Of a stretch of 64,000 bases of DNA, positions 1-64,000 are shown piece after piece (the stretch's first letter is position 1; every line of letters begins with the position of its first letter). Source of the stretch: Bdellovibrionota bacterium. GTDB taxonomy: Bacteria > Bdellovibrionota_G > JALEGL01 > JAGRMV01. Where the stretch lies: assembly GCA_041391365.1 (NCBI GenBank), contig JAWKOC010000003.1, positions 261,586 to 325,585 of the forward strand, written 5' to 3'. The translations under genes and the position numbers were made by a program. Below the pieces are notes generated by a model that saw only the letters and a list, made by a program, of their open reading frames with translations, had not been told where the DNA came from and did no database searches.

Positions 1-1
1 T

Positions 2-1216
2 GGACTCAACGCAAAATGGACCAAAGAAAAGCAGGCCATCACAGACATTCAACTCATCAAAGAAAAAATCGATCAAAGCAAAATCGACATTGAACAAGCC
101 CAACGAGAAGGAAAATTGGATCGAGCTGCAGAGCTTCAATATGGTCAATTGCCTGAGTTGGAAAAATCACTGAGCGAAAAAAATCAAGCTTTGATGAACA
201 TTCAGAAAGATCATCGAATGCTCAAAGAAGAAGTTGAAGAACAAGACATTGCCAAGGTCGTTTCTTCTTGGACAGGAGTTCCTGTCACCCGCATGCTTCA
301 AAGCGAACGTGAAAAACTCAAAGACATGGAAAAGGAACTGGAAAAGAGAGTCATCGGCCAACAAGCTGCTCTGACAGCTCTTTCCAAAGCCGTGCGAAGA
401 TCTCGCGCCGGGCTGAGCGACCCCAACAAACCGATCGGAAGTTTTTTGTTCTTGGGTCCAACAGGCGTAGGAAAAACAGAAACAGCCAAAGCCTTGGCCT
501 CGTTTTTGTTCAACGATGAACACGCTATGGTTCGCATCGACATGTCCGAATACATGGAAAAACATGCGGTAGCCAGACTCCTCGGAGCCCCTCCCGGATA
601 CGTCGGTTTTGAGGAAGGCGGATATCTCACCGAGTCCGTTCGAAGAAGACCTTATTCTGTTCTTCTCTTTGACGAAGTTGAAAAAGCGCATCCCGAAGTG
701 TTCCATGTGTTTTTGCAAATGCTCGACGACGGTCGACTCACCGATGGCCAAGGCCGTACCGTAGATTTTCGAAACACCGTGATTTTGATGACCTCAAATC
801 TAGGCAGTGACATCATTTTGGAAAATCCAGAAAAAACCAGTGAAGAACTACGCAAACTTTTGGATCCCATCTTGACCAAAGCCTTTCGACCGGAATTTCT
901 CAATCGCCTCGATGACGTAATTGTGTACAATCATCTACAACCCGATCAGATCTTAAGCATCGTGGACGTACAGCTCGGACAGTTGCAAAAGCGTATCCAC
1001 GAAAGTGGATTGACCTTAACGGTTACCGAGGAAGCCAAAAAAATGCTTGCCACCAAAGGATTTGATCCATTGTTCGGAGCAAGACCCCTCAAGCGTGTGC
1101 TTCAACGAGAGATCGAAGACCCTTTGGCCGACCAGATTTTGGATCAAGACAGTCCAAACACTCAGTTCATTTTGGATGTACACAACGGAGTTCTTGTGTT
1201 TCATCCCATCAGCTGA
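2..1216 (+). CDS. clpB: ClpB disaggregase, C-terminal part (5' end outside window)
   Basis: Frame is open from the window edge. AAA+ D2 motifs GPTGVGKT (Walker A), LLFDEVEKAH (Walker B), GARPLKR (sensor 2). Middle-domain coiled-coil text precedes them. Confidence 0.95.
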   Translation, partial: GLNAKWTKEKQAITDIQLIKEKIDQSKIDIEQAQREGKLDRAAELQYGQLPELEKSLSEKNQALMNIQKDHRMLKEEVEEQDIAKVVSSWTGVPVTRMLQSEREKLKDMEKELEKRVIGQQAALTALSKAVRRSRAGLSDPNKPIGSFLFLGPTGVGKTETAKALASFLFNDEHAMVRIDMSEYMEKHAVARLLGAPPGYVGFEEGGYLTESVRRRPYSVLLFDEVEKAHPEVFHVFLQMLDDGRLTDGQGRTVDFRNTVILMTSNLGSDIILENPEKTSEELRKLLDPILTKAFRPEFLNRLDDVIVYNHLQPDQILSIVDVQLGQLQKRIHESGLTLTVTEEAKKMLATKGFDPLFGARPLKRVLQREIEDPLADQILDQDSPNTQFILDVHNGVLVFHPIS

Positions 1217-1247
1217 TCCATTCTTTACACATGGTCCGAGGTCATCT

Positions 1248-1859
1248 ATGGTGGAGTCCATGAACTGGAAAACTCTCCATGAATATTGGTTTGGAAAACC
1301 TATGGTGAAAACTCCACAAGAGTTGAATCAGAAAGAAGCTTTGTGGTTTGGCAAAAACCAAACCGTAGATCATCACATTCAAACAACTTTTGCACCGTGG
1401 TTGGATGAGTTGGGGTCTCAGACCCTTCAAGCCTGGGAAGATCATCCCAGCAGTTTGGTCACCAAAGTCATTTTGATGGACCAGGTCCCACGAAATGCCT
1501 TTCGCGACACACCCAGGATGTACGCCTATGATCCACAGGCCCTTGCGCTCACACTCCATGGCATCGATCGAAAAATCGATCTCGACATGAATCCCATCGA
1601 AGCTTTGTTTTTTTATCTTCCATTGGAACATGCAGAAGATCCGATGCACCAAACACTCTGCGTAGAAAAACATCAGCAGCTGCTGGATCGATGTGACCCT
1701 GAGCTGCGTTCCTCGTTTGAAAACCATCTTCTCTATGCCCACAAGCACAAAGAAATCATTGATCAGTTTGGACGCTTTCCCCATCGCAACGGCATTCTCC
1801 ATCGCAAGAACACTCCAGAAGAAATCGAGTTTCTTTCCAAACCAGGAAGCTCTTTTTAA
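1248..1859 (+). CDS. DUF924 family protein
   Basis: ATG at 1248 just after the clpB stop. WFGK...ALWFGK and C-terminal FGRFPHRN pattern typical of DUF924. The upstream part of the 270-aa track ORF overlaps clpB and is discarded. Confidence 0.7.
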   Translation: MVESMNWKTLHEYWFGKPMVKTPQELNQKEALWFGKNQTVDHHIQTTFAPWLDELGSQTLQAWEDHPSSLVTKVILMDQVPRNAFRDTPRMYAYDPQALALTLHGIDRKIDLDMNPIEALFFYLPLEHAEDPMHQTLCVEKHQQLLDRCDPELRSSFENHLLYAHKHKEIIDQFGRFPHRNGILHRKNTPEEIEFLSKPGSSF

Positions 1860-1911
1860 TCTGAGAGCACGTTGCCGCGAGGGCCTCTCGGCTCAAACGC
1901 CATTTGATGAA

Positions 1912-3732
1912 CTAGGGTGCAACCGTAGTAGATTGAGGAGCCAGCGAAGCCAACAGCTTTTGAGCTGGAGTGTACGATGGATCCACACCCAATGACTGCG
2001 TCAAGTAGGTTTTGGCCAGGTCCAGGTTTCCACCCGTAGACTCTACTTTTGCAAGAAAGTAATAACTATCCGCATCTCTGAGTCCTTTTTCAATCGACGC
2101 CATCAAATGTTGTTTTCCCGCTTCCACTTGATTGCTCAGAATCATCGACATTCCCAAATATTTTTCCAAACTTTTTTCTCCAGGAGTCAATGCCAAAGCT
2201 TGTTGATACGCTGCTATGGCTTTGCCATAGTCTGCATCTCGGTAATAAGAAGCCGCCAAAAAACTCCATGCGGTCACATCATTTTTGCGAATGGTGGTCG
2301 ATTCATAGAATGACGTGGCACTGTCTTTGTATTTTTGTTGCTTGAATTCCAATTGACCTTTTTCATACCAGATCACACCGCGATTTTTGCTGGCTCGTCC
2401 GAGAGATGAATCTGCCAGCGCAAGTGCAAATTGTTCCACTGCTTCATCTATTTTTCCTGTCTCTTTCAGAGCTTTTCCATACAAGTAATGTTGCTCCCAA
2501 TTCATGTCTTGCCCTTGTGGACGCTGTTGAACAAGCTCAATCAAAGCCTGCGGGTTGTTTTGCGCATCGACGCTGCGATACAAAGCCGTTTGCAAAGACT
2601 GATCCGTTGGTTCCAAAACAATCAGCGATGTGTACAACTCCTGCGCTCGTGATGGCAATTTCGAAAGAAGATAGGTGTTGGCCAGTGTTTCCGAGATTGG
2701 GAAAAAATCTGGGAAGTTCGCATGCAATTTTTCAAAATCTGTCATTTGCTCCGCAAGCGAAGATTTGGATTCAACATGTTTGGCCAACGTGACCGCATAC
2801 TGAGCCAATGGATCTTTTTGCTGTTTCGAAAGCGTTTCTACCCACAAAGGATTGTAGGACGCTCTCGAAGCTAGCGCAGCGTAGAGTGCAGCTCGCTGAC
2901 GCTCGGGACTGTTCATTTTTTTCTCCAACAAAGTCAATGCAGGGTCAAATGCAACGGCATTGGAAAGAGCTTTCCCTTGACGAAGAGCCAAAATACTTTT
3001 GGCTTCCAATACAAAAATTTCAACTTCTGGATGACGCTGATAACGATCGTCCACATTTGCGAGCTGATTCAAAGATTGCGAAAGTTTGGTGGGTTGATGG
3101 TTCGAGTTGCTGGAAAGAATCTCTCGAACATCTTTGGGGAGAGAGACTGTGGTAGATTTGGCTTTGGGCAGAGCCACAGAAACCCGTGTGGGTTTTTGCA
3201 CGGGCACTTCCACCTGCGCTATTTCTTGCTCCGAAACTTCTTCGCTTGCTTTGTCTTCGTTCTGGGCAGCTTTCTCTGCTTGAATTTTTTCCCACTCTTC
3301 CCAAGAAATTTCTGGAACAGTGATCCACAACCGTCCGTTGACCATTTCCACTTTGGTCACCGCAGCTTCAGGCTGTGGCGCCGTGGTTTCTTCCTGGGAA
3401 AGTGTCGTAGATTCTTCCGAAACATTTTCTGCGTCCAAGGTTTGCGCATCGGTGGTTGTTTCCTGTGAGAAGTCTTCGGTTTCTTCCTCGCCTGTCACAT
3501 CTTGATCTTGCGCATCTTCTGCTGCGTCTTGAACTTCTTGAGTCAAGACCGTTGAGGTTGCAGAAGAGTCTGTTTTTTGCTCATCTTCAGATGAACTGAA
3601 CATGGCCAACGCCAATACGAAAAACAAAAATCCACCTCCAAACCATAGGAGTAGGGTGGGAAAACGAAACAGTCCTTTTTCTTCTAGGTTTTGCACAAAG
3701 TCCCTCGTGGTCTTTTCTTGATCCATGTTCAC
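1912..3732 (-). CDS. Membrane-anchored TPR-repeat protein with acidic low-complexity linker
   Basis: N-terminal TM helix (LLLWFGGGFLFFVLALAMF), a D/E/T-rich stretch, and C-terminal tandem TPR-like repeats (AIAAYQQALALTP, YLYGKALKETGKIDEAVEQF). Confidence 0.8.
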   Translation of the reverse strand: MNMDQEKTTRDFVQNLEEKGLFRFPTLLLWFGGGFLFFVLALAMFSSSEDEQKTDSSATSTVLTQEVQDAAEDAQDQDVTGEEETEDFSQETTTDAQTLDAENVSEESTTLSQEETTAPQPEAAVTKVEMVNGRLWITVPEISWEEWEKIQAEKAAQNEDKASEEVSEQEIAQVEVPVQKPTRVSVALPKAKSTTVSLPKDVREILSSNSNHQPTKLSQSLNQLANVDDRYQRHPEVEIFVLEAKSILALRQGKALSNAVAFDPALTLLEKKMNSPERQRAALYAALASRASYNPLWVETLSKQQKDPLAQYAVTLAKHVESKSSLAEQMTDFEKLHANFPDFFPISETLANTYLLSKLPSRAQELYTSLIVLEPTDQSLQTALYRSVDAQNNPQALIELVQQRPQGQDMNWEQHYLYGKALKETGKIDEAVEQFALALADSSLGRASKNRGVIWYEKGQLEFKQQKYKDSATSFYESTTIRKNDVTAWSFLAASYYRDADYGKAIAAYQQALALTPGEKSLEKYLGMSMILSNQVEAGKQHLMASIEKGLRDADSYYFLAKVESTGGNLDLAKTYLTQSLGVDPSYTPAQKLLASLAPQSTTVAP

Positions 3733-3840
3733 CTTCTACTGAATTTTAGCTTCCGCGTCAATCGCTTTGTCGGTTATATAAATCAATAATTTCAATAACT
3801 TTTGTCCATTTTGTGGACAAACCCCCTTGAGTCAAAAAAA

Positions 3841-4299
3841 TTATAGGGCCAATACGGCCATGGTCAAACGGCTGATGCACACCAGCTTATTTTGCTGATT
3901 TTCAATCCGAATGTCCCATATATGTGTTTTTTTCCCCAGATGAATGGCACGAGCCGTGGCGGTGATCCACCCTTGGTCGACCGAGCGCACATGGTTGGCG
4001 TTGATTTCAAGTCCTACCGCCGTGTGTGTGGATGCATTCAACACACATCCAGAAGCCACGCTCCCCACAGTCTCCGCAAGGACGCAAGAAGCTCCCCCAT
4101 GCAAAATCCCAAACGGTTGCATGGTGCGAGAATCCACAGGCATTCTTGCGCTCAGATGCTCAGGCCCAAGATCACAAAATTCAATGCCAAGATGAGCCAC
4201 CATATTTTTGTGAGCCCATGCTTGAACCTCTTGCAATGAATAATCTCGATGCCAAATCATGGAGGTTGCATACCACAACCCATCAATGGAGTGCATCAA
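3841..4299 (-). CDS. PaaI/YbdB-type hotdog-fold thioesterase
   Basis: GILHGGASCVLAETVGS motif and ~150-aa length are typical of PaaI-family thioesterases. Confidence 0.8.
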   Translation of the reverse strand: MMHSIDGLWYATSMIWHRDYSLQEVQAWAHKNMVAHLGIEFCDLGPEHLSARMPVDSRTMQPFGILHGGASCVLAETVGSVASGCVLNASTHTAVGLEINANHVRSVDQGWITATARAIHLGKKTHIWDIRIENQQNKLVCISRLTMAVLAL

Positions 4300-4333
4300 G
4301 AAAAAAATGCACGAAACTTTGGATCGGTTGAAT

Positions 4334-4861
4334 TTATAATTTTTTGATCAGATGTTTGCGACGACGATCTTTTTTGGAAAGCTTGCGAGGATTTCCTTTT
4401 TTCTTTCCTGAAGAGTGGAGGTTGCATTCCTGTTCACGCCCCTCTTCCCAAGGCCGAAGAGTCATGGAAGAGGCATCATGTTCCTCAACTTCTCGAAAAC
4501 TTCCCGCGTCTTCCAATCGGCGCAAAAAAACATCGCACGACAAATGATCCAGACCGGCGGCCCTTGCAAAACCTTGAACTTTTCGATCAGAGGAAATGAC
4601 CAACACCACCTGGCCTTTGAGAGACTTTACCCAATCCCCGATGTAATCGTCGGCCGTTTCAGTGATGGGGGTATAGATGATTTGAACACTTTCGTAGAAA
4701 CTTCGATCTCCCGAAAATGTTCCCTGAAACGTTCCATCGAAAACCAATGCAAGTTCATGACCGCATGTTTTTTGATATCGTGAGACGGCTCGTATCAAAT
4801 GATCTCGATCCACAAAAGATGACTGATGGAGAAGATTGTATCCATCAATAATGATTTTCAT
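4334..4861 (-). CDS. NYN-domain (YacP/Rae1-like) putative RNase with basic C-terminal tail
   Basis: MKIIIDGYNLLH start, VFDG and ADDYI motifs match the YacP-like NYN pattern. Start moved to ATG 4861. Confidence 0.7.
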   Translation of the reverse strand: MKIIIDGYNLLHQSSFVDRDHLIRAVSRYQKTCGHELALVFDGTFQGTFSGDRSFYESVQIIYTPITETADDYIGDWVKSLKGQVVLVISSDRKVQGFARAAGLDHLSCDVFLRRLEDAGSFREVEEHDASSMTLRPWEEGREQECNLHSSGKKKGNPRKLSKKDRRRKHLIKKL

Positions 4862-4885
4862 CGCGTACAACCACAATCAAAAAAA

Positions 4886-6604
4886 TCAAAACTCGAAATC
4901 CAATCCTGTGGGTCCCAGAATTTCCGCATATCCTGAGAGCGTGTTTCGGATTTCCGTTTGCGTGGAAGGCGTTTTGGGATTGAGAGTTACTCCCACAATT
5001 TCGCCCATTTTTGAATTGCTGACCAAAATTTGTGCAACGACTTTATTGTTGATCATTTTTTCTACCTTGGTGGGAATGCCCAACTCACTGTAGGAAAAGA
5101 GAATTTGTTGTTGTTTGTGATCTTCAATGCGCGCAATTTTTCCATGTTGCTCATAATAAATTTTCAACCAACTGCTTGCCGTTTTGCTGTTTTTCGTTTT
5201 CTGCATAGCATAACTTAGGTTGTTGTTTTTGTCGTATCGGTACGACACCTCATCTCCATCTGAACCAATGACCTTCGACAAATAGCCACTGTGATCATCA
5301 TACACAAACGTAGTGATTTCTCCTTTGTTGTTGGTTTTCGAGGTGATTCGTCCTTGATCATCATATTGATATTTGTCTTTGATTCCATTTGTGCTGGTCA
5401 CCGATATGGGTTTTCCACAACAGGTTGATAAAATGGTTGTGGTGGTGACACCGCTCCGATCGGTGTAAGAAACCTTGCTCTCGGAATCGATGTATTCGTA
5501 GGTTGAATTTTCCCCTTGATTGTCTTTGATTTTGCACCACTGCGTTTTGCCGTCACGACCATAGTCATAGGTTGTTTTTTTGGTTCCTGGACCCACTTGT
5601 TCCAAAACTTTTCGAGATTTTTTGTCGTATTTGATGGTGGTGCTTCCCCCACCTTGATAGGTGAGTACGGTCATCTGTCCCAGTTCATCATACTCATACG
5701 ATTCCTTTTTTCCATCCACGGAAGTCATTGAGGCAAGAAGAATATCTTGACCCTGCTTTTTGTAAGAATAGCTCATGGACCGATGGAAAGAGTCTTTGAT
5801 CGATACAATTTTTCCGTCTTGATTGTAATCGATTTGCAAATAATTTTTGCAACCATCATACACTCGTTGCAATCGACTCATGTTGTCGTACACCATTCGA
5901 AGCTCGTTGCCATTGGCATCAAACACCCGAGCCAAAAGACCTCGACCATTGAACAGTTCGGTTCGACCTGTTTCAGAACTGCGCTGATATCCTGCAGATG
6001 TTTCTTTGATCACCGTTTTGCCACGATTGCTGGAAACATAGGTTTTTGAAGGTGAGAGATACATTTGATTTTTTGCATATCTCTGTGCCTGACGATCAAA
6101 AAATTCAGAATCCTCGCGCAGTTTCTTTTCAAAATCTTGATAGACACTTTTTTGTGTCGCCGATGGCGCAGATCCATATCGCTTGTCTTCTTCTTGTTTG
6201 GCGCTGACAATCAAGGCAATGATTTTGCTTCGATCCCCGTTGACATACTCTTGAGGAAGATACTCATTCACAAAACCATCGGCCTCCACGACCTGCAAGC
6301 CTTTCCCCTTCGAAACAGCAATTTTGCTATCAAAATTGAATGTCCACCCCTTTCCAAATGGGCCTTGGCGACTGGAGAGAGAGTTGTACGATCGATACAC
6401 CTCCAGTGGGAAGGAAAAACAGGGCAGATAATAGTCTTGCATGGGTAGAAAAAAATTCCCATTTCGAGTTTGAACAGGGTCAGGAGCGTGATGAATATAG
6501 TGCAATGTGCCGGATGGTCCCCATCCCAGCTGATTTTCCTGCGCCGCAATAGGGTAAGTAGCCAAAATCAATGCCAAAAAAATTGTCCGCGATCCAAAAG
6601 TCAT
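4886..6604 (-). CDS. Secreted YD/RHS-repeat protein (short form)
   Basis: Signal peptide MTFGSRTIFLALILATYPIAAQ from ATG 6604. Repeated YD motifs: YQYDDQGRITSKTNNKGEITTFVYDD, YRYDKNNNLSY, YEYDELGQMT, YDYGRDGK. Confidence 0.8.
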   Translation of the reverse strand: MTFGSRTIFLALILATYPIAAQENQLGWGPSGTLHYIHHAPDPVQTRNGNFFLPMQDYYLPCFSFPLEVYRSYNSLSSRQGPFGKGWTFNFDSKIAVSKGKGLQVVEADGFVNEYLPQEYVNGDRSKIIALIVSAKQEEDKRYGSAPSATQKSVYQDFEKKLREDSEFFDRQAQRYAKNQMYLSPSKTYVSSNRGKTVIKETSAGYQRSSETGRTELFNGRGLLARVFDANGNELRMVYDNMSRLQRVYDGCKNYLQIDYNQDGKIVSIKDSFHRSMSYSYKKQGQDILLASMTSVDGKKESYEYDELGQMTVLTYQGGGSTTIKYDKKSRKVLEQVGPGTKKTTYDYGRDGKTQWCKIKDNQGENSTYEYIDSESKVSYTDRSGVTTTTILSTCCGKPISVTSTNGIKDKYQYDDQGRITSKTNNKGEITTFVYDDHSGYLSKVIGSDGDEVSYRYDKNNNLSYAMQKTKNSKTASSWLKIYYEQHGKIARIEDHKQQQILFSYSELGIPTKVEKMINNKVVAQILVSNSKMGEIVGVTLNPKTPSTQTEIRNTLSGYAEILGPTGLDFEF

Positions 6605-6725
6605 GTCCCTATTATCGGTTCCAGAAGAAAAAAAATCAAATGATAGATGCAAACAAGCTCATCACACTTGCATCCTCACACCTCTGCCAGAGATCACCAT
6701 CATGTGCAGAATCGATCCGATGGCT

Positions 6726-7178
6726 CTAGTGCAATCCATTGGGCAAGAGAGAGATCCCGAACCAATACTCTTTGATATGTTCAACAGCATCGATGAATCC
6801 CTTGAATTCTACGGGTTTTTGAATGTAACTGTTGGCCCCATCGGTGTAGCAGGCCTCTACATCGCTTTCATCCGCCGAAGTCGTCAAGATGATCACGGGT
6901 ATTTTTTTGAGCCGTGTGTTGCCTTTCATTTTTTTTAGGATTTCACGTCCGTCCACTCCAGGAAGGTTCAAATCCAAAATCACCATTTCCGGCAACACAT
7001 GAGTTGAAGAATCTCGATATTTGCCTTCCTTGTGCAAATAATCCAGAGCTTCGTCTCCATTGTTGATGTGAAACAATGCATCGACCATCCCCACACGATT
7101 GAACGCCCGGTGAATCACCATGAAATCTTCTTTGCTGTCTTCTACAATCAAAATGCGGTTGGGTTTGCGTTGCAACAT
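6726..7178 (-). CDS. Single-domain response regulator (CheY-like receiver)
   Basis: ILIVEDSKED, phospho-acceptor context ILDLNLPGVDG, IPVIILTTS, and K in YIQKP. No output domain. Confidence 0.9.
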   Translation of the reverse strand: MLQRKPNRILIVEDSKEDFMVIHRAFNRVGMVDALFHINNGDEALDYLHKEGKYRDSSTHVLPEMVILDLNLPGVDGREILKKMKGNTRLKKIPVIILTTSADESDVEACYTDGANSYIQKPVEFKGFIDAVEHIKEYWFGISLLPNGLH

Positions 7179-7255
7179 GCTTTTTGTCCTCTTCGAAAGC
7201 TTGAAATTTGATCAACAATTATCATGTCAGAGGAGAAACAAAAGTTTTTTTCATC

Positions 7256-9169
7256 TCAATGGGTCTGGCTAAGTTCGGAAATTTTGGTTGCCAACAATTG
7301 ATTGTCCGGCTCATATTGAATGGCCATTTTCAAGTTGATCAACGCCCCATTGCGATCGCTTTTTTCCATGCACTTCATTGCAATGTCATAATATTTTCTT
7401 CCATGTAGAGTCTTGGGCAAAAACTTGTCCATAAAAAGTTGCTGACTCTCGTGATCCGAAACATTCAACGCACTCAATCCAATGGAAACATCGTATTCTT
7501 TTCTCTTTTTTGGATCTTTGATGGTTTGATAAGCCACTGTCATTTTCTTGAATAGATCTTTACAAACGCGCGTAAGATTTTGATCCTTGCTTTGGAAAAA
7601 ACGATCGGGGTGAAAATATTTGCTGCAAAAACGAAAGGATTGATGAAAATCTTCTGAGTTTTGAGAAGGTGTCACACCCAAAACATCATAGTAACTCAGA
7701 TGTTTTTCATGCTTGTTGAGAACATTAAGAATCTCAACAGCAGCTTTCTTGGAATCCAAGGCAATCATGTGCTTTCGGATGGAAGAAGATGCTGGATTGA
7801 GAAGCAAAGCTTTTTGAAACGATCGAAACGCATTCTCGTCTTGCTTGATTTTGGAACACCAAAGACCAAAACACTCGAAAATTTCATAGTGATGAGGAAA
7901 CATCGTCATTACTCTTTTCATAAAACGAAACACTTTTTGATTGGTTTCGATGTCTAAGTATAATTTCTGCCGAATCGCCAATTTTGCATAGGCAATGGGC
8001 AGCAAAAACAAAGAAGGATGGAGTTCAATTTCTTTTTCCAAAAGCTGAAGCGCTTCCATGGCTTGATCATTTCCGATCATCTGTTGAACTTGTTGCAAAA
8101 CCTGCTTTTCTTTTTGAGTTTGACTCTGTTGAACAAACTCATTGCTTTTCCCCTCCAACAAAAATTGGTCGTACTCTCTTCGTTGATCTTCTCGATGCAA
8201 AACCTCATAAGCCTGATTGATTTTTTGCAAAATCTCTTCTGGGAGATTCTTTTCATCATCCTTGAAAAGCTTGATCAAATTTGGGTCTGCATATTTTTGA
8301 TGGAGGCTTTCGTATTTTTTTTCAATGTCCGATGTTTTCGCATTCGTCTCAATGCCAAGCCATCGGTAATAGTTGTGTTCCTGAAGCTTTTGATGAAAGC
8401 TTTCGGCTTCTGCTCGCTGGATCATTTCTTCTTCGGACAATGCCGAAACAAAAATGCGGGCTTTGGACTCTTCCTCTGATTCAATGATGAGGAGTCCCAT
8501 CATTTCAAACAAAATCAGAGTGTGATAAATTTCCATTTTGTCCAAGAAACTAGCTTCAAAAACTTCTTTCACGGTTGAATTGTGAGCCAGCACCGCGGCA
8601 ATGCTGATTTGATTTTGTGTAAATGCAAATTCTTTTTCATTCCATTTGATAGACAACTTGGTGCTTTCATCCTTGAGTTTTGGATTTGCGTGGAAAATTT
8701 TTTCTTGTGTGAACTCCTGAACCACTTTTTCCAAAAATGTTTTTCGATCAAACAGCACGGGAACAGTAGGAGGAAAGTTTTGTGGTGCAAAAACAAGTTT
8801 TGCATGATGTTCGCGAGAAATGTTTTTCAAAATCAATTCGGCCAGCTGCAATTTTTTTTCTACAACTTCTTGAGGAGACAATTTAAGGTTCATCAGTGCC
8901 AAATCCCACTGCCTTATGTTTGGATCTGCCGCTTGCAACAAATACTGTTCGTATTGTTTTGTCGAAAGAAGCTGCTTTTGAAACAAAAAAGAACCTGGAA
9001 GTTCCATTTTTGCATTGGACGACAAAATCAACGCGTTTCCATCTCGAAACAAAATTTGTCGAACACAATTTCCATTGTCAATTTTTAAAATTCCGTTGAG
9101 CTGATGACGAAAAATAGAAGACAGCCCCTGAACAATGTCCAACTGTGAAAATGATAGTTCTTGGGTCAT
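7256..9169 (-). CDS. J-domain co-chaperone-like protein with two J domains and C-terminal TPR
   Basis: Second J domain YYDVLGV...KYFHPDRF keeps HPD. The first, YYRWLGI...KYADPN, lacks it. Has an N-terminal DUF4388-like segment and a C-terminal TPR-like end. Start overlaps the upstream Hsp70 stop by 4 nt. Confidence 0.8.
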   Translation of the reverse strand: MTQELSFSQLDIVQGLSSIFRHQLNGILKIDNGNCVRQILFRDGNALILSSNAKMELPGSFLFQKQLLSTKQYEQYLLQAADPNIRQWDLALMNLKLSPQEVVEKKLQLAELILKNISREHHAKLVFAPQNFPPTVPVLFDRKTFLEKVVQEFTQEKIFHANPKLKDESTKLSIKWNEKEFAFTQNQISIAAVLAHNSTVKEVFEASFLDKMEIYHTLILFEMMGLLIIESEEESKARIFVSALSEEEMIQRAEAESFHQKLQEHNYYRWLGIETNAKTSDIEKKYESLHQKYADPNLIKLFKDDEKNLPEEILQKINQAYEVLHREDQRREYDQFLLEGKSNEFVQQSQTQKEKQVLQQVQQMIGNDQAMEALQLLEKEIELHPSLFLLPIAYAKLAIRQKLYLDIETNQKVFRFMKRVMTMFPHHYEIFECFGLWCSKIKQDENAFRSFQKALLLNPASSSIRKHMIALDSKKAAVEILNVLNKHEKHLSYYDVLGVTPSQNSEDFHQSFRFCSKYFHPDRFFQSKDQNLTRVCKDLFKKMTVAYQTIKDPKKRKEYDVSIGLSALNVSDHESQQLFMDKFLPKTLHGRKYYDIAMKCMEKSDRNGALINLKMAIQYEPDNQLLATKISELSQTH

Positions 9170-10734
9170 ACTGCGTTGAGAGATAATTCTTCGGGAAGAT
9201 TTCCCAATGTCTTGAGCCTTTCATTCTCAAGGCGTCCGGAAGCAATGAGTTTGACCGATTGTTCATTGTTGGTTTCCATATCTCGGGCTGTGACGTTCAA
9301 AATTCCGTTGGTATCGATTTCGAACGTTACCTCAATGGCAACTTCCCCAGCTGGAGCTTGCCGCAGACCTTCCAACGTAAACTCTCCCAACATTTCGTTG
9401 TTTTCAGATCGAGAGGATTCCCCTTGAAAAATTCGAATTTTCACCGAACTTTGGTTGTCAACATTGGTGGTGAATGTTCGTGTGTGATCCACAGGAAGTG
9501 GGGTGTTGATATCAATGATCCTTTGAATGAAGCCCCCGCGAATTTCGATTCCAAGAGAGAGAGGCGTAAGATCGACCAACACCACATCGCTGGTTTGTCC
9601 ACCCAGAATGCTTCCCTGAATGGCTGCACCCACCGCAACCACCAACTCGGGATCGATGTCGGTCTTAGGTGCACGCTGAAAATAGCTTTGAACATACTCT
9701 CGGATGGTGGGCATTTTTGTGGGGCCTCCCACGAGAATCAATCCATCCAAGTTGGATACTGAAAGATGAGCTTTTTGAAAGGCCTCGTCGGCCACCAAAA
9801 ATGTCTTCTGCATCAAATCTTCGATCAGTCTTCCGAGTATTTCTCGTGTGAGAGGAACTTTGATGTCATAGGAAGGAGCATTTCCTCGAACAATCCCAGG
9901 AACAAAAACCTCAGCCTGCTGCTCCACGGACAAAATGTGTTTGGCTCGTTCGCATGCCTCTTGAATTTTTTGATACGTTTCTCGGTCTTGAGATGGATCG
10001 TGGTTGTATTTTTTCTTGGCGAAATCGATGGCCCATTGAATGATGCGGGCATCGATGTCATCTCCACCCAAGTATGTATCACCTGCCGTGGAAACCACCT
10101 CAAACACACCATCTCCCAATTCAAGAACAGAAACATCAAAGGTTCCCCCTCCAAGATCGTAAATGGCCACACGTTGATGCTGATCTTTTCCAAACCCGTA
10201 CGCCAAGGCTGCGGCTGTGGGTTCGTTGATGATGCGAAGAACCTCAAGCCCTGCAATCTTTCCAGCATCCACTGTAGCTGCGCGTTGGTTGTCATTGAAG
10301 TAAGCTGGAACCGTAATCACCGCTTTGGAAAAGGTTTCGGAAAAATATTTTTCCGCAATGGTTTTCATTTTCTTGAGCACCATTGCAGAAATTTCTTGGA
10401 GTGTGTATTGATTCCCACGAATTTCCAATTCCACAGAATCGTTGGGACCTTGAACAATCTTATAGGGTTTGAGTTTTCTGGCTTTTTCCACTTCGGGAGA
10501 AAAAATTTTGCGCCCAATCAATCGCTTGGCAGAACTCACGGTGTTCTGCGGATCCATGATCAAGTAGGGTTTGGCCTGATGACCCACCAAAATTTTTCCA
10601 TCGTCACGAAAATGAACCAAAGAAGGATGAACTTTGACTCCGTTTTGATCCGGAACAATGAAAGGCTTTCCATTGACCATGACTGCCACAACCGAAGTCG
10701 TGGTTCCCAAATCTATGCCAAGAATTTTTTCCAC
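9166..10734 (-). CDS. Atypical short Hsp70 family protein (DnaK paralog, ~522 aa)
   Basis: [35 protein letters not shown] ATPase motifs plus a beta-sandwich substrate domain. Ends before the helical lid and tail of canonical DnaK. Confidence 0.9.
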
Positions 10735-10774
10735 AATTGACCCTCAACCTGTAGGATGCTAGCTAGAGGGCCCT

Positions 10775-12013
10775 ATGACCAAAACATCTCAAGCAAACTC
10801 CGTTCGGCTACAAGACATCGAAGATGCGAAACATCGCACCGCTCGCAGTCTCTATTGTACACCATGTACTGGTATTTTTTCGCCTTTTTTTGAACGCGCC
10901 CAACAAAAAGTCTTTCTCAAACTCGAAACCCTTCATCAAACCGGAAGTTTCAAAGAGCGCGGCGCATTAAACAAACTCCTTTTGCTGAAGCAGCAATCTG
11001 AAAACACAAAAGTCATTGGCGCGTCTGCAGGAAATCATGCCCAAGCCGTAGCCTACCATGGAGCAATGTTGGGATTTGATGTGTCGATGATCATGCCCAA
11101 ACACACTCCCAACACCAAAGTGATGCGAACCGAAAAATGGGGAGCTCACATTCAATTGGAAGGGGATACGGTAGATGAATGCATTCGCATCGCCAAAGAA
11201 AAAGCTCAAATGGAGGGCATGGAGTTCGTTCATGCCTTTGATGATGTGGACATCATTGCAGGCCAGGGAACCTTTGGTTTGGAAGTTTTGGAACAGGTGC
11301 AGGATGTAGACATCGTGGTGGTACCCATTGGAGGTGGAGGTTTTATTTCAGGAACTGCCGTCGCCATCAAAAACAAGAAACCTTCCTGCAAAGTGATTGG
11401 CGTTCAAGTGGATCGTTACCCCTCGATTTTTGAACAATTTCATGGACAATCGTCAACCAAAACTCACTATGACCCTACGATTGCCGATGGAATCGCAGTC
11501 AAAGGCATTGGACAGCACACGGTAGAGTTGATTGAACACTATGTAGATGACATTGTCCTGGTCAGCGATGATGAAATTGCGCAAACCATTCTTCACCTTT
11601 TGGAACAAAACAAACTTCTCGCCGAAGGTGCAGGTGCGGCAGGGTTTGCGGCGATCATGCACAATAAAATTCCACAATCCGAAGGAAAAACCATGGTGAC
11701 GCCGATCTGTGGTGGAAACATTGATATGAATTTGCTTTCGAGAATCATTGAGCGCGGGTACATGAAAGAAAGAAAACTCATTCGTTTGAATGTTGTGATC
11801 TCCGATCGACCCGGCTCCCTGAACAAACTCACTGGAGTGCTGGCCAAACTCGGGGCTAACATTTTGCAAATTCATCATCAACGCGCATCCACAGAAGTTC
11901 CTTTTTACAATACAGGCACCGACCTGACCTTGGAAACTCGCGGAGAGACACATGCGCAAGAGATTTTGGATGCTCTCCTCCATGAAACCTACAAGGTCAC
12001 GCTCAAAAATTGA
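10775..12013 (+). CDS. ilvA: Threonine ammonia-lyase (threonine dehydratase) with C-terminal ACT-like domain
   Basis: PLP-lysine motif GSFKERGA, GGGGFISG glycine loop, ~410 aa with a regulatory C-terminal domain. Confidence 0.9.
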   Translation: MTKTSQANSVRLQDIEDAKHRTARSLYCTPCTGIFSPFFERAQQKVFLKLETLHQTGSFKERGALNKLLLLKQQSENTKVIGASAGNHAQAVAYHGAMLGFDVSMIMPKHTPNTKVMRTEKWGAHIQLEGDTVDECIRIAKEKAQMEGMEFVHAFDDVDIIAGQGTFGLEVLEQVQDVDIVVVPIGGGGFISGTAVAIKNKKPSCKVIGVQVDRYPSIFEQFHGQSSTKTHYDPTIADGIAVKGIGQHTVELIEHYVDDIVLVSDDEIAQTILHLLEQNKLLAEGAGAAGFAAIMHNKIPQSEGKTMVTPICGGNIDMNLLSRIIERGYMKERKLIRLNVVISDRPGSLNKLTGVLAKLGANILQIHHQRASTEVPFYNTGTDLTLETRGETHAQEILDALLHETYKVTLKN

Positions 12014-12162
12014 TGAATTTCGCTCATGCGGCGCATGAGCTTGAGCTAGGGGCTGCTGCACAAGGGTCGAACTCAGATGTTTCGGCAAGCAGCATTCATG
12101 TCGAGGGGGAAAAAATGAACATAATCATCATTGTGAATCCGACAACTCAAGCGGCGCATGAG

Positions 12163-13005
12163 CTACGGCTGAAACAAAAAATCTTTGCTGGCCAGCGGTT
12201 TTCTGCGCGCATGTTGCAAGGTTGTGATCATCGAGGGATGCAATTTTTTGTTGCTGGCCACAATTTGACGATTCCACAAATCCTTGATTTTTTTTCCATC
12301 ATAGTCGGTGACTTTTCCGCCAGCTTCTTCCACAAGCAAAATCCCCGCGGCGACATCCCATGGATGAAGACCCGGTTCCCAAAACGCATCAAAACGTCCG
12401 CATGCCACTTGCGCCAAATCCATTGCAGCGGATCCCGGTCTTCGAACGCATCGACTGTTGAGCTCAAAGGTTACAAATTCCGCCATGTTGTTTTCGTTGG
12501 ACTCCTTGCGATTGTAGGGAAATCCTGTAGCCAACAAGGCTTGTGAAAGTTTGGATGTTTTCGAAACCGAAATGGGATTTCCGTTCAGAAATGCGCCCTG
12601 GCCGCGAACCGCATGATAGGTTTCCTTCCACAAAGGATGTTGAATCACTCCCATCCATATCTGCCCCTTCCATACATACGCAATGGAAATTCCAAAAACG
12701 GGGAACCCATGAGAAAAGTTGGTCGTGCCATCGATGGGATCAATGATCCATACCGAACCGTGGTTGAGTTTTACATTGTGATCACTTTCCTCCGCCAAAA
12801 TATGATGATCTGGAAAATGCTTCAAGATGATGGATTTGACGACCTTTTCGCTGGCCACATCGGCGGTCGTCACCAGATCACTTTCGCCTTTGAGACGAGT
12901 TTCAAAATCTCGCTTCAAGGAATGTTTTTTGACCAAGGCCGAGGCCTTGCGTGCAGCCTCCAAGGCAACGCGTTCAATCTCTTTGATGTTTGGCATATTT
13001 TTCAT
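12163..13005 (-). CDS. suhB: Inositol monophosphatase family protein (SuhB-like)
   Basis: IMPase signatures LAEESD, WIIDPIDGTTNF, GSAAMDLAQVACGRFDAFWE. Confidence 0.9.
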   Translation of the reverse strand: MKNMPNIKEIERVALEAARKASALVKKHSLKRDFETRLKGESDLVTTADVASEKVVKSIILKHFPDHHILAEESDHNVKLNHGSVWIIDPIDGTTNFSHGFPVFGISIAYVWKGQIWMGVIQHPLWKETYHAVRGQGAFLNGNPISVSKTSKLSQALLATGFPYNRKESNENNMAEFVTFELNSRCVRRPGSAAMDLAQVACGRFDAFWEPGLHPWDVAAGILLVEEAGGKVTDYDGKKIKDLWNRQIVASNKKLHPSMITTLQHARRKPLASKDFLFQP

Positions 13006-13027
13006 GTGTTTTTCCTATGGAACGATC

Positions 13028-13048
13028 GATTCAAGAGAGTCTTGAATC
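13028..13048. promoter_or_regulatory. Perfect 9-3-9 inverted repeat, candidate enhancer (UAS) or suhB leader element
   Basis: GATTCAAGA-GAG-TCTTGAATC. Lies about 135 bp upstream of the sigma-54 -24 element and 23 nt upstream of the suhB start on the other strand. Confidence 0.3.
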
Positions 13049-13173
13049 ATTTCCGGCTAGAGTTGAGTCATAAATCAGCACAAGGGAACCTCATTCCGAA
13101 CGAAGTGTAAACTTTTGGTTCTTTTTTTCCAAGGTTATTTTTTTAACTATTCAATATCAAAGGGCTTTGCCGA

Positions 13174-13189
13174 TGGCATCAGAATTGCT
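13174..13189 (+). promoter_or_regulatory. Sigma-54 (-24/-12) promoter
   Basis: TGGCATCAGAATTGCT matches TGGCAC-N5-TTGCW with exact GG/GC spacing. Confidence 0.6.
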
Positions 13190-13199
13190 TATGTAATGG

Positions 13200-13360
13200 G
13201 CATGAAACAAACATTCAAAATGAAACTCGAAGGAAGGGAAGAATAGACCCAAACTGATTGTGGATCTTAGACTCCAAACCACCTGAAAACGATGGTGGGA
13301 TGACACAAAAAGTTACAACAACACGAAAAAGCCTGAGAGATAATCTCAGGCTTTTTTTTT
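13200..13360 (+). ncRNA. Candidate sigma-54-dependent small RNA (~160 nt)
   Basis: Bounded by the sigma-54 promoter and a strong intrinsic terminator. No credible ORF inside. Internal hairpin CCACC...GGTGG. Confidence 0.45.
13330..13360 (+). terminator. Rho-independent terminator
   Basis: Stem AGCCTGAGA / TCTCAGGCT (9 bp), 5-nt loop, followed by T9. Confidence 0.8.
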
Positions 13361-13491
13361 GAATATCGTCCCACAGGCCAGGGACGATGAAGTGCCGAAA
13401 AAATGCACAATTTGCTTGGTTTCGACCGACGTTATCGCGTAAAATAAAAGATATCCGCAAACGTCTGAGCAGAAAGTAGGCATCGCTCCTC

Positions 13492-15333
13492 ATGGAATAT
13501 GAAAAAACCCAGCCCCAGTTTCTCGACAAAATCGATGACAGCAAAAGCACCCCCCTTGAAAAATCGTATCTTGTCGCGATGACCGGCCCCCAAGCTGGGA
13601 CGGTATTCACCTTGAGTGAAGGGATCATGATCGTGGGTCGACAACCCACCGCGGACATTTTTCTCAGCGATCATCAGGTTTCACGAAATCATGCAGAGTT
13701 TGTGACCAACATGGGTGAAACTCAGGTGCAAGATCTAGGGTCAACCAACGGTACGTTCGTCAATGGGGAAAAGCTTGAAAAAAAAGTGGCCATCTCCGAT
13801 GGAGACGAGGTGCAGCTTGGAGCCACGTGCTTTCGATTTTCGATTCACAATCCGATTGACGGAAACCGCCTCGGCCTGAACAACCATGGATATTTCGAAA
13901 CACGTATGCACGAAGAGCTTGATCGAGCGTCGCGCTACAAACGAGATTTGTCCATTCTCATGATTGGCCCCAGCATCGAGCCCAAAGACATTCCAGACAA
14001 TGCCAAATTGCTTTCGGATCATTACCCAGATGTCGTCGAAAAAATCCAACAGATCATTCGAACCATGGATTTGTTGGCTCACTATGGAAAGTATGAGCTT
14101 GAGCTGCTTCTGCCTGAAACTTCCAAAAAAGATGCATCTGTATTGGCCAATCGAATCTTGGCCGATGCAACCTTTGGAAAAGATGGAAAGCTATCCATCG
14201 GTGTAGCATCTTTTCCAGAAGATGGTCGAACCCCGGACATCTTGATTGAAAAATCTCGATCGGCTCTCAAAAAAGCTCGGATTGAACATGTCAAACAACC
14301 CGTGGTCATCGATCCCAAAGAAGAGGCCCACCGACTCATTCTCTCGAATCAAAAAGAAGTCATTGTTCGCAGCGAAAAAATGAAAGAGCTGTTTGATGTG
14401 ATTGAACGAATTTCCAAATCCACCATCACTGTATTGATCCAAGGAGAAACAGGGGTCGGAAAAGAAGTGGTGGCTGAAACCATCCACACCCGCAGCGATC
14501 GAAGCAAAAAACCTCTGGTTTGCGTGAACTGTGCGGCGCTGACAGAAACCTTGCTGGAGAGTGAGCTCTTCGGGCATGAAAAAGGTTCTTTCACAGGAGC
14601 AGATCAAACCAAGGTTGGATTGTTTGAAAGTGCAAATGGAGGAACCATCTTCCTGGATGAAATTGGAGAAATGCCTCTCAAAACACAAGCCAAACTGTTG
14701 CGTGTACTGCAAGCCAAAAAAATCATGCGTGTGGGCTCCAACAAAGAACTCGACACTGATGTACGTGTGATTGCTGCCACCAATCGAAAACTTGAAAAGC
14801 AAGTTGAGGACAAAGTGTTTCGAGAAGATTTATTTTATCGTCTCAATGCAGCCACAGTCACCATTCCTCCTCTTCGAGAGCGAAAAAAAGAAATCCCCTA
14901 TTTGGTGCAAACATTCATCAAAGAATGCAGTTCCGAAAACGGTATCGAGAAAAAGGAAATTTCTCCAGACGCTCTCGATGTATTGATGAAATATTCTTGG
15001 CCGGGCAACATTCGAGAACTTCGGAACACCATCGAACGAGCTGTAGTAATTTCCGAGGGAGAAACCATCTACAAAGAAGCTCTGACCAGTCGATTGACTT
15101 CCGATGTGGATCAAGTTTCTACCGGAGCTTCCATTGAGAGTTTGGACAGCGCGGTGGACTCAACCATGGTGGGAGACATGAAAGAAGTGGTCGCCGCTTA
15201 TGAACGAGACATCATCATCAATGCGTTGAAAAAAACGCAGTGGAACCAAACCAAAGCCGCAGATTTGTTAAATGTTCCACGAAGAACGTTGGTTTCGAAG
15301 ATCAAGAAATACAAAATCAAAGATCACGAATAA
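13492..15333 (+). CDS. Sigma-54-dependent transcriptional activator with FHA and degenerate GGDEF-like domains
   Basis: FHA (GRQPTADIFLSDHQVSRNHAEF...GSTNGTFVNG). GGDEF-like middle domain with AHYGKYELELLL in place of RxGGDEF. AAA+ GETGVGKE and ESELFGHEKGSFTGA. C-terminal Fis-type HTH AADLLNVPRRTLVSKIKKY. Confidence 0.9.
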   Translation: MEYEKTQPQFLDKIDDSKSTPLEKSYLVAMTGPQAGTVFTLSEGIMIVGRQPTADIFLSDHQVSRNHAEFVTNMGETQVQDLGSTNGTFVNGEKLEKKVAISDGDEVQLGATCFRFSIHNPIDGNRLGLNNHGYFETRMHEELDRASRYKRDLSILMIGPSIEPKDIPDNAKLLSDHYPDVVEKIQQIIRTMDLLAHYGKYELELLLPETSKKDASVLANRILADATFGKDGKLSIGVASFPEDGRTPDILIEKSRSALKKARIEHVKQPVVIDPKEEAHRLILSNQKEVIVRSEKMKELFDVIERISKSTITVLIQGETGVGKEVVAETIHTRSDRSKKPLVCVNCAALTETLLESELFGHEKGSFTGADQTKVGLFESANGGTIFLDEIGEMPLKTQAKLLRVLQAKKIMRVGSNKELDTDVRVIAATNRKLEKQVEDKVFREDLFYRLNAATVTIPPLRERKKEIPYLVQTFIKECSSENGIEKKEISPDALDVLMKYSWPGNIRELRNTIERAVVISEGETIYKEALTSRLTSDVDQVSTGASIESLDSAVDSTMVGDMKEVVAAYERDIIINALKKTQWNQTKAADLLNVPRRTLVSKIKKYKIKDHE

Positions 15334-15345
15334 GTTGGAGGTAGG

Positions 15346-15948
15346 ATGAAAAAAATTCAATCTCATCAAAATCTTGAAGGTTTTTTTTATCAACAGATCA
15401 AGAATGTTGTGGAAAAAAATTCCATGAACTTGGATGAGGCCTTGGGATTTTATTTGGTGAATCTGTTGTCTACGACACACCAAAAAATTGCCCAATCTGA
15501 CCCATCGGTCATGGACACTCCTCTTGCGCTACTTTTTGGAAAAGCGCAGTCTTCCGAAGACTTGCTCGAAAAACGCGCGCTGTGGAAAAACCTGGGGGAT
15601 CACTCCCTGTACATTTCCGGATTTTTTTCGGATCACCTGACCAAAAGTGCCGTGGACATTGACTACTATATGCACATGGGTGGGACCGCTTATCAAAACG
15701 TTTCTTTTTTGTCTCGGGAGAGCCGAGATCAGCGAGCATTGTCGGACATGTTTGAGAGTTTGGCGAAAAGGTTTCGTGAAATGGTTGATTTGCTCTCTCA
15801 GATCAGCGAATCGGTGGGAATCACGTCCAACGAAGATATTCTTCGGATCTATGAGCGATGGATCCATACCAAAAGCCAACATCTTTTGAAAAAACTCCAG
15901 AACGAAGGCATTGATCCTCTGAATGCAAAGAAAAAAAATTTGCATTGA
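15346..15948 (+). CDS. Hypothetical protein (no recognised domain)
   Basis: 200-aa ORF 12 nt after the activator gene, same strand. No motif recognised. Confidence 0.6.
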   Translation: MKKIQSHQNLEGFFYQQIKNVVEKNSMNLDEALGFYLVNLLSTTHQKIAQSDPSVMDTPLALLFGKAQSSEDLLEKRALWKNLGDHSLYISGFFSDHLTKSAVDIDYYMHMGGTAYQNVSFLSRESRDQRALSDMFESLAKRFREMVDLLSQISESVGITSNEDILRIYERWIHTKSQHLLKKLQNEGIDPLNAKKKNLH

Positions 15949-15966
15949 TCCAAAGGTATTTTTAAG

Positions 15967-16563
15967 ATGTTTGGGCAGTATCTACATCGACAATTGCAAT
16001 TTCTCTACGGGTGGACATCCGATCTCGACATTCAATCTTTTTTGACCCCTCACACATCTTCCTCTGCGTCCTCTTCTGTTCTTTTTCGTCAAAACCAAGA
16101 AGATGTGGAAATTTCCATTGTTCTCAGACCAAAATTGTTTTCTTTGGCTCGTCGAAACAACATTCCCTCCATGCATTTGGCAGATTTTTGTGAACTCGTT
16201 GAAGAAATCAGTCATTTTACCTACCTCACGTTTTGTCTACAGCGACAAAAGCGTGTGAGTTTGTTGGATTTGGAATTGCAGGGTGAGATCGACAAATACC
16301 TGCTCTCCTCTCAAGGGTTTGCATCTGAAAAGCAACTGTTTGAACGCATTTTTGAACGTAGCGCATATCGACAGGGGATGTCTATTCCTATGCTTCACCG
16401 CTATCAGTTGGCCAACCACTTGGGAGGAAAGTTCATTCGAAAAATGGGCCTTCATCATGGTAGAGGAGGTTTTTCATCTTCACTTCTTCAAAAACTTCGA
16501 TGGTTCTATCGACGCCCTTCGTTGGAAAAATGGGCCCATATCGAAAAAACAGAAAATCTTTGA
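15967..16563 (+). CDS. Hypothetical protein (no recognised domain)
   Basis: 198-aa ORF 18 nt after the previous gene, same strand. No motif recognised. Confidence 0.6.
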   Translation: MFGQYLHRQLQFLYGWTSDLDIQSFLTPHTSSSASSSVLFRQNQEDVEISIVLRPKLFSLARRNNIPSMHLADFCELVEEISHFTYLTFCLQRQKRVSLLDLELQGEIDKYLLSSQGFASEKQLFERIFERSAYRQGMSIPMLHRYQLANHLGGKFIRKMGLHHGRGGFSSSLLQKLRWFYRRPSLEKWAHIEKTENL

Positions 16564-16595
16564 TCAATCATTGAGATCATGTAGGAGTAGGCACA

Positions 16596-16940
16596 ATGAG
16601 CAAAGAACAACGATCGGTAAAACGAGTCCCATTCAAATTGAAAGTGGATTACAAAGCTGAAGGAAATTTTCTCTATGAAAATGCCACCAACATCAGTGAG
16701 CATGGCATTTTCATCGAAACCAAAAAACCTCTCAAGCCTGGAACCGTGTTGCAATTGCAATTTACGCTTCCCGAAAGTCGCAAAACTTTGAAAGTGATGG
16801 GAATGGTCAAATGGATCAACCCCTTTCGTGAAAATGCTGACGAAAACTACAATCCCGGGATGGGTGTGCAGTTCGAAAGTTTGGGAGACATCGACAGAGA
16901 AATGCTCCTCAACGCCATCAAACGCATCGCGGTTTTGTAA
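16596..16940 (+). CDS. Single-domain PilZ protein (putative c-di-GMP receptor)
   Basis: KRVPFKLKV (RxxxR-like) and NISEHGIFIET (D/NxSxxG) PilZ motifs. 114 aa. Confidence 0.85.
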   Translation: MSKEQRSVKRVPFKLKVDYKAEGNFLYENATNISEHGIFIETKKPLKPGTVLQLQFTLPESRKTLKVMGMVKWINPFRENADENYNPGMGVQFESLGDIDREMLLNAIKRIAVL

Positions 16941-16982
16941 CATACCGCATTCGTTGGTGAAGATCCCTCTCAACCCCTGACG

Positions 16983-17531
16983 TTAAGGTGTAAACTCTTC
17001 CAAAGCAAGCACTTCGCCTTTGTCATTGTATGTGACATTCCAATTCTTGATCCATCCAAACGCGTCTCTTGATCGGAAACTGCCTTGCCATGCATCTTTG
17101 ACTCGCTTGGGCGAAAAAAGCTTCCCTGCAGAAACAGGTATGAGTCTGCTGGTCGAGCGATGCGCAAGCAAGAACATTGACAACCATTGGTCATGTTTGG
17201 AAAGGTTGGATGTAGACAAATCTACCTTTTGTTTTCGAATCCATTCGTTCCACACGGACAGTTGAGACAATTCAAACACATACACCTTTTCATCTTCGAT
17301 GGCAGCCAACCATTCTGGATGTGGAAAAAAATCTGTGGTGCTTACACGATAAAGTTCAGCTCCTGGAACCAAGGCGTTGCCGAATTGCACGCCAAAAAAT
17401 TCACAGTTGGCACAAACGGCATCCCGAAGTCGAATCGATGAAATCACCTGATCCAAAGAAGAAGCATGGGCCATGCCCGCTCCCATAATCAGAGCCATGC
17501 ATGTTCCAGCCATGAACCTACGGATGAGCAA
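16983..17531 (-). CDS. Hypothetical secreted protein
   Basis: Signal-peptide-like N-terminus MAGTCMALIMGAGMAHASS. Overlaps the upstream gene by 14 nt. Confidence 0.55.
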   Translation of the reverse strand: MLIRRFMAGTCMALIMGAGMAHASSLDQVISSIRLRDAVCANCEFFGVQFGNALVPGAELYRVSTTDFFPHPEWLAAIEDEKVYVFELSQLSVWNEWIRKQKVDLSTSNLSKHDQWLSMFLLAHRSTSRLIPVSAGKLFSPKRVKDAWQGSFRSRDAFGWIKNWNVTYNDKGEVLALEEFTP

Positions 17532-18768
17532 TGCCAGCCTCCAATTCTTGGAATCGTTGAAAAAGAATCAACCCTTGAGCATTGGACGATGTGGAATCCG
17601 CGCTTTTGGAAGATTTTTTGTATTTCAATTGTTGCTGTCGAAGCAAGGCATGGGAGGCACGATCCACATAGATCATGGCGAGGGAAACCGCGTATCTGGC
17701 TTGTTCAGGTGTATTGATCGTGGGGTTTACGTAGATTTTTTTGTTTCGTACATCGACCACCACAAGTTGATCGTGAAAAAAGCGGTCCAACCGAACGAAA
17801 TGATCGACGTTGACCACCATCTGTCCTACGGCTTTTTCGAGCAATGCTTGGGTTTTTTTCCGACCCATGTTGTCCATGAGCATTTGAAAATTTCGATTGG
17901 CAGCCAGGGTCCACGGATCATTTTCTTGCATCGGTTTGCCAAGCGATTCAAAGAAAAGCTGCGCGAAATCTACCTTGGACTTGGCAATCATGCTGATCAA
18001 CTGATTGGGAGAGGGCCCCTGAAAAGATTCCAGCTGCTTCAAAAAAGAATAAGACCCTTGTTTTTCATATTGGCGAGACCTGCTCAGAAAACCTTCGCCA
18101 TTTTCCTGAGAAGTTCCTACACCCATGGTCGTTTGAATGGCCATGATTTGTGCCAAATTTTCCACCGCGGCTCGCTGAGGGGAAGATCCTCCCTGTCCGC
18201 CGGCCACGCAAGAATTCATCATCTTTGCCATGGACAAGGCTTGGTCCATCGATGCCTCGGAACCTGAGGAAGAAGGGCCTCCGACCGAACCTGAATCGCC
18301 ATGAAGAGCTCGATTCATGAGTTCATTCCATTTCAGAGCCTGACCCAACTGACGCCTTTCCTGAATCTTCTGTTCTTTTGCATCCGCCGCATGGTTGGAC
18401 CCGGGTGTGATCCCTTCAAACCCAAAAATCAATTCCACCAATCGCTCCACCGAGGTCGATGTGGCTTTGCCCGACCACAGAGAGCTCGCCACGAGACTGC
18501 CCGGCTGCATCACGCCAAGATTCATTTGCCCTTCACTGTCTGTCACCAAACGATAAACATTGGCTCCAATGCGAAACGAATAGGTTGTTGTGCGAAAACT
18601 CCCTCTTTCCCGAACGGATTGTTCAAAGAGTAGTTTTTTTCCCAGGGTTTGACCCACTTGGTCGAGCATGTGCTGAACCTGCTGGCTCTGAAAGCTCTGT
18701 GCCCATCCAACGGCTGGATAAGCCATTGAAATCAAAGAGATCAAATATGCGATGCGAAGCCATTTCAT
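17518..18768 (-). CDS. Hypothetical secreted protein
   Basis: Signal peptide MKWLRIAYLISLISMAYPAVGWAQ, a Gly/Ser-rich central linker, no recognised domain. Confidence 0.6.
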   Translation of the reverse strand: MKWLRIAYLISLISMAYPAVGWAQSFQSQQVQHMLDQVGQTLGKKLLFEQSVRERGSFRTTTYSFRIGANVYRLVTDSEGQMNLGVMQPGSLVASSLWSGKATSTSVERLVELIFGFEGITPGSNHAADAKEQKIQERRQLGQALKWNELMNRALHGDSGSVGGPSSSGSEASMDQALSMAKMMNSCVAGGQGGSSPQRAAVENLAQIMAIQTTMGVGTSQENGEGFLSRSRQYEKQGSYSFLKQLESFQGPSPNQLISMIAKSKVDFAQLFFESLGKPMQENDPWTLAANRNFQMLMDNMGRKKTQALLEKAVGQMVVNVDHFVRLDRFFHDQLVVVDVRNKKIYVNPTINTPEQARYAVSLAMIYVDRASHALLRQQQLKYKKSSKSADSTSSNAQGLILFQRFQELEAGIAHP

Positions 18769-18919
18769 ACACTAACCGTATTGTATCATGCTCATTCTCG
18801 TACGGAAAATGGAGCGGGGCGGTCCTTTTGGTCAAATTCAGTGGAACTTTGATCAACCGGAAAAGTTCAAGTAAAGTTTCTCTCCTATACTATAGATAAA
18901 AAAGGTAGGATGTAAGGCA

Positions 18920-19264
18920 ATGATGGAAAAAAGAAAGTACCCTCGAATTGAGGCCAAAATCAAAGTTGCGTTCAAAACCAAGGAAGAACTTCGATTGGAA
19001 TATACACGCAACATCAGTGCGGGTGGGATTTTTTTGAAAACCGACAAACTTTTGGATCCCAATTCCGAGATTGAACTCACCCTGGACCTTCCCGAACAAG
19101 AAGGCGAAGTGAAAATCAAAGGCAAGGTCACGCGCGTGATGAGCATGAGCCATCCTGTGGACCCGGAACGCATGGTCTACGGTGTAGGGGTTCGATTCAT
19201 GGATTTGACACCAGAACTCAACGAAAAAATTGAAAAATGCATCGAAAGCTTGAGTAGCCAATAG
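18920..19264 (+). CDS. Single-domain PilZ protein
   Basis: KRKYPRIEAKIKV and NISAGGIFLKT PilZ motifs. 114 aa. Paralog-like to 16596 and 31375. Confidence 0.85.
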   Translation: MMEKRKYPRIEAKIKVAFKTKEELRLEYTRNISAGGIFLKTDKLLDPNSEIELTLDLPEQEGEVKIKGKVTRVMSMSHPVDPERMVYGVGVRFMDLTPELNEKIEKCIESLSSQ

Positions 19265-19274
19265 TCAGGTTGCC

Positions 19275-20540
19275 GTGAGTTTTGTTTCTGCATTGTTTTC
19301 CCGATCTTCTTATCTCCCGATGTGGAGGAAATTTACTTTTCCCCTGATCGTGTTGGTCTTGTTGTTTTTCGTTGTCAATGGAGGTTGGACTTTTTTTGTT
19401 CTTGATCAAGAAAAGCAGATGGACGATCTCGGAAACGAGCTTCAACGTTTTTTCACATCAAACCCCTATCAAGTCAGCAACGAAACACTTCATCAAATCA
19501 CATCAAAACTTTCCTCCCAACGGCGTATTGCCTACGTTACGTATCAATCTCTGATTGAACAAGAACGTTATGGATGGATCAACCCTCGTGTGTTTTCTCG
19601 CGGGGCGGGAAAACTCAAAAATGTGTTTGAAACCCAAGGCGAATCAAAAACCATCGGTCTGATCATGGATCAGGAAGAATTTTTTTCTTCTCCCTATTTG
19701 AAAGAAATTTCTCGGATCATCAAAGATGATGAAATTTCTTTGGCCAAAGTCAAAGTGGGATTTGTGTTTTCCGGATATCACGCGCAATTTCCTTGGTTGG
19801 GAAGAGGATTTGTAAGCATCTTGATGTTTCTCAATGCTCTGTGGGGAATTTTTTTGATATGGTTTTTGCAAAAATCTAGACCTCTTTTGGAACGTGGCAA
19901 AAGTCTTTTGGATGTGGAAGGAACTGTGGATCCGGAAATTGAAGTCAAAGTTTCCAAAGATTTGGCTTGGCTTAGCCATGCAACACGGATCGATGAAGAA
20001 GACAACGAAGATACCAAGGTCAATCAGGCTGTTCGTGGGAAGTGGGCTGAACTTTTGCATTCCAGAGATCTGGAAAATTGGAATCAAACTGGACAGTGGT
20101 ACATGACTCATGGACATGTGATTGGTTTTCCTTGGGGGAGTAGTTTGACCACCAAAGAAATCTTGAAATCACAATGTTATGACTTTGAAGTAGAAACCAA
20201 AAAAATTTCTGGACTCGAAGGTTTTATTGTTCTTTTCACCTGCAATGGACACCAACTTTTTTGGGTGTTGGGTGGATGGAAAAACAAACGCAGCGAAGTG
20301 GCTGGTTTTCCTCAAACTGTCTCCAAAGAAAAAATCCAAGCCGGAAAACGATATTATTGCAAAATTGAAATCACACGCGAACTGGCCCGGGGCTTTCTGG
20401 ATGGAAAACAAATTTGGTCTCTACGCAGAGAAGAGATCGACAGACCTTCCCCTCATGTAGGTCTATCAAAAGGCATCGGGGTTGCCGTGTGGAACTCCAT
20501 GACTCGATTTGAACGCATTCGTTTGGTCGAAAATTTATAA
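19275..20540 (+). CDS. Hypothetical membrane-anchored protein
   Basis: GTG start 10 nt after the PilZ stop. Two TM helices (FPLIVLVLLFFVVNGGWTFFVL; ILMFLNALWGIFLIWFL). C-terminal ~170 aa looks like a beta-sandwich (DUF1080/LamG-like, weak). Confidence 0.6.
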   Translation: MSFVSALFSRSSYLPMWRKFTFPLIVLVLLFFVVNGGWTFFVLDQEKQMDDLGNELQRFFTSNPYQVSNETLHQITSKLSSQRRIAYVTYQSLIEQERYGWINPRVFSRGAGKLKNVFETQGESKTIGLIMDQEEFFSSPYLKEISRIIKDDEISLAKVKVGFVFSGYHAQFPWLGRGFVSILMFLNALWGIFLIWFLQKSRPLLERGKSLLDVEGTVDPEIEVKVSKDLAWLSHATRIDEEDNEDTKVNQAVRGKWAELLHSRDLENWNQTGQWYMTHGHVIGFPWGSSLTTKEILKSQCYDFEVETKKISGLEGFIVLFTCNGHQLFWVLGGWKNKRSEVAGFPQTVSKEKIQAGKRYYCKIEITRELARGFLDGKQIWSLRREEIDRPSPHVGLSKGIGVAVWNSMTRFERIRLVENL

Positions 20541-20564
20541 ACGTTTCGACCATCATGTGTTTTT

Positions 20565-21347
20565 TTAGTTTGAAAATCTGAACAGTCGGTGTGCATTTTG
20601 CGTGGTTTGTGTAGCCACGTGTTCCAATGACAGGCCTTTGATGGAGGCTACTTGCTCCGCCACATGACGAACATAAGCAGGTTCATTGCGTTTTCCACGA
20701 TGAGGCACGGGCGCCAGAAATGGACAGTCTGTTTCAATCAAAAGTTTGTCCATGGGAACCAGCTTACAAGCTTCTTGAACACTTTGAGCCTTGGCAAAGG
20801 TGACAATTCCGGAAAAAGAAATGTGGGCACCCAAATCGAGATAGTGCTTGACTTCATCAACGGTTCCAGAAAAACAATGGATCACTCCCCCCACTTTTTC
20901 AAAAACTTTGGTGTGAGAAAAAACATCAATCGAATCTTGTGCTGCATCTCGTGTATGAATGCAAACAGGTTTGTTGACTTCGATGGCCGCGTCGAGAAGC
21001 GTTCTCAACACTTCTTTTTGTTGTTCTCGATCGGAATGTTCATAGTAATAGTCCAATCCAATTTCTCCAACGGCCACAACTTTTTCATACCTTGAAAACT
21101 CTCGAATCAACTCAAGGTGCTCAGGGGTAAAATGCTTGGCATCGTGAGGATGGAATCCAACTGCCATGGACAATTGAGGATGTTGTTTTACGAGCTCATA
21201 GGATTTGTGATATTTTTCGATCTCGGGTCCCAGTGCGATTTGAATGATGCGCGTAAGACCTGCATCACGGGCTCGATCAAGCGTTTCCAAAACCTCAGTT
21301 TCATACTGCGGAAAATCCAAGTGAGCGTGAGTATCGATCAGCTTCAT
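20565..21347 (-). CDS. tatD: TatD family metal-dependent hydrolase/DNase
   Basis: LIDTHAHLDF, GEIGLDYYY, IHTRDA, ETDCPFLAP motifs. Confidence 0.9.
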   Translation of the reverse strand: MKLIDTHAHLDFPQYETEVLETLDRARDAGLTRIIQIALGPEIEKYHKSYELVKQHPQLSMAVGFHPHDAKHFTPEHLELIREFSRYEKVVAVGEIGLDYYYEHSDREQQKEVLRTLLDAAIEVNKPVCIHTRDAAQDSIDVFSHTKVFEKVGGVIHCFSGTVDEVKHYLDLGAHISFSGIVTFAKAQSVQEACKLVPMDKLLIETDCPFLAPVPHRGKRNEPAYVRHVAEQVASIKGLSLEHVATQTTQNAHRLFRFSN

Positions 21348-22147
21348 GCCAATCCCCTCCAGGACAACAAAAACTGCTCCAGTCCCAACTGAATGTTCCC
21401 ATACCGATGATAAATTTCAGATTCTAAGGTCAGCGACTGATCGTAACATCGCTCAAAGTGGTAAAACCTTGCGGATCCTTGTTGATCGACCATATTTTTT
21501 TTGATCGTATCTTGAACGCGATAAAAAAATACTGCTAGCTCTTGTCGATCTTTGGAAAACTGGGCAGCAAATTGCAAAATATCTTTGCTAGAAACCGCTT
21601 GATCCAAATCCATCAAGCGATCCAGATCTTTTGCCCAGGTCACATCTGAATCTAGATCTTTGTGAATGTTTTCGTTGGATGGAAATTGCACACTAAAGCA
21701 ACGAGAACAAATGGTTTTGAGCATGGATGCTTCGTTGGGTGATGATAAAAACATATAAAGAAAAGATGGAGGTTCTTCCAAAATTTTTAACAGTGCATTG
21801 GAAGACGCAGTGTTGAGACTTTCTGCGCTGGGCATGGCCATCACTTTGACCGACGTCTCAATCGGAGATCGATGCGCCCATTTGGCAAACTCTCGAACAT
21901 CTTCCACCTTGATTTCTTTTGGATCGTTCTCCATCAAATAGAAATCAGGATGAGATAAACTTTGAATTTTGGATCTGACTTTGAGGTTACGATCAACATC
22001 TTTTTCTTCCAAGGACAAAAGATAGCTCGCCATATCGATCATGCATTCGCGTTTGGCCGCTGCGTCCAAACCCAAAAACAAAAAAGCATGATGGAGACGT
22101 CCTTTTTTGTGCATCGAAATCAGGCGATCAGAAATTTTCTCGTTCAT
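21344..22147 (-). CDS. holB: DNA polymerase III delta' subunit
   Basis: GRLHHAFLFLG and NALLKILEEPP motifs. 4-nt overlaps with tmk and tatD. Confidence 0.8.
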   Translation of the reverse strand: MNEKISDRLISMHKKGRLHHAFLFLGLDAAAKRECMIDMASYLLSLEEKDVDRNLKVRSKIQSLSHPDFYLMENDPKEIKVEDVREFAKWAHRSPIETSVKVMAMPSAESLNTASSNALLKILEEPPSFLYMFLSSPNEASMLKTICSRCFSVQFPSNENIHKDLDSDVTWAKDLDRLMDLDQAVSSKDILQFAAQFSKDRQELAVFFYRVQDTIKKNMVDQQGSARFYHFERCYDQSLTLESEIYHRYGNIQLGLEQFLLSWRGLA

Positions 22148-22773
22148 GCTTTGATTCCCATGTCAGACAAGACCTGCAAAAGGATGCCTGTGATCTTGGA
22201 AGGATCTTGGCTGGCATCAACAAGCACCACCCTTTGAGGTTCTCGCGCAGCCAGGTCGAGATACGCCTGACGAACCTGCTGATGAAATTGTTTTTGTTCT
22301 TGTTCAAATCGATCTCGATGATCGCCTTGGCGCACATTGAGCCGATGCACGGAATCTTCTACACTCAAATCCAAATAAATCGTAACATCTGGTCGAAGTC
22401 CTTGGGTGGCAAAATCGTTGATCCAGTCGATGGTACTCACCCCCAAAGATCGGCCAGCCGCCTGATAGGCTACGGAAGAGTCGATGTATCGATCACACAA
22501 AATAAGATCCTGGGTGGCAAGGGCTGGATTCAAAACGAGATCAACATGCTGGGCTCTCGCAGCAGCCACAAGCAAAAGTTCACAACGAGGCGTCAAAGAC
22601 TCAGATTTGAACAAATGACGGAGTTTTTCCCCCAGATCAGTGCCCCCGGGTTCCCGAGTACAGAGTACTTTCTTTTTGGCGTTGCGAAAATAGAGATCGA
22701 GCGCTTTGATTTGCGTGGATTTCCCGCTGCCTTCTATGCCTTCGAAGCTAACAAAGAGAGCCTTCGATGACAT
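22144..22773 (-). CDS. tmk: Thymidylate kinase
   Basis: FEGIEGSGKSTQ P-loop, TREPGGT, DRYIDSSVAYQ. Confidence 0.95.
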   Translation of the reverse strand: MSSKALFVSFEGIEGSGKSTQIKALDLYFRNAKKKVLCTREPGGTDLGEKLRHLFKSESLTPRCELLLVAAARAQHVDLVLNPALATQDLILCDRYIDSSVAYQAAGRSLGVSTIDWINDFATQGLRPDVTIYLDLSVEDSVHRLNVRQGDHRDRFEQEQKQFHQQVRQAYLDLAAREPQRVVLVDASQDPSKITGILLQVLSDMGIKA

Positions 22774-22782
22774 AAAAAAGGG

Positions 22783-22917
22783 TTAGGAAAGAGGTCCGAG
22801 AATGCTGTCGAGCGAAGGAGTTGTACCATGGGTGCGAACGTCACGTTTGCGGCTTTTTCCCATGTTACGCTCTTTGCGCTTACGGATTTTTTTTGTTCTT
22901 CGATAAGGCGATGCCAT
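22783..22917 (-). CDS. Possible very basic 44-aa protein
   Basis: ORF MASPYRRTKKIRKRKERNMGKSRKRDVRTHG... fills the rlpA-tmk gap. AAGGG 9 nt upstream of the ATG. No family recognised. Confidence 0.25.
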   Translation of the reverse strand: MASPYRRTKKIRKRKERNMGKSRKRDVRTHGTTPSLDSILGPLS

Positions 22918-22943
22918 AAGGCGACCCTTATAATCGTTTTTGA

Positions 22944-23582
22944 TCAAGGATGCAAGATGAAGCCGTCGATTTTCTTGCTTTGGAGCAAAGAAAGTTTTCT
23001 TCGGGCGCTGCTTTCGGTGGCAAAAGGTCCAAGCCAAACTTTGTGTAGACCATTTTCCGAATGAATTCCAATATTTATATCTCCAAGCACCCCGTCTACG
23101 TCATCGGCATAGTGCTGAGCAGAGTCTTTGTGGGCAAATGATCCGACCTGAATGTAGGTCATATGTTGGATCTTGTTGGAGGGTTTCTTTTCTACGGTGA
23201 GTCGAACACGGGCGGTTCCGGTTCCCACCATGTCGATTTTTTCGGCAGCTCGCCTGGATAGATCGATGATTCGTCCCCGAACAAAAGGTCCTCGATCATT
23301 GACCTTGACGACCACACTCATACCATTGTCCACATTGGTGACACGAACCCACGTGTCAAAAGGGAGTGTCTTGTGTGCAGCTGTGAGTTTGTATTGATCG
23401 TAAATTTCTCCGGATGCAGTTTTCCGACCGTGAAACTTTCCTCCATACCAAGAGGCATAGCCTTTCATTTGAGCGTTGCCTACGCTGGCTGAAGTTGAAG
23501 GCACGGGAGAAGGATGACATGAAACCAAAAAGGAAAAAGTCGAAAGAAACAAAAAGATTTTGAACGCTTTTTTTGTTTTCAT
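22944..23582 (-). CDS. rlpA: Septal ring lytic transglycosylase RlpA (DPBB + SPOR)
   Basis: Lipoprotein signal LFLSTFSFLVSC. ASWYGGKFHGRKTASGE...VKVNDRGPF DPBB core. C-terminal SPOR-like YIQVGSF...ENGLHKVWLGPF. Confidence 0.9.
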   Translation of the reverse strand: MKTKKAFKIFLFLSTFSFLVSCHPSPVPSTSASVGNAQMKGYASWYGGKFHGRKTASGEIYDQYKLTAAHKTLPFDTWVRVTNVDNGMSVVVKVNDRGPFVRGRIIDLSRRAAEKIDMVGTGTARVRLTVEKKPSNKIQHMTYIQVGSFAHKDSAQHYADDVDGVLGDINIGIHSENGLHKVWLGPFATESSARRKLSLLQSKKIDGFILHP

Positions 23583-23639
23583 GCTGGAACTTTGCTACCC
23601 TACCGCTGAGTTGAAAAGTTTACAAGAATTGAAGGTCAA

Positions 23640-24065
23640 ATGAATCGAGCACCATATCCACTGCGTTGGGGAGCCAAAGCCATCGACCTCGGGTTGGTTT
23701 TCTTTTTGTACATCAACGCGTCCTTTTTTTGGCTTCTTCTTGGAATTGCTTATGTGGTGCTTTCCGATGGTTTTTTCAAGGGCCAAAGTCTTGGCAAACG
23801 CATTGTTGGCCTGAGAACCCTAGAAACCATTGATCCAGTTACATTGGAAACCGCTCCTTGCTCTTTTCTCAACTCGGCCATTCGAAACAGTCCCTTTGCT
23901 CTGATGTTTCTGCTGGGAAAAATTCCCATTCTTCAAATTTTGTTTTGGCTGGTGGGAATTTTGTTCATTGTTGTGGAGATGTATTTTATCTATTCGGATG
24001 AAGAAGGTACGAGAATTGGCGATATCTATGCAAAAACCCATGTGGTGCAAACCGATCACTACTAA
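23640..24065 (+). CDS. RDD family membrane protein
   Basis: RWGAKAIDLGLVFFL N-terminus and three hydrophobic helices fit the RDD pattern. Confidence 0.7.
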   Translation: MNRAPYPLRWGAKAIDLGLVFFLYINASFFWLLLGIAYVVLSDGFFKGQSLGKRIVGLRTLETIDPVTLETAPCSFLNSAIRNSPFALMFLLGKIPILQILFWLVGILFIVVEMYFIYSDEEGTRIGDIYAKTHVVQTDHY

Positions 24066-24765
24066 GGTTCTATGGATTGCTGCATTTTTTTTGATCCTTT
24101 CCGGATGCAACAAAAAGCCATCATCCACTCCTCAACCCATCAAACCCAAGGCCACCACTTTGGACATTGGTTGGCTTACGGAGATTGACCAAGATCCATG
24201 GCTTCAGGATTTGTCCAAATGTTTTGTGAGCATCTCCAATCTGCAAATCATTCGTCTCAAATCCTCAACCAAGTTTCTGCAAGATTTTGAAACCTTACAC
24301 GAGGCTCTGGGGTTTGATACACTCATAGAGTCATTTCCAGCTGAAAACAAACTCATCGTCAAAAATTCGCTTTATCCAGAAGGGCGTATTTTGCGATTGG
24401 AGAAAAATCCAACCTGCAAGGAATGGCAGTACATGCTCAGCTTTGTGTTGATTTATTCTTCCCCTCAGGGAGCATTGGTGAAAGTCGATCAAGTTGACCA
24501 AGGTCACTCTCCCACATGGGCCTTTGTCGATACAGGAAGCCATCGTCTGGAATGCTACAGCGAAAACCAAGTGTATCGGGCAGAAGAATTTTCGTTTCCC
24601 AAAGATCTAAGCATTCTGTGCAAAAGAGAAAACATTCATAGCCCCACTCAAGAGGTTATGGATTTTGGATCCGAACAACAAGAAAGAAAAACGGCCTGGT
24701 TTTTGTACGTTCTTTTGGGTTTGGGAGCCATTGCCAGTGGAATCATTCCCTTTTTCATCTTTTGA
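24028..24765 (+). CDS. Lipoprotein with PEGA-like domain and C-terminal TM anchor
   Basis: Start chosen at ATG 24028. Lipobox FFLILSGC. SSPQGALVKVDQVDQG...GSHRLEC resembles PEGA. C-terminal TM WFLYVLLGLGAIASGIIPFFIF. Confidence 0.55.
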   Translation: MQKPMWCKPITTKVLWIAAFFLILSGCNKKPSSTPQPIKPKATTLDIGWLTEIDQDPWLQDLSKCFVSISNLQIIRLKSSTKFLQDFETLHEALGFDTLIESFPAENKLIVKNSLYPEGRILRLEKNPTCKEWQYMLSFVLIYSSPQGALVKVDQVDQGHSPTWAFVDTGSHRLECYSENQVYRAEEFSFPKDLSILCKRENIHSPTQEVMDFGSEQQERKTAWFLYVLLGLGAIASGIIPFFIF

Positions 24766-24819
24766 TTTCTGGTCTTGATTTTCCAAACACAGAAAAGGTA
24801 AAAGAACACAGATTCATTC

Positions 24820-25686
24820 ATGACCCTACTCAATTCAAAAAAACATTCCCGAGTGCATTGCTTGGGTCACATCACGTTGGATGAATTTCCACAGCAACAT
24901 CGCCATAACATCGGAGGGGCCGCATGGTTTGGAGCCCATGTAGCTCATGCACTGAAATATCCGAGTTTTCTGTGGACACGCTTTGACGCTACACAATTGA
25001 ATGTCTTCACCCCTTTTGTCATGAAAAATTTTGGAGACAAAAAATTAACTCGCTTTGTTCATCAATTTCATCAAGACAAGCGAGAGCTCACTTGCCCTGA
25101 GTATGCCTCCCCTCTCTCGATCAAAACATGTCGATCTTCCATCGGCGAAAAAGACCTTGTGTTTCTTGGACCGGTAGCTCAAGAGATCGCATTGTCCAAT
25201 CTTGATGATCTTCCACAGGTTTTTGTGGCCGCTGCGGGGCAAGGCTGGTTTCGAAAAATGCTCTCGGATGGTACCATCGTCAAATGCAGCCCCGCATGGA
25301 ACACTTGGAAACGTACGCTGGATTTGTGTGTAGTGAGCCATGAAGATCTCCATCGAAATGGAGATTGGGATGAAATTTGTTTGCGTAGTCGAGTCGCTGT
25401 TCAAACGAAAGGTTCAAAAGGCTATCTTCTCTCTCATCAAGGAAAAGAAATCTGTTGCAAACCTGCCCTTCACATTGAATCCAGTGTGGACTCTACGGGT
25501 GCAGGGGATATTTTTACGATGACAATGCTGCTTTATATGTTTGAAGGGATGGAACCGATGCACGCAGCACACCTTGCTTCTGAGTTCGCTGCACGAACCA
25601 CACAAAAAACTTCCATCGAAGAAAAATTGATTTACGGAATGAAAAGTTTGGTTCCAGGGCGCAATGTCTCGTTGGGATCCAATTGA
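24820..25686 (+). CDS. PfkB-family carbohydrate/nucleoside kinase
   Basis: C-terminal DSTGAGDIFT signature, ~290 aa. Confidence 0.8.
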   Translation: MTLLNSKKHSRVHCLGHITLDEFPQQHRHNIGGAAWFGAHVAHALKYPSFLWTRFDATQLNVFTPFVMKNFGDKKLTRFVHQFHQDKRELTCPEYASPLSIKTCRSSIGEKDLVFLGPVAQEIALSNLDDLPQVFVAAAGQGWFRKMLSDGTIVKCSPAWNTWKRTLDLCVVSHEDLHRNGDWDEICLRSRVAVQTKGSKGYLLSHQGKEICCKPALHIESSVDSTGAGDIFTMTMLLYMFEGMEPMHAAHLASEFAARTTQKTSIEEKLIYGMKSLVPGRNVSLGSN

Positions 25687-27173
25687 TTTTTTTCTACGAG
25701 CATGGCAACCGTGACATCATGTTGTTTTGAAATTTCCCACAGAGAGTCTCCACGACGAACTGTGTAGACATCTTTGGTTTGACCCTTTTGAAGATGGGCA
25801 TCAAGTCCAGAGTTGTCTTTTACCCGAATCCATTGTCCGGGACGAAGATCCCGAGCTCCAATCTGGTTCCATCGTTTGAGATTTTCAACAGATACTCCAA
25901 AAATTTTGGAAAGGTCCCACAAGGTGTCCCCCGATTGCACGCGGTACATTCCCTTTTCATCCGCATGATGAACTTTTTTGGTGGACTGGTAACTTGCTCG
26001 CGTTGCCGATCGACCACTAGGAATGGGGATCGTTAGGTTTTGACCTGCACGAATGCGGTTGGCGGATTTCAAATTGTTGTAGCTCATGATGCTTTGAGTG
26101 GAGACTCCATAACGTTTCGCAATCACAGACAAGGCTTCTCCGGAACGTACACGGTGAATCACAACGTCTTTGATTTCATACCGTGGAAGATTTGGATAGG
26201 CGGCCAAAAGTGCTTCTCCCGTTCCAACAGGCACATGCAATTCGTAGTCAGGATAGTTCGGAGGAGTCACATCACGAAGCAAGTCAGGGTTGAGAAACTT
26301 GAGGTCACTTACACTTGCACCGATGGCGGCCGCAATATGTTTCAATTCTACAGGTTCAGAAACAATGACTCGATCATAGGAGATGGGCTCTTCATAGATG
26401 ATGTTGGTGAAACCATATTTTTGAGGTTCCGAAGCAATCATGGCTGCAGCCAACATTTTGGGAACATAATTTTTGGTCTCAGGTTTTAGATAACGATATT
26501 TTGAAAGTTCCCAATAATCTTCGGTTTGGTACCTGGAAATGGCTCGTGAAATTTTTCCTTCTCCCGCATTGTATCCAGCCGCTGCGAGGTACCAGTGCTG
26601 AAACTCATCGTACAAATCTTTCAGATATTGAGCCGCAGCAATCGTGGATTTTTCAGGATGTCTTCTTTCGTCGATCCACCAGTTGACTTTGAGTCCGTAA
26701 TGAATTCCGGTTCGTCGAACAAATTGCCATGGTCCCACAGCTGCAGCTCTTGAATAGGCGTGAGGTGTAAATCCGCTTTCAATCATCGAAAGATACACCA
26801 AATTGGAAGGTAGACCGTTCTCCGACAAAATGCGTTCCATCATCGGAATGTATCGGCCCGATCGAGCGAGCCACCTTGCAAAGGCTTTGCTTCCTCGGCC
26901 TTGAAAATATTCCAACCAAATTTGAACTTTTTGGTTCACCATCATGGGAACCTCAGGCAAACCCACTTCTTGTTTGGCAAAATCTTGGACTTCTTGATCC
27001 ATGGAACCGGGCTCTTGTTGAGAATCCAGTTGGACCTGGTTGAGCTCTTGCGCAACTTCCTGATCTGTTTTTTCAATATGGGAAGGTGGATTGGATTTCA
27101 ATGCCTGGCAGGCGCTGAAAGACAGGAAAAAAATGGGCGCTGCGGCATAAAAAAGGCGGTGTAACTTATTCAT
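25632..27173 (-). CDS. Membrane-bound lytic murein transglycosylase (MltD-like) with three LysM domains
   Basis: Start at ATG 27173 (MNKLHRLFYAAAPIFFLSFSAC lipobox). SLT core MIESGFTPHAYSRAAAVGPWQF. Three LysM repeats (HRVRSGEALSVIAKRYG, YRVQSGDTLWDLSKIFG, YTVRRGDSLWEISKQHD). Confidence 0.9.
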   Translation of the reverse strand: MNKLHRLFYAAAPIFFLSFSACQALKSNPPSHIEKTDQEVAQELNQVQLDSQQEPGSMDQEVQDFAKQEVGLPEVPMMVNQKVQIWLEYFQGRGSKAFARWLARSGRYIPMMERILSENGLPSNLVYLSMIESGFTPHAYSRAAAVGPWQFVRRTGIHYGLKVNWWIDERRHPEKSTIAAAQYLKDLYDEFQHWYLAAAGYNAGEGKISRAISRYQTEDYWELSKYRYLKPETKNYVPKMLAAAMIASEPQKYGFTNIIYEEPISYDRVIVSEPVELKHIAAAIGASVSDLKFLNPDLLRDVTPPNYPDYELHVPVGTGEALLAAYPNLPRYEIKDVVIHRVRSGEALSVIAKRYGVSTQSIMSYNNLKSANRIRAGQNLTIPIPSGRSATRASYQSTKKVHHADEKGMYRVQSGDTLWDLSKIFGVSVENLKRWNQIGARDLRPGQWIRVKDNSGLDAHLQKGQTKDVYTVRRGDSLWEISKQHDVTVAMLVEKNQLDPNETLRPGTKLFIP

Positions 27174-27367
27174 GAATCCTCTACTATTATCGTCGTTTTG
27201 CAACACAAATTCTACTGCTATTGTCTCTACACATGAATCAAAAAGGATAGAGAAAGAACGAGGTGAAGTCAATTTCGTGAGGGAAAGTTCTCCACCTTGG
27301 AGAGATTTTTCTCGATTCAGGTCGCTGCCTCGACTTTTCAGCATCCCTCAACTATGATGACGACGTT

Positions 27368-30085
27368 TTGAATCGGACTAGGTTTGCGGCATTGTGTGTT
27401 TCTTTTGGGTTGGGATGGTTTGGGAATTTTGCCCATGGAGCCCAGAGCTTGGAAACCCACTACCATCTCAAGGTGGTTCTCAAGAATCCTAGACTCCGCA
27501 CCATCGAAATCGTTCAGGACACGACCCTCACAAACCAAAGCTCGGTGGCCATCACCATGGTGGAATGGCTCGTCTATCCCAATCGATTTTCCAAACCTCT
27601 GCCTCGTCTGGGAGATTTGAACTATCATCGAATCTACCCTCACGGATTTTCCAAGGGATCCATTGATTTTTCATCGATTCAAAATTCCGATGGCGAAGAT
27701 GTGCGTTCCACCTTTGTTCCAGGTAGTTTTTTGGCCATGCCGGAAGGCATCTCGTATACGCAGCACCTGAAAAAACCTCTGCAACCGGGCCAATCCATTT
27801 CGATCCAGATGTCTTATACGCTGAAGGTGCCCAACAAATTGGGTTCTTTTGGATTTTATCGAAACATTCTGACCCTTTCGGGTGGATGGACGCCTTATGT
27901 AGCTCATATGAACAACCAAGGGGAATTTGATCTGACCGATGCGCCCAATCCCAGCCAGTGGGACGTTGCGATCGATTCCCAGTGGCCCTTTGTGATGAAA
28001 GATACGCTGTACCAGGCAGGAGAACACCATGTTCATTTTGAGCAGTTGCCCTCCATCAATTTGCAAGCCAGCCCTCGATTTTATTCGTATCACGTAAAAG
28101 ACGATCAGCGATCTGTGACCGTGTTTTACCCTCTGCGAAAAAACAAACGAATTGAAACTTCCATGGAAATGTTTTTGGAAAGTTACCTTCGGTATCTTAA
28201 AACTCATGAGGAGTGGTTTGAAGGAAAACCCACGCACTTTACATTGTCTCAAGCACCTTTGAGAGAAATGCTGGCCGTACAAACGTCCGGAAGTTCTTAT
28301 TTTTCTGATCGAGCTTTCAAAACCGTGGGCTTCTTGAAATCCTTTCATACCGTGCCTCTTCTCCAAACTCTTTTTGGACAGATGATCTCCAAAGAAGTTC
28401 AAGATGTGGAAAACATCGAGAATCGTTTGTGGGTCAGCGAGATGGTCTCTCAAAAACTCACAGCAGATTTTATTGAATACCAAAAATATGCTCATACCGA
28501 TGCACGAAACATTGGTGCCATTCGTACACTGAGTATTTTTCCGATTGTCGATCAGGTGATTCACTCTCCTCAGTTTGCTTTTTTTGATGTGTTCTATGAT
28601 TTTGCCTATCCCTATGATCCTGTCCGAGATGAATTTTCAAGATACAACCATCGAAAAGCCTATGGCCGCTCGGTGTTTTCCAACATGGAAGATGTTCTTG
28701 GAGAAGAACTTGTCGAAGAGAGCATCGACGAATACATCCGTAAAGAAAACACCAGTTTGCTGAGCATTTTGCAGGAAAAATCTGGAAAAGATCTGACCTC
28801 CGATCTTGCCCAGTGGACATCACGACGACCTGCACTCAATTACAGCATCATCAAAAAAGAGCGGACAGAGAATCAAGATGAGAGTTCTCATTATTTGGTT
28901 CGCGTTCGAAAAGAAGGCCCCATCGAATTCACAGAACCTGTAGAGCTCTTGGTCAAAACCAAAAAAAGTCGTGACATTCTTCGATGGAAAGATGGGGGAG
29001 AATTTCATGATTTTGAATTTGATGTTCCCCAGAATGACAAACTCAAAGTAGTTGAGATTGATCCTCGAAAGCGTCTTTTGGAAACCGATCTGGATGACAA
29101 TCGAAAACCTTCACTGAAAAAATTTGTGTTGACGGAAAGTTTTGCTACCTACGATGTAAAATCGAATCAACCTCAAATTTTTTTGGCGGGTCAATTTCGA
29201 AAAAAATACGGTGGGGCAGATCGCTTCAACATTCAAGCCACCTATCTCAAAGATATTTACGGAGTGAATTTTTCCTATATGCGTTTGTTTGGGCAGGCCT
29301 TGGATCGACTGCGTTTGAGCCACGGATTGAGTTCTGGGATTTCGATCAACCGGGTCACCGACGACTACACTTCCGTGAGTACTTCCTCGGGTCCAACCGC
29401 CGTGTTGGTCGGAAACGAAGGATGGATCACAGCACTGACGATGAGTTATTTCTATGGAAACCAAGTTTCGTTCACCAATCCTCTCCAGGGAGGATATGGT
29501 TCGGTGAGTGCAAGTGTGGGAACCAAAGCCTTGGGAGGGGATCATGACTATTATCGAATTTCGACCAACCATTCCTGGATTCTTCCCTTGCATCCCAATC
29601 ATTTGTTAGCTTTTCGAGCCAGAATCGGAACCTCAGGTGCGGATAGCATTCCAAGCCAGGTACAATTTCGATTGGGAGGAATTGATTCCATGAGAGGTCT
29701 GCCTCTGGACAACAGTCGCTTTACAGGCCGACATGTGTTGCTTCTTTCAGGAGAATATCGTCATTTTCTTTTCCAAGACTTCGACGTCAATTTTTGGTTG
29801 TTTCGTGTAAGATCGGTGCAGGGAGCGGTTTTTTCCAATGTGGGAAAAATTGCATATTCTGCACAAGAGCGCGCAGAAAAAATCATCAACCCCTCTGCAC
29901 CAACCTCAAATTTTTGGGACCTGTTCAATGGATCCAATATGGAAGTGGATGTTGGATATGGTCTACGATTTCACATTGAATACTTTGGTGTATCCCCCAG
30001 TTTGATCACCTTTGATGTGGCTCGCGCCATCACAGAAGCCAATGCAGTGATGCAGTTTTATTTTGGCGTCACGCAGACGTTTTGA
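27368..30085 (+). CDS. Large outer-membrane protein with Omp85/surface-antigen-like C-terminal barrel
   Basis: TTG start and signal peptide ...GNFAHGAQ. C-terminal RLGGIDSMRGLP and a terminal aromatic residue (TQTF) are typical of Omp85-type barrels. The N-terminal ~600 aa is unassigned. Confidence 0.7.
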   Translation: MNRTRFAALCVSFGLGWFGNFAHGAQSLETHYHLKVVLKNPRLRTIEIVQDTTLTNQSSVAITMVEWLVYPNRFSKPLPRLGDLNYHRIYPHGFSKGSIDFSSIQNSDGEDVRSTFVPGSFLAMPEGISYTQHLKKPLQPGQSISIQMSYTLKVPNKLGSFGFYRNILTLSGGWTPYVAHMNNQGEFDLTDAPNPSQWDVAIDSQWPFVMKDTLYQAGEHHVHFEQLPSINLQASPRFYSYHVKDDQRSVTVFYPLRKNKRIETSMEMFLESYLRYLKTHEEWFEGKPTHFTLSQAPLREMLAVQTSGSSYFSDRAFKTVGFLKSFHTVPLLQTLFGQMISKEVQDVENIENRLWVSEMVSQKLTADFIEYQKYAHTDARNIGAIRTLSIFPIVDQVIHSPQFAFFDVFYDFAYPYDPVRDEFSRYNHRKAYGRSVFSNMEDVLGEELVEESIDEYIRKENTSLLSILQEKSGKDLTSDLAQWTSRRPALNYSIIKKERTENQDESSHYLVRVRKEGPIEFTEPVELLVKTKKSRDILRWKDGGEFHDFEFDVPQNDKLKVVEIDPRKRLLETDLDDNRKPSLKKFVLTESFATYDVKSNQPQIFLAGQFRKKYGGADRFNIQATYLKDIYGVNFSYMRLFGQALDRLRLSHGLSSGISINRVTDDYTSVSTSSGPTAVLVGNEGWITALTMSYFYGNQVSFTNPLQGGYGSVSASVGTKALGGDHDYYRISTNHSWILPLHPNHLLAFRARIGTSGADSIPSQVQFRLGGIDSMRGLPLDNSRFTGRHVLLLSGEYRHFLFQDFDVNFWLFRVRSVQGAVFSNVGKIAYSAQERAEKIINPSAPTSNFWDLFNGSNMEVDVGYGLRFHIEYFGVSPSLITFDVARAITEANAVMQFYFGVTQTF

Positions 30086-30120
30086 GGCAAAACATCTTTC
30101 GCTAGATCAAAAATTCATTC

Positions 30121-31314
30121 TCAAACACTGAGGGTGTTTCGAGAAGCAGAGGTTTTTTTCCGAGCAGAAGCTTTTTGTGTTTTGGCTGCATCGGTAGATT
30201 TGCCTTTTGTTTTTTGAGCTGGCTTGGTTGTGCTGCTTTTCTTTTTCTTTCCTGTTGCAGTTTTGACTTTCTTTTCTACTGCGTTGGCAAGATAGATTTT
30301 TTCAATGGCTTTTCGAAATTTTGGATCTTTGGCATCTTTTCGAATGGCCTCCATGATCGAAAACGTTTTGCTTGGATCGCAACTGTTGAAAACATCCCCA
30401 TTGGAATTGAGCTGAATAAAAGGTGTATCGCGCTCTTTTTGCAAATCAACTTTGGACAAAAAGGACATGACGCCCAAAGCATTGGGAAACTTGAACTTAA
30501 GCGTGGGCTGGTCTTCGCTCAAATCATGAACGCGTTCCAAAATTTGATAGTTGTCGATCATTTTTTTGGCTTCCAATACCGTGAGAATATTTCGATCACG
30601 ATAAGGGTCCAATTCCTGATTTTGAGGATCATATTCTACAAAACGAATATGGATACGACGATCACGCGTAAGTCGTGCAATTTCTACGATTTCATCTTCG
30701 TTGATTTCTTTGAGCAAAGTCACATTCAATCGAATGTCGCTGTATTTTAGTTTTTCAACTTTTTCTACACCGTCCAGCACTCGATACAAACTATCGTGCC
30801 CCGTAATGCGCTGGTACTTCATAAAATGAAGCGTATCAAAATTGACATCAACTTTTTTCAATCCCATTTTTCGCAAAGGATCTGCAAATGCTTTCAGGTG
30901 TGTTCCATTGGTGATCAAACGAACTTCGTTGATTTTTTTGCTTGCATGCGCAGCTTTGACAAAACTGGGCGCATCTTTGCGAAGAAGAGGTTCAGCCCCC
31001 TCGATCAAAACTTGATTGACTCCAAATTCTCCTACGATTTTGACAAACTTGTTTACATCGGAAGAACTCAGCGATTTTTTGGTTTCAAAAAATTCATTGT
31101 GGTGACCCAAAGCTTTGCAATAGAAACAACTCAGGTTGCATTCTCCTGTGATGGATAGTTTCAAAGTTCGAATATCGCCTAAGGGTTCAAAGTGCTTTGA
31201 TGCTGCCACAAAAACGCTCCTCGCATTCGTTGTTGATAAAACCAAACTAAACCGTTGTAGACCACGCAGGTTTGAGTTAGCGATTCTATATAGAAATTCA
31301 AAACTCTTTGTCAA
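30121..31314 (-). CDS. MoaA-like radical SAM protein with Lys-rich C-terminal tail
   Basis: CNLSCFYC (CxxxCxxC) and EGAEPLLR motifs. Only one Cys (C312) in the C-terminal half. The last ~50 aa are K/T/S/A-rich. Confidence 0.8.
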   Translation of the reverse strand: MTKSFEFLYRIANSNLRGLQRFSLVLSTTNARSVFVAASKHFEPLGDIRTLKLSITGECNLSCFYCKALGHHNEFFETKKSLSSSDVNKFVKIVGEFGVNQVLIEGAEPLLRKDAPSFVKAAHASKKINEVRLITNGTHLKAFADPLRKMGLKKVDVNFDTLHFMKYQRITGHDSLYRVLDGVEKVEKLKYSDIRLNVTLLKEINEDEIVEIARLTRDRRIHIRFVEYDPQNQELDPYRDRNILTVLEAKKMIDNYQILERVHDLSEDQPTLKFKFPNALGVMSFLSKVDLQKERDTPFIQLNSNGDVFNSCDPSKTFSIMEAIRKDAKDPKFRKAIEKIYLANAVEKKVKTATGKKKKSSTTKPAQKTKGKSTDAAKTQKASARKKTSASRNTLSV

Positions 31315-31374
31315 GCAATGCTTTTTATGACGCGCTGAACCTGAGCACGAAACGTGCTTTGCGAAATGTTGTGT

Positions 31375-31713
31375 TTATTTTTTTTGTCGATATTTTCGGA
31401 AGAGCCTGGTGATGATCCGTTTGCCGGCTTCATTGAGTTCAAGAAATTGAATCCCCATTCCTTTTCTTTTGTTTTTGTCGTTTTCGACCCACTTTACAAT
31501 TCCTGTACCTTTGATGCTTTCTTCCTGATTTTTGACGCGAAACTCAAAATTAAGCTTGGTTCCAATGGGTTTTGGATCTTCGGTGAGCAAAAACAACCCG
31601 CCTTCGCTCAAATTCTCCAACAAAACTTGGTCCCGTTGATCTTCTTTTTGAAACAAAATTTTTACATTGCTCTCAAGAGAGATACGGGCAAATCTACGAC
31701 GTTCATCACTCAT
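31375..31713 (-). CDS. Single-domain PilZ protein
   Basis: RRRFARISLE and NLSEGGLFLLT PilZ motifs. 112 aa. Confidence 0.85.
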   Translation of the reverse strand: MSDERRRFARISLESNVKILFQKEDQRDQVLLENLSEGGLFLLTEDPKPIGTKLNFEFRVKNQEESIKGTGIVKWVENDKNKRKGMGIQFLELNEAGKRIITRLFRKYRQKK

Positions 31714-31805
31714 GGGTTCTTACTTTCCACTATTTTTCGTATGCAAATGATGATAAGTTTTCCATCCAATTGCCATCACGAAGTAGTGGCTCAATTGTAA
31801 GCGAG

Positions 31806-34253
31806 ATGACTCAAAAATGGAAAAAAACTTTGGCGAATCTTTTTTTGGGTTTTGCCGTTGCGGTTGGATTGATCACAAGCGTAGTCCTTGGTTACTTTTA
31901 CGTAAACCTACCTTCCATTGAAACCCTTCGAGACTATCAACCCTTTTTGGCCACAGAAGTTTTTTCCCGGGAATACATCAAAATCGGTGAATTTTTTCAG
32001 GAGCGTCGCGTGTTCGTTCCCATGGAAGAAATTCCTCCCATGGTGATCAATGCTTTTTTGTCTGCGGAAGATTCTGATTTTTATGAGCATCGCGGAGTCT
32101 CTCCCATTGCGATTGTCAGGGCCATGATCAAAAATGCGATTGCCGGGTACAAAAAGCAAGGGGGAAGTACCATCACGCAGCAAGTGGCTCGCGGAGTTTT
32201 GCTTTCACGGAAAAAAAGTTATACGCGAAAAATTCGGGAGGTGCTCCTGGCCTTGAAAATGGAGCGACACCTGACCAAAAATGAAATCTTAGAAATCTAC
32301 CTGAATCAAGTGTACCTAGGCCACAGCAGCTATGGTGTTCAGGCGGCGGCGAAAGTGTATTTCAACAAAAACCTTAAGGAACTTACCATTGGTGAAACGG
32401 CAATTTTGGCAGGGTTGACCAAAGCTCCCAGCCGAGACAATCCTCACACAAGCTTGGAGAAGGCCAAAGGTCGACAAGCCTATGTGCTCAGCCGTTTGGT
32501 GAGCGAAGGTCATATTTCTGAGCAGGAAAAAAAAGACGCGCAAAATGAATTGATTGTGGTTCAGTCTGAAAGCGATTTGAATCTTTCAGTTGCACCCTAT
32601 TTTGTGGAAAGCATTCGACGCTATGCCATGAACAAATATGGTGCGGAACGAGTTCTGGGTGATGGGCTGCAAATCATCACCACTCTCAAATACGATGCGG
32701 CCATGGCCGCCGACAAGACTCTTCGTGCGGGGGTCATCGAGCTGGATCAGCGTCAAGGATATCGAGGCCCTCTAAAAAAAGTAGAAGAGTCTGAGATGGC
32801 CCAGGAAATGGATCGACTCAAAACCGAACAAGGTCAGATGATGCTTGGTCAAGACCAAACTTATGAAGCCCTGGTCACAGAAGTCTCCGACAAAAACGGA
32901 ACCGTTCGCATCGATACAGGAGCTCAAGCCGGATGGATTTCTCTTTCAAGCATGGAGTGGGCTCGAACCCCCAATGCACAAGTGTTTTGGGAATACGCAA
33001 AAGTGAAAAAACCTTCTCAAGTCCTCGCCAAAGGAGATTTGATTCAGGTGCGGTGGCTGGAAACCCGCAATGATCAGCAGTGGTTTGCTCTTTTTCAGGA
33101 GCCCAAAGTACAGGGCGCGTTGGTGGCCATGGATCCTTATACCGGTGCGGTGATTGCCATGAAGGGTGGGTATGACTATCGTGAAAGTGAGTTCAATCGA
33201 ATTTTGCAAAGCACCCGACAGCCTGGATCGAGTTTCAAACCTTTCATCTATTCCGCAGCGTTGGACCACGGATATACTCCTGGTAGCATCATTGTGGATG
33301 CCCCGTTGGTCTATGATGACCCCACCACAGAATTTCGATGGAAGCCAAAAAATTATGGCGGAAAATTTTATGGAGATACCATTTTTCGGGATTGTTTGAT
33401 TCAATCTCGAAACGTTCCCACGATCAAAATTGTTCAAGATATGGGAATCGATACGGTCATCGATTACGCCAGACGGTTTGGATTTTCCACCGAGCTTGAT
33501 CGCAATTTTTCCTTGGCCCTGGGGTCTTCAACGGTATATCCCATTGAACTCGCACAAGCATATTCGGTATTTGCCAATGGGGGCACCCGCCCAACCTATT
33601 TCATGATCAAAAAAATCATCGACAAAGATGGAAACATTTTGGAGCAACATAGTTTTGATGATCCTGCCTTGGATTTGGATGCTCAACTTGTGCAACGAGA
33701 AATCATGCAAGACAAAAAGCACAAACAAGAACAAGCTATTTTGCAAGGGCTGCAAGAGGAAGACAATCTAGCTCAGGGATACGTCATCACACCTCAAACC
33801 GCCTACATGATCACTCACCTTCTCAAAGAAGTAATCACGGCAGGAACGGGTCGCCGTGCTCTAAAATTGGGTCGGCCTGCAGCAGGAAAAACTGGAACCA
33901 CCAACGACAACTACGATGCTTGGTTTGTGGGATACACACCTCAGTTGGTGACGGTGGTGTGGATGGGATTTGACCAAGCTCAAGATCTTGGCGCGCTGGA
34001 AGGTGGAGGGCGAACGGCAGTGCCTGTGTGGAATGATTTTATGACCATCACGCTCAAGGACGAACCAAGAATTGATTTTGATGTTCCTTCAGGACTGGTG
34101 TTTGCACAAATTGATCCAAAAACTGGAAAACTCGCCAACGAACGAACCAATGATCCGATTTTTGAAATTTTCCGTCAAGGCACTCAGCCGACCGGTGTTT
34201 CGGATCAATCGATGGGTTCGTCTCAGTCACAAGATTTCTTTTTGGAGGAATAG
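31806..34253 (+). CDS. mrcA: Penicillin-binding protein 1A (bifunctional transglycosylase/transpeptidase)
   Basis: GT51 motifs EDSDFYEHRGV and GGSTITQQ. TPase motifs SSFKP, SRN, KTGTT. Start at ATG 31806 before the TM anchor. Confidence 0.95.
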   Translation: MTQKWKKTLANLFLGFAVAVGLITSVVLGYFYVNLPSIETLRDYQPFLATEVFSREYIKIGEFFQERRVFVPMEEIPPMVINAFLSAEDSDFYEHRGVSPIAIVRAMIKNAIAGYKKQGGSTITQQVARGVLLSRKKSYTRKIREVLLALKMERHLTKNEILEIYLNQVYLGHSSYGVQAAAKVYFNKNLKELTIGETAILAGLTKAPSRDNPHTSLEKAKGRQAYVLSRLVSEGHISEQEKKDAQNELIVVQSESDLNLSVAPYFVESIRRYAMNKYGAERVLGDGLQIITTLKYDAAMAADKTLRAGVIELDQRQGYRGPLKKVEESEMAQEMDRLKTEQGQMMLGQDQTYEALVTEVSDKNGTVRIDTGAQAGWISLSSMEWARTPNAQVFWEYAKVKKPSQVLAKGDLIQVRWLETRNDQQWFALFQEPKVQGALVAMDPYTGAVIAMKGGYDYRESEFNRILQSTRQPGSSFKPFIYSAALDHGYTPGSIIVDAPLVYDDPTTEFRWKPKNYGGKFYGDTIFRDCLIQSRNVPTIKIVQDMGIDTVIDYARRFGFSTELDRNFSLALGSSTVYPIELAQAYSVFANGGTRPTYFMIKKIIDKDGNILEQHSFDDPALDLDAQLVQREIMQDKKHKQEQAILQGLQEEDNLAQGYVITPQTAYMITHLLKEVITAGTGRRALKLGRPAAGKTGTTNDNYDAWFVGYTPQLVTVVWMGFDQAQDLGALEGGGRTAVPVWNDFMTITLKDEPRIDFDVPSGLVFAQIDPKTGKLANERTNDPIFEIFRQGTQPTGVSDQSMGSSQSQDFFLEE

Positions 34254-34259
34254 TCCACA

Positions 34260-35978
34260 TTGCTTCTCGCCATGCACAAACAGAGTTTGGGTATCGTGTG
34301 TTGCATTCTTCTTTCTTCCTGTGCAAAACACATTTCTGATTCTTCTGTTACGCCGTACAGAAAACCTCAGGTGATTTTGCATTCTCAACCCTTGGGAGAT
34401 GGCGGTTTTTTGAGTCGCGATTTGTTCCGAAGCTACTGGACTCCACCTTCCTCGGATGACGACTTGATCACCGTTGGAGTTGTCTTGTCCGAAAAAGAAA
34501 TTCGTTTTCGCAGTGACCAAAATTTTTTGATTCGTGTGTACAATGATCAGTCTTCCATGGATATTGCATCCCCTGGTGGTGTGTTGTGGAGGGTCAAGGA
34601 TCTTACCATTACTCGGCCTCCACTGATTCGCTATTTTGCGATCTCAGATGAAGTCCTTCTTCACCAGGGAAAAAATCCTGATGAATCCAAAGCACAGGCT
34701 CTTCGCGATCAAGGATTTTCGTTTGCAAAGTGGGTGGGTCCTCCCAAAATGGATGCGATCAAAAAGCCCTCCAGACTGCAACGATGGTTTTTGTCGTATC
34801 ACTCTTTCAAGGATAAATCTTCGGCAGATCATTTTTGCGGTCATCAAAAAAACACCAATAAACTTTCTTGCAAGGTCATCTCCCGCGTGGGTCTGCCTCC
34901 TCAAGGCTCAGGAATTCTCAAGGCTCATCAAAGTTCGTTTGTGAAAGGGTTCGAAGGCATCATCGAAATCATTTCGCCCGATGCACCCATTGAAGTGTTG
35001 GAAGTCAAAAACGATATCATGAGCAACGAACTTTCTCATGGCCAGCTGTACGGACCCAGATTGTTCATCATTCCCAATGCAGAAGGAAATTTTTCGATGG
35101 TTCAGCAAACCCAATTCACGGACTATCTTGAAGGCGTGGTTCCTGCCGAAACTTTTCCCAATGCACATTTGGAAGCTCTCAAAACCCAGGCCATCATTGC
35201 ACGAACCTATGCACTCAGTCACGCACCCATAGAATTTTCGTCCATGCCTTTTTTCACCTGTGCGAGTACACGATGCCAGGTGTATCGAGGACAAAAAATA
35301 AAAACCTCCCGCACGAACATGGCGGTGGAACAAACCAAAAACCTGGTGCTCCGGGAAAGAGATGGAAGCTTCGCCCAGACGTATTATCATTCGGTGTGTG
35401 GTGGACACACGGAAAACAAGGTTTCAAGTTTGGGGGGACAGTCGGTCGCCTACCTCAAAGGTGTGACCGATCGAGCTTCAGACCAAGGGTTGGATCTGCA
35501 CAAAACCCACGATGTTCGGGAATTCATTCTTCATCCTCAGCAGTCCTATTGTGAAGTCTCTTCCTATTCTCCCAAATCAAAATATCGTTGGAACAAAACC
35601 TTTTCTCATCGGGATCTTCGTGCCATAGCCAAAAATGTAGGTTTGGCAGAAGATCTTGAAGAAATCGAGATTTTACGGAGGGGGGTTTCAGGGCGTGTAG
35701 AACGTATGCAATTGTCCACACGAACGCAGAAAAAGACCCTGTATGGCGAGCTAACCATCCGCAATGCTTTTGAAAATTTGCCTTCCTCTTTGTTTGTGAT
35801 GGATCTCCACAAAAGCGGATCCTCCATCCATACAGCAACCTTCCATGGGGGCGGATTTGGACATGGCGTGGGTCTGTGCCAAATCGGTGCCATTGGAAGA
35901 GCTGAAAAAGGTCAATCCTTTCAGACCATTCTGCAAGCGTACTACCCTGGATTGATTCTGGATGAGATTGTTCCCTAG
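34260..35978 (+). CDS. SpoIID/LytB-domain protein (lipoprotein)
   Basis: Lipobox CCILLSSC. SpoIID signatures ALKTQAIIARTYAL and YHSVCGGHTEN. Confidence 0.85.
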   Translation: MLLAMHKQSLGIVCCILLSSCAKHISDSSVTPYRKPQVILHSQPLGDGGFLSRDLFRSYWTPPSSDDDLITVGVVLSEKEIRFRSDQNFLIRVYNDQSSMDIASPGGVLWRVKDLTITRPPLIRYFAISDEVLLHQGKNPDESKAQALRDQGFSFAKWVGPPKMDAIKKPSRLQRWFLSYHSFKDKSSADHFCGHQKNTNKLSCKVISRVGLPPQGSGILKAHQSSFVKGFEGIIEIISPDAPIEVLEVKNDIMSNELSHGQLYGPRLFIIPNAEGNFSMVQQTQFTDYLEGVVPAETFPNAHLEALKTQAIIARTYALSHAPIEFSSMPFFTCASTRCQVYRGQKIKTSRTNMAVEQTKNLVLRERDGSFAQTYYHSVCGGHTENKVSSLGGQSVAYLKGVTDRASDQGLDLHKTHDVREFILHPQQSYCEVSSYSPKSKYRWNKTFSHRDLRAIAKNVGLAEDLEEIEILRRGVSGRVERMQLSTRTQKKTLYGELTIRNAFENLPSSLFVMDLHKSGSSIHTATFHGGGFGHGVGLCQIGAIGRAEKGQSFQTILQAYYPGLILDEIVP

Positions 35979-36052
35979 GTCCCCTTCGTGGTAGAATGAT
36001 AAGATCTATATAATATAGATAACCAAGATCAAAAAAGGGGTGCAAAAACATC

Positions 36053-36625
36053 ATGGCCTTGACGTCCTTGCAAGACACAGAGCAAATTGAACGACAGCTC
36101 AAGGAATTCGTCACCTTGACCGATGAACTGAAGATCAAGTACGAGCAGTATTTTCTTGGACTTATCAAAGAAGAACCCTTTCAAATGCGGGAAAAGGCCA
36201 AGAAAATGGCCAGAGACTACTATACGACCGCCATTCAGAACGCGGGATTGAAATTTCGATTTGCCCAGGCCCTGGCCAAATACAACACCTACTCCACACT
36301 CTGGGATCGGACCCTCAAACAAATTGAAGAGGGTTCCTATCAACGAGATTTGTTCAAAGCGCGCCTTCGCTCTCAATCACATTCGAAAACCGCCCCAAAG
36401 ACATCCTCAGAGCGAACCAAATCCAAGGAAATCCATCGACTGTATGATGATTATCAAAAAGCTTTGGGCAAAAAATTGGATTTTGGAGCCTTCGAGCGAA
36501 ACATTGCCCCCAAGATCATGGCCATCAAAGAACGAACCAAAGAAAAGGACATTCACATCAAGATCGTTCGAGAAGGCGAAAAAATTCGAGTCAAAGCCTT
36601 TCGGAAAAAAGAATCCAGTTCCTAG
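36053..36625 (+). CDS. Hypothetical basic coiled-coil protein
   Basis: 190-aa ORF with RBS-like AAAAGGGG upstream. No domain recognised. Confidence 0.6.
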   Translation: MALTSLQDTEQIERQLKEFVTLTDELKIKYEQYFLGLIKEEPFQMREKAKKMARDYYTTAIQNAGLKFRFAQALAKYNTYSTLWDRTLKQIEEGSYQRDLFKARLRSQSHSKTAPKTSSERTKSKEIHRLYDDYQKALGKKLDFGAFERNIAPKIMAIKERTKEKDIHIKIVREGEKIRVKAFRKKESSS

Positions 36626-36645
36626 TCATACTTATTTTTCATCTC

Positions 36646-38031
36646 GTGCTCCACAGAACTCTGTTGACGAAAGATGCAAAGGCCGTTAACAATGGCCCGC
36701 TTGTGCTAAAAAAACAACTCAAAGAAACACTGACCCTGGCGTGGCCGATCATCATTTCACAATTGATGGGGGTGGCCATGGGAACGATTGATACGATCAT
36801 GGTAGGTCGAGTTGGATCGCGTCCCCTTGCGGCCATGGCGATGGCCAATACCCTGCTTTATTTTTCTTTTGTCTTTTGTTTTGGCGTTCTCAATGCACTC
36901 AATCCTTTGATCAGTGAACGGTTTGGGGCCAAAAAACTGGAAGAAATTCCATCGTTGGTTCGACAAGGTTTTCGTTTGGCATTGTTGTTCGCGGTGATGG
37001 CGATTGCCCTGTTTTATTTTTCCAAACCCGTTTTCATCGTCATGAAACAACAGATAGAATTGATTGATTTGGGAAGAGATTATTTGAGTTATGTTGCATG
37101 GGGAATGCCGCAGCTGTTTTGTTTTTTGGTCATGCGTTTGTTCATGGAATCGGTATCGGATCCCAAACCCTCGATGTATGCATCACTTCTTGGAATCATG
37201 CTCAACATTGGATTCAACTATGTTTTGATCTATGGACATTTTGGTTTTCCCGCCATGGGGGTTCGAGGTGCGGGTTTGGCCACATCCATCGTTCACACCG
37301 CGATGTTTGTGTTTTCGTTGATCTACATCCAAACCTCACACAAATACAAAGATCTTCGTGTATTGAATGGTCCTTATTCTACCGATTGGGTCATGATCAA
37401 AAAAATCCTTGCCGTGGGACTTCCGTTTGGATTGAGTTGGACTTCTGAAATTGTATTTTTTATTTTTACTTCCCTTCTTGTGGGCATGCTTGGTCACATG
37501 GAATTGGCCGCTCATCATGTAGCCATCAATTTTTGCGCCACCGTGTTCATGTTCTGTGCTGGGATCGCCATGGCGGTTTCGGTTCAAATTGGTCAAGCCA
37601 GGGGGCGTGGGGATTGGCATCTGATTCGTGGTCATGCAACTCTTGGATATGGACTGGTGGTGGTGATCGGATTGTTTTTCGCGATGTTGATTTTTTCGAT
37701 TCCAGACGCTGTGGCCAAAATTTATACGCGTGATGTGGATTTGGTGAACATGGCCAAGCCACTTCTGCTCATTGGAGCCTTTTTTTTGGTGACCGATGGT
37801 GGACAAGCCATGGGCATGAATAGCCTCAAAGGAATGAAAGACACGCGTGTACCGATGATCAATTCCATTTTTTCCTATTGGCTGGTTGGAGTTCCCATTT
37901 GTTATGTTCTGTGTTTTCATTTCAACCTTCGACAAGAAGGGGTTTGGTGGGGAATGGTGGTTTCGTTGACCGTGGCCGCAGCGATGCACGCAGCTCGTTT
38001 TTATTGGATCACAAGGAAAAGGGTCGCATAG
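36646..38031 (+). CDS. MATE family efflux transporter
   Basis: 12-TM pattern with N-terminal LAWPIIISQLMGVAMGTIDTIMVGR, typical of NorM/MATE. GTG start. Confidence 0.9.
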   Translation: MLHRTLLTKDAKAVNNGPLVLKKQLKETLTLAWPIIISQLMGVAMGTIDTIMVGRVGSRPLAAMAMANTLLYFSFVFCFGVLNALNPLISERFGAKKLEEIPSLVRQGFRLALLFAVMAIALFYFSKPVFIVMKQQIELIDLGRDYLSYVAWGMPQLFCFLVMRLFMESVSDPKPSMYASLLGIMLNIGFNYVLIYGHFGFPAMGVRGAGLATSIVHTAMFVFSLIYIQTSHKYKDLRVLNGPYSTDWVMIKKILAVGLPFGLSWTSEIVFFIFTSLLVGMLGHMELAAHHVAINFCATVFMFCAGIAMAVSVQIGQARGRGDWHLIRGHATLGYGLVVVIGLFFAMLIFSIPDAVAKIYTRDVDLVNMAKPLLLIGAFFLVTDGGQAMGMNSLKGMKDTRVPMINSIFSYWLVGVPICYVLCFHFNLRQEGVWWGMVVSLTVAAAMHAARFYWITRKRVA

Positions 38032-38056
38032 ATCAAAAATCCATGCGACCCTTTTT
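38021..38056. terminator. Bidirectional rho-independent terminator (MATE / hsp20)
   Basis: GGGTCGCAT ... ATGCGACCC 9-bp stem, 13-nt loop, preceded by AAAA and followed by TTTTT. Lies between convergent genes. Confidence 0.7.
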
Positions 38057-38097
38057 GGGGAAGGCATCTTGTCTCGATGCCATGGAAATTGGTTTTT

Positions 38098-38574
38098 TTA
38101 TTCTCCTTGGATGGTGATTTTCTTTTGTGACGTGACCGTGGTGCTTTTGGGCAGCGTCACATTCAACACACCTTTGGCAAACTTAGCTTGAACTTTTTCT
38201 TCCTCAACCTCGGTGGGAAGTGCAAAACTTCGAGAAAAGGTTCCAAAGCTTCGTTCAACCACAAAATTGTTTTCATTTTCTTTTTTGGTTTCGTATTTTT
38301 TCTCACCTTTGATCGTCAACACTCCATCGTGGATGGTGAGCTCAACATCTTTTTCTGTGAGTCCTGGAAGCTCTGCATGCAAGGTGATTTCTTTTTCACT
38401 TTCCTTGATGTCTACAGCAGGAACAAACCCAAACGTAGAGCTTGTTTTGGCCGTGCCAGATTGAAAATGATCGAACAGATCATTGACTTCACTCCACAGA
38501 GAATCAATGCTGGGTCGCGTATGCCATCGATCGAGATGATTTCTTCGAAACGGTGAAAATTTTACTAAGGTCAT
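38098..38574 (-). CDS. Hsp20/alpha-crystallin small heat-shock protein
   Basis: Alpha-crystallin core PAVDIKESEKEITLHAELPGLTEKDVELTIHDGVLTIKGEKK. Confidence 0.9.
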   Translation of the reverse strand: MTLVKFSPFRRNHLDRWHTRPSIDSLWSEVNDLFDHFQSGTAKTSSTFGFVPAVDIKESEKEITLHAELPGLTEKDVELTIHDGVLTIKGEKKYETKKENENNFVVERSFGTFSRSFALPTEVEEEKVQAKFAKGVLNVTLPKSTTVTSQKKITIQGE

Positions 38575-38610
38575 GATAAAACTCCTTTCAAAATTCTTAT
38601 ACTCACAAAA

Positions 38611-38628
38611 AAGTCACCGATGTGACTT
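38611..38628 (-). promoter_or_regulatory. 7-4-7 inverted repeat plus U-run in the hsp20 upstream/leader region
   Basis: Minus-strand sense AAGTCAC-ATCG-GTGACTT followed by TTTTT, 37-54 nt upstream of the hsp20 ATG. Confidence 0.3.
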
Positions 38629-38720
38629 TGTCAAGAGGTAAGGTTTTGGAGCTCATTTGTGGCTTGTCAAGGCCAAGTAGTGTATTTTTCTAGGACTCAA
38701 TTGATGCATCAAAGGATTTC

Positions 38721-39710
38721 ATGAAAAAAAATCAACTACAACAAGGACCTTACCTATTGGCCGAAACCATGGTGAACGCAGGGCATACCAAAAGTTTTGA
38801 AATTCCAGCGTTTCGATTGCCCACACAAACCATGATCTCTCTCCCCATTCATGTGATTCATGGCGTTCGGCCGGGACCTACGTTGGGACTTTGCGCAGCG
38901 ATTCATGGAAATGAAATCAATGGAATTGAAACCATTCGAAGAATCACGCAAGTCATCGATCCAAAAAAGCTTTCGGGAACCATCATTGCAACTCCCGTGG
39001 TGAACGTGTTTGGATTTATCAATGACTCTCGATATCTGCCCGATCGCAGGGATTTGAATCGAAGTTTTCCAGGTTCAAAACGAGGTTCCATGGCTTCACG
39101 ACTGGCTTTTTTGTTCCGGACCGAAGTGGTGGATCGATGCAACTACATCATTGATTATCACACAGCCTCGGTGGGGAAAAAAAACTATCCTCAAATTCGC
39201 TGCGATTTGTTTGATGGGGATTCCAAAGAATTGGCCAAAGTCTTCAATGCCCCTTTGATTTTGCATTCCAAAAAGATTGCGGGATCTCTGCGAGAACTCG
39301 CGGTAGAAAATGAGTGCAATTTGCTGGTCTATGAGGGAGGTGAGCCCAGTCGCTTTGATGAAAAGGCCATCTCTCTTGCGGTTCGAGGGACGTTTCGTGT
39401 GCTCAGCAAATTGAAGATGCACCCCGCTGTGACCGAAAGTCACAAAGAAGATCTCAAGATCAAGACTCTGATCTGCAATGAAACCAGTTGGATTCGGGCC
39501 CCACGGAGTGGAATCTTTCGGGCCAATTACAAATTGGGGGAACGGGTCAAAGACAAGTGCGTACTCGGGACCATCAACGATATTTTTGGAAATTCCCTTG
39601 GAAATGTACGCAGTCACATGAATGGAATTGTGGCGGGAATCGCCACCAACCCCTCGGTTCATCAAGGGGATGCCTTGATTCACATTGGTCGAATCAAGGA
39701 AGCCTCGTAG
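38721..39710 (+). CDS. Succinylglutamate desuccinylase/aspartoacylase family zinc hydrolase
   Basis: AIHGNEINGIE zinc-binding motif, DLNRSFPG, and ~330-aa length fit the AstE/AspA family. Confidence 0.85.
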   Translation: MKKNQLQQGPYLLAETMVNAGHTKSFEIPAFRLPTQTMISLPIHVIHGVRPGPTLGLCAAIHGNEINGIETIRRITQVIDPKKLSGTIIATPVVNVFGFINDSRYLPDRRDLNRSFPGSKRGSMASRLAFLFRTEVVDRCNYIIDYHTASVGKKNYPQIRCDLFDGDSKELAKVFNAPLILHSKKIAGSLRELAVENECNLLVYEGGEPSRFDEKAISLAVRGTFRVLSKLKMHPAVTESHKEDLKIKTLICNETSWIRAPRSGIFRANYKLGERVKDKCVLGTINDIFGNSLGNVRSHMNGIVAGIATNPSVHQGDALIHIGRIKEAS

Positions 39711-39840
39711 CGTTTTCGCAAAAGCCCTTTTCAAAACCATTGTCGCAGCTTGGGTGATCGTGGCGAAAAATGGCCCAACGGACGTATGGGGGACGGTGCT
39801 TATATTATAATAATTTCAAATAGTTAGTTCATGTTCTCGT

Positions 39841-39856
39841 TGGCACGGGTTTTGAG
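39841..39856 (+). promoter_or_regulatory. Weak sigma-54-like promoter
   Basis: TGGCACGGGTTTTGAG has a perfect -24 TGGCACG with correct spacing, but -12 reads TTGA instead of TTGC. Lies 38 nt before ATG 39894. Confidence 0.3.
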
Positions 39857-39893
39857 ATGTAATTCAGTGATGAATACTGTGGAGGACAATACC

Positions 39894-40949
39894 ATGTTTG
39901 GAACCTTATCAACCCGAGCGCTGCGGATCAGCTTGTGTGGGGCTTTTTTGATGGCCTGTCAGCAAGTGCCTGAAGCCGGAAACGGAAATTTTGGACAATC
40001 GAGCTATTCTTCGGGTGTAACCTGCTCGGATGGATCCACTTCATGTACGGTGCTCAATTACACTGACATCAACACCTTTCTTAACAGCATCGGTTATACA
40101 ACCAAGAGCGATTTGGAAAACATTTCATTTTACAATGGCCTGCTCAACGAATGCAAAATCCGCTGTGTAGACAATGTGGATAGCTCTTGTTTGAGCGGAA
40201 CCTATCCAAACCAAACCATTGCCAGCACCGGAAAATGTTCTGAATATACAACCGGCTGTGCCAACCAGTGCGAACAGTTTTTGGGGAGCATGCTTTCCGA
40301 TGAAAATGTTCCTGTGGAAATTCCTAGCAATTACTATGCGGTTCGCGTGGAAGTGGATTTTTGTTCTGACTTTGGACAGAACTATTTGGTGATGGAAGGT
40401 CAGACCATGAGATTTGGAAAAGTGCGCGGAGATGTGTTGCCGAGCACAGGTCCTTTGGGTTCTTTTTTGCTTCCTACACCCAATGACATCGGTCATGGAC
40501 TGCATTGCAAAGGTGTGAACAATGGAAACACACGAGGCAATGCTCCGATCCGATTCTATCCCATGCACACAACTTCTGTAACGGTGTTGGACGGCTCTGG
40601 GGCTTCAAAATCTGTGAGCATTTTGCCCATGACGCAAAAATCTCAAAACATGATTGCAAAGAACTATCGCAACCCCGGAGAGACTTCATTTGGTCTTCGA
40701 GAATTTGCAGATGTGTCGCCTTTGAACCATGTGGTGTGGGTGGCACAAGACATCGAAGATTTGGGCGATGTTGAAGTGAGCGGTGTTCTCAAGCGAGCCA
40801 TCAAACACATGGAAGTGTATGACAACGGGCTGATGCAATCCGGGCACTCTCTGGCGTTGGAGTGGTGGCAGTGGCTGCCCAAAGGAAAGCAAACCTTGAG
40901 TTTTATGGTTTTCATTCCTCCTTATCCTGACAACACAGGAGTGTTGTAA
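39894..40949 (+). CDS. Cys-rich lipoprotein, unknown function
   Basis: GGAGGA RBS 8 nt before ATG 39894. Lipobox GAFLMAC. Many Cys in the N-terminal third. No domain recognised. Confidence 0.6.
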   Translation: MFGTLSTRALRISLCGAFLMACQQVPEAGNGNFGQSSYSSGVTCSDGSTSCTVLNYTDINTFLNSIGYTTKSDLENISFYNGLLNECKIRCVDNVDSSCLSGTYPNQTIASTGKCSEYTTGCANQCEQFLGSMLSDENVPVEIPSNYYAVRVEVDFCSDFGQNYLVMEGQTMRFGKVRGDVLPSTGPLGSFLLPTPNDIGHGLHCKGVNNGNTRGNAPIRFYPMHTTSVTVLDGSGASKSVSILPMTQKSQNMIAKNYRNPGETSFGLREFADVSPLNHVVWVAQDIEDLGDVEVSGVLKRAIKHMEVYDNGLMQSGHSLALEWWQWLPKGKQTLSFMVFIPPYPDNTGVL

Positions 40950-41002
40950 GAGTGGAGCAAAGAGCAAACGAGATGTACATCATGAAAGGAATGCACCAAC
41001 AT

Positions 41003-42754
41003 ATGAAACGAGCACTGACATTGATGATCCTGGGCCTGGGCTTTTATGCCTGCGGGAATGGATTCAGTGATTCTGTTCCTGGTAGAAAATACCAAAGTTC
41101 GTTGGAGGCTCCTTTTGGAGTGGCCACTCAATCGCTGTCCGATGATTCGATCAAAATTGTGTGGAGCAATCCAAATGTAGATGGTGTGTATCAAATTGGA
41201 ATTGAGAAACGGGAAATTCTTTCCACCAATACATCTATTTTTACGCAAGTGGCATTGGTGAGTCAGACGCAAGAATACACCGTGACAAGTCTTTTGCCCA
41301 ACACCTCGTATGAATTTCGATTGTACATCGCCACGATCGAAGGAAAAAGTGACTACGCGATCGTGTCTGGAACAACCCTCGCAGGGCCAGGATCCGGGGC
41401 ACCCGATCCGATCAATACGCCTGTGACCATCACTTTGACCAATGCTTCTTCTCCTTATGAAGTGACCTTGCATTGGACACATGCGGATCCTTCCAGTGTG
41501 GACTACTATTTTGTGACCAAACGTGAAAACAACACACAAAAAATTTCCGATTACTCGATGTCTGGAAATGGTTCGGTGACCTTGGTCGACAATGCGTCCA
41601 ACGCATATTTTATGTATTCGGGTTCCTATCTTGGATTTCAAAACGGTGGATACCACTACGAAATCAAAGCTTGCAATCAAACCGCCAACGCGTGTTCAGC
41701 AGCTGTGGTTGCAGACATCGTGATTCAAAACGCTGGAACCATCAAACCTGCGATCAGTACATTTTCGGCTACCCAAAATGTTCCAAACCAAGTGGATTTG
41801 ACGTGGTCATTCACACAGGGTGGAAGTTGGTCAACCGCAACCAGCATTGCATTGACACGAAATGGATTGAGCTCGTCTCTGTATTCATGGAGTGCAAGCT
41901 CGGGAACGCAGCCTTCTTCCGGTGGAAGTGCAAGCGATACATCTGCAACTCCAGGAACAAGCTATACCTACACGCTGACCATCAACTACACCGATGGTTC
42001 CAGCACCTTTTTGAACGCAACCGGAAAAGCAGTTTCGCCAAGTGTAACTCAGATGTCTCCGGCCACCAACATCGCGACCGCGGTGAACACGTACAAACCC
42101 AATCAAACTTCGACAACGGTTTCATGGAAACACAGCAGTTCGCAAGTTACAGCGAGTGATTTTGTGATCAAGTTGGTGTACGGTGGAACAACGTCGATTC
42201 CTTCGGCGAGCATCTCTTACAACAGCAACACGCAAACCTTTTCGTTGAATGGATATCAGATCAACTGTCCTTCGGTGGCAAGTGAATATGATGTGGCCAA
42301 AATCTCGATTCAGGTGACGGACCCCAACAACGTCAAAACCGATTCGAATCTTGCGTATTCGGCCGACATCAAATGCTACAACAAAATTCCCAAACCTGTA
42401 CTCAATACGTACATCATCATGATGCCCATCCAAGGAAGCAGCCAACCCAATCATTACAACATGCAGATGGGATTTAGCTACTACAATGGTGGAGCATCCG
42501 TGATCACTTTTAGTAGCTTCAATGTGAAGTACCGCATCGGAACAGATTTCAACAACGATGGTGTGGTGGACAACTGGGGAGGACTCAATACTCTGAGTTC
42601 TTCGGCTGTGACCAACAATGGGTCCAACAATTTTGAAGTCAACTACGATACTACATGTGCAAGCAATCAGTACTTTGAATACCAAGTACAGGCCGTGAGC
42701 ACACAAAGTGGCAAGAGCTCGGATTTTGTGACACTCGCCAAAAAATGCCCATAA
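41003..42754 (+). CDS. Ser/Thr-rich lipoprotein with fibronectin-type-III-like repeats
   Basis: Lipobox LGFYAC. Repeated FN3-like text (SIKIVWSNP...TSYEFRLY; VTLHWTH...YYFV; VDLTWSF...GTSYTYTL). Confidence 0.65.
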   Translation: MKRALTLMILGLGFYACGNGFSDSVPGRKYQSSLEAPFGVATQSLSDDSIKIVWSNPNVDGVYQIGIEKREILSTNTSIFTQVALVSQTQEYTVTSLLPNTSYEFRLYIATIEGKSDYAIVSGTTLAGPGSGAPDPINTPVTITLTNASSPYEVTLHWTHADPSSVDYYFVTKRENNTQKISDYSMSGNGSVTLVDNASNAYFMYSGSYLGFQNGGYHYEIKACNQTANACSAAVVADIVIQNAGTIKPAISTFSATQNVPNQVDLTWSFTQGGSWSTATSIALTRNGLSSSLYSWSASSGTQPSSGGSASDTSATPGTSYTYTLTINYTDGSSTFLNATGKAVSPSVTQMSPATNIATAVNTYKPNQTSTTVSWKHSSSQVTASDFVIKLVYGGTTSIPSASISYNSNTQTFSLNGYQINCPSVASEYDVAKISIQVTDPNNVKTDSNLAYSADIKCYNKIPKPVLNTYIIMMPIQGSSQPNHYNMQMGFSYYNGGASVITFSSFNVKYRIGTDFNNDGVVDNWGGLNTLSSSAVTNNGSNNFEVNYDTTCASNQYFEYQVQAVSTQSGKSSDFVTLAKKCP

Positions 42755-42812
42755 AACAGACAAGAGCCCGTGAATTTGGTAGGGGTGAGAGAGTTGACGG
42801 GAGGGGGAAACG

Positions 42813-43820
42813 ATGTACTCTAGGAAAATGAAGGCGCCCAAAAAGCCTGGGGATCGGTCCAATGAGATCGACGCAATCGCAGATCAGTTTTTGAAGCGAA
42901 CGCAACGGGATCAACGTTTTGAAAGTTCGTACTCATGGGAAGATGAGGATGAAGAAGGCGATACTCAGCCCATTCTAAAAGAAGAACGTTCCAAAGAGTT
43001 GTCCTCTGGGACAGCTTCCATCGATTTGAGATCGGGCAATCCCCGCAATCGACTCACGGCTTATTTGTGGTCATGGGTGTTTCCTTTTGGTGGGTTGTTT
43101 TATACAGGCCACATCATTACGGCTTTGCTTTTGCTTTTTGGAATGAATGTTAGTTTTTTTGTTTTTTTGGGACTAATTCGGCCAGAATCCAGAGGCATTT
43201 TTGTGTCTACCTTTCGAGGGTGGGAATGGCTTTTTTCTCAATCTTGGGCTCTTTCAGCCTTGGTGGTCGCGACCTACGGACTGTGGACACTTGGTTTTTT
43301 GTTGCCCCCCTATTTGGTTCATCGAAAAGGCAAAAGAGAGTTGGGATCCTCTCTTCGAGATTGGTTGTGGAACTGGTTGCCCATTTGTCACCACTATTCA
43401 AAAAGTCATTGGTTTTCTGCCAGTGTGTTGCATCTGGCTTTGAGTTGGATCTTGGTGTTTCCTTTGATTGCTTTTTTACCGTGGGTCCGGGGAATCACGA
43501 TTTCTGATTCGCACTATCAACATTTTTTCTCGTGGGGCTTGCCCGCGTTTGGAAGCGCATTGATTTTGTTTGTTCTCGCAATGGCGCAGCGTTGGTTTGC
43601 CTTGATGTTTTCTCAAAAAGGATTTTCCAGACTTTTGGGAATCTTGGTCTACACCACCGTATTTGGATTTTTGATTTTGTTTTTTGTGGGCTCGACAGTA
43701 AGCAAAAATACAGGGGATGAACCCAACCAAGTTCGAAGGTTTTTGAATGTTTTCGAATCCAAAGGCTTTGGTGACACAGCCTCTTGGCTGGAAAACATTC
43801 TCAACCAAAATCTTCCATAA
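42813..43820 (+). CDS. Hypothetical polytopic membrane protein
   Basis: Acidic cytoplasmic N-terminus followed by about 7 hydrophobic helices. Confidence 0.6.
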   Translation: MYSRKMKAPKKPGDRSNEIDAIADQFLKRTQRDQRFESSYSWEDEDEEGDTQPILKEERSKELSSGTASIDLRSGNPRNRLTAYLWSWVFPFGGLFYTGHIITALLLLFGMNVSFFVFLGLIRPESRGIFVSTFRGWEWLFSQSWALSALVVATYGLWTLGFLLPPYLVHRKGKRELGSSLRDWLWNWLPICHHYSKSHWFSASVLHLALSWILVFPLIAFLPWVRGITISDSHYQHFFSWGLPAFGSALILFVLAMAQRWFALMFSQKGFSRLLGILVYTTVFGFLILFFVGSTVSKNTGDEPNQVRRFLNVFESKGFGDTASWLENILNQNLP

Positions 43821-43864
43821 AAAGTACCTGGCACCTTTTCAATCCAAAGGTGCCAAGTACTTTT
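43821..43864. terminator. Bidirectional terminator hairpin between convergent genes
   Basis: AAAGTACCTGGCACCTTT-TCAATCC-AAAGGTGCCAAGTACTTT: 18-bp stem with one mismatch and T-runs on both strands. Confidence 0.7.
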
Positions 43865-43867
43865 GGA

Positions 43868-44359
43868 CTAGCGTTGCGTAGTATAGTCTTCAATCCACTC
43901 GTTGAGATTGCAAACCAAAGCCACAGCTTGGCTGGGCTCTTCCAAAATGGATTCATAGATTTCTTGCAAAAAATGGGTGGGTTCCAAACAACTTGCCCCA
44001 CAACGGAAGGTGGGAATTTCAACTTCGCAAAAGGTCGTGAGCAACGAATTCGTAAAGGCCTGACCACGGGTCATGTCCTTTCCAAGATACGCATCGGATG
44101 GCCCTTGTGCCTTTTCGTCCATCACACCCACCCATAGGGTATGGTCTTCAGAATTGATTTGAATGGAGCAAATTTGATTCTCTTTTTTGGATACCAATTG
44201 AATGTTCACTTTTCCTGCATTCACGTCCAACGACGGTTGCAACGAATCTTGATTGATGATGTCGGTTTTTTTCCCTGAACAAGGATACTCTTGTGCAAAA
44301 CATGACCAACTTGCCATCACACTCAATGCAAACCCCATAACCACACGATTTTTTTTCAT
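43868..44359 (-). CDS. Hypothetical secreted protein
   Basis: Start at ATG 44359 (MKKNRVVMGFALSVMASWSCFAQ signal peptide) with GGGGG upstream. No domain recognised. Confidence 0.6.
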   Translation of the reverse strand: MKKNRVVMGFALSVMASWSCFAQEYPCSGKKTDIINQDSLQPSLDVNAGKVNIQLVSKKENQICSIQINSEDHTLWVGVMDEKAQGPSDAYLGKDMTRGQAFTNSLLTTFCEVEIPTFRCGASCLEPTHFLQEIYESILEEPSQAVALVCNLNEWIEDYTTQR

Positions 44360-44396
44360 AGAACCCCCCATTTGTTGAATAATTATGCACAATCTT

Positions 44397-44850
44397 CTAG
44401 CGCCGGTGCGCACCCGTTGTCAATGGAAAAATCAATGTGCTTTTTTGTCTATTTTTGATGGGGATCAGGCGAAAAAGCATTTTGGGTCTCTTGGGATGGG
44501 CGATGAAGCGATCGGAATCTGCTTTGCAGTCGTTGCATCCAAGATAAATGATGACAACGTCCAAAGGAAATTGGCTATCCATCCTGTGATTTGCTCACTT
44601 AGGCCGTAAATATTTCCACTATCAATGTAGGTACATTGATGATTTTGGATCCCTTGAAAAAGAATCTCAGAAAAATCTTTGGTGCGTAGAAATGGTTCAC
44701 GAAGATCATCGGATACTTTTCCTCCGATGCCCTATTTTCCCAATCCATTTGCTCTGTTCATCATAAAACCGTTTTGCATTAGGCCTGTACCCGGTACAAA
44801 ATCGCCAAAAGTGTACCGGGTGCAAAAAGGGGAATTTGGTGCCAGATCAT
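44397..44850 (-). pseudogene. Decayed SGNH/GDSL-hydrolase gene remnant
   Basis: Minus-strand translation gives block I-like YTFGDF (Ser replaced by Phe), an in-frame TAG near 44732-44734, then a frame change to ...PLDVVIIYLGCNDC (block III GxND). No start codon and no block V. Confidence 0.4.
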
Positions 44851-44902
44851 TTCCGGACACCGAAAATCGGTCTAAGGATTTTGTTCGACCTCTGAATACA
44901 GG

Positions 44903-45298
44903 TCAGATTAACTCAGCTTGGGCTTGAAGCCAGTCTCGCGTGGCGAAGAGTTCTTCGCGCTGCTGAACAGAAACATCTGGGGAGAGAAGTTGGGTTTCCA
45001 ATTCTTCACGCTGTGCTTTGAGTCGATCGACATCAATGTCAGTGGCAAATGCGGCCTGATCGGCAAGGATCATCACCTTGTTGTCGCTGACTTCAAAAAA
45101 TCCCCCTCGAAGGGCCATTTTTTTGTCACCTTCGGTTTGATGAATGGTGATCACACCTGCTCCCAACTGCGAAACCAGATGCGCATGTTCTGTCAAAAGA
45201 CCCGTTTGTCCTTTGCTGCTCGGAACATACACATCCAAGCATGTGCCTTCAAACACATGCTTGGAGGGTGTGACAATGATGATGTCGATCGTGCTCAT
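44903..45298 (-). CDS. atpC: F1 ATP synthase epsilon subunit
   Basis: 131 aa directly after atpD, with the typical epsilon beta-sandwich plus helical hairpin text. Confidence 0.95.
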   Translation of the reverse strand: MSTIDIIIVTPSKHVFEGTCLDVYVPSSKGQTGLLTEHAHLVSQLGAGVITIHQTEGDKKMALRGGFFEVSDNKVMILADQAAFATDIDVDRLKAQREELETQLLSPDVSVQQREELFATRDWLQAQAELI

Positions 45299-45304
45299 AT
45301 CCGG

Positions 45305-46753
<1,449 letters not shown>

Positions 46754-46788
46754 CTATCCACTCTACCCTTGGGTTCTCTTATTCCACG

Positions 46789-47652
46789 TTACTGAATGGC
46801 CTCCGCACCCGAAATGATTTCTACGAGTTCGTTGGTGATGGCCGCCTGGCGCACACGGTTCATGTGCAAGGTTAGACTATCAATCATTTCCCCCGCATTT
46901 CGTGTGGCTGCATCCATCGCCGTCATTCGCGCGCCATACTCGCTGGCAAGCGAATGCAAACTGGCCTGATAAAAACTTCCTTCGATGGCTTTGGGGAGCA
47001 AAATTTTGATGATTTGTGTTTTGCCTGGTTCAAAGAGATAGTCCGCTGTGGATTGAAGTTGCTCTTCCCCTTCTTGTTTGGGCTGTTGCAACGGCAATAA
47101 CGTTACATTTTTTGGTTTTTGAGTCATCACCGAATGGAATTCATTGTAAAGCAATTCGATGCAACTGACTTGATCCTCCAAAAAAGCTTGCGTGAGTTTT
47201 TGGCACAGCTCCAAGGATTTTTGATGAGAAAAATCCGTCCAATAGGAGTCCACAATCGTTTCGACTTTGTGTTTTCTCTGTTTGAAATAGGCCGAAGCTT
47301 TTTTTCCAATCACGATCAGCGAGGTTTCATAGGTTTCATCCCGAAGCATGTGTTCGGCTTTGCGAAACAAACTGGAATTGAACGCGCCACAAAGACCACG
47401 ATCGGAGGAAAACACAACGATCCATCGTTTTTTTCCTTCTTTGGATTCTAGCAATGGATCAATGTCGGTACCCGCACTGGCCAAAAGTTTGGAGAGCAAT
47501 TCTCTGACTTTTTCCTGATACACGCGACTTTGAGATACAGCTTCCTGACTGCGACGGAGTCGAGCCGCGGCCACCATCTTCATCGCGCGCGTGATCTTCT
47601 GCGTGGACTGCACGCTTCGGATTCGGTTTCGGATTGCTTGTAAGTTTGCCAT
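46789..47652 (-). CDS. atpG: F1 ATP synthase gamma subunit
   Basis: MANLQAIRNRIRSVQSTQKITRAMKMVAA N-terminus and C-terminal ITNELVEIISGAEA. Confidence 0.95.
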   Translation of the reverse strand: MANLQAIRNRIRSVQSTQKITRAMKMVAAARLRRSQEAVSQSRVYQEKVRELLSKLLASAGTDIDPLLESKEGKKRWIVVFSSDRGLCGAFNSSLFRKAEHMLRDETYETSLIVIGKKASAYFKQRKHKVETIVDSYWTDFSHQKSLELCQKLTQAFLEDQVSCIELLYNEFHSVMTQKPKNVTLLPLQQPKQEGEEQLQSTADYLFEPGKTQIIKILLPKAIEGSFYQASLHSLASEYGARMTAMDAATRNAGEMIDSLTLHMNRVRQAAITNELVEIISGAEAIQ

Positions 47653-47658
47653 GAAAAA

Positions 47659-49731
<2,073 letters not shown>

Positions 49732-49745
<14 letters not shown>

Positions 49746-50226
49746 GCTGATACTCCTCAATGTTCGACACAAAGTGATCCACAAATTGTTTGTGGTCTTG
49801 TTCTGTAAACGTTTTTTTCAATTCGACTTTGCTTTTTTCAATGGCTTTGCTCAAAAGTTGTTTTTGCAATTCTCGAGAGGCAAATTGTTTTTCTCTCTCG
49901 GCGGCTCGCTGTGCGTTTTCGATGATCTGCGCAGCTTGTGTTGTGGCGCGGGCCACAATGGTTTGTTTTTGTTTTTCGCCTTCGAGTTTGGCTCGTTGGA
50001 AAATTTCTTCGACTTCTTTTTCGAGCATATGAAGTTTGGTCTCGACTTCGGAGAGTCTGGTTTCGGCTTGCATGCGAAGCTCTTCACTCTGTTTCAAATT
50101 TTCTTCGATGTCTTTTTTTCTCTGCTGTAGATTTTCGGATACAGATTTTCTCATCAAAAAAAACATAAGGCCAATCAAGACCAAGAGGTTCACTAGCGGT
50201 GCGATCAGTGTTTCCAAACCGTGCAT
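49732..50226 (-). CDS. atpF: Fo ATP synthase subunit b
   Basis: Single N-terminal TM helix then a long charged coiled coil. Position between b' and delta. Confidence 0.85.
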
Positions 50227-50227
50227 G

Positions 50228-50806
50228 TTATTTGGCCCTCGTCACGTTGGAATTGGAACTGAGATTTTTTCGGGCCGATGCACCTGGTTGGGCATGTCCA
50301 AGCACGCGCTCCACCAACAGAGTTTGAATCGGATCAATGTACTGATCCAACGTGGACTGAACCTGGGCCACATCACTCTCCAATTGTTGTTTTTCTTTGG
50401 CCAATTGCCCAGCAGCTTTTTCTCGGGCCTGATCGAGGGATTTTTTTTCTTCATCTTCGGCTTGCATGATGATTTCTTCCCGCTGCTTTGCCGCGCGGAG
50501 TTTCGCGTCTGAAATGCGCTGCTGATACATGTCCCATTTTTCTTGGCTGAGCAGCTGGTTTTTTTGTGCCCATTTTCGTTTTCCTTCGGTTTGGGCATCT
50601 CGCTCTTCGGCCGTTCGAATGTAAGGTTCAAAAACAAAGACTTGTAGGATCCAAAGCAGGCCCAAAAACAAAAGCCCTTGGTACAAGTATCCATGAGGAG
50701 CTTCCAATCCGATGGCTTTCCAAAACCCAACCACAGGAAGAAGCAGAGCCACGGCTGTGAAGATCGCCGCAAAGACAAAGATGTACAGAGTCGAATGTGA
50801 TTTCAT
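50228..50806 (-). CDS. Fo ATP synthase subunit b'-like
   Basis: Hydrophobic N-terminus plus charged coiled coil (AEERDAQTEGKRKWAQ...), immediately upstream of atpF. Confidence 0.7.
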   Translation of the reverse strand: MKSHSTLYIFVFAAIFTAVALLLPVVGFWKAIGLEAPHGYLYQGLLFLGLLWILQVFVFEPYIRTAEERDAQTEGKRKWAQKNQLLSQEKWDMYQQRISDAKLRAAKQREEIIMQAEDEEKKSLDQAREKAAGQLAKEKQQLESDVAQVQSTLDQYIDPIQTLLVERVLGHAQPGASARKNLSSNSNVTRAK

Positions 50807-50808
50807 GC

Positions 50809-51300
50809 TTAGGCTTGATGAGTGGCGGTTTTGGTTTTTTCCGCGGTATCAAAAGACGTTGGTTTTGTGGTCCCTGCGGTTTTGGTTTGGCCTTTGCCCA
50901 TCGTGCAGTGCCCATCGAAGGTGACTCCGTCTTCGATCACCAAAGATGGCGTAGCAATGTCGGCCTGAACCACTGCATTTTTATGCAGCTCAACACGATT
51001 TTTGGCCTTGATGTTGCCGGTGAAAATGCCAGAAATAGAAACTGATCCCACGACGATGTCTCCTTCGACTCGGCCACTTTCGCCTATGACCATATGAGCC
51101 TCAGAGTGAATCTGGCCTTTGAAGGTGCCGTCGATCCGGACCGTGCCTTCAAACGTGAGTTTTCCCTCAAATTCGCTGCCTCGATCCAGAATGGCGTTGA
51201 AACCGCCCACCTGAGTGCTGGCTCGGCCGTTGGTGGCCACAGCACTGGGGGTTACCGTATGATTGGTGGTTTCGGAACGATCGCTTTTTAAGATTCCCAT
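50809..51300 (-). CDS. Bactofilin (DUF583 polymer-forming cytoskeletal protein)
   Basis: Beta-helical repeat text FEGKLTFEGTVRIDGTFKGQIHSEAHMVIGESGRVEGDIVVGSVSISGIFTGNIKAKNRVELHKNAVVQADI. Stop is 2 nt before the b' start. Confidence 0.9.
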   Translation of the reverse strand: MGILKSDRSETTNHTVTPSAVATNGRASTQVGGFNAILDRGSEFEGKLTFEGTVRIDGTFKGQIHSEAHMVIGESGRVEGDIVVGSVSISGIFTGNIKAKNRVELHKNAVVQADIATPSLVIEDGVTFDGHCTMGKGQTKTAGTTKPTSFDTAEKTKTATHQA

Positions 51301-51556
51301 GGGTTTTTCTCCTTATATATATGAGGTGCAATGGCGCGCAGATACATCCCCATACAGCTATGCCGGAAGTATAAAATTCGCCCCCAACTGTCAAGGAAAG
51401 AGTGTTTGAATCCCTCGGAAATGCCCTTTTGCTGCACCGCTCATCGCGATGTGTTTTTTTGGAGCACCCACGCCCGTGATCTGAAAAAACATCGTCTTTG
51501 ACTTGACGTGGCGCAGTCAAATGTTTTACAACCAGGTTCTTTGCAAGGGGGAAAAC

Positions 51557-52366
51557 ATGAAAAACATTTCTATGATCGTTCTGATGTGGGCGTGGCTTGT
51601 GGCGGGGTCATCTTCGGTGGCCTTTGGCCAGGGTTGGTTTGCCAACGCTGAAAAAAGCCTCGCGGCCAAGGTAAGCATCGAGAAAGATCAGTTTTTTGGC
51701 TCGGTGCTATTTTATAAACTTGAAAACGGTGAAATTCAAGACCAGAACCAAGCTACACTCTTTTTGGTCAGAGAGGACATCAACAAACCCGTGTTCCAAG
51801 TCTCAAGTTTTATGGTCAAGCAAAATGCTTCCCCTGAGACGAGGGCTTTGAATTTTGCGACCGAGGTGATTCTCGGAAAAAAAACCCTGATACTGAGCAA
51901 TCCACAGAACATTACTGCTCAAGGCTGGAATTCGATCGAAGAACCTGCTCTGCAGGGAGGAGATCTGGCGAACTTGGTCGAAAACGACCTCTTTTCTAGC
52001 TTCTATGTGATCACAAACGATACAGATTCTCGAAAAAAAGGTTCTGCACAGGAGTGTGGGAACTTTTTTGAACAGGCCAATCAGTGGATTCGTGATCATG
52101 TGGAATCGATTTGGATTTCTCCAGACTCGACCACAGTGATGGTGCACAAAGAACATGCCGATCGAGCGTATAGTTTTTTCAAACCGCAGGGCCGGGGCAT
52201 TTTGTTTGAATTGGATGCATCGGTGGCCACATCCTTGGGGTGGAAAGTGGTTCTCCATTTTGAAGAATCCGAGCCCGGAGCCTACGAATATGTTTCGATT
52301 GGAATTGGAGACGGCGCTTCCTGCAGCTTGATCACCAAGCATTCCATTCAATGGATGAAAAACTAA
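51557..52366 (+). CDS. Hypothetical secreted protein
   Basis: AAGGGGGA RBS. Signal peptide MKNISMIVLMWAWLVAGSSSVAFGQ. No domain recognised. Confidence 0.6.
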   Translation: MKNISMIVLMWAWLVAGSSSVAFGQGWFANAEKSLAAKVSIEKDQFFGSVLFYKLENGEIQDQNQATLFLVREDINKPVFQVSSFMVKQNASPETRALNFATEVILGKKTLILSNPQNITAQGWNSIEEPALQGGDLANLVENDLFSSFYVITNDTDSRKKGSAQECGNFFEQANQWIRDHVESIWISPDSTTVMVHKEHADRAYSFFKPQGRGILFELDASVATSLGWKVVLHFEESEPGAYEYVSIGIGDGASCSLITKHSIQWMKN

Positions 52367-52391
52367 TTTTTGGGTTGAAGGGGGAAATCAC

Positions 52392-53396
52392 ATGAAAAAA
52401 ATCATCACACTTTGTTTGTTGGGGATGGTGGGCACGGGATCTTGGGCCGAAGCTCAAGATTCACAAACTCCGTGGTTTATCTCGGGAACCAGCGAGTCAT
52501 CATCGAATGTGGAACGCTACGTAGCACAATGGGAAATCAAAGAAGAGGGAAACATGTTGACCGTTCAACTCTACAAAGTTCTTCCCACACAACCCGGTCA
52601 AGGAGAAGATGATTTGTGGATCGACGATCAGATTCAAAAATGTTTTTTCTATGGCCGACGCGTGGAGGACAAATATGTCATTGAGCAGGGCTTTCAGCAT
52701 GACTTTGCAAAAGAACATTTGATCTGCAACCCCTCATGGGCCACCGTGGAGGACGATCAGATGGTATTGGAATACGACACCTTTGGTTCCAAGAAAATTG
52801 TGTTTGAGCTCTTGAACGACAAAACCATTGTGCCATCATCAAGCAAGGTTCCGTTGAATTCTGCACAGGCTCGTGTGATTGCACCTAGCACGGAATTTGA
52901 AATGGGTGGTCTGAGCGCATTGAAAACGGCAACGTATGATCTTGAACCCGGGGGAACCGTTCACTATGAGATGGTCAATGCAGAAGGGGAGTTGATCAGC
53001 CCGTTGTCGCGAGATGAGATCATGAAAGAAAGTGATCAATCTTTGTGGGGCGATTGCCGATCTTTTCATGTTCACGCGACTGCGGCCATGAGCAGGATCA
53101 AGGCCGTGACCGTCCTGCATGCAGATAGGCAATTGATTCCACTGGACCGCCAGGGCAATCCTGTTTTGCCCAAGGGAAATACTCTCAAAAAAAATCAGGA
53201 CATGTATGAGGTTACACTCACATTTGGGTATGTTGACGGAGATATGCGTTTTTCTTTTGAGAACACCACGCTTCGGGCGGTGTTGAGTGCAGGTAGTGGA
53301 AAAAATCGTAGCCAATGGTCGATGGAGGCTCAGCTTCCCAAAGGCCAGCTTTGCAAGACTGTGGTGGAATCTTCGTATCAGTTGAGAAGTGAATGA
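52392..53396 (+). CDS. Hypothetical secreted protein
   Basis: GAAGGGGGA RBS. Signal peptide MKKIITLCLLGMVGTGSWAEAQ. No domain recognised. Confidence 0.6.
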   Translation: MKKIITLCLLGMVGTGSWAEAQDSQTPWFISGTSESSSNVERYVAQWEIKEEGNMLTVQLYKVLPTQPGQGEDDLWIDDQIQKCFFYGRRVEDKYVIEQGFQHDFAKEHLICNPSWATVEDDQMVLEYDTFGSKKIVFELLNDKTIVPSSSKVPLNSAQARVIAPSTEFEMGGLSALKTATYDLEPGGTVHYEMVNAEGELISPLSRDEIMKESDQSLWGDCRSFHVHATAAMSRIKAVTVLHADRQLIPLDRQGNPVLPKGNTLKKNQDMYEVTLTFGYVDGDMRFSFENTTLRAVLSAGSGKNRSQWSMEAQLPKGQLCKTVVESSYQLRSE

Positions 53397-53456
53397 TTTT
53401 TTTCACCTCCGTTCACAAACGTGACGATGAGCTGAAAATCGTTTAGTCTTGACTCC

Positions 53457-54389
53457 ATGACAAAAATTCTTCGGGTGATCGGGCTGGGGCTCGTCTGCGT
53501 TTTTATCAACCTAAACCCGGCATGGGCCTGTGAACCCAAAGCATTTTCCATTGTTTGTTTGGAGGAAGAGCAGTTTTTTTCGATTCATGAATTGGATGAA
53601 GCAAAAAAAGAAATTTGGGTAGACTATTGGTTGAAACCCCTCGCACATCGATTGTTTGAGGAGAAAAAAGACACCCCAGAAATTTCTCCCACGATTTGCA
53701 GGCCCGTCAAAGAACTTCCACAAGCTTATCTATGCATTAGCGCTCGGCAAATGGATCAAAATAAATTGTTTTCTCGAATGTCGATCTTTTCCGAAGGGAC
53801 CAAAAGGATTTCGGCAGGCACACTCGTCACTCTAGATCACCCGGCATATCGAATGTACTCCCAGGCCGTGGGGGGTCATGATTTGCGGGCGCAGGCCTTG
53901 CTGGATTTTTTTGCTGAGGCAAAAGCAAAGAAAATGGTACTTTCAAAAAGGGAAAAGTCTTTCGACGAGAATGTTCTGCAGCCTTTGGAAAAAAAATATG
54001 ACAGCTCCTCCTGCTGCTATCAAATGAGTCGCTCTCCGGATGTGTGGAAAAGCCCATCCCCTTTCTCTGTGATCACTGCCTCGGCACAAGGTTATTTGGA
54101 TTTTACTACAGTGGTGAGTCATGAGCTATTGCATGCACAATTTTACCTCAACCCAAAACTCCGGGATCTCCTGCGAAACTATTGGAGCGAGAAAATGAGT
54201 GAGGAGGACAAAGATCTTGTCCGCACTGAACTCGATAACAAAGGCTACAACAAAGACGATGAATACGTAATGATCAAAGAGTTTTACTCCTACTTATTCC
54301 AAAGTGGTAGCGATAGGGGTCCCTTCCAAAAGGTTTTCCCCAAACATCGTAAGGCAATTGATAAGCTGCAAAGAAGGCATAAAATATAA
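53457..54389 (+). CDS. Secreted protein with a single HExxH motif (putative metallopeptidase)
   Basis: Signal peptide ...VFINLNPAWAC. VVSHELLHAQFY contains HExxH. No other family signature recognised. Confidence 0.55.
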   Translation: MTKILRVIGLGLVCVFINLNPAWACEPKAFSIVCLEEEQFFSIHELDEAKKEIWVDYWLKPLAHRLFEEKKDTPEISPTICRPVKELPQAYLCISARQMDQNKLFSRMSIFSEGTKRISAGTLVTLDHPAYRMYSQAVGGHDLRAQALLDFFAEAKAKKMVLSKREKSFDENVLQPLEKKYDSSSCCYQMSRSPDVWKSPSPFSVITASAQGYLDFTTVVSHELLHAQFYLNPKLRDLLRNYWSEKMSEEDKDLVRTELDNKGYNKDDEYVMIKEFYSYLFQSGSDRGPFQKVFPKHRKAIDKLQRRHKI

Positions 54390-54465
54390 ATATTTTGATG
54401 ATTTTCCGCGATTCTGATTCTTGACAAGCTAAAATAGAAATTAAAAAATTCATTATTTTAGCGAT

Positions 54466-55200
54466 TTGGTGCAGCACAGATTGGATTTTTCTTGTGGACA
54501 GATTTTTCGGTCTTTGCAGAAGATCTATGACTGGAACTCTGCTTTGTTTCATTTTAAACCTCTTGACCATTATGATGGTCAACTTGTTTTCAAGATCTCA
54601 CGAGATTCTGATTTTTCATCACATTTTTTCAGATTTACTATCATTTCTCGATATGTTTATAGGGAAACGGGATATACAGCAGATCCTTATATCCTGCAGG
54701 GTTGGGGGATCCCTGAGAAAAAATCTAGCGATCTCACTAAGTTTTGTTTGCGTTATTTATTTTTGTATCGATTATCTCATCAAAATATTCCCACAGATGA
54801 ATTTGCCATGAGAACGATAACGAAGGTAGATAATTATACGGAATTGGTTCGAGAGAGCTTGGCTCCTTATCAAGAATTTTCAGCGTATTGCCGGTCATGT
54901 CAAAAAGACTCTTGGTTTTTTGAAGGGTCTTTTGCATTCAAACATAATACCCCTATGTGGAATGAATTATCCTGGGGTAGTATTGAGTCGATGGCTTCGT
55001 TAATCGCACTGCTATTGACCGAAGACGATAATGATCAAAATAAGATCGATGCACAAAAACAAGTCATTGAAGCCATCAATCATCCGAAACGGGCGTGGAG
55101 AAACAAAACAAGAAGATTATTTAAACAGTTTTATGACGATGAACTCCTGCCTTATTCAACATATCAAGATATTAAAAATGTCGAAGAAGATACAAAGTAA
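54466..55200 (+). CDS. Hypothetical protein in AT-rich segment (start uncertain)
   Basis: 244-codon open frame beginning at TTG/GTG. First in-frame ATG is about 115 codons in. No signal peptide and no domain recognised. Confidence 0.4.
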   Translation: MVQHRLDFSCGQIFRSLQKIYDWNSALFHFKPLDHYDGQLVFKISRDSDFSSHFFRFTIISRYVYRETGYTADPYILQGWGIPEKKSSDLTKFCLRYLFLYRLSHQNIPTDEFAMRTITKVDNYTELVRESLAPYQEFSAYCRSCQKDSWFFEGSFAFKHNTPMWNELSWGSIESMASLIALLLTEDDNDQNKIDAQKQVIEAINHPKRAWRNKTRRLFKQFYDDELLPYSTYQDIKNVEEDTK

Positions 55201-55233
55201 GTCTTTTTTGGAAATTTCTTAAAAATCAAGAAT

Positions 55234-55497
55234 TCATGTTTTACTAAGGATTTTTTCCAAAAACTTTTGATGGTGTTGTGTGAGACGGGCACCTCTGGTT
55301 ACTTTGTAAATGCTGACCTTTTGATCTTGGGCAATTTGTCTTTGAGGTTTGTTTTGTAGCAAATCCGTCAGTATTTTGATTCGATTTTCGATGTCGTTTT
55401 TTTCTTTGGGACTGAGGAGAATATCGAGGTATTGATCTAGGTCTTTTTCTTTTTTGGCTGCGTTTTTTAGGGTTTTGGTCAAAATATTGGGTTTCAT
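55234..55497 (-). CDS. TrpR/YerC-family helix-turn-helix repressor
   Basis: LDILLSPKEKNDIENRIKILTDLLQNKPQRQIAQDQKVSIYKVTRGAR aligns by eye with E. coli TrpR [50 protein letters not shown]. Confidence 0.8.
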   Translation of the reverse strand: MKPNILTKTLKNAAKKEKDLDQYLDILLSPKEKNDIENRIKILTDLLQNKPQRQIAQDQKVSIYKVTRGARLTQHHQKFLEKILSKT

Positions 55498-55547
55498 TGA
55501 AATTTGATTCTATCATTTTTTTGAATATAACGCTTGCAATCCATAAT

Positions 55548-55571
55548 GTACTGATGTATCAGTACATCAGT
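55548..55571. promoter_or_regulatory. Overlapping palindromes, candidate TrpR-family operator
   Basis: GTACTGATGTATCAGTACATCAGT contains GTACTGAT-GT-ATCAGTAC (8-2-8) and GATGTA-TCAG-TACATC (6-4-6). Lies 51-74 nt upstream of the TrpR-like start, in the divergent intergenic region. Confidence 0.5.
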
Positions 55572-55697
55572 TTATGAGTTATTGCTCCCAGCATCTGTAT
55601 TTCTGCAAAGTATGGCGCTTTCGCGCCTCATAAATTTCTTTCTATTTCTATTTTACTTATTTTTATTTTTTATGCCTTTTAAGGCAGGAGATACATC

Positions 55698-56522
55698 ATG
55701 AAATTTTCACTATACACACGTTATTTTTTGGGATTTTTTATTCTTTTTTCGGATCCATTGTTAGCTCAACAGCCGTGTTTGGAATCAAAGGATATGGAAA
55801 TTGCAGTGCAGGAATACAACAAGAAAAAACAACAGGAAGGAAAAGAAACCTTTTTCTCAACAGTTTGTTCAGACCCAGATCAACTTCAAGTAGAGGCGCT
55901 GTCTCAGATGGAAGATTTGGTGCATCTTTCCATTGATTGTGATGAGGAAAAGATTTTCTTCACCAGCGACAAAAAAAACATTCCTTTGTTTCGAGGACCC
56001 AATGTACCGGACCGTCATCCATACATGAAAATTTTTCCGATAAAGTCCAAAGTGAATGAATGCAAGATTTTTTCTTATGGTGAAGACAAGGTGATTTGCA
56101 GCTATATTGAAACCCCCGAAGACGATGAATACACTGATTTGTATTCGGATCTAAAATACACTTTGGATTACTTTTATAAAGAAGGTCGGTTGCTGATGAG
56201 AATTCGGTCGGGACTGCCCCGCAAAGAACTTCTATATCCTCATACCGATTTTCACCTCCGAGAGGACTACTATGAAACCAGCTTTGCCAAAGAGTTGGAA
56301 CAAACGTATGAGGTTCAAAAAAATCAATATGATCTTGTTTTTTACGAAGTACCCTATGGTTCGTTTGATCCTGAAAAGTATCTTCATGTCAAAGGCAGCG
56401 TGATGGGCGTAGCCATTGTTGGAAGGTTTTACCTAGGCGATCAGATATCCATTCCTGTGAAAGATAAAAATCAATCGATTGTCATCACGAGAAATCAGAA
56501 GGTCTACCTCGTCCGAAGATAA
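55698..56522 (+). CDS. Hypothetical secreted protein
   Basis: RBS AAGGCAGGAG. Signal peptide MKFSLYTRYFLGFFILFSDPLLAQ. No domain recognised. Confidence 0.6.
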   Translation: MKFSLYTRYFLGFFILFSDPLLAQQPCLESKDMEIAVQEYNKKKQQEGKETFFSTVCSDPDQLQVEALSQMEDLVHLSIDCDEEKIFFTSDKKNIPLFRGPNVPDRHPYMKIFPIKSKVNECKIFSYGEDKVICSYIETPEDDEYTDLYSDLKYTLDYFYKEGRLLMRIRSGLPRKELLYPHTDFHLREDYYETSFAKELEQTYEVQKNQYDLVFYEVPYGSFDPEKYLHVKGSVMGVAIVGRFYLGDQISIPVKDKNQSIVITRNQKVYLVRR

Positions 56523-56690
56523 TGTAGTCATTATTGTCTGTCTATGGGGTGCGGAAAGAGGAGCCTCTTCTTTCCGCATTCATGGATTTATAACAGCCCT
56601 CAAACGACAAAAACGCGAAAACATCCCTGTGTTTCGATGGTGAAGGATCATGAAAAATCATTGGAAGCTTTGGTGAAAATTTCATAGTCT

Positions 56691-57308
56691 GTGCATGATA
56701 TGCAAAAACCTTTTTCCGAAAGCTGTGAGCGAAATCAACAACCGATTTTTGAGGTGCTGAAACACTACATCGATTCTCAGGAGCGTCTTTTTGAGATTGC
56801 TTCGGGAACGGGGCAACATGCCGTGTTTCTGGCCAAAAAATTTCCCAACCTGACGTGGACCTGCTCGGATGTAGCTGCGAAGCATTTGGGGATACGGATG
56901 TGGATCAAAGAATCCAAACTGCACAACATCGAAGGTCCTCTTCGTTTTCAGGTAGGCGTTGATTCATTTCCCCATCAGCATCGATACCCCCTGGTATTCA
57001 CGGCCAATTCCTTTCACATTTTGCCATGGAAAAAAGTAAAGACTTTGATCAAAACCTTGGGGAAGTATTTGCAAAGCCAGGCCTTGGTTTTTGTTTATGG
57101 TCCCATGAATTATGGTGGAGCCTACAGCTCACCCAGCAATGAAGCTTTTGATCGCTGGCTCAAAGAGCAGCACCCTGAGCAAGGGATTCGAAATGCAGAG
57201 GATGTGGATCGATCTTTTGCCAAAGCGGGCTTTGCATTGGTCGAAGACCACGTCATGCCCGCCAACAACCGCATGCTGGTTTATCGGAAACAACCTCGCC
57301 CAACGTAA
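56691..57308 (+). CDS. DUF938 family protein (SAM-methyltransferase-like fold)
   Basis: SCERNQQPIFEVLKHY and EIASGTGQHAVFLAKKFPNLTWTCSD match the DUF938 N-terminal pattern. Confidence 0.8.
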   Translation: MHDMQKPFSESCERNQQPIFEVLKHYIDSQERLFEIASGTGQHAVFLAKKFPNLTWTCSDVAAKHLGIRMWIKESKLHNIEGPLRFQVGVDSFPHQHRYPLVFTANSFHILPWKKVKTLIKTLGKYLQSQALVFVYGPMNYGGAYSSPSNEAFDRWLKEQHPEQGIRNAEDVDRSFAKAGFALVEDHVMPANNRMLVYRKQPRPT

Positions 57309-57327
57309 TTGGAAGAAAAAACGTTTG

Positions 57328-58252
57328 TTATCTTAATTTATCAAAAAAGCCCTGTAGCTCGGCGCGAGAAAAATAGCTGATGGTGATTTCGCCTTTTTCG
57401 TTGCCTTTGGGTTTGATGGCGACTTTGGTACCGAGTTTGCGTTGCAGATTTTCCTGAAAGTTACGCAGAAAATGTCCAAGGATTGGTCTTGTTTTTGCCA
57501 CTGGTTTTTCGATTGGGATTGGCCAATTCATTTTTGACCAGGTTCTCAACCTGACGAACCGAAAGCCCTTCTTCAATCACTCGTATGGCCAAACGTTCCT
57601 GTTTGTTTGGATCACTGGTTCCAAGCAATGCTCGCGCATGGCCCATGCTCATTTTTTTCTCCACAACATAACGTTGAATTTTGGTGGAAAGTTTGAGCAG
57701 ACGAAGCATGTTGGTGACGGTGGATCTTTCTTTGCCCGCCTTTTTGGCAACTTCTTCATGACTGAGTGAAAACTCATTTTGCAATCTCTGATAGGCCAAG
57801 GCTTCTTCGATGGGATCCAAATCCTCTCGTTGCAAGTTTTCAATCAGTGCGATTTCCAATTGCTCTTGATCGGTGGTTGATCTCACGATCACGGGTACGT
57901 TTTTCAATCCCAATTTTTTGCATGCTCGAAATCTGCGCTCTCCTGCGATGAGTTCATAGTGAATGCCCACTCTTCTTGCAATCAAGGGTTGGATCACTCC
58001 ATGCTCTGAAATGGATTTGATCAGATCTTCCATGCCTTCCTCTGAAAAATGCTTTCGCGGTTGACGTGGGTTGACATGGATATCAGAGAGCAAAACGTCT
58101 CTGACCAATGCACTGGTTTCAAAGTGATGCTCTTGCGAAACCGAAGGCACGGGGGATTTTGCCATCGTTGCCGTTGTGGACGTTTGCAGTGGAGTTTGAT
58201 TTTTTTGAGGAATCAAGGAAGAAAGTCCTCGTCCAAGTCTTTTTTCTTTCAT
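57328..58252 (-). pseudogene. parB: parB with apparent frameshift separating the C-terminal dimerisation domain
   Basis: ORF 57461..58252 has ParB N-terminal and HTH text (GERRFRA, LSHEEVAKKAGKERSTVTNMLRLL) and stops after the linker. ORF 57328..57576, in another frame, ends in ParB C-terminal text LQRKLGTKVAIKPKGNEKGEITISYFSRAELQGFF. Confidence 0.85.
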
Positions 58253-59097
58253 GATGAAAACCTTTCTGTGGGTGTGGGTGTGGGTGTGGGTGTAGAGGTT
58301 GTGGGTTGAGATTGTTGGGTCATGGCCTTTTGTTTTTGCCGATCAAAAAATTCTTGTGCGAGTTCGATGTAGCTTTGCGCTCCGGCAGATCGGATGTCGT
58401 ACATCAAAATGGGTTTTCCAAAACTGGGGGCTTCGCTCACACGCACATTGCGAGGAATTTTGGTTCGATAGAGAATGCGGCCAAAATGATTTTTGACTTC
58501 CAATTCTACCTGATGACAGAGTGAATTTCGTTTGTCGAACATGGTGAGCAAAATGCCTTCGAGTTTGAGGCGAGGGTTCAAATTTTCTCGTACGAGATCA
58601 ATGGTTCGAACCAAACGACTCAACCCTTCCAAAGCATAGTACTCGGCTTGCAAAGGCACAATGACTTGGTCTGCGCAGCTAAGGGCATTGACAGTGAGCA
58701 GTCCCAACGAAGGCGGACAGTCGATCAACACATAATCATAATTTTCGAGGATAGGATCCAAAAGCTGCTTGAGTTTGTATTCTCGATTTTCTAACTCTAC
58801 GGCTTCAATTTCAAATCCGATCAAGTCGGGTGTGGTGGGGAGAATGTCCAAAAAAGGTGTGTCCGTTTTGATGACAATCTCATTGGCCCTGACGTGGCCC
58901 AAGAGTCCATCATAGACTTGCTGCTCATCTTTTGGAGTGACGCCCACACCACTGGTGGTGTTGGCTTGTGGATCCAAATCCACGAGCAATACTTTTTTTT
59001 CCAACACGGCAATCGATGCGCCAAGATTGATCGTGGAGGTTGTTTTTCCAACCCCTCCTTTTTGGTTGGACATGGCAATGATCACGGCTCTACTCAC
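58249..59097 (-). CDS. parA: Chromosome partitioning ATPase ParA/Soj with TP-repeat C-terminal extension
   Basis: Deviant Walker A NQKGGVGKTT. GTG start overlapping the mnmG stop. ATGA overlap with the parB start. Tail QSQPTTSTPTPTPTPTERFSS. Confidence 0.95.
   Translation of the reverse strand: MSRAVIIAMSNQKGGVGKTTSTINLGASIAVLEKKVLLVDLDPQANTTSGVGVTPKDEQQVYDGLLGHVRANEIVIKTDTPFLDILPTTPDLIGFEIEAVELENREYKLKQLLDPILENYDYVLIDCPPSLGLLTVNALSCADQVIVPLQAEYYALEGLSRLVRTIDLVRENLNPRLKLEGILLTMFDKRNSLCHQVELEVKNHFGRILYRTKIPRNVRVSEAPSFGKPILMYDIRSAGAQSYIELAQEFFDRQKQKAMTQQSQPTTSTPTPTPTPTERFSS
58268..58293. repeat. Hexanucleotide tandem repeat (GTGGGT)x4.3
   Basis: gtgggtgtgggtgtgggtgtgggtgt. On the coding strand (ACACCC)n encodes the (TP)n tail of ParA, 16-41 nt upstream of the parB ATG. 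Confidence 0.95.
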
Positions 59098-60992
59098 TGT
59101 GAATTCTCCTGTGTTGAGGTTTTGGATTGTTGAAATTTTTTAAGGTACATGGACATGATGCTGATCGCAGCTGGGGTTACTCCCGAGATGCGAAGAGCTT
59201 GACCGAGGGTGTGGGGCTGAACTTTTTGCAATTTTTCTCGAACTTCGTTCGAAAGACTTGGAAGCATCTGATAATCAAACCCTTTCGGGATCACCGTATG
59301 CTCATCTTTACTCGATCGAGAAATTTCTACTTGCTCGCGTGCGATGTACCCCTCGTACTTGGAGGCAATCTCAATGTTTTCGATGAATGGATTTTTGTGT
59401 TGGGCAAGATCGGGGTCTAGCATTTCTATATGACTCCATTGCACTTCTGGTCTTTTGAGAAACTCCCAATAGGTGTTGGGGCTTTTCAACGGTGTCAGTC
59501 CAAGCGCAGAAATTTTTTCGTTGGTGGCCGGTGTGGGTGTAAAACGTTTTGATTTCAAATGCTGCGTGCAAGATTCGATGACAGATTTTTTTTCCTGATA
59601 CATCGAATGCGTGGTGGCATCCACAGTTCCCAATTCATAGCCTTTTTCCAAAAGTCGTGCATCGGCATTGTCTTCCCGAAGATGCAAGCGATGTTCCGCG
59701 CGGGAAGTAAACATACGATAAGGCTCCTGCGTTCCCTTGGTCACCAAATCATCAACCAAAACGCCCAAATAACTTTCGGTCCTCGACAAGACAAAGGGGT
59801 CTTTGCTCGCACTCAAACTCAGAACGGCATTCGCTCCCGCAAGCCATCCTTGTGCGGCAGCTTCTTCGTAGCCGGTGGTTCCATTGATTTGTCCCGCATG
59901 AAACAGGCCAGGAACTTTTTTGGTCTCCAACCAAGGATGCAACTCGGTTGGGTCAACATAATCATATTCAATCGCATATCCGGGGCGAATCACCTCAACC
60001 TTTTCCAGCCCCTTCATGCTCCTTAAAAAAGCCACTTGCGTGGCCAAAGGCAAAGAGTTGGACAAGCCATTGGGGTAAATCTCAGCGGTATCCAAACCCT
60101 CTGGCTCCAAAAAGACTTGATGCTGATCTTTGTCAGCAAATCGAACGATCTTGTCTTCGATGCAGGGACAATATCGTGGCCCAATGCTTTGAATCTGGCC
60201 CGAATACATGGCAGACTCATGCAAATGCTCTCGAATGAGTTGGTGTGTGTGAGGATTGGTGTAGGTCACATGACAAGGAAGCTGTTTTTGAACGGAAGTT
60301 TGACGAAAGATTGAAAATCGCGGCAAAGGCTCATCGCCGGGCTGCTCTTCTAACACATTGAAATCAATGGTTTTTTTATCAAGTCGCGGGACGGTGCCCG
60401 TTTTCATTCGACCTCGTTTCAAACCCAAATCTAAGAGTCTTTGGCTCAGCCCTTTGGAGGCTTTATCTCCCAAACGTCCGCCGGAGAGATTCAATGTACC
60501 AATGTGAATCAGTCCATTGAGAAAGGTACCTGTGGTCAAAACCACGGCTCCGGCCCATATTTCCTCACCCAAATGAGTAATTACCCCCTGGCAACGACCC
60601 TCTCGATACAAAAGATCTTCGACCATCGCTTCTTTGCAAACGATTCCTGATTCCGACTCGATGATCCGCTTGGCAGCTCGGGCATAAAGATCTTTGTCCG
60701 CCTGTGCCCTGGTAGACCACACCGCAGGGCCTTTTCGTGTATTCAGCCGGCGGAATTGAATGCCTGTTTCGTCAATGAGCCATGCCATCACTCCGCCCAA
60801 AGCCTCTATTTCTTTGACCAAATGAGACTTTCCCAGACCTCCAATGGCGGGGTTACAGGACATGTGTCCAATTCGATCCATGTTGCTCGAAATCAAACAT
60901 ACTTTGGCGCCCATTTTGGCAGCGGCCCAAGAGGCCTCAATGCCCGCATGCCCAGCTCCCACTACAATGACATCAAATCGGATCATGCTCAT
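59094..60992 (-). CDS. mnmG: tRNA uridine 5-carboxymethylaminomethyl modification enzyme MnmG (GidA)
   Basis: FDVIVVGAGHAGIEA FAD motif. Start at ATG 60992 overlaps the stop of the upstream gene (ATGA). Conserved GidA text throughout. Confidence 0.95.
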   Translation of the reverse strand: MSMIRFDVIVVGAGHAGIEASWAAAKMGAKVCLISSNMDRIGHMSCNPAIGGLGKSHLVKEIEALGGVMAWLIDETGIQFRRLNTRKGPAVWSTRAQADKDLYARAAKRIIESESGIVCKEAMVEDLLYREGRCQGVITHLGEEIWAGAVVLTTGTFLNGLIHIGTLNLSGGRLGDKASKGLSQRLLDLGLKRGRMKTGTVPRLDKKTIDFNVLEEQPGDEPLPRFSIFRQTSVQKQLPCHVTYTNPHTHQLIREHLHESAMYSGQIQSIGPRYCPCIEDKIVRFADKDQHQVFLEPEGLDTAEIYPNGLSNSLPLATQVAFLRSMKGLEKVEVIRPGYAIEYDYVDPTELHPWLETKKVPGLFHAGQINGTTGYEEAAAQGWLAGANAVLSLSASKDPFVLSRTESYLGVLVDDLVTKGTQEPYRMFTSRAEHRLHLREDNADARLLEKGYELGTVDATTHSMYQEKKSVIESCTQHLKSKRFTPTPATNEKISALGLTPLKSPNTYWEFLKRPEVQWSHIEMLDPDLAQHKNPFIENIEIASKYEGYIAREQVEISRSSKDEHTVIPKGFDYQMLPSLSNEVREKLQKVQPHTLGQALRISGVTPAAISIMSMYLKKFQQSKTSTQENSQ

Positions 60993-61714
60993 CGTCCTCG
61001 AAGGGTGGTGTGGGGTGGATAATATTGGTTTTTTACAGCAATCGCAGGATAGACCATGCAAGAAGGCCCCAGCAATGAGCCAGGATTGAGAACAGAGTTG
61101 CATCCGGTCTGGCACCCATCTCCAAGAATCGCCCCGAACTTTCGCAGGCCCGAGTCGATCTTTTCTCCTTCAATTCTCAAAGTCACCTCATCATCGGTAA
61201 TTTTCAAGTTCGAGATCTTTGTCCCAGCCCCCAAATTGACCTCGGTACCCAAAATACTGTCTCCAACATAGGCAAAGTGGGCCGCTTTGGCACCGTTGCA
61301 AAAAATAGAGCTTTTGACTTCGCTGGTGTGCCCAATCACGCAATGTTCTCCCGTAATCACCCCACCTCGAATGTAGGCTCCTTGGCGCACCTGCGTATAG
61401 GGTCCCAAAATGGTGGGTCCTTGAATGTAGGCTCCAGGCTCCACAACAACTCCCTCGCCCAACTCGACCTCCCCTTGGATATAGGCCCCAGCCATGACCA
61501 AAACCTCTCCTCCACTGCGAGATTTGAGTTCAGTGTCGCGGGAAACAAAGCCCGTTGGGGCGTTGGGTTGAATATGGCTTTCGATCCATGTTTCTTTGAT
61601 GCCCTTGGCAAGAGTGCTCCACGCCAGAGCATGGTCGTGAAAAAGCTCTCTGAACCACAAAAGTTCAAGATCAATGTAGTGTTGGATCAAAAATGTTTCA
61701 CGTGGAACATTCAT
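60989..61714 (-). CDS. Left-handed beta-helix (hexapeptide-repeat) transferase, GlmU C-terminal-like
   Basis: Hexapeptide repeats GAYIQGEVELGEGVVVEPGAYIQGPTILGPYTQVRQGAYIRGGVITGEHCVIG. Start chosen at ATG 61714. Confidence 0.7.
   Translation of the reverse strand: MNVPRETFLIQHYIDLELLWFRELFHDHALAWSTLAKGIKETWIESHIQPNAPTGFVSRDTELKSRSGGEVLVMAGAYIQGEVELGEGVVVEPGAYIQGPTILGPYTQVRQGAYIRGGVITGEHCVIGHTSEVKSSIFCNGAKAAHFAYVGDSILGTEVNLGAGTKISNLKITDDEVTLRIEGEKIDSGLRKFGAILGDGCQTGCNSVLNPGSLLGPSCMVYPAIAVKNQYYPPHTTLRGR
61694..61709. promoter_or_regulatory. parS: parS centromere site
   Basis: TGTTTCACGTGGAACA is the exact reverse complement of the Bacillus subtilis parS TGTTCCACGTGAAACA. Lies in the first codons of the hexapeptide-transferase gene. 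Confidence 0.8.
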
Positions 61715-61807
61715 TGTGGTGGCACTATACCTTGGTTTTTTTCCCTTGGGGAGAAGAATTTTGATTTTACTCTTGATGAGGAGAAAAATATTTTCTATGA
61801 ACAGGGT

Positions 61808-62245
61808 ATGGGGAAGAATGTTGCCTGGATTCTTATGGTCATTCCGTTTTTGTTCTCTTCTGGGGCAAAAGCAGAGCACTTGTGTGACGAATTGACTCTC
61901 TTCTACCCAAACCTATCCAAGAGCTTCCTCATACAACACCCTACAAACTCTTTTACGTCCACCATTGAAGAGTCCATCGACAACATGAAGAACGCGATTT
62001 TTCATATGGCGCAGGACCGGGACGCCCTTTCAATTCAAGCCTGCATCAAGGCACAGTATTCTGGATCTGAAAAAAGCCTTTGGGAGAGCTATCGATACAT
62101 CGAATTGTTCAAAGAATATGTGGGCCGAGAGTCATTTGATATCGTGGACCACACCTTTGTTCCCCTTCCTCAAAAATTGCCGTGGAAAAAAAGGCTTCCC
62201 AAAGGAACGTTTCGAATCACATTGTTGCTTTTTATTGAAGAGTAG
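61808..62245 (+). CDS. Possible small secreted protein
   Basis: The distal third of the 322-aa track ORF lies outside the antisense shadow of the neighbouring gene. ATG 61808 is followed by signal-like VAWILMVIPFLFSSGAKAE. Confidence 0.4.
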   Translation: MGKNVAWILMVIPFLFSSGAKAEHLCDELTLFYPNLSKSFLIQHPTNSFTSTIEESIDNMKNAIFHMAQDRDALSIQACIKAQYSGSEKSLWESYRYIELFKEYVGRESFDIVDHTFVPLPQKLPWKKRLPKGTFRITLLLFIEE

Positions 62246-62251
62246 ACCCCT

Positions 62252-62267
62252 GTTCCACGTGGAACAT
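62252..62267. promoter_or_regulatory. parS: parS-like perfect palindrome
   Basis: TGTTCCACGTGGAACA is one position from the parS consensus TGTTNCACGTGAAACA. Lies in the convergent intergenic gap and is followed by TTTTAAAAAA. Confidence 0.7.
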
Positions 62268-62295
62268 TTTAAAAAAGTTAAATAATTTCAATATT

Positions 62296-62838
62296 TTATA
62301 TTTTATTGCAGGACAAAAAATGCCCAACATAGTGAACTTCCAAAGATTTGGTGGTGGAAACTTGGTTCATGCTTTGAGAACTGACTTCTGCAGAGACCAA
62401 CAATTTGGAACAACGGCTATCTTCCAAATATCCTTCATAAGCCTTTTTGAGCGATGATAGAAAATCCAAACATTTTACAAAAGAAGAGATGTCGTTGTTG
62501 TTGGAAGACCAAGGGTCTTGATCGCCCTTGATTTCCATCAAAACTTGGTCGACTTCTTGGAACCTTTTGGTGGTCGCCCGAACATCCTCCAAAGAAACCA
62601 TGGAATACCCGTTTCGGTTCTTACCTGTGGGCAGGCAATTCAGCTCAAAGGTTCGACGATCAAACGTGAGCAATGAAGATTTTGTCTGGTCTACATCAAA
62701 AAAAATCTGCGTGTTTTGAACCTCGTCCCAACAGGTCTTTTCAAAATCTATGGTAAAAACAATATTTTCCACCGCTTCGAGAACCGGTGCATGGAACAAA
62801 ACGAAAAAGATTTGAAACAGAAAGATTTTTCGAATCAC
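62296..62838 (-). CDS. Hypothetical secreted protein
   Basis: Signal peptide MIRKIFLFQIFFVLFHAPVLEA. Lies 7 nt downstream of the dnaN stop. No domain recognised. Confidence 0.6.
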   Translation of the reverse strand: MIRKIFLFQIFFVLFHAPVLEAVENIVFTIDFEKTCWDEVQNTQIFFDVDQTKSSLLTFDRRTFELNCLPTGKNRNGYSMVSLEDVRATTKRFQEVDQVLMEIKGDQDPWSSNNNDISSFVKCLDFLSSLKKAYEGYLEDSRCSKLLVSAEVSSQSMNQVSTTKSLEVHYVGHFLSCNKI

Positions 62839-62845
62839 ATCCTCA

Positions 62846-63970
62846 TCATACCCGCATTGGCATGATCACACCAAAAAAAGTTGGGTCATCAGGAATACGC
62901 ACGACCCCTGGACTTTGTTCGTGGTTGAATTCAAACACAACCTTGTCACCATGACTTGCGCCCAGAGCATCCAAAACGTATTTGGCGTTGAACCCAATGT
63001 TGAGTTCACCACCATCAAACTCACCTTGAATTTCTTCTTCTGCTTCTCCCAGCTCAGGTGAGTTGGCTCGCAGCAACACTCCTTGACCATGAATCCCAAA
63101 TTTTACACACTTGGATTTTCCCTCGGAAAGAAGAGAAACTCTTCGAAGAGATTGATAAAAAGATTCTTTTTCCAATGTGAGTTTTTTGTTGTTGTTTTTT
63201 GGAATGACCGCTGTGTAATCCGGAAATTCACCCACCACCAGACGCATGAACAGCTGTGTATCACCCACCTGAAGTACTGCATTTCCTTGGGTTACAGCGA
63301 GGTCCACCAAATCGTCATTGCAGTCGGCAAGCAATTTTTTGAGTTCATAAATTCCTTTTCGAGGAAGAATCACACTTTTTTCAAGTTCAAACTCTTCGCC
63401 TTCCCCCAACTCCGAATTGTAATAGGCCAACCGATGACCATCTGTGGCCACCATACGAAAAACACATTTTCCATTTCCCAGGGTTTCAGTTTCCATCAAA
63501 GAACCGTTGAGATTGTATCTCATCTCATCTGTACAAATCGCAAAGGACGTTCTGTCGATGGCATTTTTGAACGTTGAAGTTTTGATTTTCGAAAACGAAA
63601 TTTCCGAGGAAGATGGCATTTTTGGAAATTCGGCGGCATCCACTCCGGCAATTTTGAACTGTGCTTTTCCACTGTGCAACGTGATCCATGCCTGATCTGT
63701 ACTTACCAATTCTCCTTGTGTATCGGGGAGTTCTTTGACGATGCTTACAAAATGGTTGGCAGGAACGCAGATTTTTCCAGCCTCTTTGACTGTGGTTTTG
63801 ACCTTGGTTTGGATACCAATTTCCAAATCTGTAGCTTGGATGACGACATGATCCTCTTTGGCACTGATCAAAAGATTCCCCAAAATAGGCATGGTTGTTT
63901 TTTTCTCAGCAACCGTCAACACTCTTTGAAGAGCTTTCAAAAATGGATTTTTATCAAATTGAATTTTCAT
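62846..63970 (-). CDS. dnaN: DNA polymerase III beta sliding clamp
   Basis: MKIQFDKNPFLKALQRV...TMPILGNLLI N-terminus, three-domain length of 374 aa, C-terminal MPMRV. Confidence 0.95.
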   Translation of the reverse strand: MKIQFDKNPFLKALQRVLTVAEKKTTMPILGNLLISAKEDHVVIQATDLEIGIQTKVKTTVKEAGKICVPANHFVSIVKELPDTQGELVSTDQAWITLHSGKAQFKIAGVDAAEFPKMPSSSEISFSKIKTSTFKNAIDRTSFAICTDEMRYNLNGSLMETETLGNGKCVFRMVATDGHRLAYYNSELGEGEEFELEKSVILPRKGIYELKKLLADCNDDLVDLAVTQGNAVLQVGDTQLFMRLVVGEFPDYTAVIPKNNNKKLTLEKESFYQSLRRVSLLSEGKSKCVKFGIHGQGVLLRANSPELGEAEEEIQGEFDGGELNIGFNAKYVLDALGASHGDKVVFEFNHEQSPGVVRIPDDPTFFGVIMPMRV

Positions 63971-64000
63971 AGTGCGTACACACTCCCTTACTTATGTATA

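Follow-up and report, generated by a model that had tools for sequence, protein, structure and literature searches.

In a 64,000-nt stretch of Bdellovibrionota DNA (hereafter, the window), the region at about 13199-13360 on the plus strand probably represents a stand-alone small-RNA gene, encoding a non-coding transcript of about 160 nt and lying between a sigma-54 promoter and an intrinsic terminator and immediately upstream of a gene for a sigma-54 enhancer-binding protein. An sRNA of about 160 nt had been proposed in the initial annotation of the locus, and the proposal is probably right, as the cores of the promoter, a 58-nt block at the 5' end and the terminator have all survived in a relative whose synonymous sites have diverged almost to saturation. 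The extent of the predicted transcript is taken from the positions of the promoter and the terminator, which give about 199 nt in that relative.

The window is densely coding, and the intergenic region at 13006-13491 (486 nt) is among its two largest gaps. This region is bounded by a divergent gene of the inositol monophosphatase family (12163-13005, minus strand, with its ATG at 13005) and by the activator gene (13492-15333, plus strand). The product of the latter was originally identified as a sigma-54 enhancer-binding protein, and its domains bear this out: an FHA domain, a degenerate or partial GGDEF domain, the AAA+ module (Sigma54_activat and AAA lid) and an HTH_8 domain. The degenerate GGDEF domain keeps an I-site-like RxxD motif. 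Region tests found no tRNA, tmRNA or tandem repeat. An exact look-up of the window's activator returned no record, and a scan of genome contigs with the whole activator protein found no orthologues, the best match (38% identity) belonging to generic sigma-54 ATPases recovered through the FLDEIGEM pattern. Activator orthologues form a series at 45-73% identity in Bdellovibrionota-type MAGs, and the closest relative, at 88% identity, is encoded by the 'Bdellovibrionales bacterium' MAG GCA_020434365.1 (locus L081; L082 is a second assembly of the same contig). The corresponding intergenic region in L081 is 476 nt long.

Nine further loci were compared with the window, including eight relatives at 64-73% activator identity. 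In all nine, the activator gene is followed by genes for two proteins of about 200 aa whose family is unassigned, and a PilZ protein comes next in eight of the nine, the ninth (L209) stopping at a contig edge. The inositol-monophosphatase gene stands divergently upstream in eight of the nine loci; the exception is again L209, whose upstream gene shares the strand of the activator gene and matched no family. Between the window and L081, identity at four-fold degenerate sites is 35%, 42% and 32% in three flanking genes. Since these values reach only 32-42%, neutral positions are close to saturation, and this is the background against which the conservation of the intergenic elements is read.

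The sigma-54 (-24/-12) promoter at 13174-13189 (+), TGGCAT-CAGAA-TTGCT (TGGCATCAGAATTGCT), can be read directly and is conserved in L081. Its GG and GC are exactly 10 nt apart and it fits TGGCAC-N5-TTGCW, so the site reported by the initial annotation is present with exact spacing and with both cores kept in L081. The L081 counterpart, TGGCAC-TGCTT-TTGCT (TGGCACTGCTTTTGCT), stands at the same aligned place; the cores of the two are identical bar one Y transition, none of the five spacer positions is identical, and the flanks have diverged. The 64 kb contain a single exact match to the sigma-54 pattern, where 0.27 would be expected, and at least one match was found in 24 of 100 shuffles, so the motif by itself is not significant. 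It is also the top-scoring sigma-54-like site in the 64 kb and the sole strong intergenic one, the remaining near-matches in the window all falling within coding regions. The predicted start is at about G13199/G13200, 11-12 nt beyond the -12 GC, whose C is at 13188.

At the other end of the unit, the intrinsic terminator (13326-13360, +) consists of a 14-bp stem, a 5-nt loop and nine U, with a predicted energy of -20.4 kcal/mol and z = -6.2 (L081, -18.9). Its core stem occupies 13330-13352 (AGCCTGAGA, loop GATAA, TCTCAGGCT), the nine T run from 13352 to 13360, and A13326-13330 lengthen the stem to 14 bp. The strong terminator that had been placed at 13330-13360 is present, and its arms and T-run are conserved in L081. 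L081 retains the six outer core pairs but for one change from U-A to U-G, the next two pairs are changed on both sides in a compensatory manner (G-C to A-U and A-U to U-A), and L081 has two additional pairs around a different loop. These pairs were read by hand, MAFFT misaligning the inner stem where the loop lengths differ, and because only two genomes carry the unit the changes do not amount to statistical covariation. On the plus strand the window has a U9 tail and L081 has UUUUUUCUUU, against only U5 and U4 on the minus strand; given this weaker minus-strand tail, the plus orientation is the functional one. As the flanking genes diverge, a plus-strand terminator at this place can end only a transcript started within the intergenic region. 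A second 8-bp hairpin, ATCGTCCC/GGGACGAT, had been noticed beyond the terminator and is indeed found at 13365-13388 (+; -13.9 kcal/mol), but it is deleted in L081 and does not belong to the conserved unit.

Between promoter and terminator, conservation is strongly uneven. A 5' block of 58 nt at 13193-13250 (+), ATGGGCATGAAACAAA ... TCGAAGGAAGGGAAGAAT ... CCC, which contains a 16-codon frame, shows at least 80% identity to L081 in 15-column windows, against the 32-42% at four-fold sites. It is followed by a variable central part (13251-13320, +) with 30% column identity, in which L081 has 26 + 9 extra nt. Within this part, the window has a GC hairpin, CCACC-N10-GGTGG, at 13280-13299 (-8.1 kcal/mol), followed by GGGAU; the L081 equivalent is CCCUC-ACAA-GAGGG, likewise followed by GGGAU and standing ahead of the same linker. 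This A/C-rich linker, ACAACAAC, lies unpaired at 13316-13323 (+) ahead of the terminator and is kept in L081. The two homologues thereby share one order of elements: an A-/purine-rich 5' region, a small GGG-N9-CCC hairpin, UGGAUC, the GC hairpin with GGGAU, ACAACAAC and the terminator.

The window RNA has a minimum free energy of -37.7 kcal/mol (z = -3.5), and its first 37 nt are unpaired in that fold. Averaged over the first 45 nt, the probability of being unpaired is 0.71 for the window RNA and 0.52 for its L081 homologue, so that the 5' block is largely unpaired in the window fold and partly paired in the L081 prediction; given this difference, any secondary structure beyond the terminator is tentative. 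The block at 13193-13250 is, on these grounds of conservation and predicted accessibility, a candidate for the functional (seed) region. When this seed was folded as a duplex against 60 translation-start regions in the 64-kb window, the best energy (-28.9 kcal/mol) was close to the mean obtained with shuffled seeds (-27.3), and no target stood out from that null. Rfam 15 covariance models gave no match at gathering score in the 64 kb and, at E up to 10, only sub-threshold matches driven by the terminator; a paralogue search of the window with blastn and nhmmer found none.

Several other explanations of these elements can be weighed against an independent sRNA gene. The initial annotation had itself raised the alternative that the terminator is an attenuator in a long leader of the activator gene, which is disfavoured by a sigma-70-like promoter downstream of the terminator, TTGGTT-N18-TAAAAT at 13416-13445 (+). 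When about 100 nt before the start codon was aligned for seven orthologous loci, the TGG of the -35 and the TAnnAT of the -10 were invariant and 18 nt apart (TTGGYK-N18-TAnnAT), and the pattern was found in two of three relatives added later (L208 and L209), that is, overall in the window and at eight of the nine relatives' loci. Three blocks just before the activator gene are conserved between the window and L081. Since the sigma-70-like pattern is also kept in relatives that lack the upstream unit, these alignments indicate clearly that the activator has a promoter of its own. Taken together with the strong terminator and the poorly conserved segment that precedes it, this promoter makes the sigma-54 unit most likely a separate sRNA gene. 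A leader would require the sigma-54 site to be a second promoter of the activator operon, with about 290 nt of leader and positive autoregulation through read-through. Its position on the same strand, immediately upstream of the activator gene, would suit such an arrangement, some read-through is compatible with the sequence, and the cbrB-crcZ pair offers a precedent in which the transcripts of an sRNA and an activator can be physically linked (PMC5113210). This reading is nevertheless unlikely: both genomes have a strong terminator (14-bp stem, U9, about -20 kcal/mol), no conserved antiterminator pairing was seen by eye, no Rfam cis-regulatory family matched, and the segment between the 5' block and the terminator, where a sensor domain would be expected to be conserved, is the least conserved of all (30%) and variable in length. 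Moreover, the intergenic regions of the relatives, at 121-206 nt, are too short for a leader of this kind.

The conserved 5' block could in principle encode a protein. ATG GGC ATG AAA CAA stands at the predicted start, identical in both genomes, and could open a leaderless or short-leader micro-peptide, MGMKQ.... The frame concerned runs for 16 codons from ATG 13196 to TAG 13244-13246 and has no ribosome-binding site. A 2-nt indel after codon 5 separates the frames of the two genomes (...TFKMKLEGREE* in the window, ...RSKENRRMGRMIPDLMDR* in L081), although the nucleotides on either side remain conserved across it (ATGGGCATGAAACAAA...TCGAAGGA(A/T)GGGAAGAAT). Indels between the window and L081 measure 2, 26, 9, 2 and 5 nt, and no frame on either strand survives them. 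Because nucleotide conservation continues where the reading frame is shifted, the 5' block appears with confidence to be non-coding, in keeping with the original view that no credible ORF lies between promoter and terminator, and a micro-peptide gene is highly improbable. It is also very unlikely that the unit has no function at all, as a chance sigma-54-like motif beside a stray or bidirectional terminator or as the remains of a decaying gene. The chance expectation of the motif given above and the lack of the unit in eight relatives would fit such an origin, but blockwise conservation against saturated synonymous sites, together with the drifting promoter spacer and the compensatory stem changes, is the signature of selection, and the elements, as compared between these two genomes, are evidently kept by it.

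A further possibility concerns what the same RNA does: it could sequester a protein, as a CsrB/RsmZ-like sponge acting through GGA motifs or through CrcZ-like A-tracts that titrate Hfq. Each homologue has four GGA motifs (window 34, 39, 64 and 100; L081 32, 37, 60 and 136), whose local sequence is similar where both align, AT skew is strongly positive along the RNA, and the ACAACAAC tract ahead of the terminator is conserved. CrcZ, moreover, is sigma-54-dependent and encoded beside its activator gene (PMC5113210). A sponge is still improbable here: by a rough estimate, four GGA motifs are only about twice the composition-based expectation, none is presented in a hairpin loop, and no csrA or hfq gene was found among the longer ORFs in the scanned part of the window. 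Known Csr/Rsm RNAs have far more GGA motifs than four, which also counts against this reading.

For the favoured independent sRNA gene, the order of elements suggests the following course. Sigma-54 RNA polymerase would bind TGGCAT-N5-TTGCT, and an enhancer-binding ATPase acting from upstream would open the polymerase complex. Transcription, which we infer to take place from this promoter, would start near G13199/13200 and stop at the strong intrinsic terminator. The conserved A-/purine-rich 5' part of 50-60 nt would be the working part of the RNA and would most likely act in trans, by base-pairing with mRNAs transcribed from other loci. The A/C-rich linker, the terminator hairpin and the U-tail may confer stability and perhaps provide a chaperone-binding site. 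The most economical candidate for the ATPase would be the neighbouring protein with its FHA and degenerate GGDEF domains.

Whether this neighbour indeed drives the sigma-54 promoter is a closer question, and the link is plausible but tentative, at a little under even chances. It is based on adjacency and precedent, the other evidence being neutral to slightly negative. No shared binding motif for the neighbouring activator was found, and the HTH of the activator family is essentially invariant, which weakens the link. In each of the eight distant relatives, the sole conserved dyad of the family, the 16-bp TGGCGAA-N2-TTCGCCA, overlaps the -35 element of the promoter belonging to the activator gene itself; in both the window and L081, it is absent from the whole intergenic region. 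No sigma-54 site was found within 3 kb of the activator gene in the relatives, which suggests that the activator protein normally acts at distant sites. A more elaborate scenario can be drawn from these observations, in which an activator sensing Ser/Thr phosphorylation (FHA) and c-di-GMP (degenerate GGDEF with its RxxD I-site) would have gained the RNA recently as its output, these signals being relayed post-transcriptionally in a predatory Bdellovibrionota lineage, possibly through a GGA protein sponge, and in which the loss of the palindrome in exactly the two RNA-bearing genomes would reflect feedback rewiring; as a whole, this scenario is quite unlikely.

The region upstream of the promoter was also compared for possible activator-binding sites. 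The perfect 9-3-9 inverted repeat that had been interpreted as enhancer-like, GATTCAAGA-GAG-TCTTGAATC, is present at 13028-13048, 23 nt upstream of the ATG of the divergent gene (13005), but the enhancer role attributed to it did not hold up: the surrounding region (13006-13070) is 31% identical to L081, and no inverted repeat was found in the L081 equivalent. Seven places in the window carry a perfect inverted repeat whose arms measure 9 bp or more and whose loop is 3-10 nt (12 raw matches against about 2.25 per shuffle), so this palindrome is unusual yet not unique. Judged by this comparison, it is probably not part of the sRNA unit. Closer to the promoter, two blocks are conserved, at 13064-13091 and 13100-13128, which places them between -136 and -72 relative to the predicted start. 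Neither shows a clear dyad, and no copy of either was found elsewhere in the window. These blocks are candidate activator-binding sites, or may equally represent the promoter of the divergent gene. A conserved T-rich block follows at 13135-13160 (-65 to -40), which might serve as a DNA-bending element between upstream sites and the promoter; inspection by eye revealed no IHF consensus in it.

Placing a sigma-54-dependent sRNA gene beside the gene of its activator is an established arrangement. In Myxococcus xanthus, in agreement with the parallel drawn in the initial annotation, the sRNA gene pxr is the immediate neighbour of pxrR (Nla19), the gene of an NtrC-like activator; pxr has a predicted sigma-54 promoter and, upstream of it, an enhancer-binding region (PMC5684412). 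The likeness to the present locus extends from the adjoining activator gene to a conserved 5' part with a variable 3' stem-loop, which is reminiscent of Pxr, and to a predatory host once classified among the Deltaproteobacteria. However, pxr is downstream of pxrR whereas the RNA gene here is upstream of the activator gene, the two RNAs share no sequence or structure similarity (no Rfam match), and PxrR belongs to a two-component system whereas the activator here has FHA and degenerate GGDEF inputs. In Desulfovibrio vulgaris, the regulator gene DVU0679 adjoins its mapped target, the sigma-54-dependent Dv_sRNA2 (PMC3333781), and the sigma-54 regulome of this species includes four ncRNAs (PMC4641369). 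There, binding was determined by DAP-chip and EMSA and expression by tiling array, whereas the unit described here is known from sequence alone; Desulfovibrio is also of another lineage, and no sequence relation was found.

In Vibrio, qrr1 adjoins luxO, and the Qrr RNAs, of which there are several copies, are about 100 nt long and share an invariant 32-nt seed. In a preprint, Qrr1 is described as a sigma-54-dependent sRNA that depends on the sigma-54 activator LuxO (bioRxiv 10.1101/2021.07.01.450815). The conserved single-stranded seed and the terminator, acting with Hfq, correspond to the mode of action proposed here, but the RNA of the window resembles no Rfam family, whether the cutoff is the gathering score or E up to 10, and a paralogue was not found in the 64 kb. 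CrcZ of Pseudomonas is about 400 nt long. It is an A-rich RNA dependent on sigma-54 and CbrB, encoded immediately beside and downstream of cbrB; the cbrB transcript can serve as its precursor, and its mode of action is to sequester Hfq/Crc (PMC5113210). At the present locus, in contrast, a terminator and a separate promoter stand between the RNA and the activator gene. In Enterobacteriaceae, the gene for the sigma-54-dependent sRNA GlmY neighbours the operon of its activator (GlrR), and GlmY functions through protein mimicry or titration of RapZ; the RNA described here matches no Rfam family.

The RNA of the window resembles these systems in outline, but since no Rfam model matches it, it lies outside the families of these sRNAs, and within the established arrangement it is probably a new, lineage-restricted example. 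To our knowledge, no sigma-54-dependent sRNA has been published in Bdellovibrionota, and none surfaced in a literature search. If validated, the RNA would open a way to study the output of such an enhancer-binding protein, whose inputs are unusual (FHA and degenerate GGDEF with RxxD, followed by a PilZ gene), and would show the insertion of a regulatory RNA gene beside an existing regulator within a single genus-level lineage. As the principle of pairing a sigma-54 sRNA with its activator is already well established, the gain is mainly in local annotation and in a testable regulatory hypothesis.

The distribution of the unit is narrow, two genomes (the window and L081) being the only ones known to carry it. 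In the eight relatives whose activators are 64-73% identical, the intergenic region spans just 121-206 nt, and neither a near-consensus GG-N10-GC site nor any similarity to the RNA was found there. According to the initial annotation, the sRNA reading would be contradicted if promoter and terminator were not conserved upstream of orthologous activator genes; both are kept in L081 and both are absent from these eight relatives, so that outside the closest relative the finding goes against it. No further copy turned up when the window and all the loci retrieved were searched with blastn and nhmmer, and a metagenome DNA scan with the pattern of promoter and 5' block gave 0 matches. A looser metagenome scan with two RNA blocks returned at least 120 chance matches in purine-rich DNA, none of them with a sigma-54 promoter or wider similarity; the best of these, L183, is unrelated AT-rich DNA. 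As far as these genomes indicate, the unit is either an addition to a small two-genome lineage or an ancestral feature retained by it. At one other locus, L083, a weak hairpin and T7 are followed by GCACAATTTTG, in the same order as the T9 ... TGCACAATTTG of the window, and this hairpin with its T7 might be a relic of the unit.

The sigma-54 enhancer-binding protein encoded at window 13492-15333 (plus strand) is hereafter called the activator. In all eight relatives whose activators are 64-73% identical, the sigma-70-like promoter of the activator gene carries a 16-bp palindrome, TGGCGAA-N2-TTCGCCA, that overlaps its -35 element. It is perfect at three of the eight loci (L084, 2925-2940; L087, 2963-2978; L208, 1969-1984), carries one mismatch in L210 (2945-2960) and has two in each of the other four (L083, 2948-2963; L085, 2925-2940; L086, 2907-2922; L209, 1095-1110). 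The palindrome looks like an operator, perhaps an autoregulatory one. It is absent from the window and from L081, the locus of the closest relative (activator 88% identical), and these are exactly the two genomes with the sRNA unit, that is, the predicted sigma-54 promoter, short RNA and terminator. These two share another conserved block, TGCCGAAAWAATGCACAA (window 13393-13410).

At L083, the locus of a 73% relative, positions 2860-2925 hold a weak hairpin, AGCTCAA-N31-TTGAGCT, with a T7 run and then GCACAATTTTG. This order matches that of the window, where the T-run of the terminator is followed by TGCACAATTTG, and the L083 hairpin and T7 run may be a relic of the sRNA unit.

The middle domain of the activator is a degenerate GGDEF domain, in which AHYGKYELELLLPET reads GKYEL where GGDEF is expected. 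Five residues upstream of GKYEL, an RxxD (RTMD) is retained at a position resembling the c-di-GMP inhibitory site. This motif is present in each of the seven sequences listed among the orthologues (P0002-P0022). With its FHA, degenerate GGDEF, sigma-54 AAA+ and HTH domains, the activator looks, from this architecture, like an enhancer-binding protein that senses c-di-GMP and phospho-Thr. Downstream lies a conserved cluster (window 15346-16940; also at L081, L083-L087, L208 and L210), which holds genes for two proteins of about 200 aa, neither with a Pfam match, and lastly one for a PilZ-domain protein (16596-16940). This order is identical in all eight relatives whose loci extend that far; L209, which ends before the PilZ position, was left out of the count.

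Minus-strand genes at window 4886-6652 and 7256-10734 code for an RHS-repeat/DUF6531 protein and for a pair made up of a DnaJ-domain protein and a 522-aa Hsp70-like protein. The Hsp70-like gene also lies upstream of the activator locus in six relatives, two of which (L084, L210) have the DnaJ-domain gene as well.

Elsewhere in the window, a second large gap of 489 nt (44414-44902) holds no ORF of at least 90 aa and gave no Rfam match at gathering score. Other perfect inverted repeats, with arms of 9 bp or more, occur at 39673-39699, 45236-45263, 43829-43855, 56551-56577 and 55546-55571; those at 43829 and 56551 stand immediately past gene ends and look like terminators, and that at 55546 lies between divergent genes.
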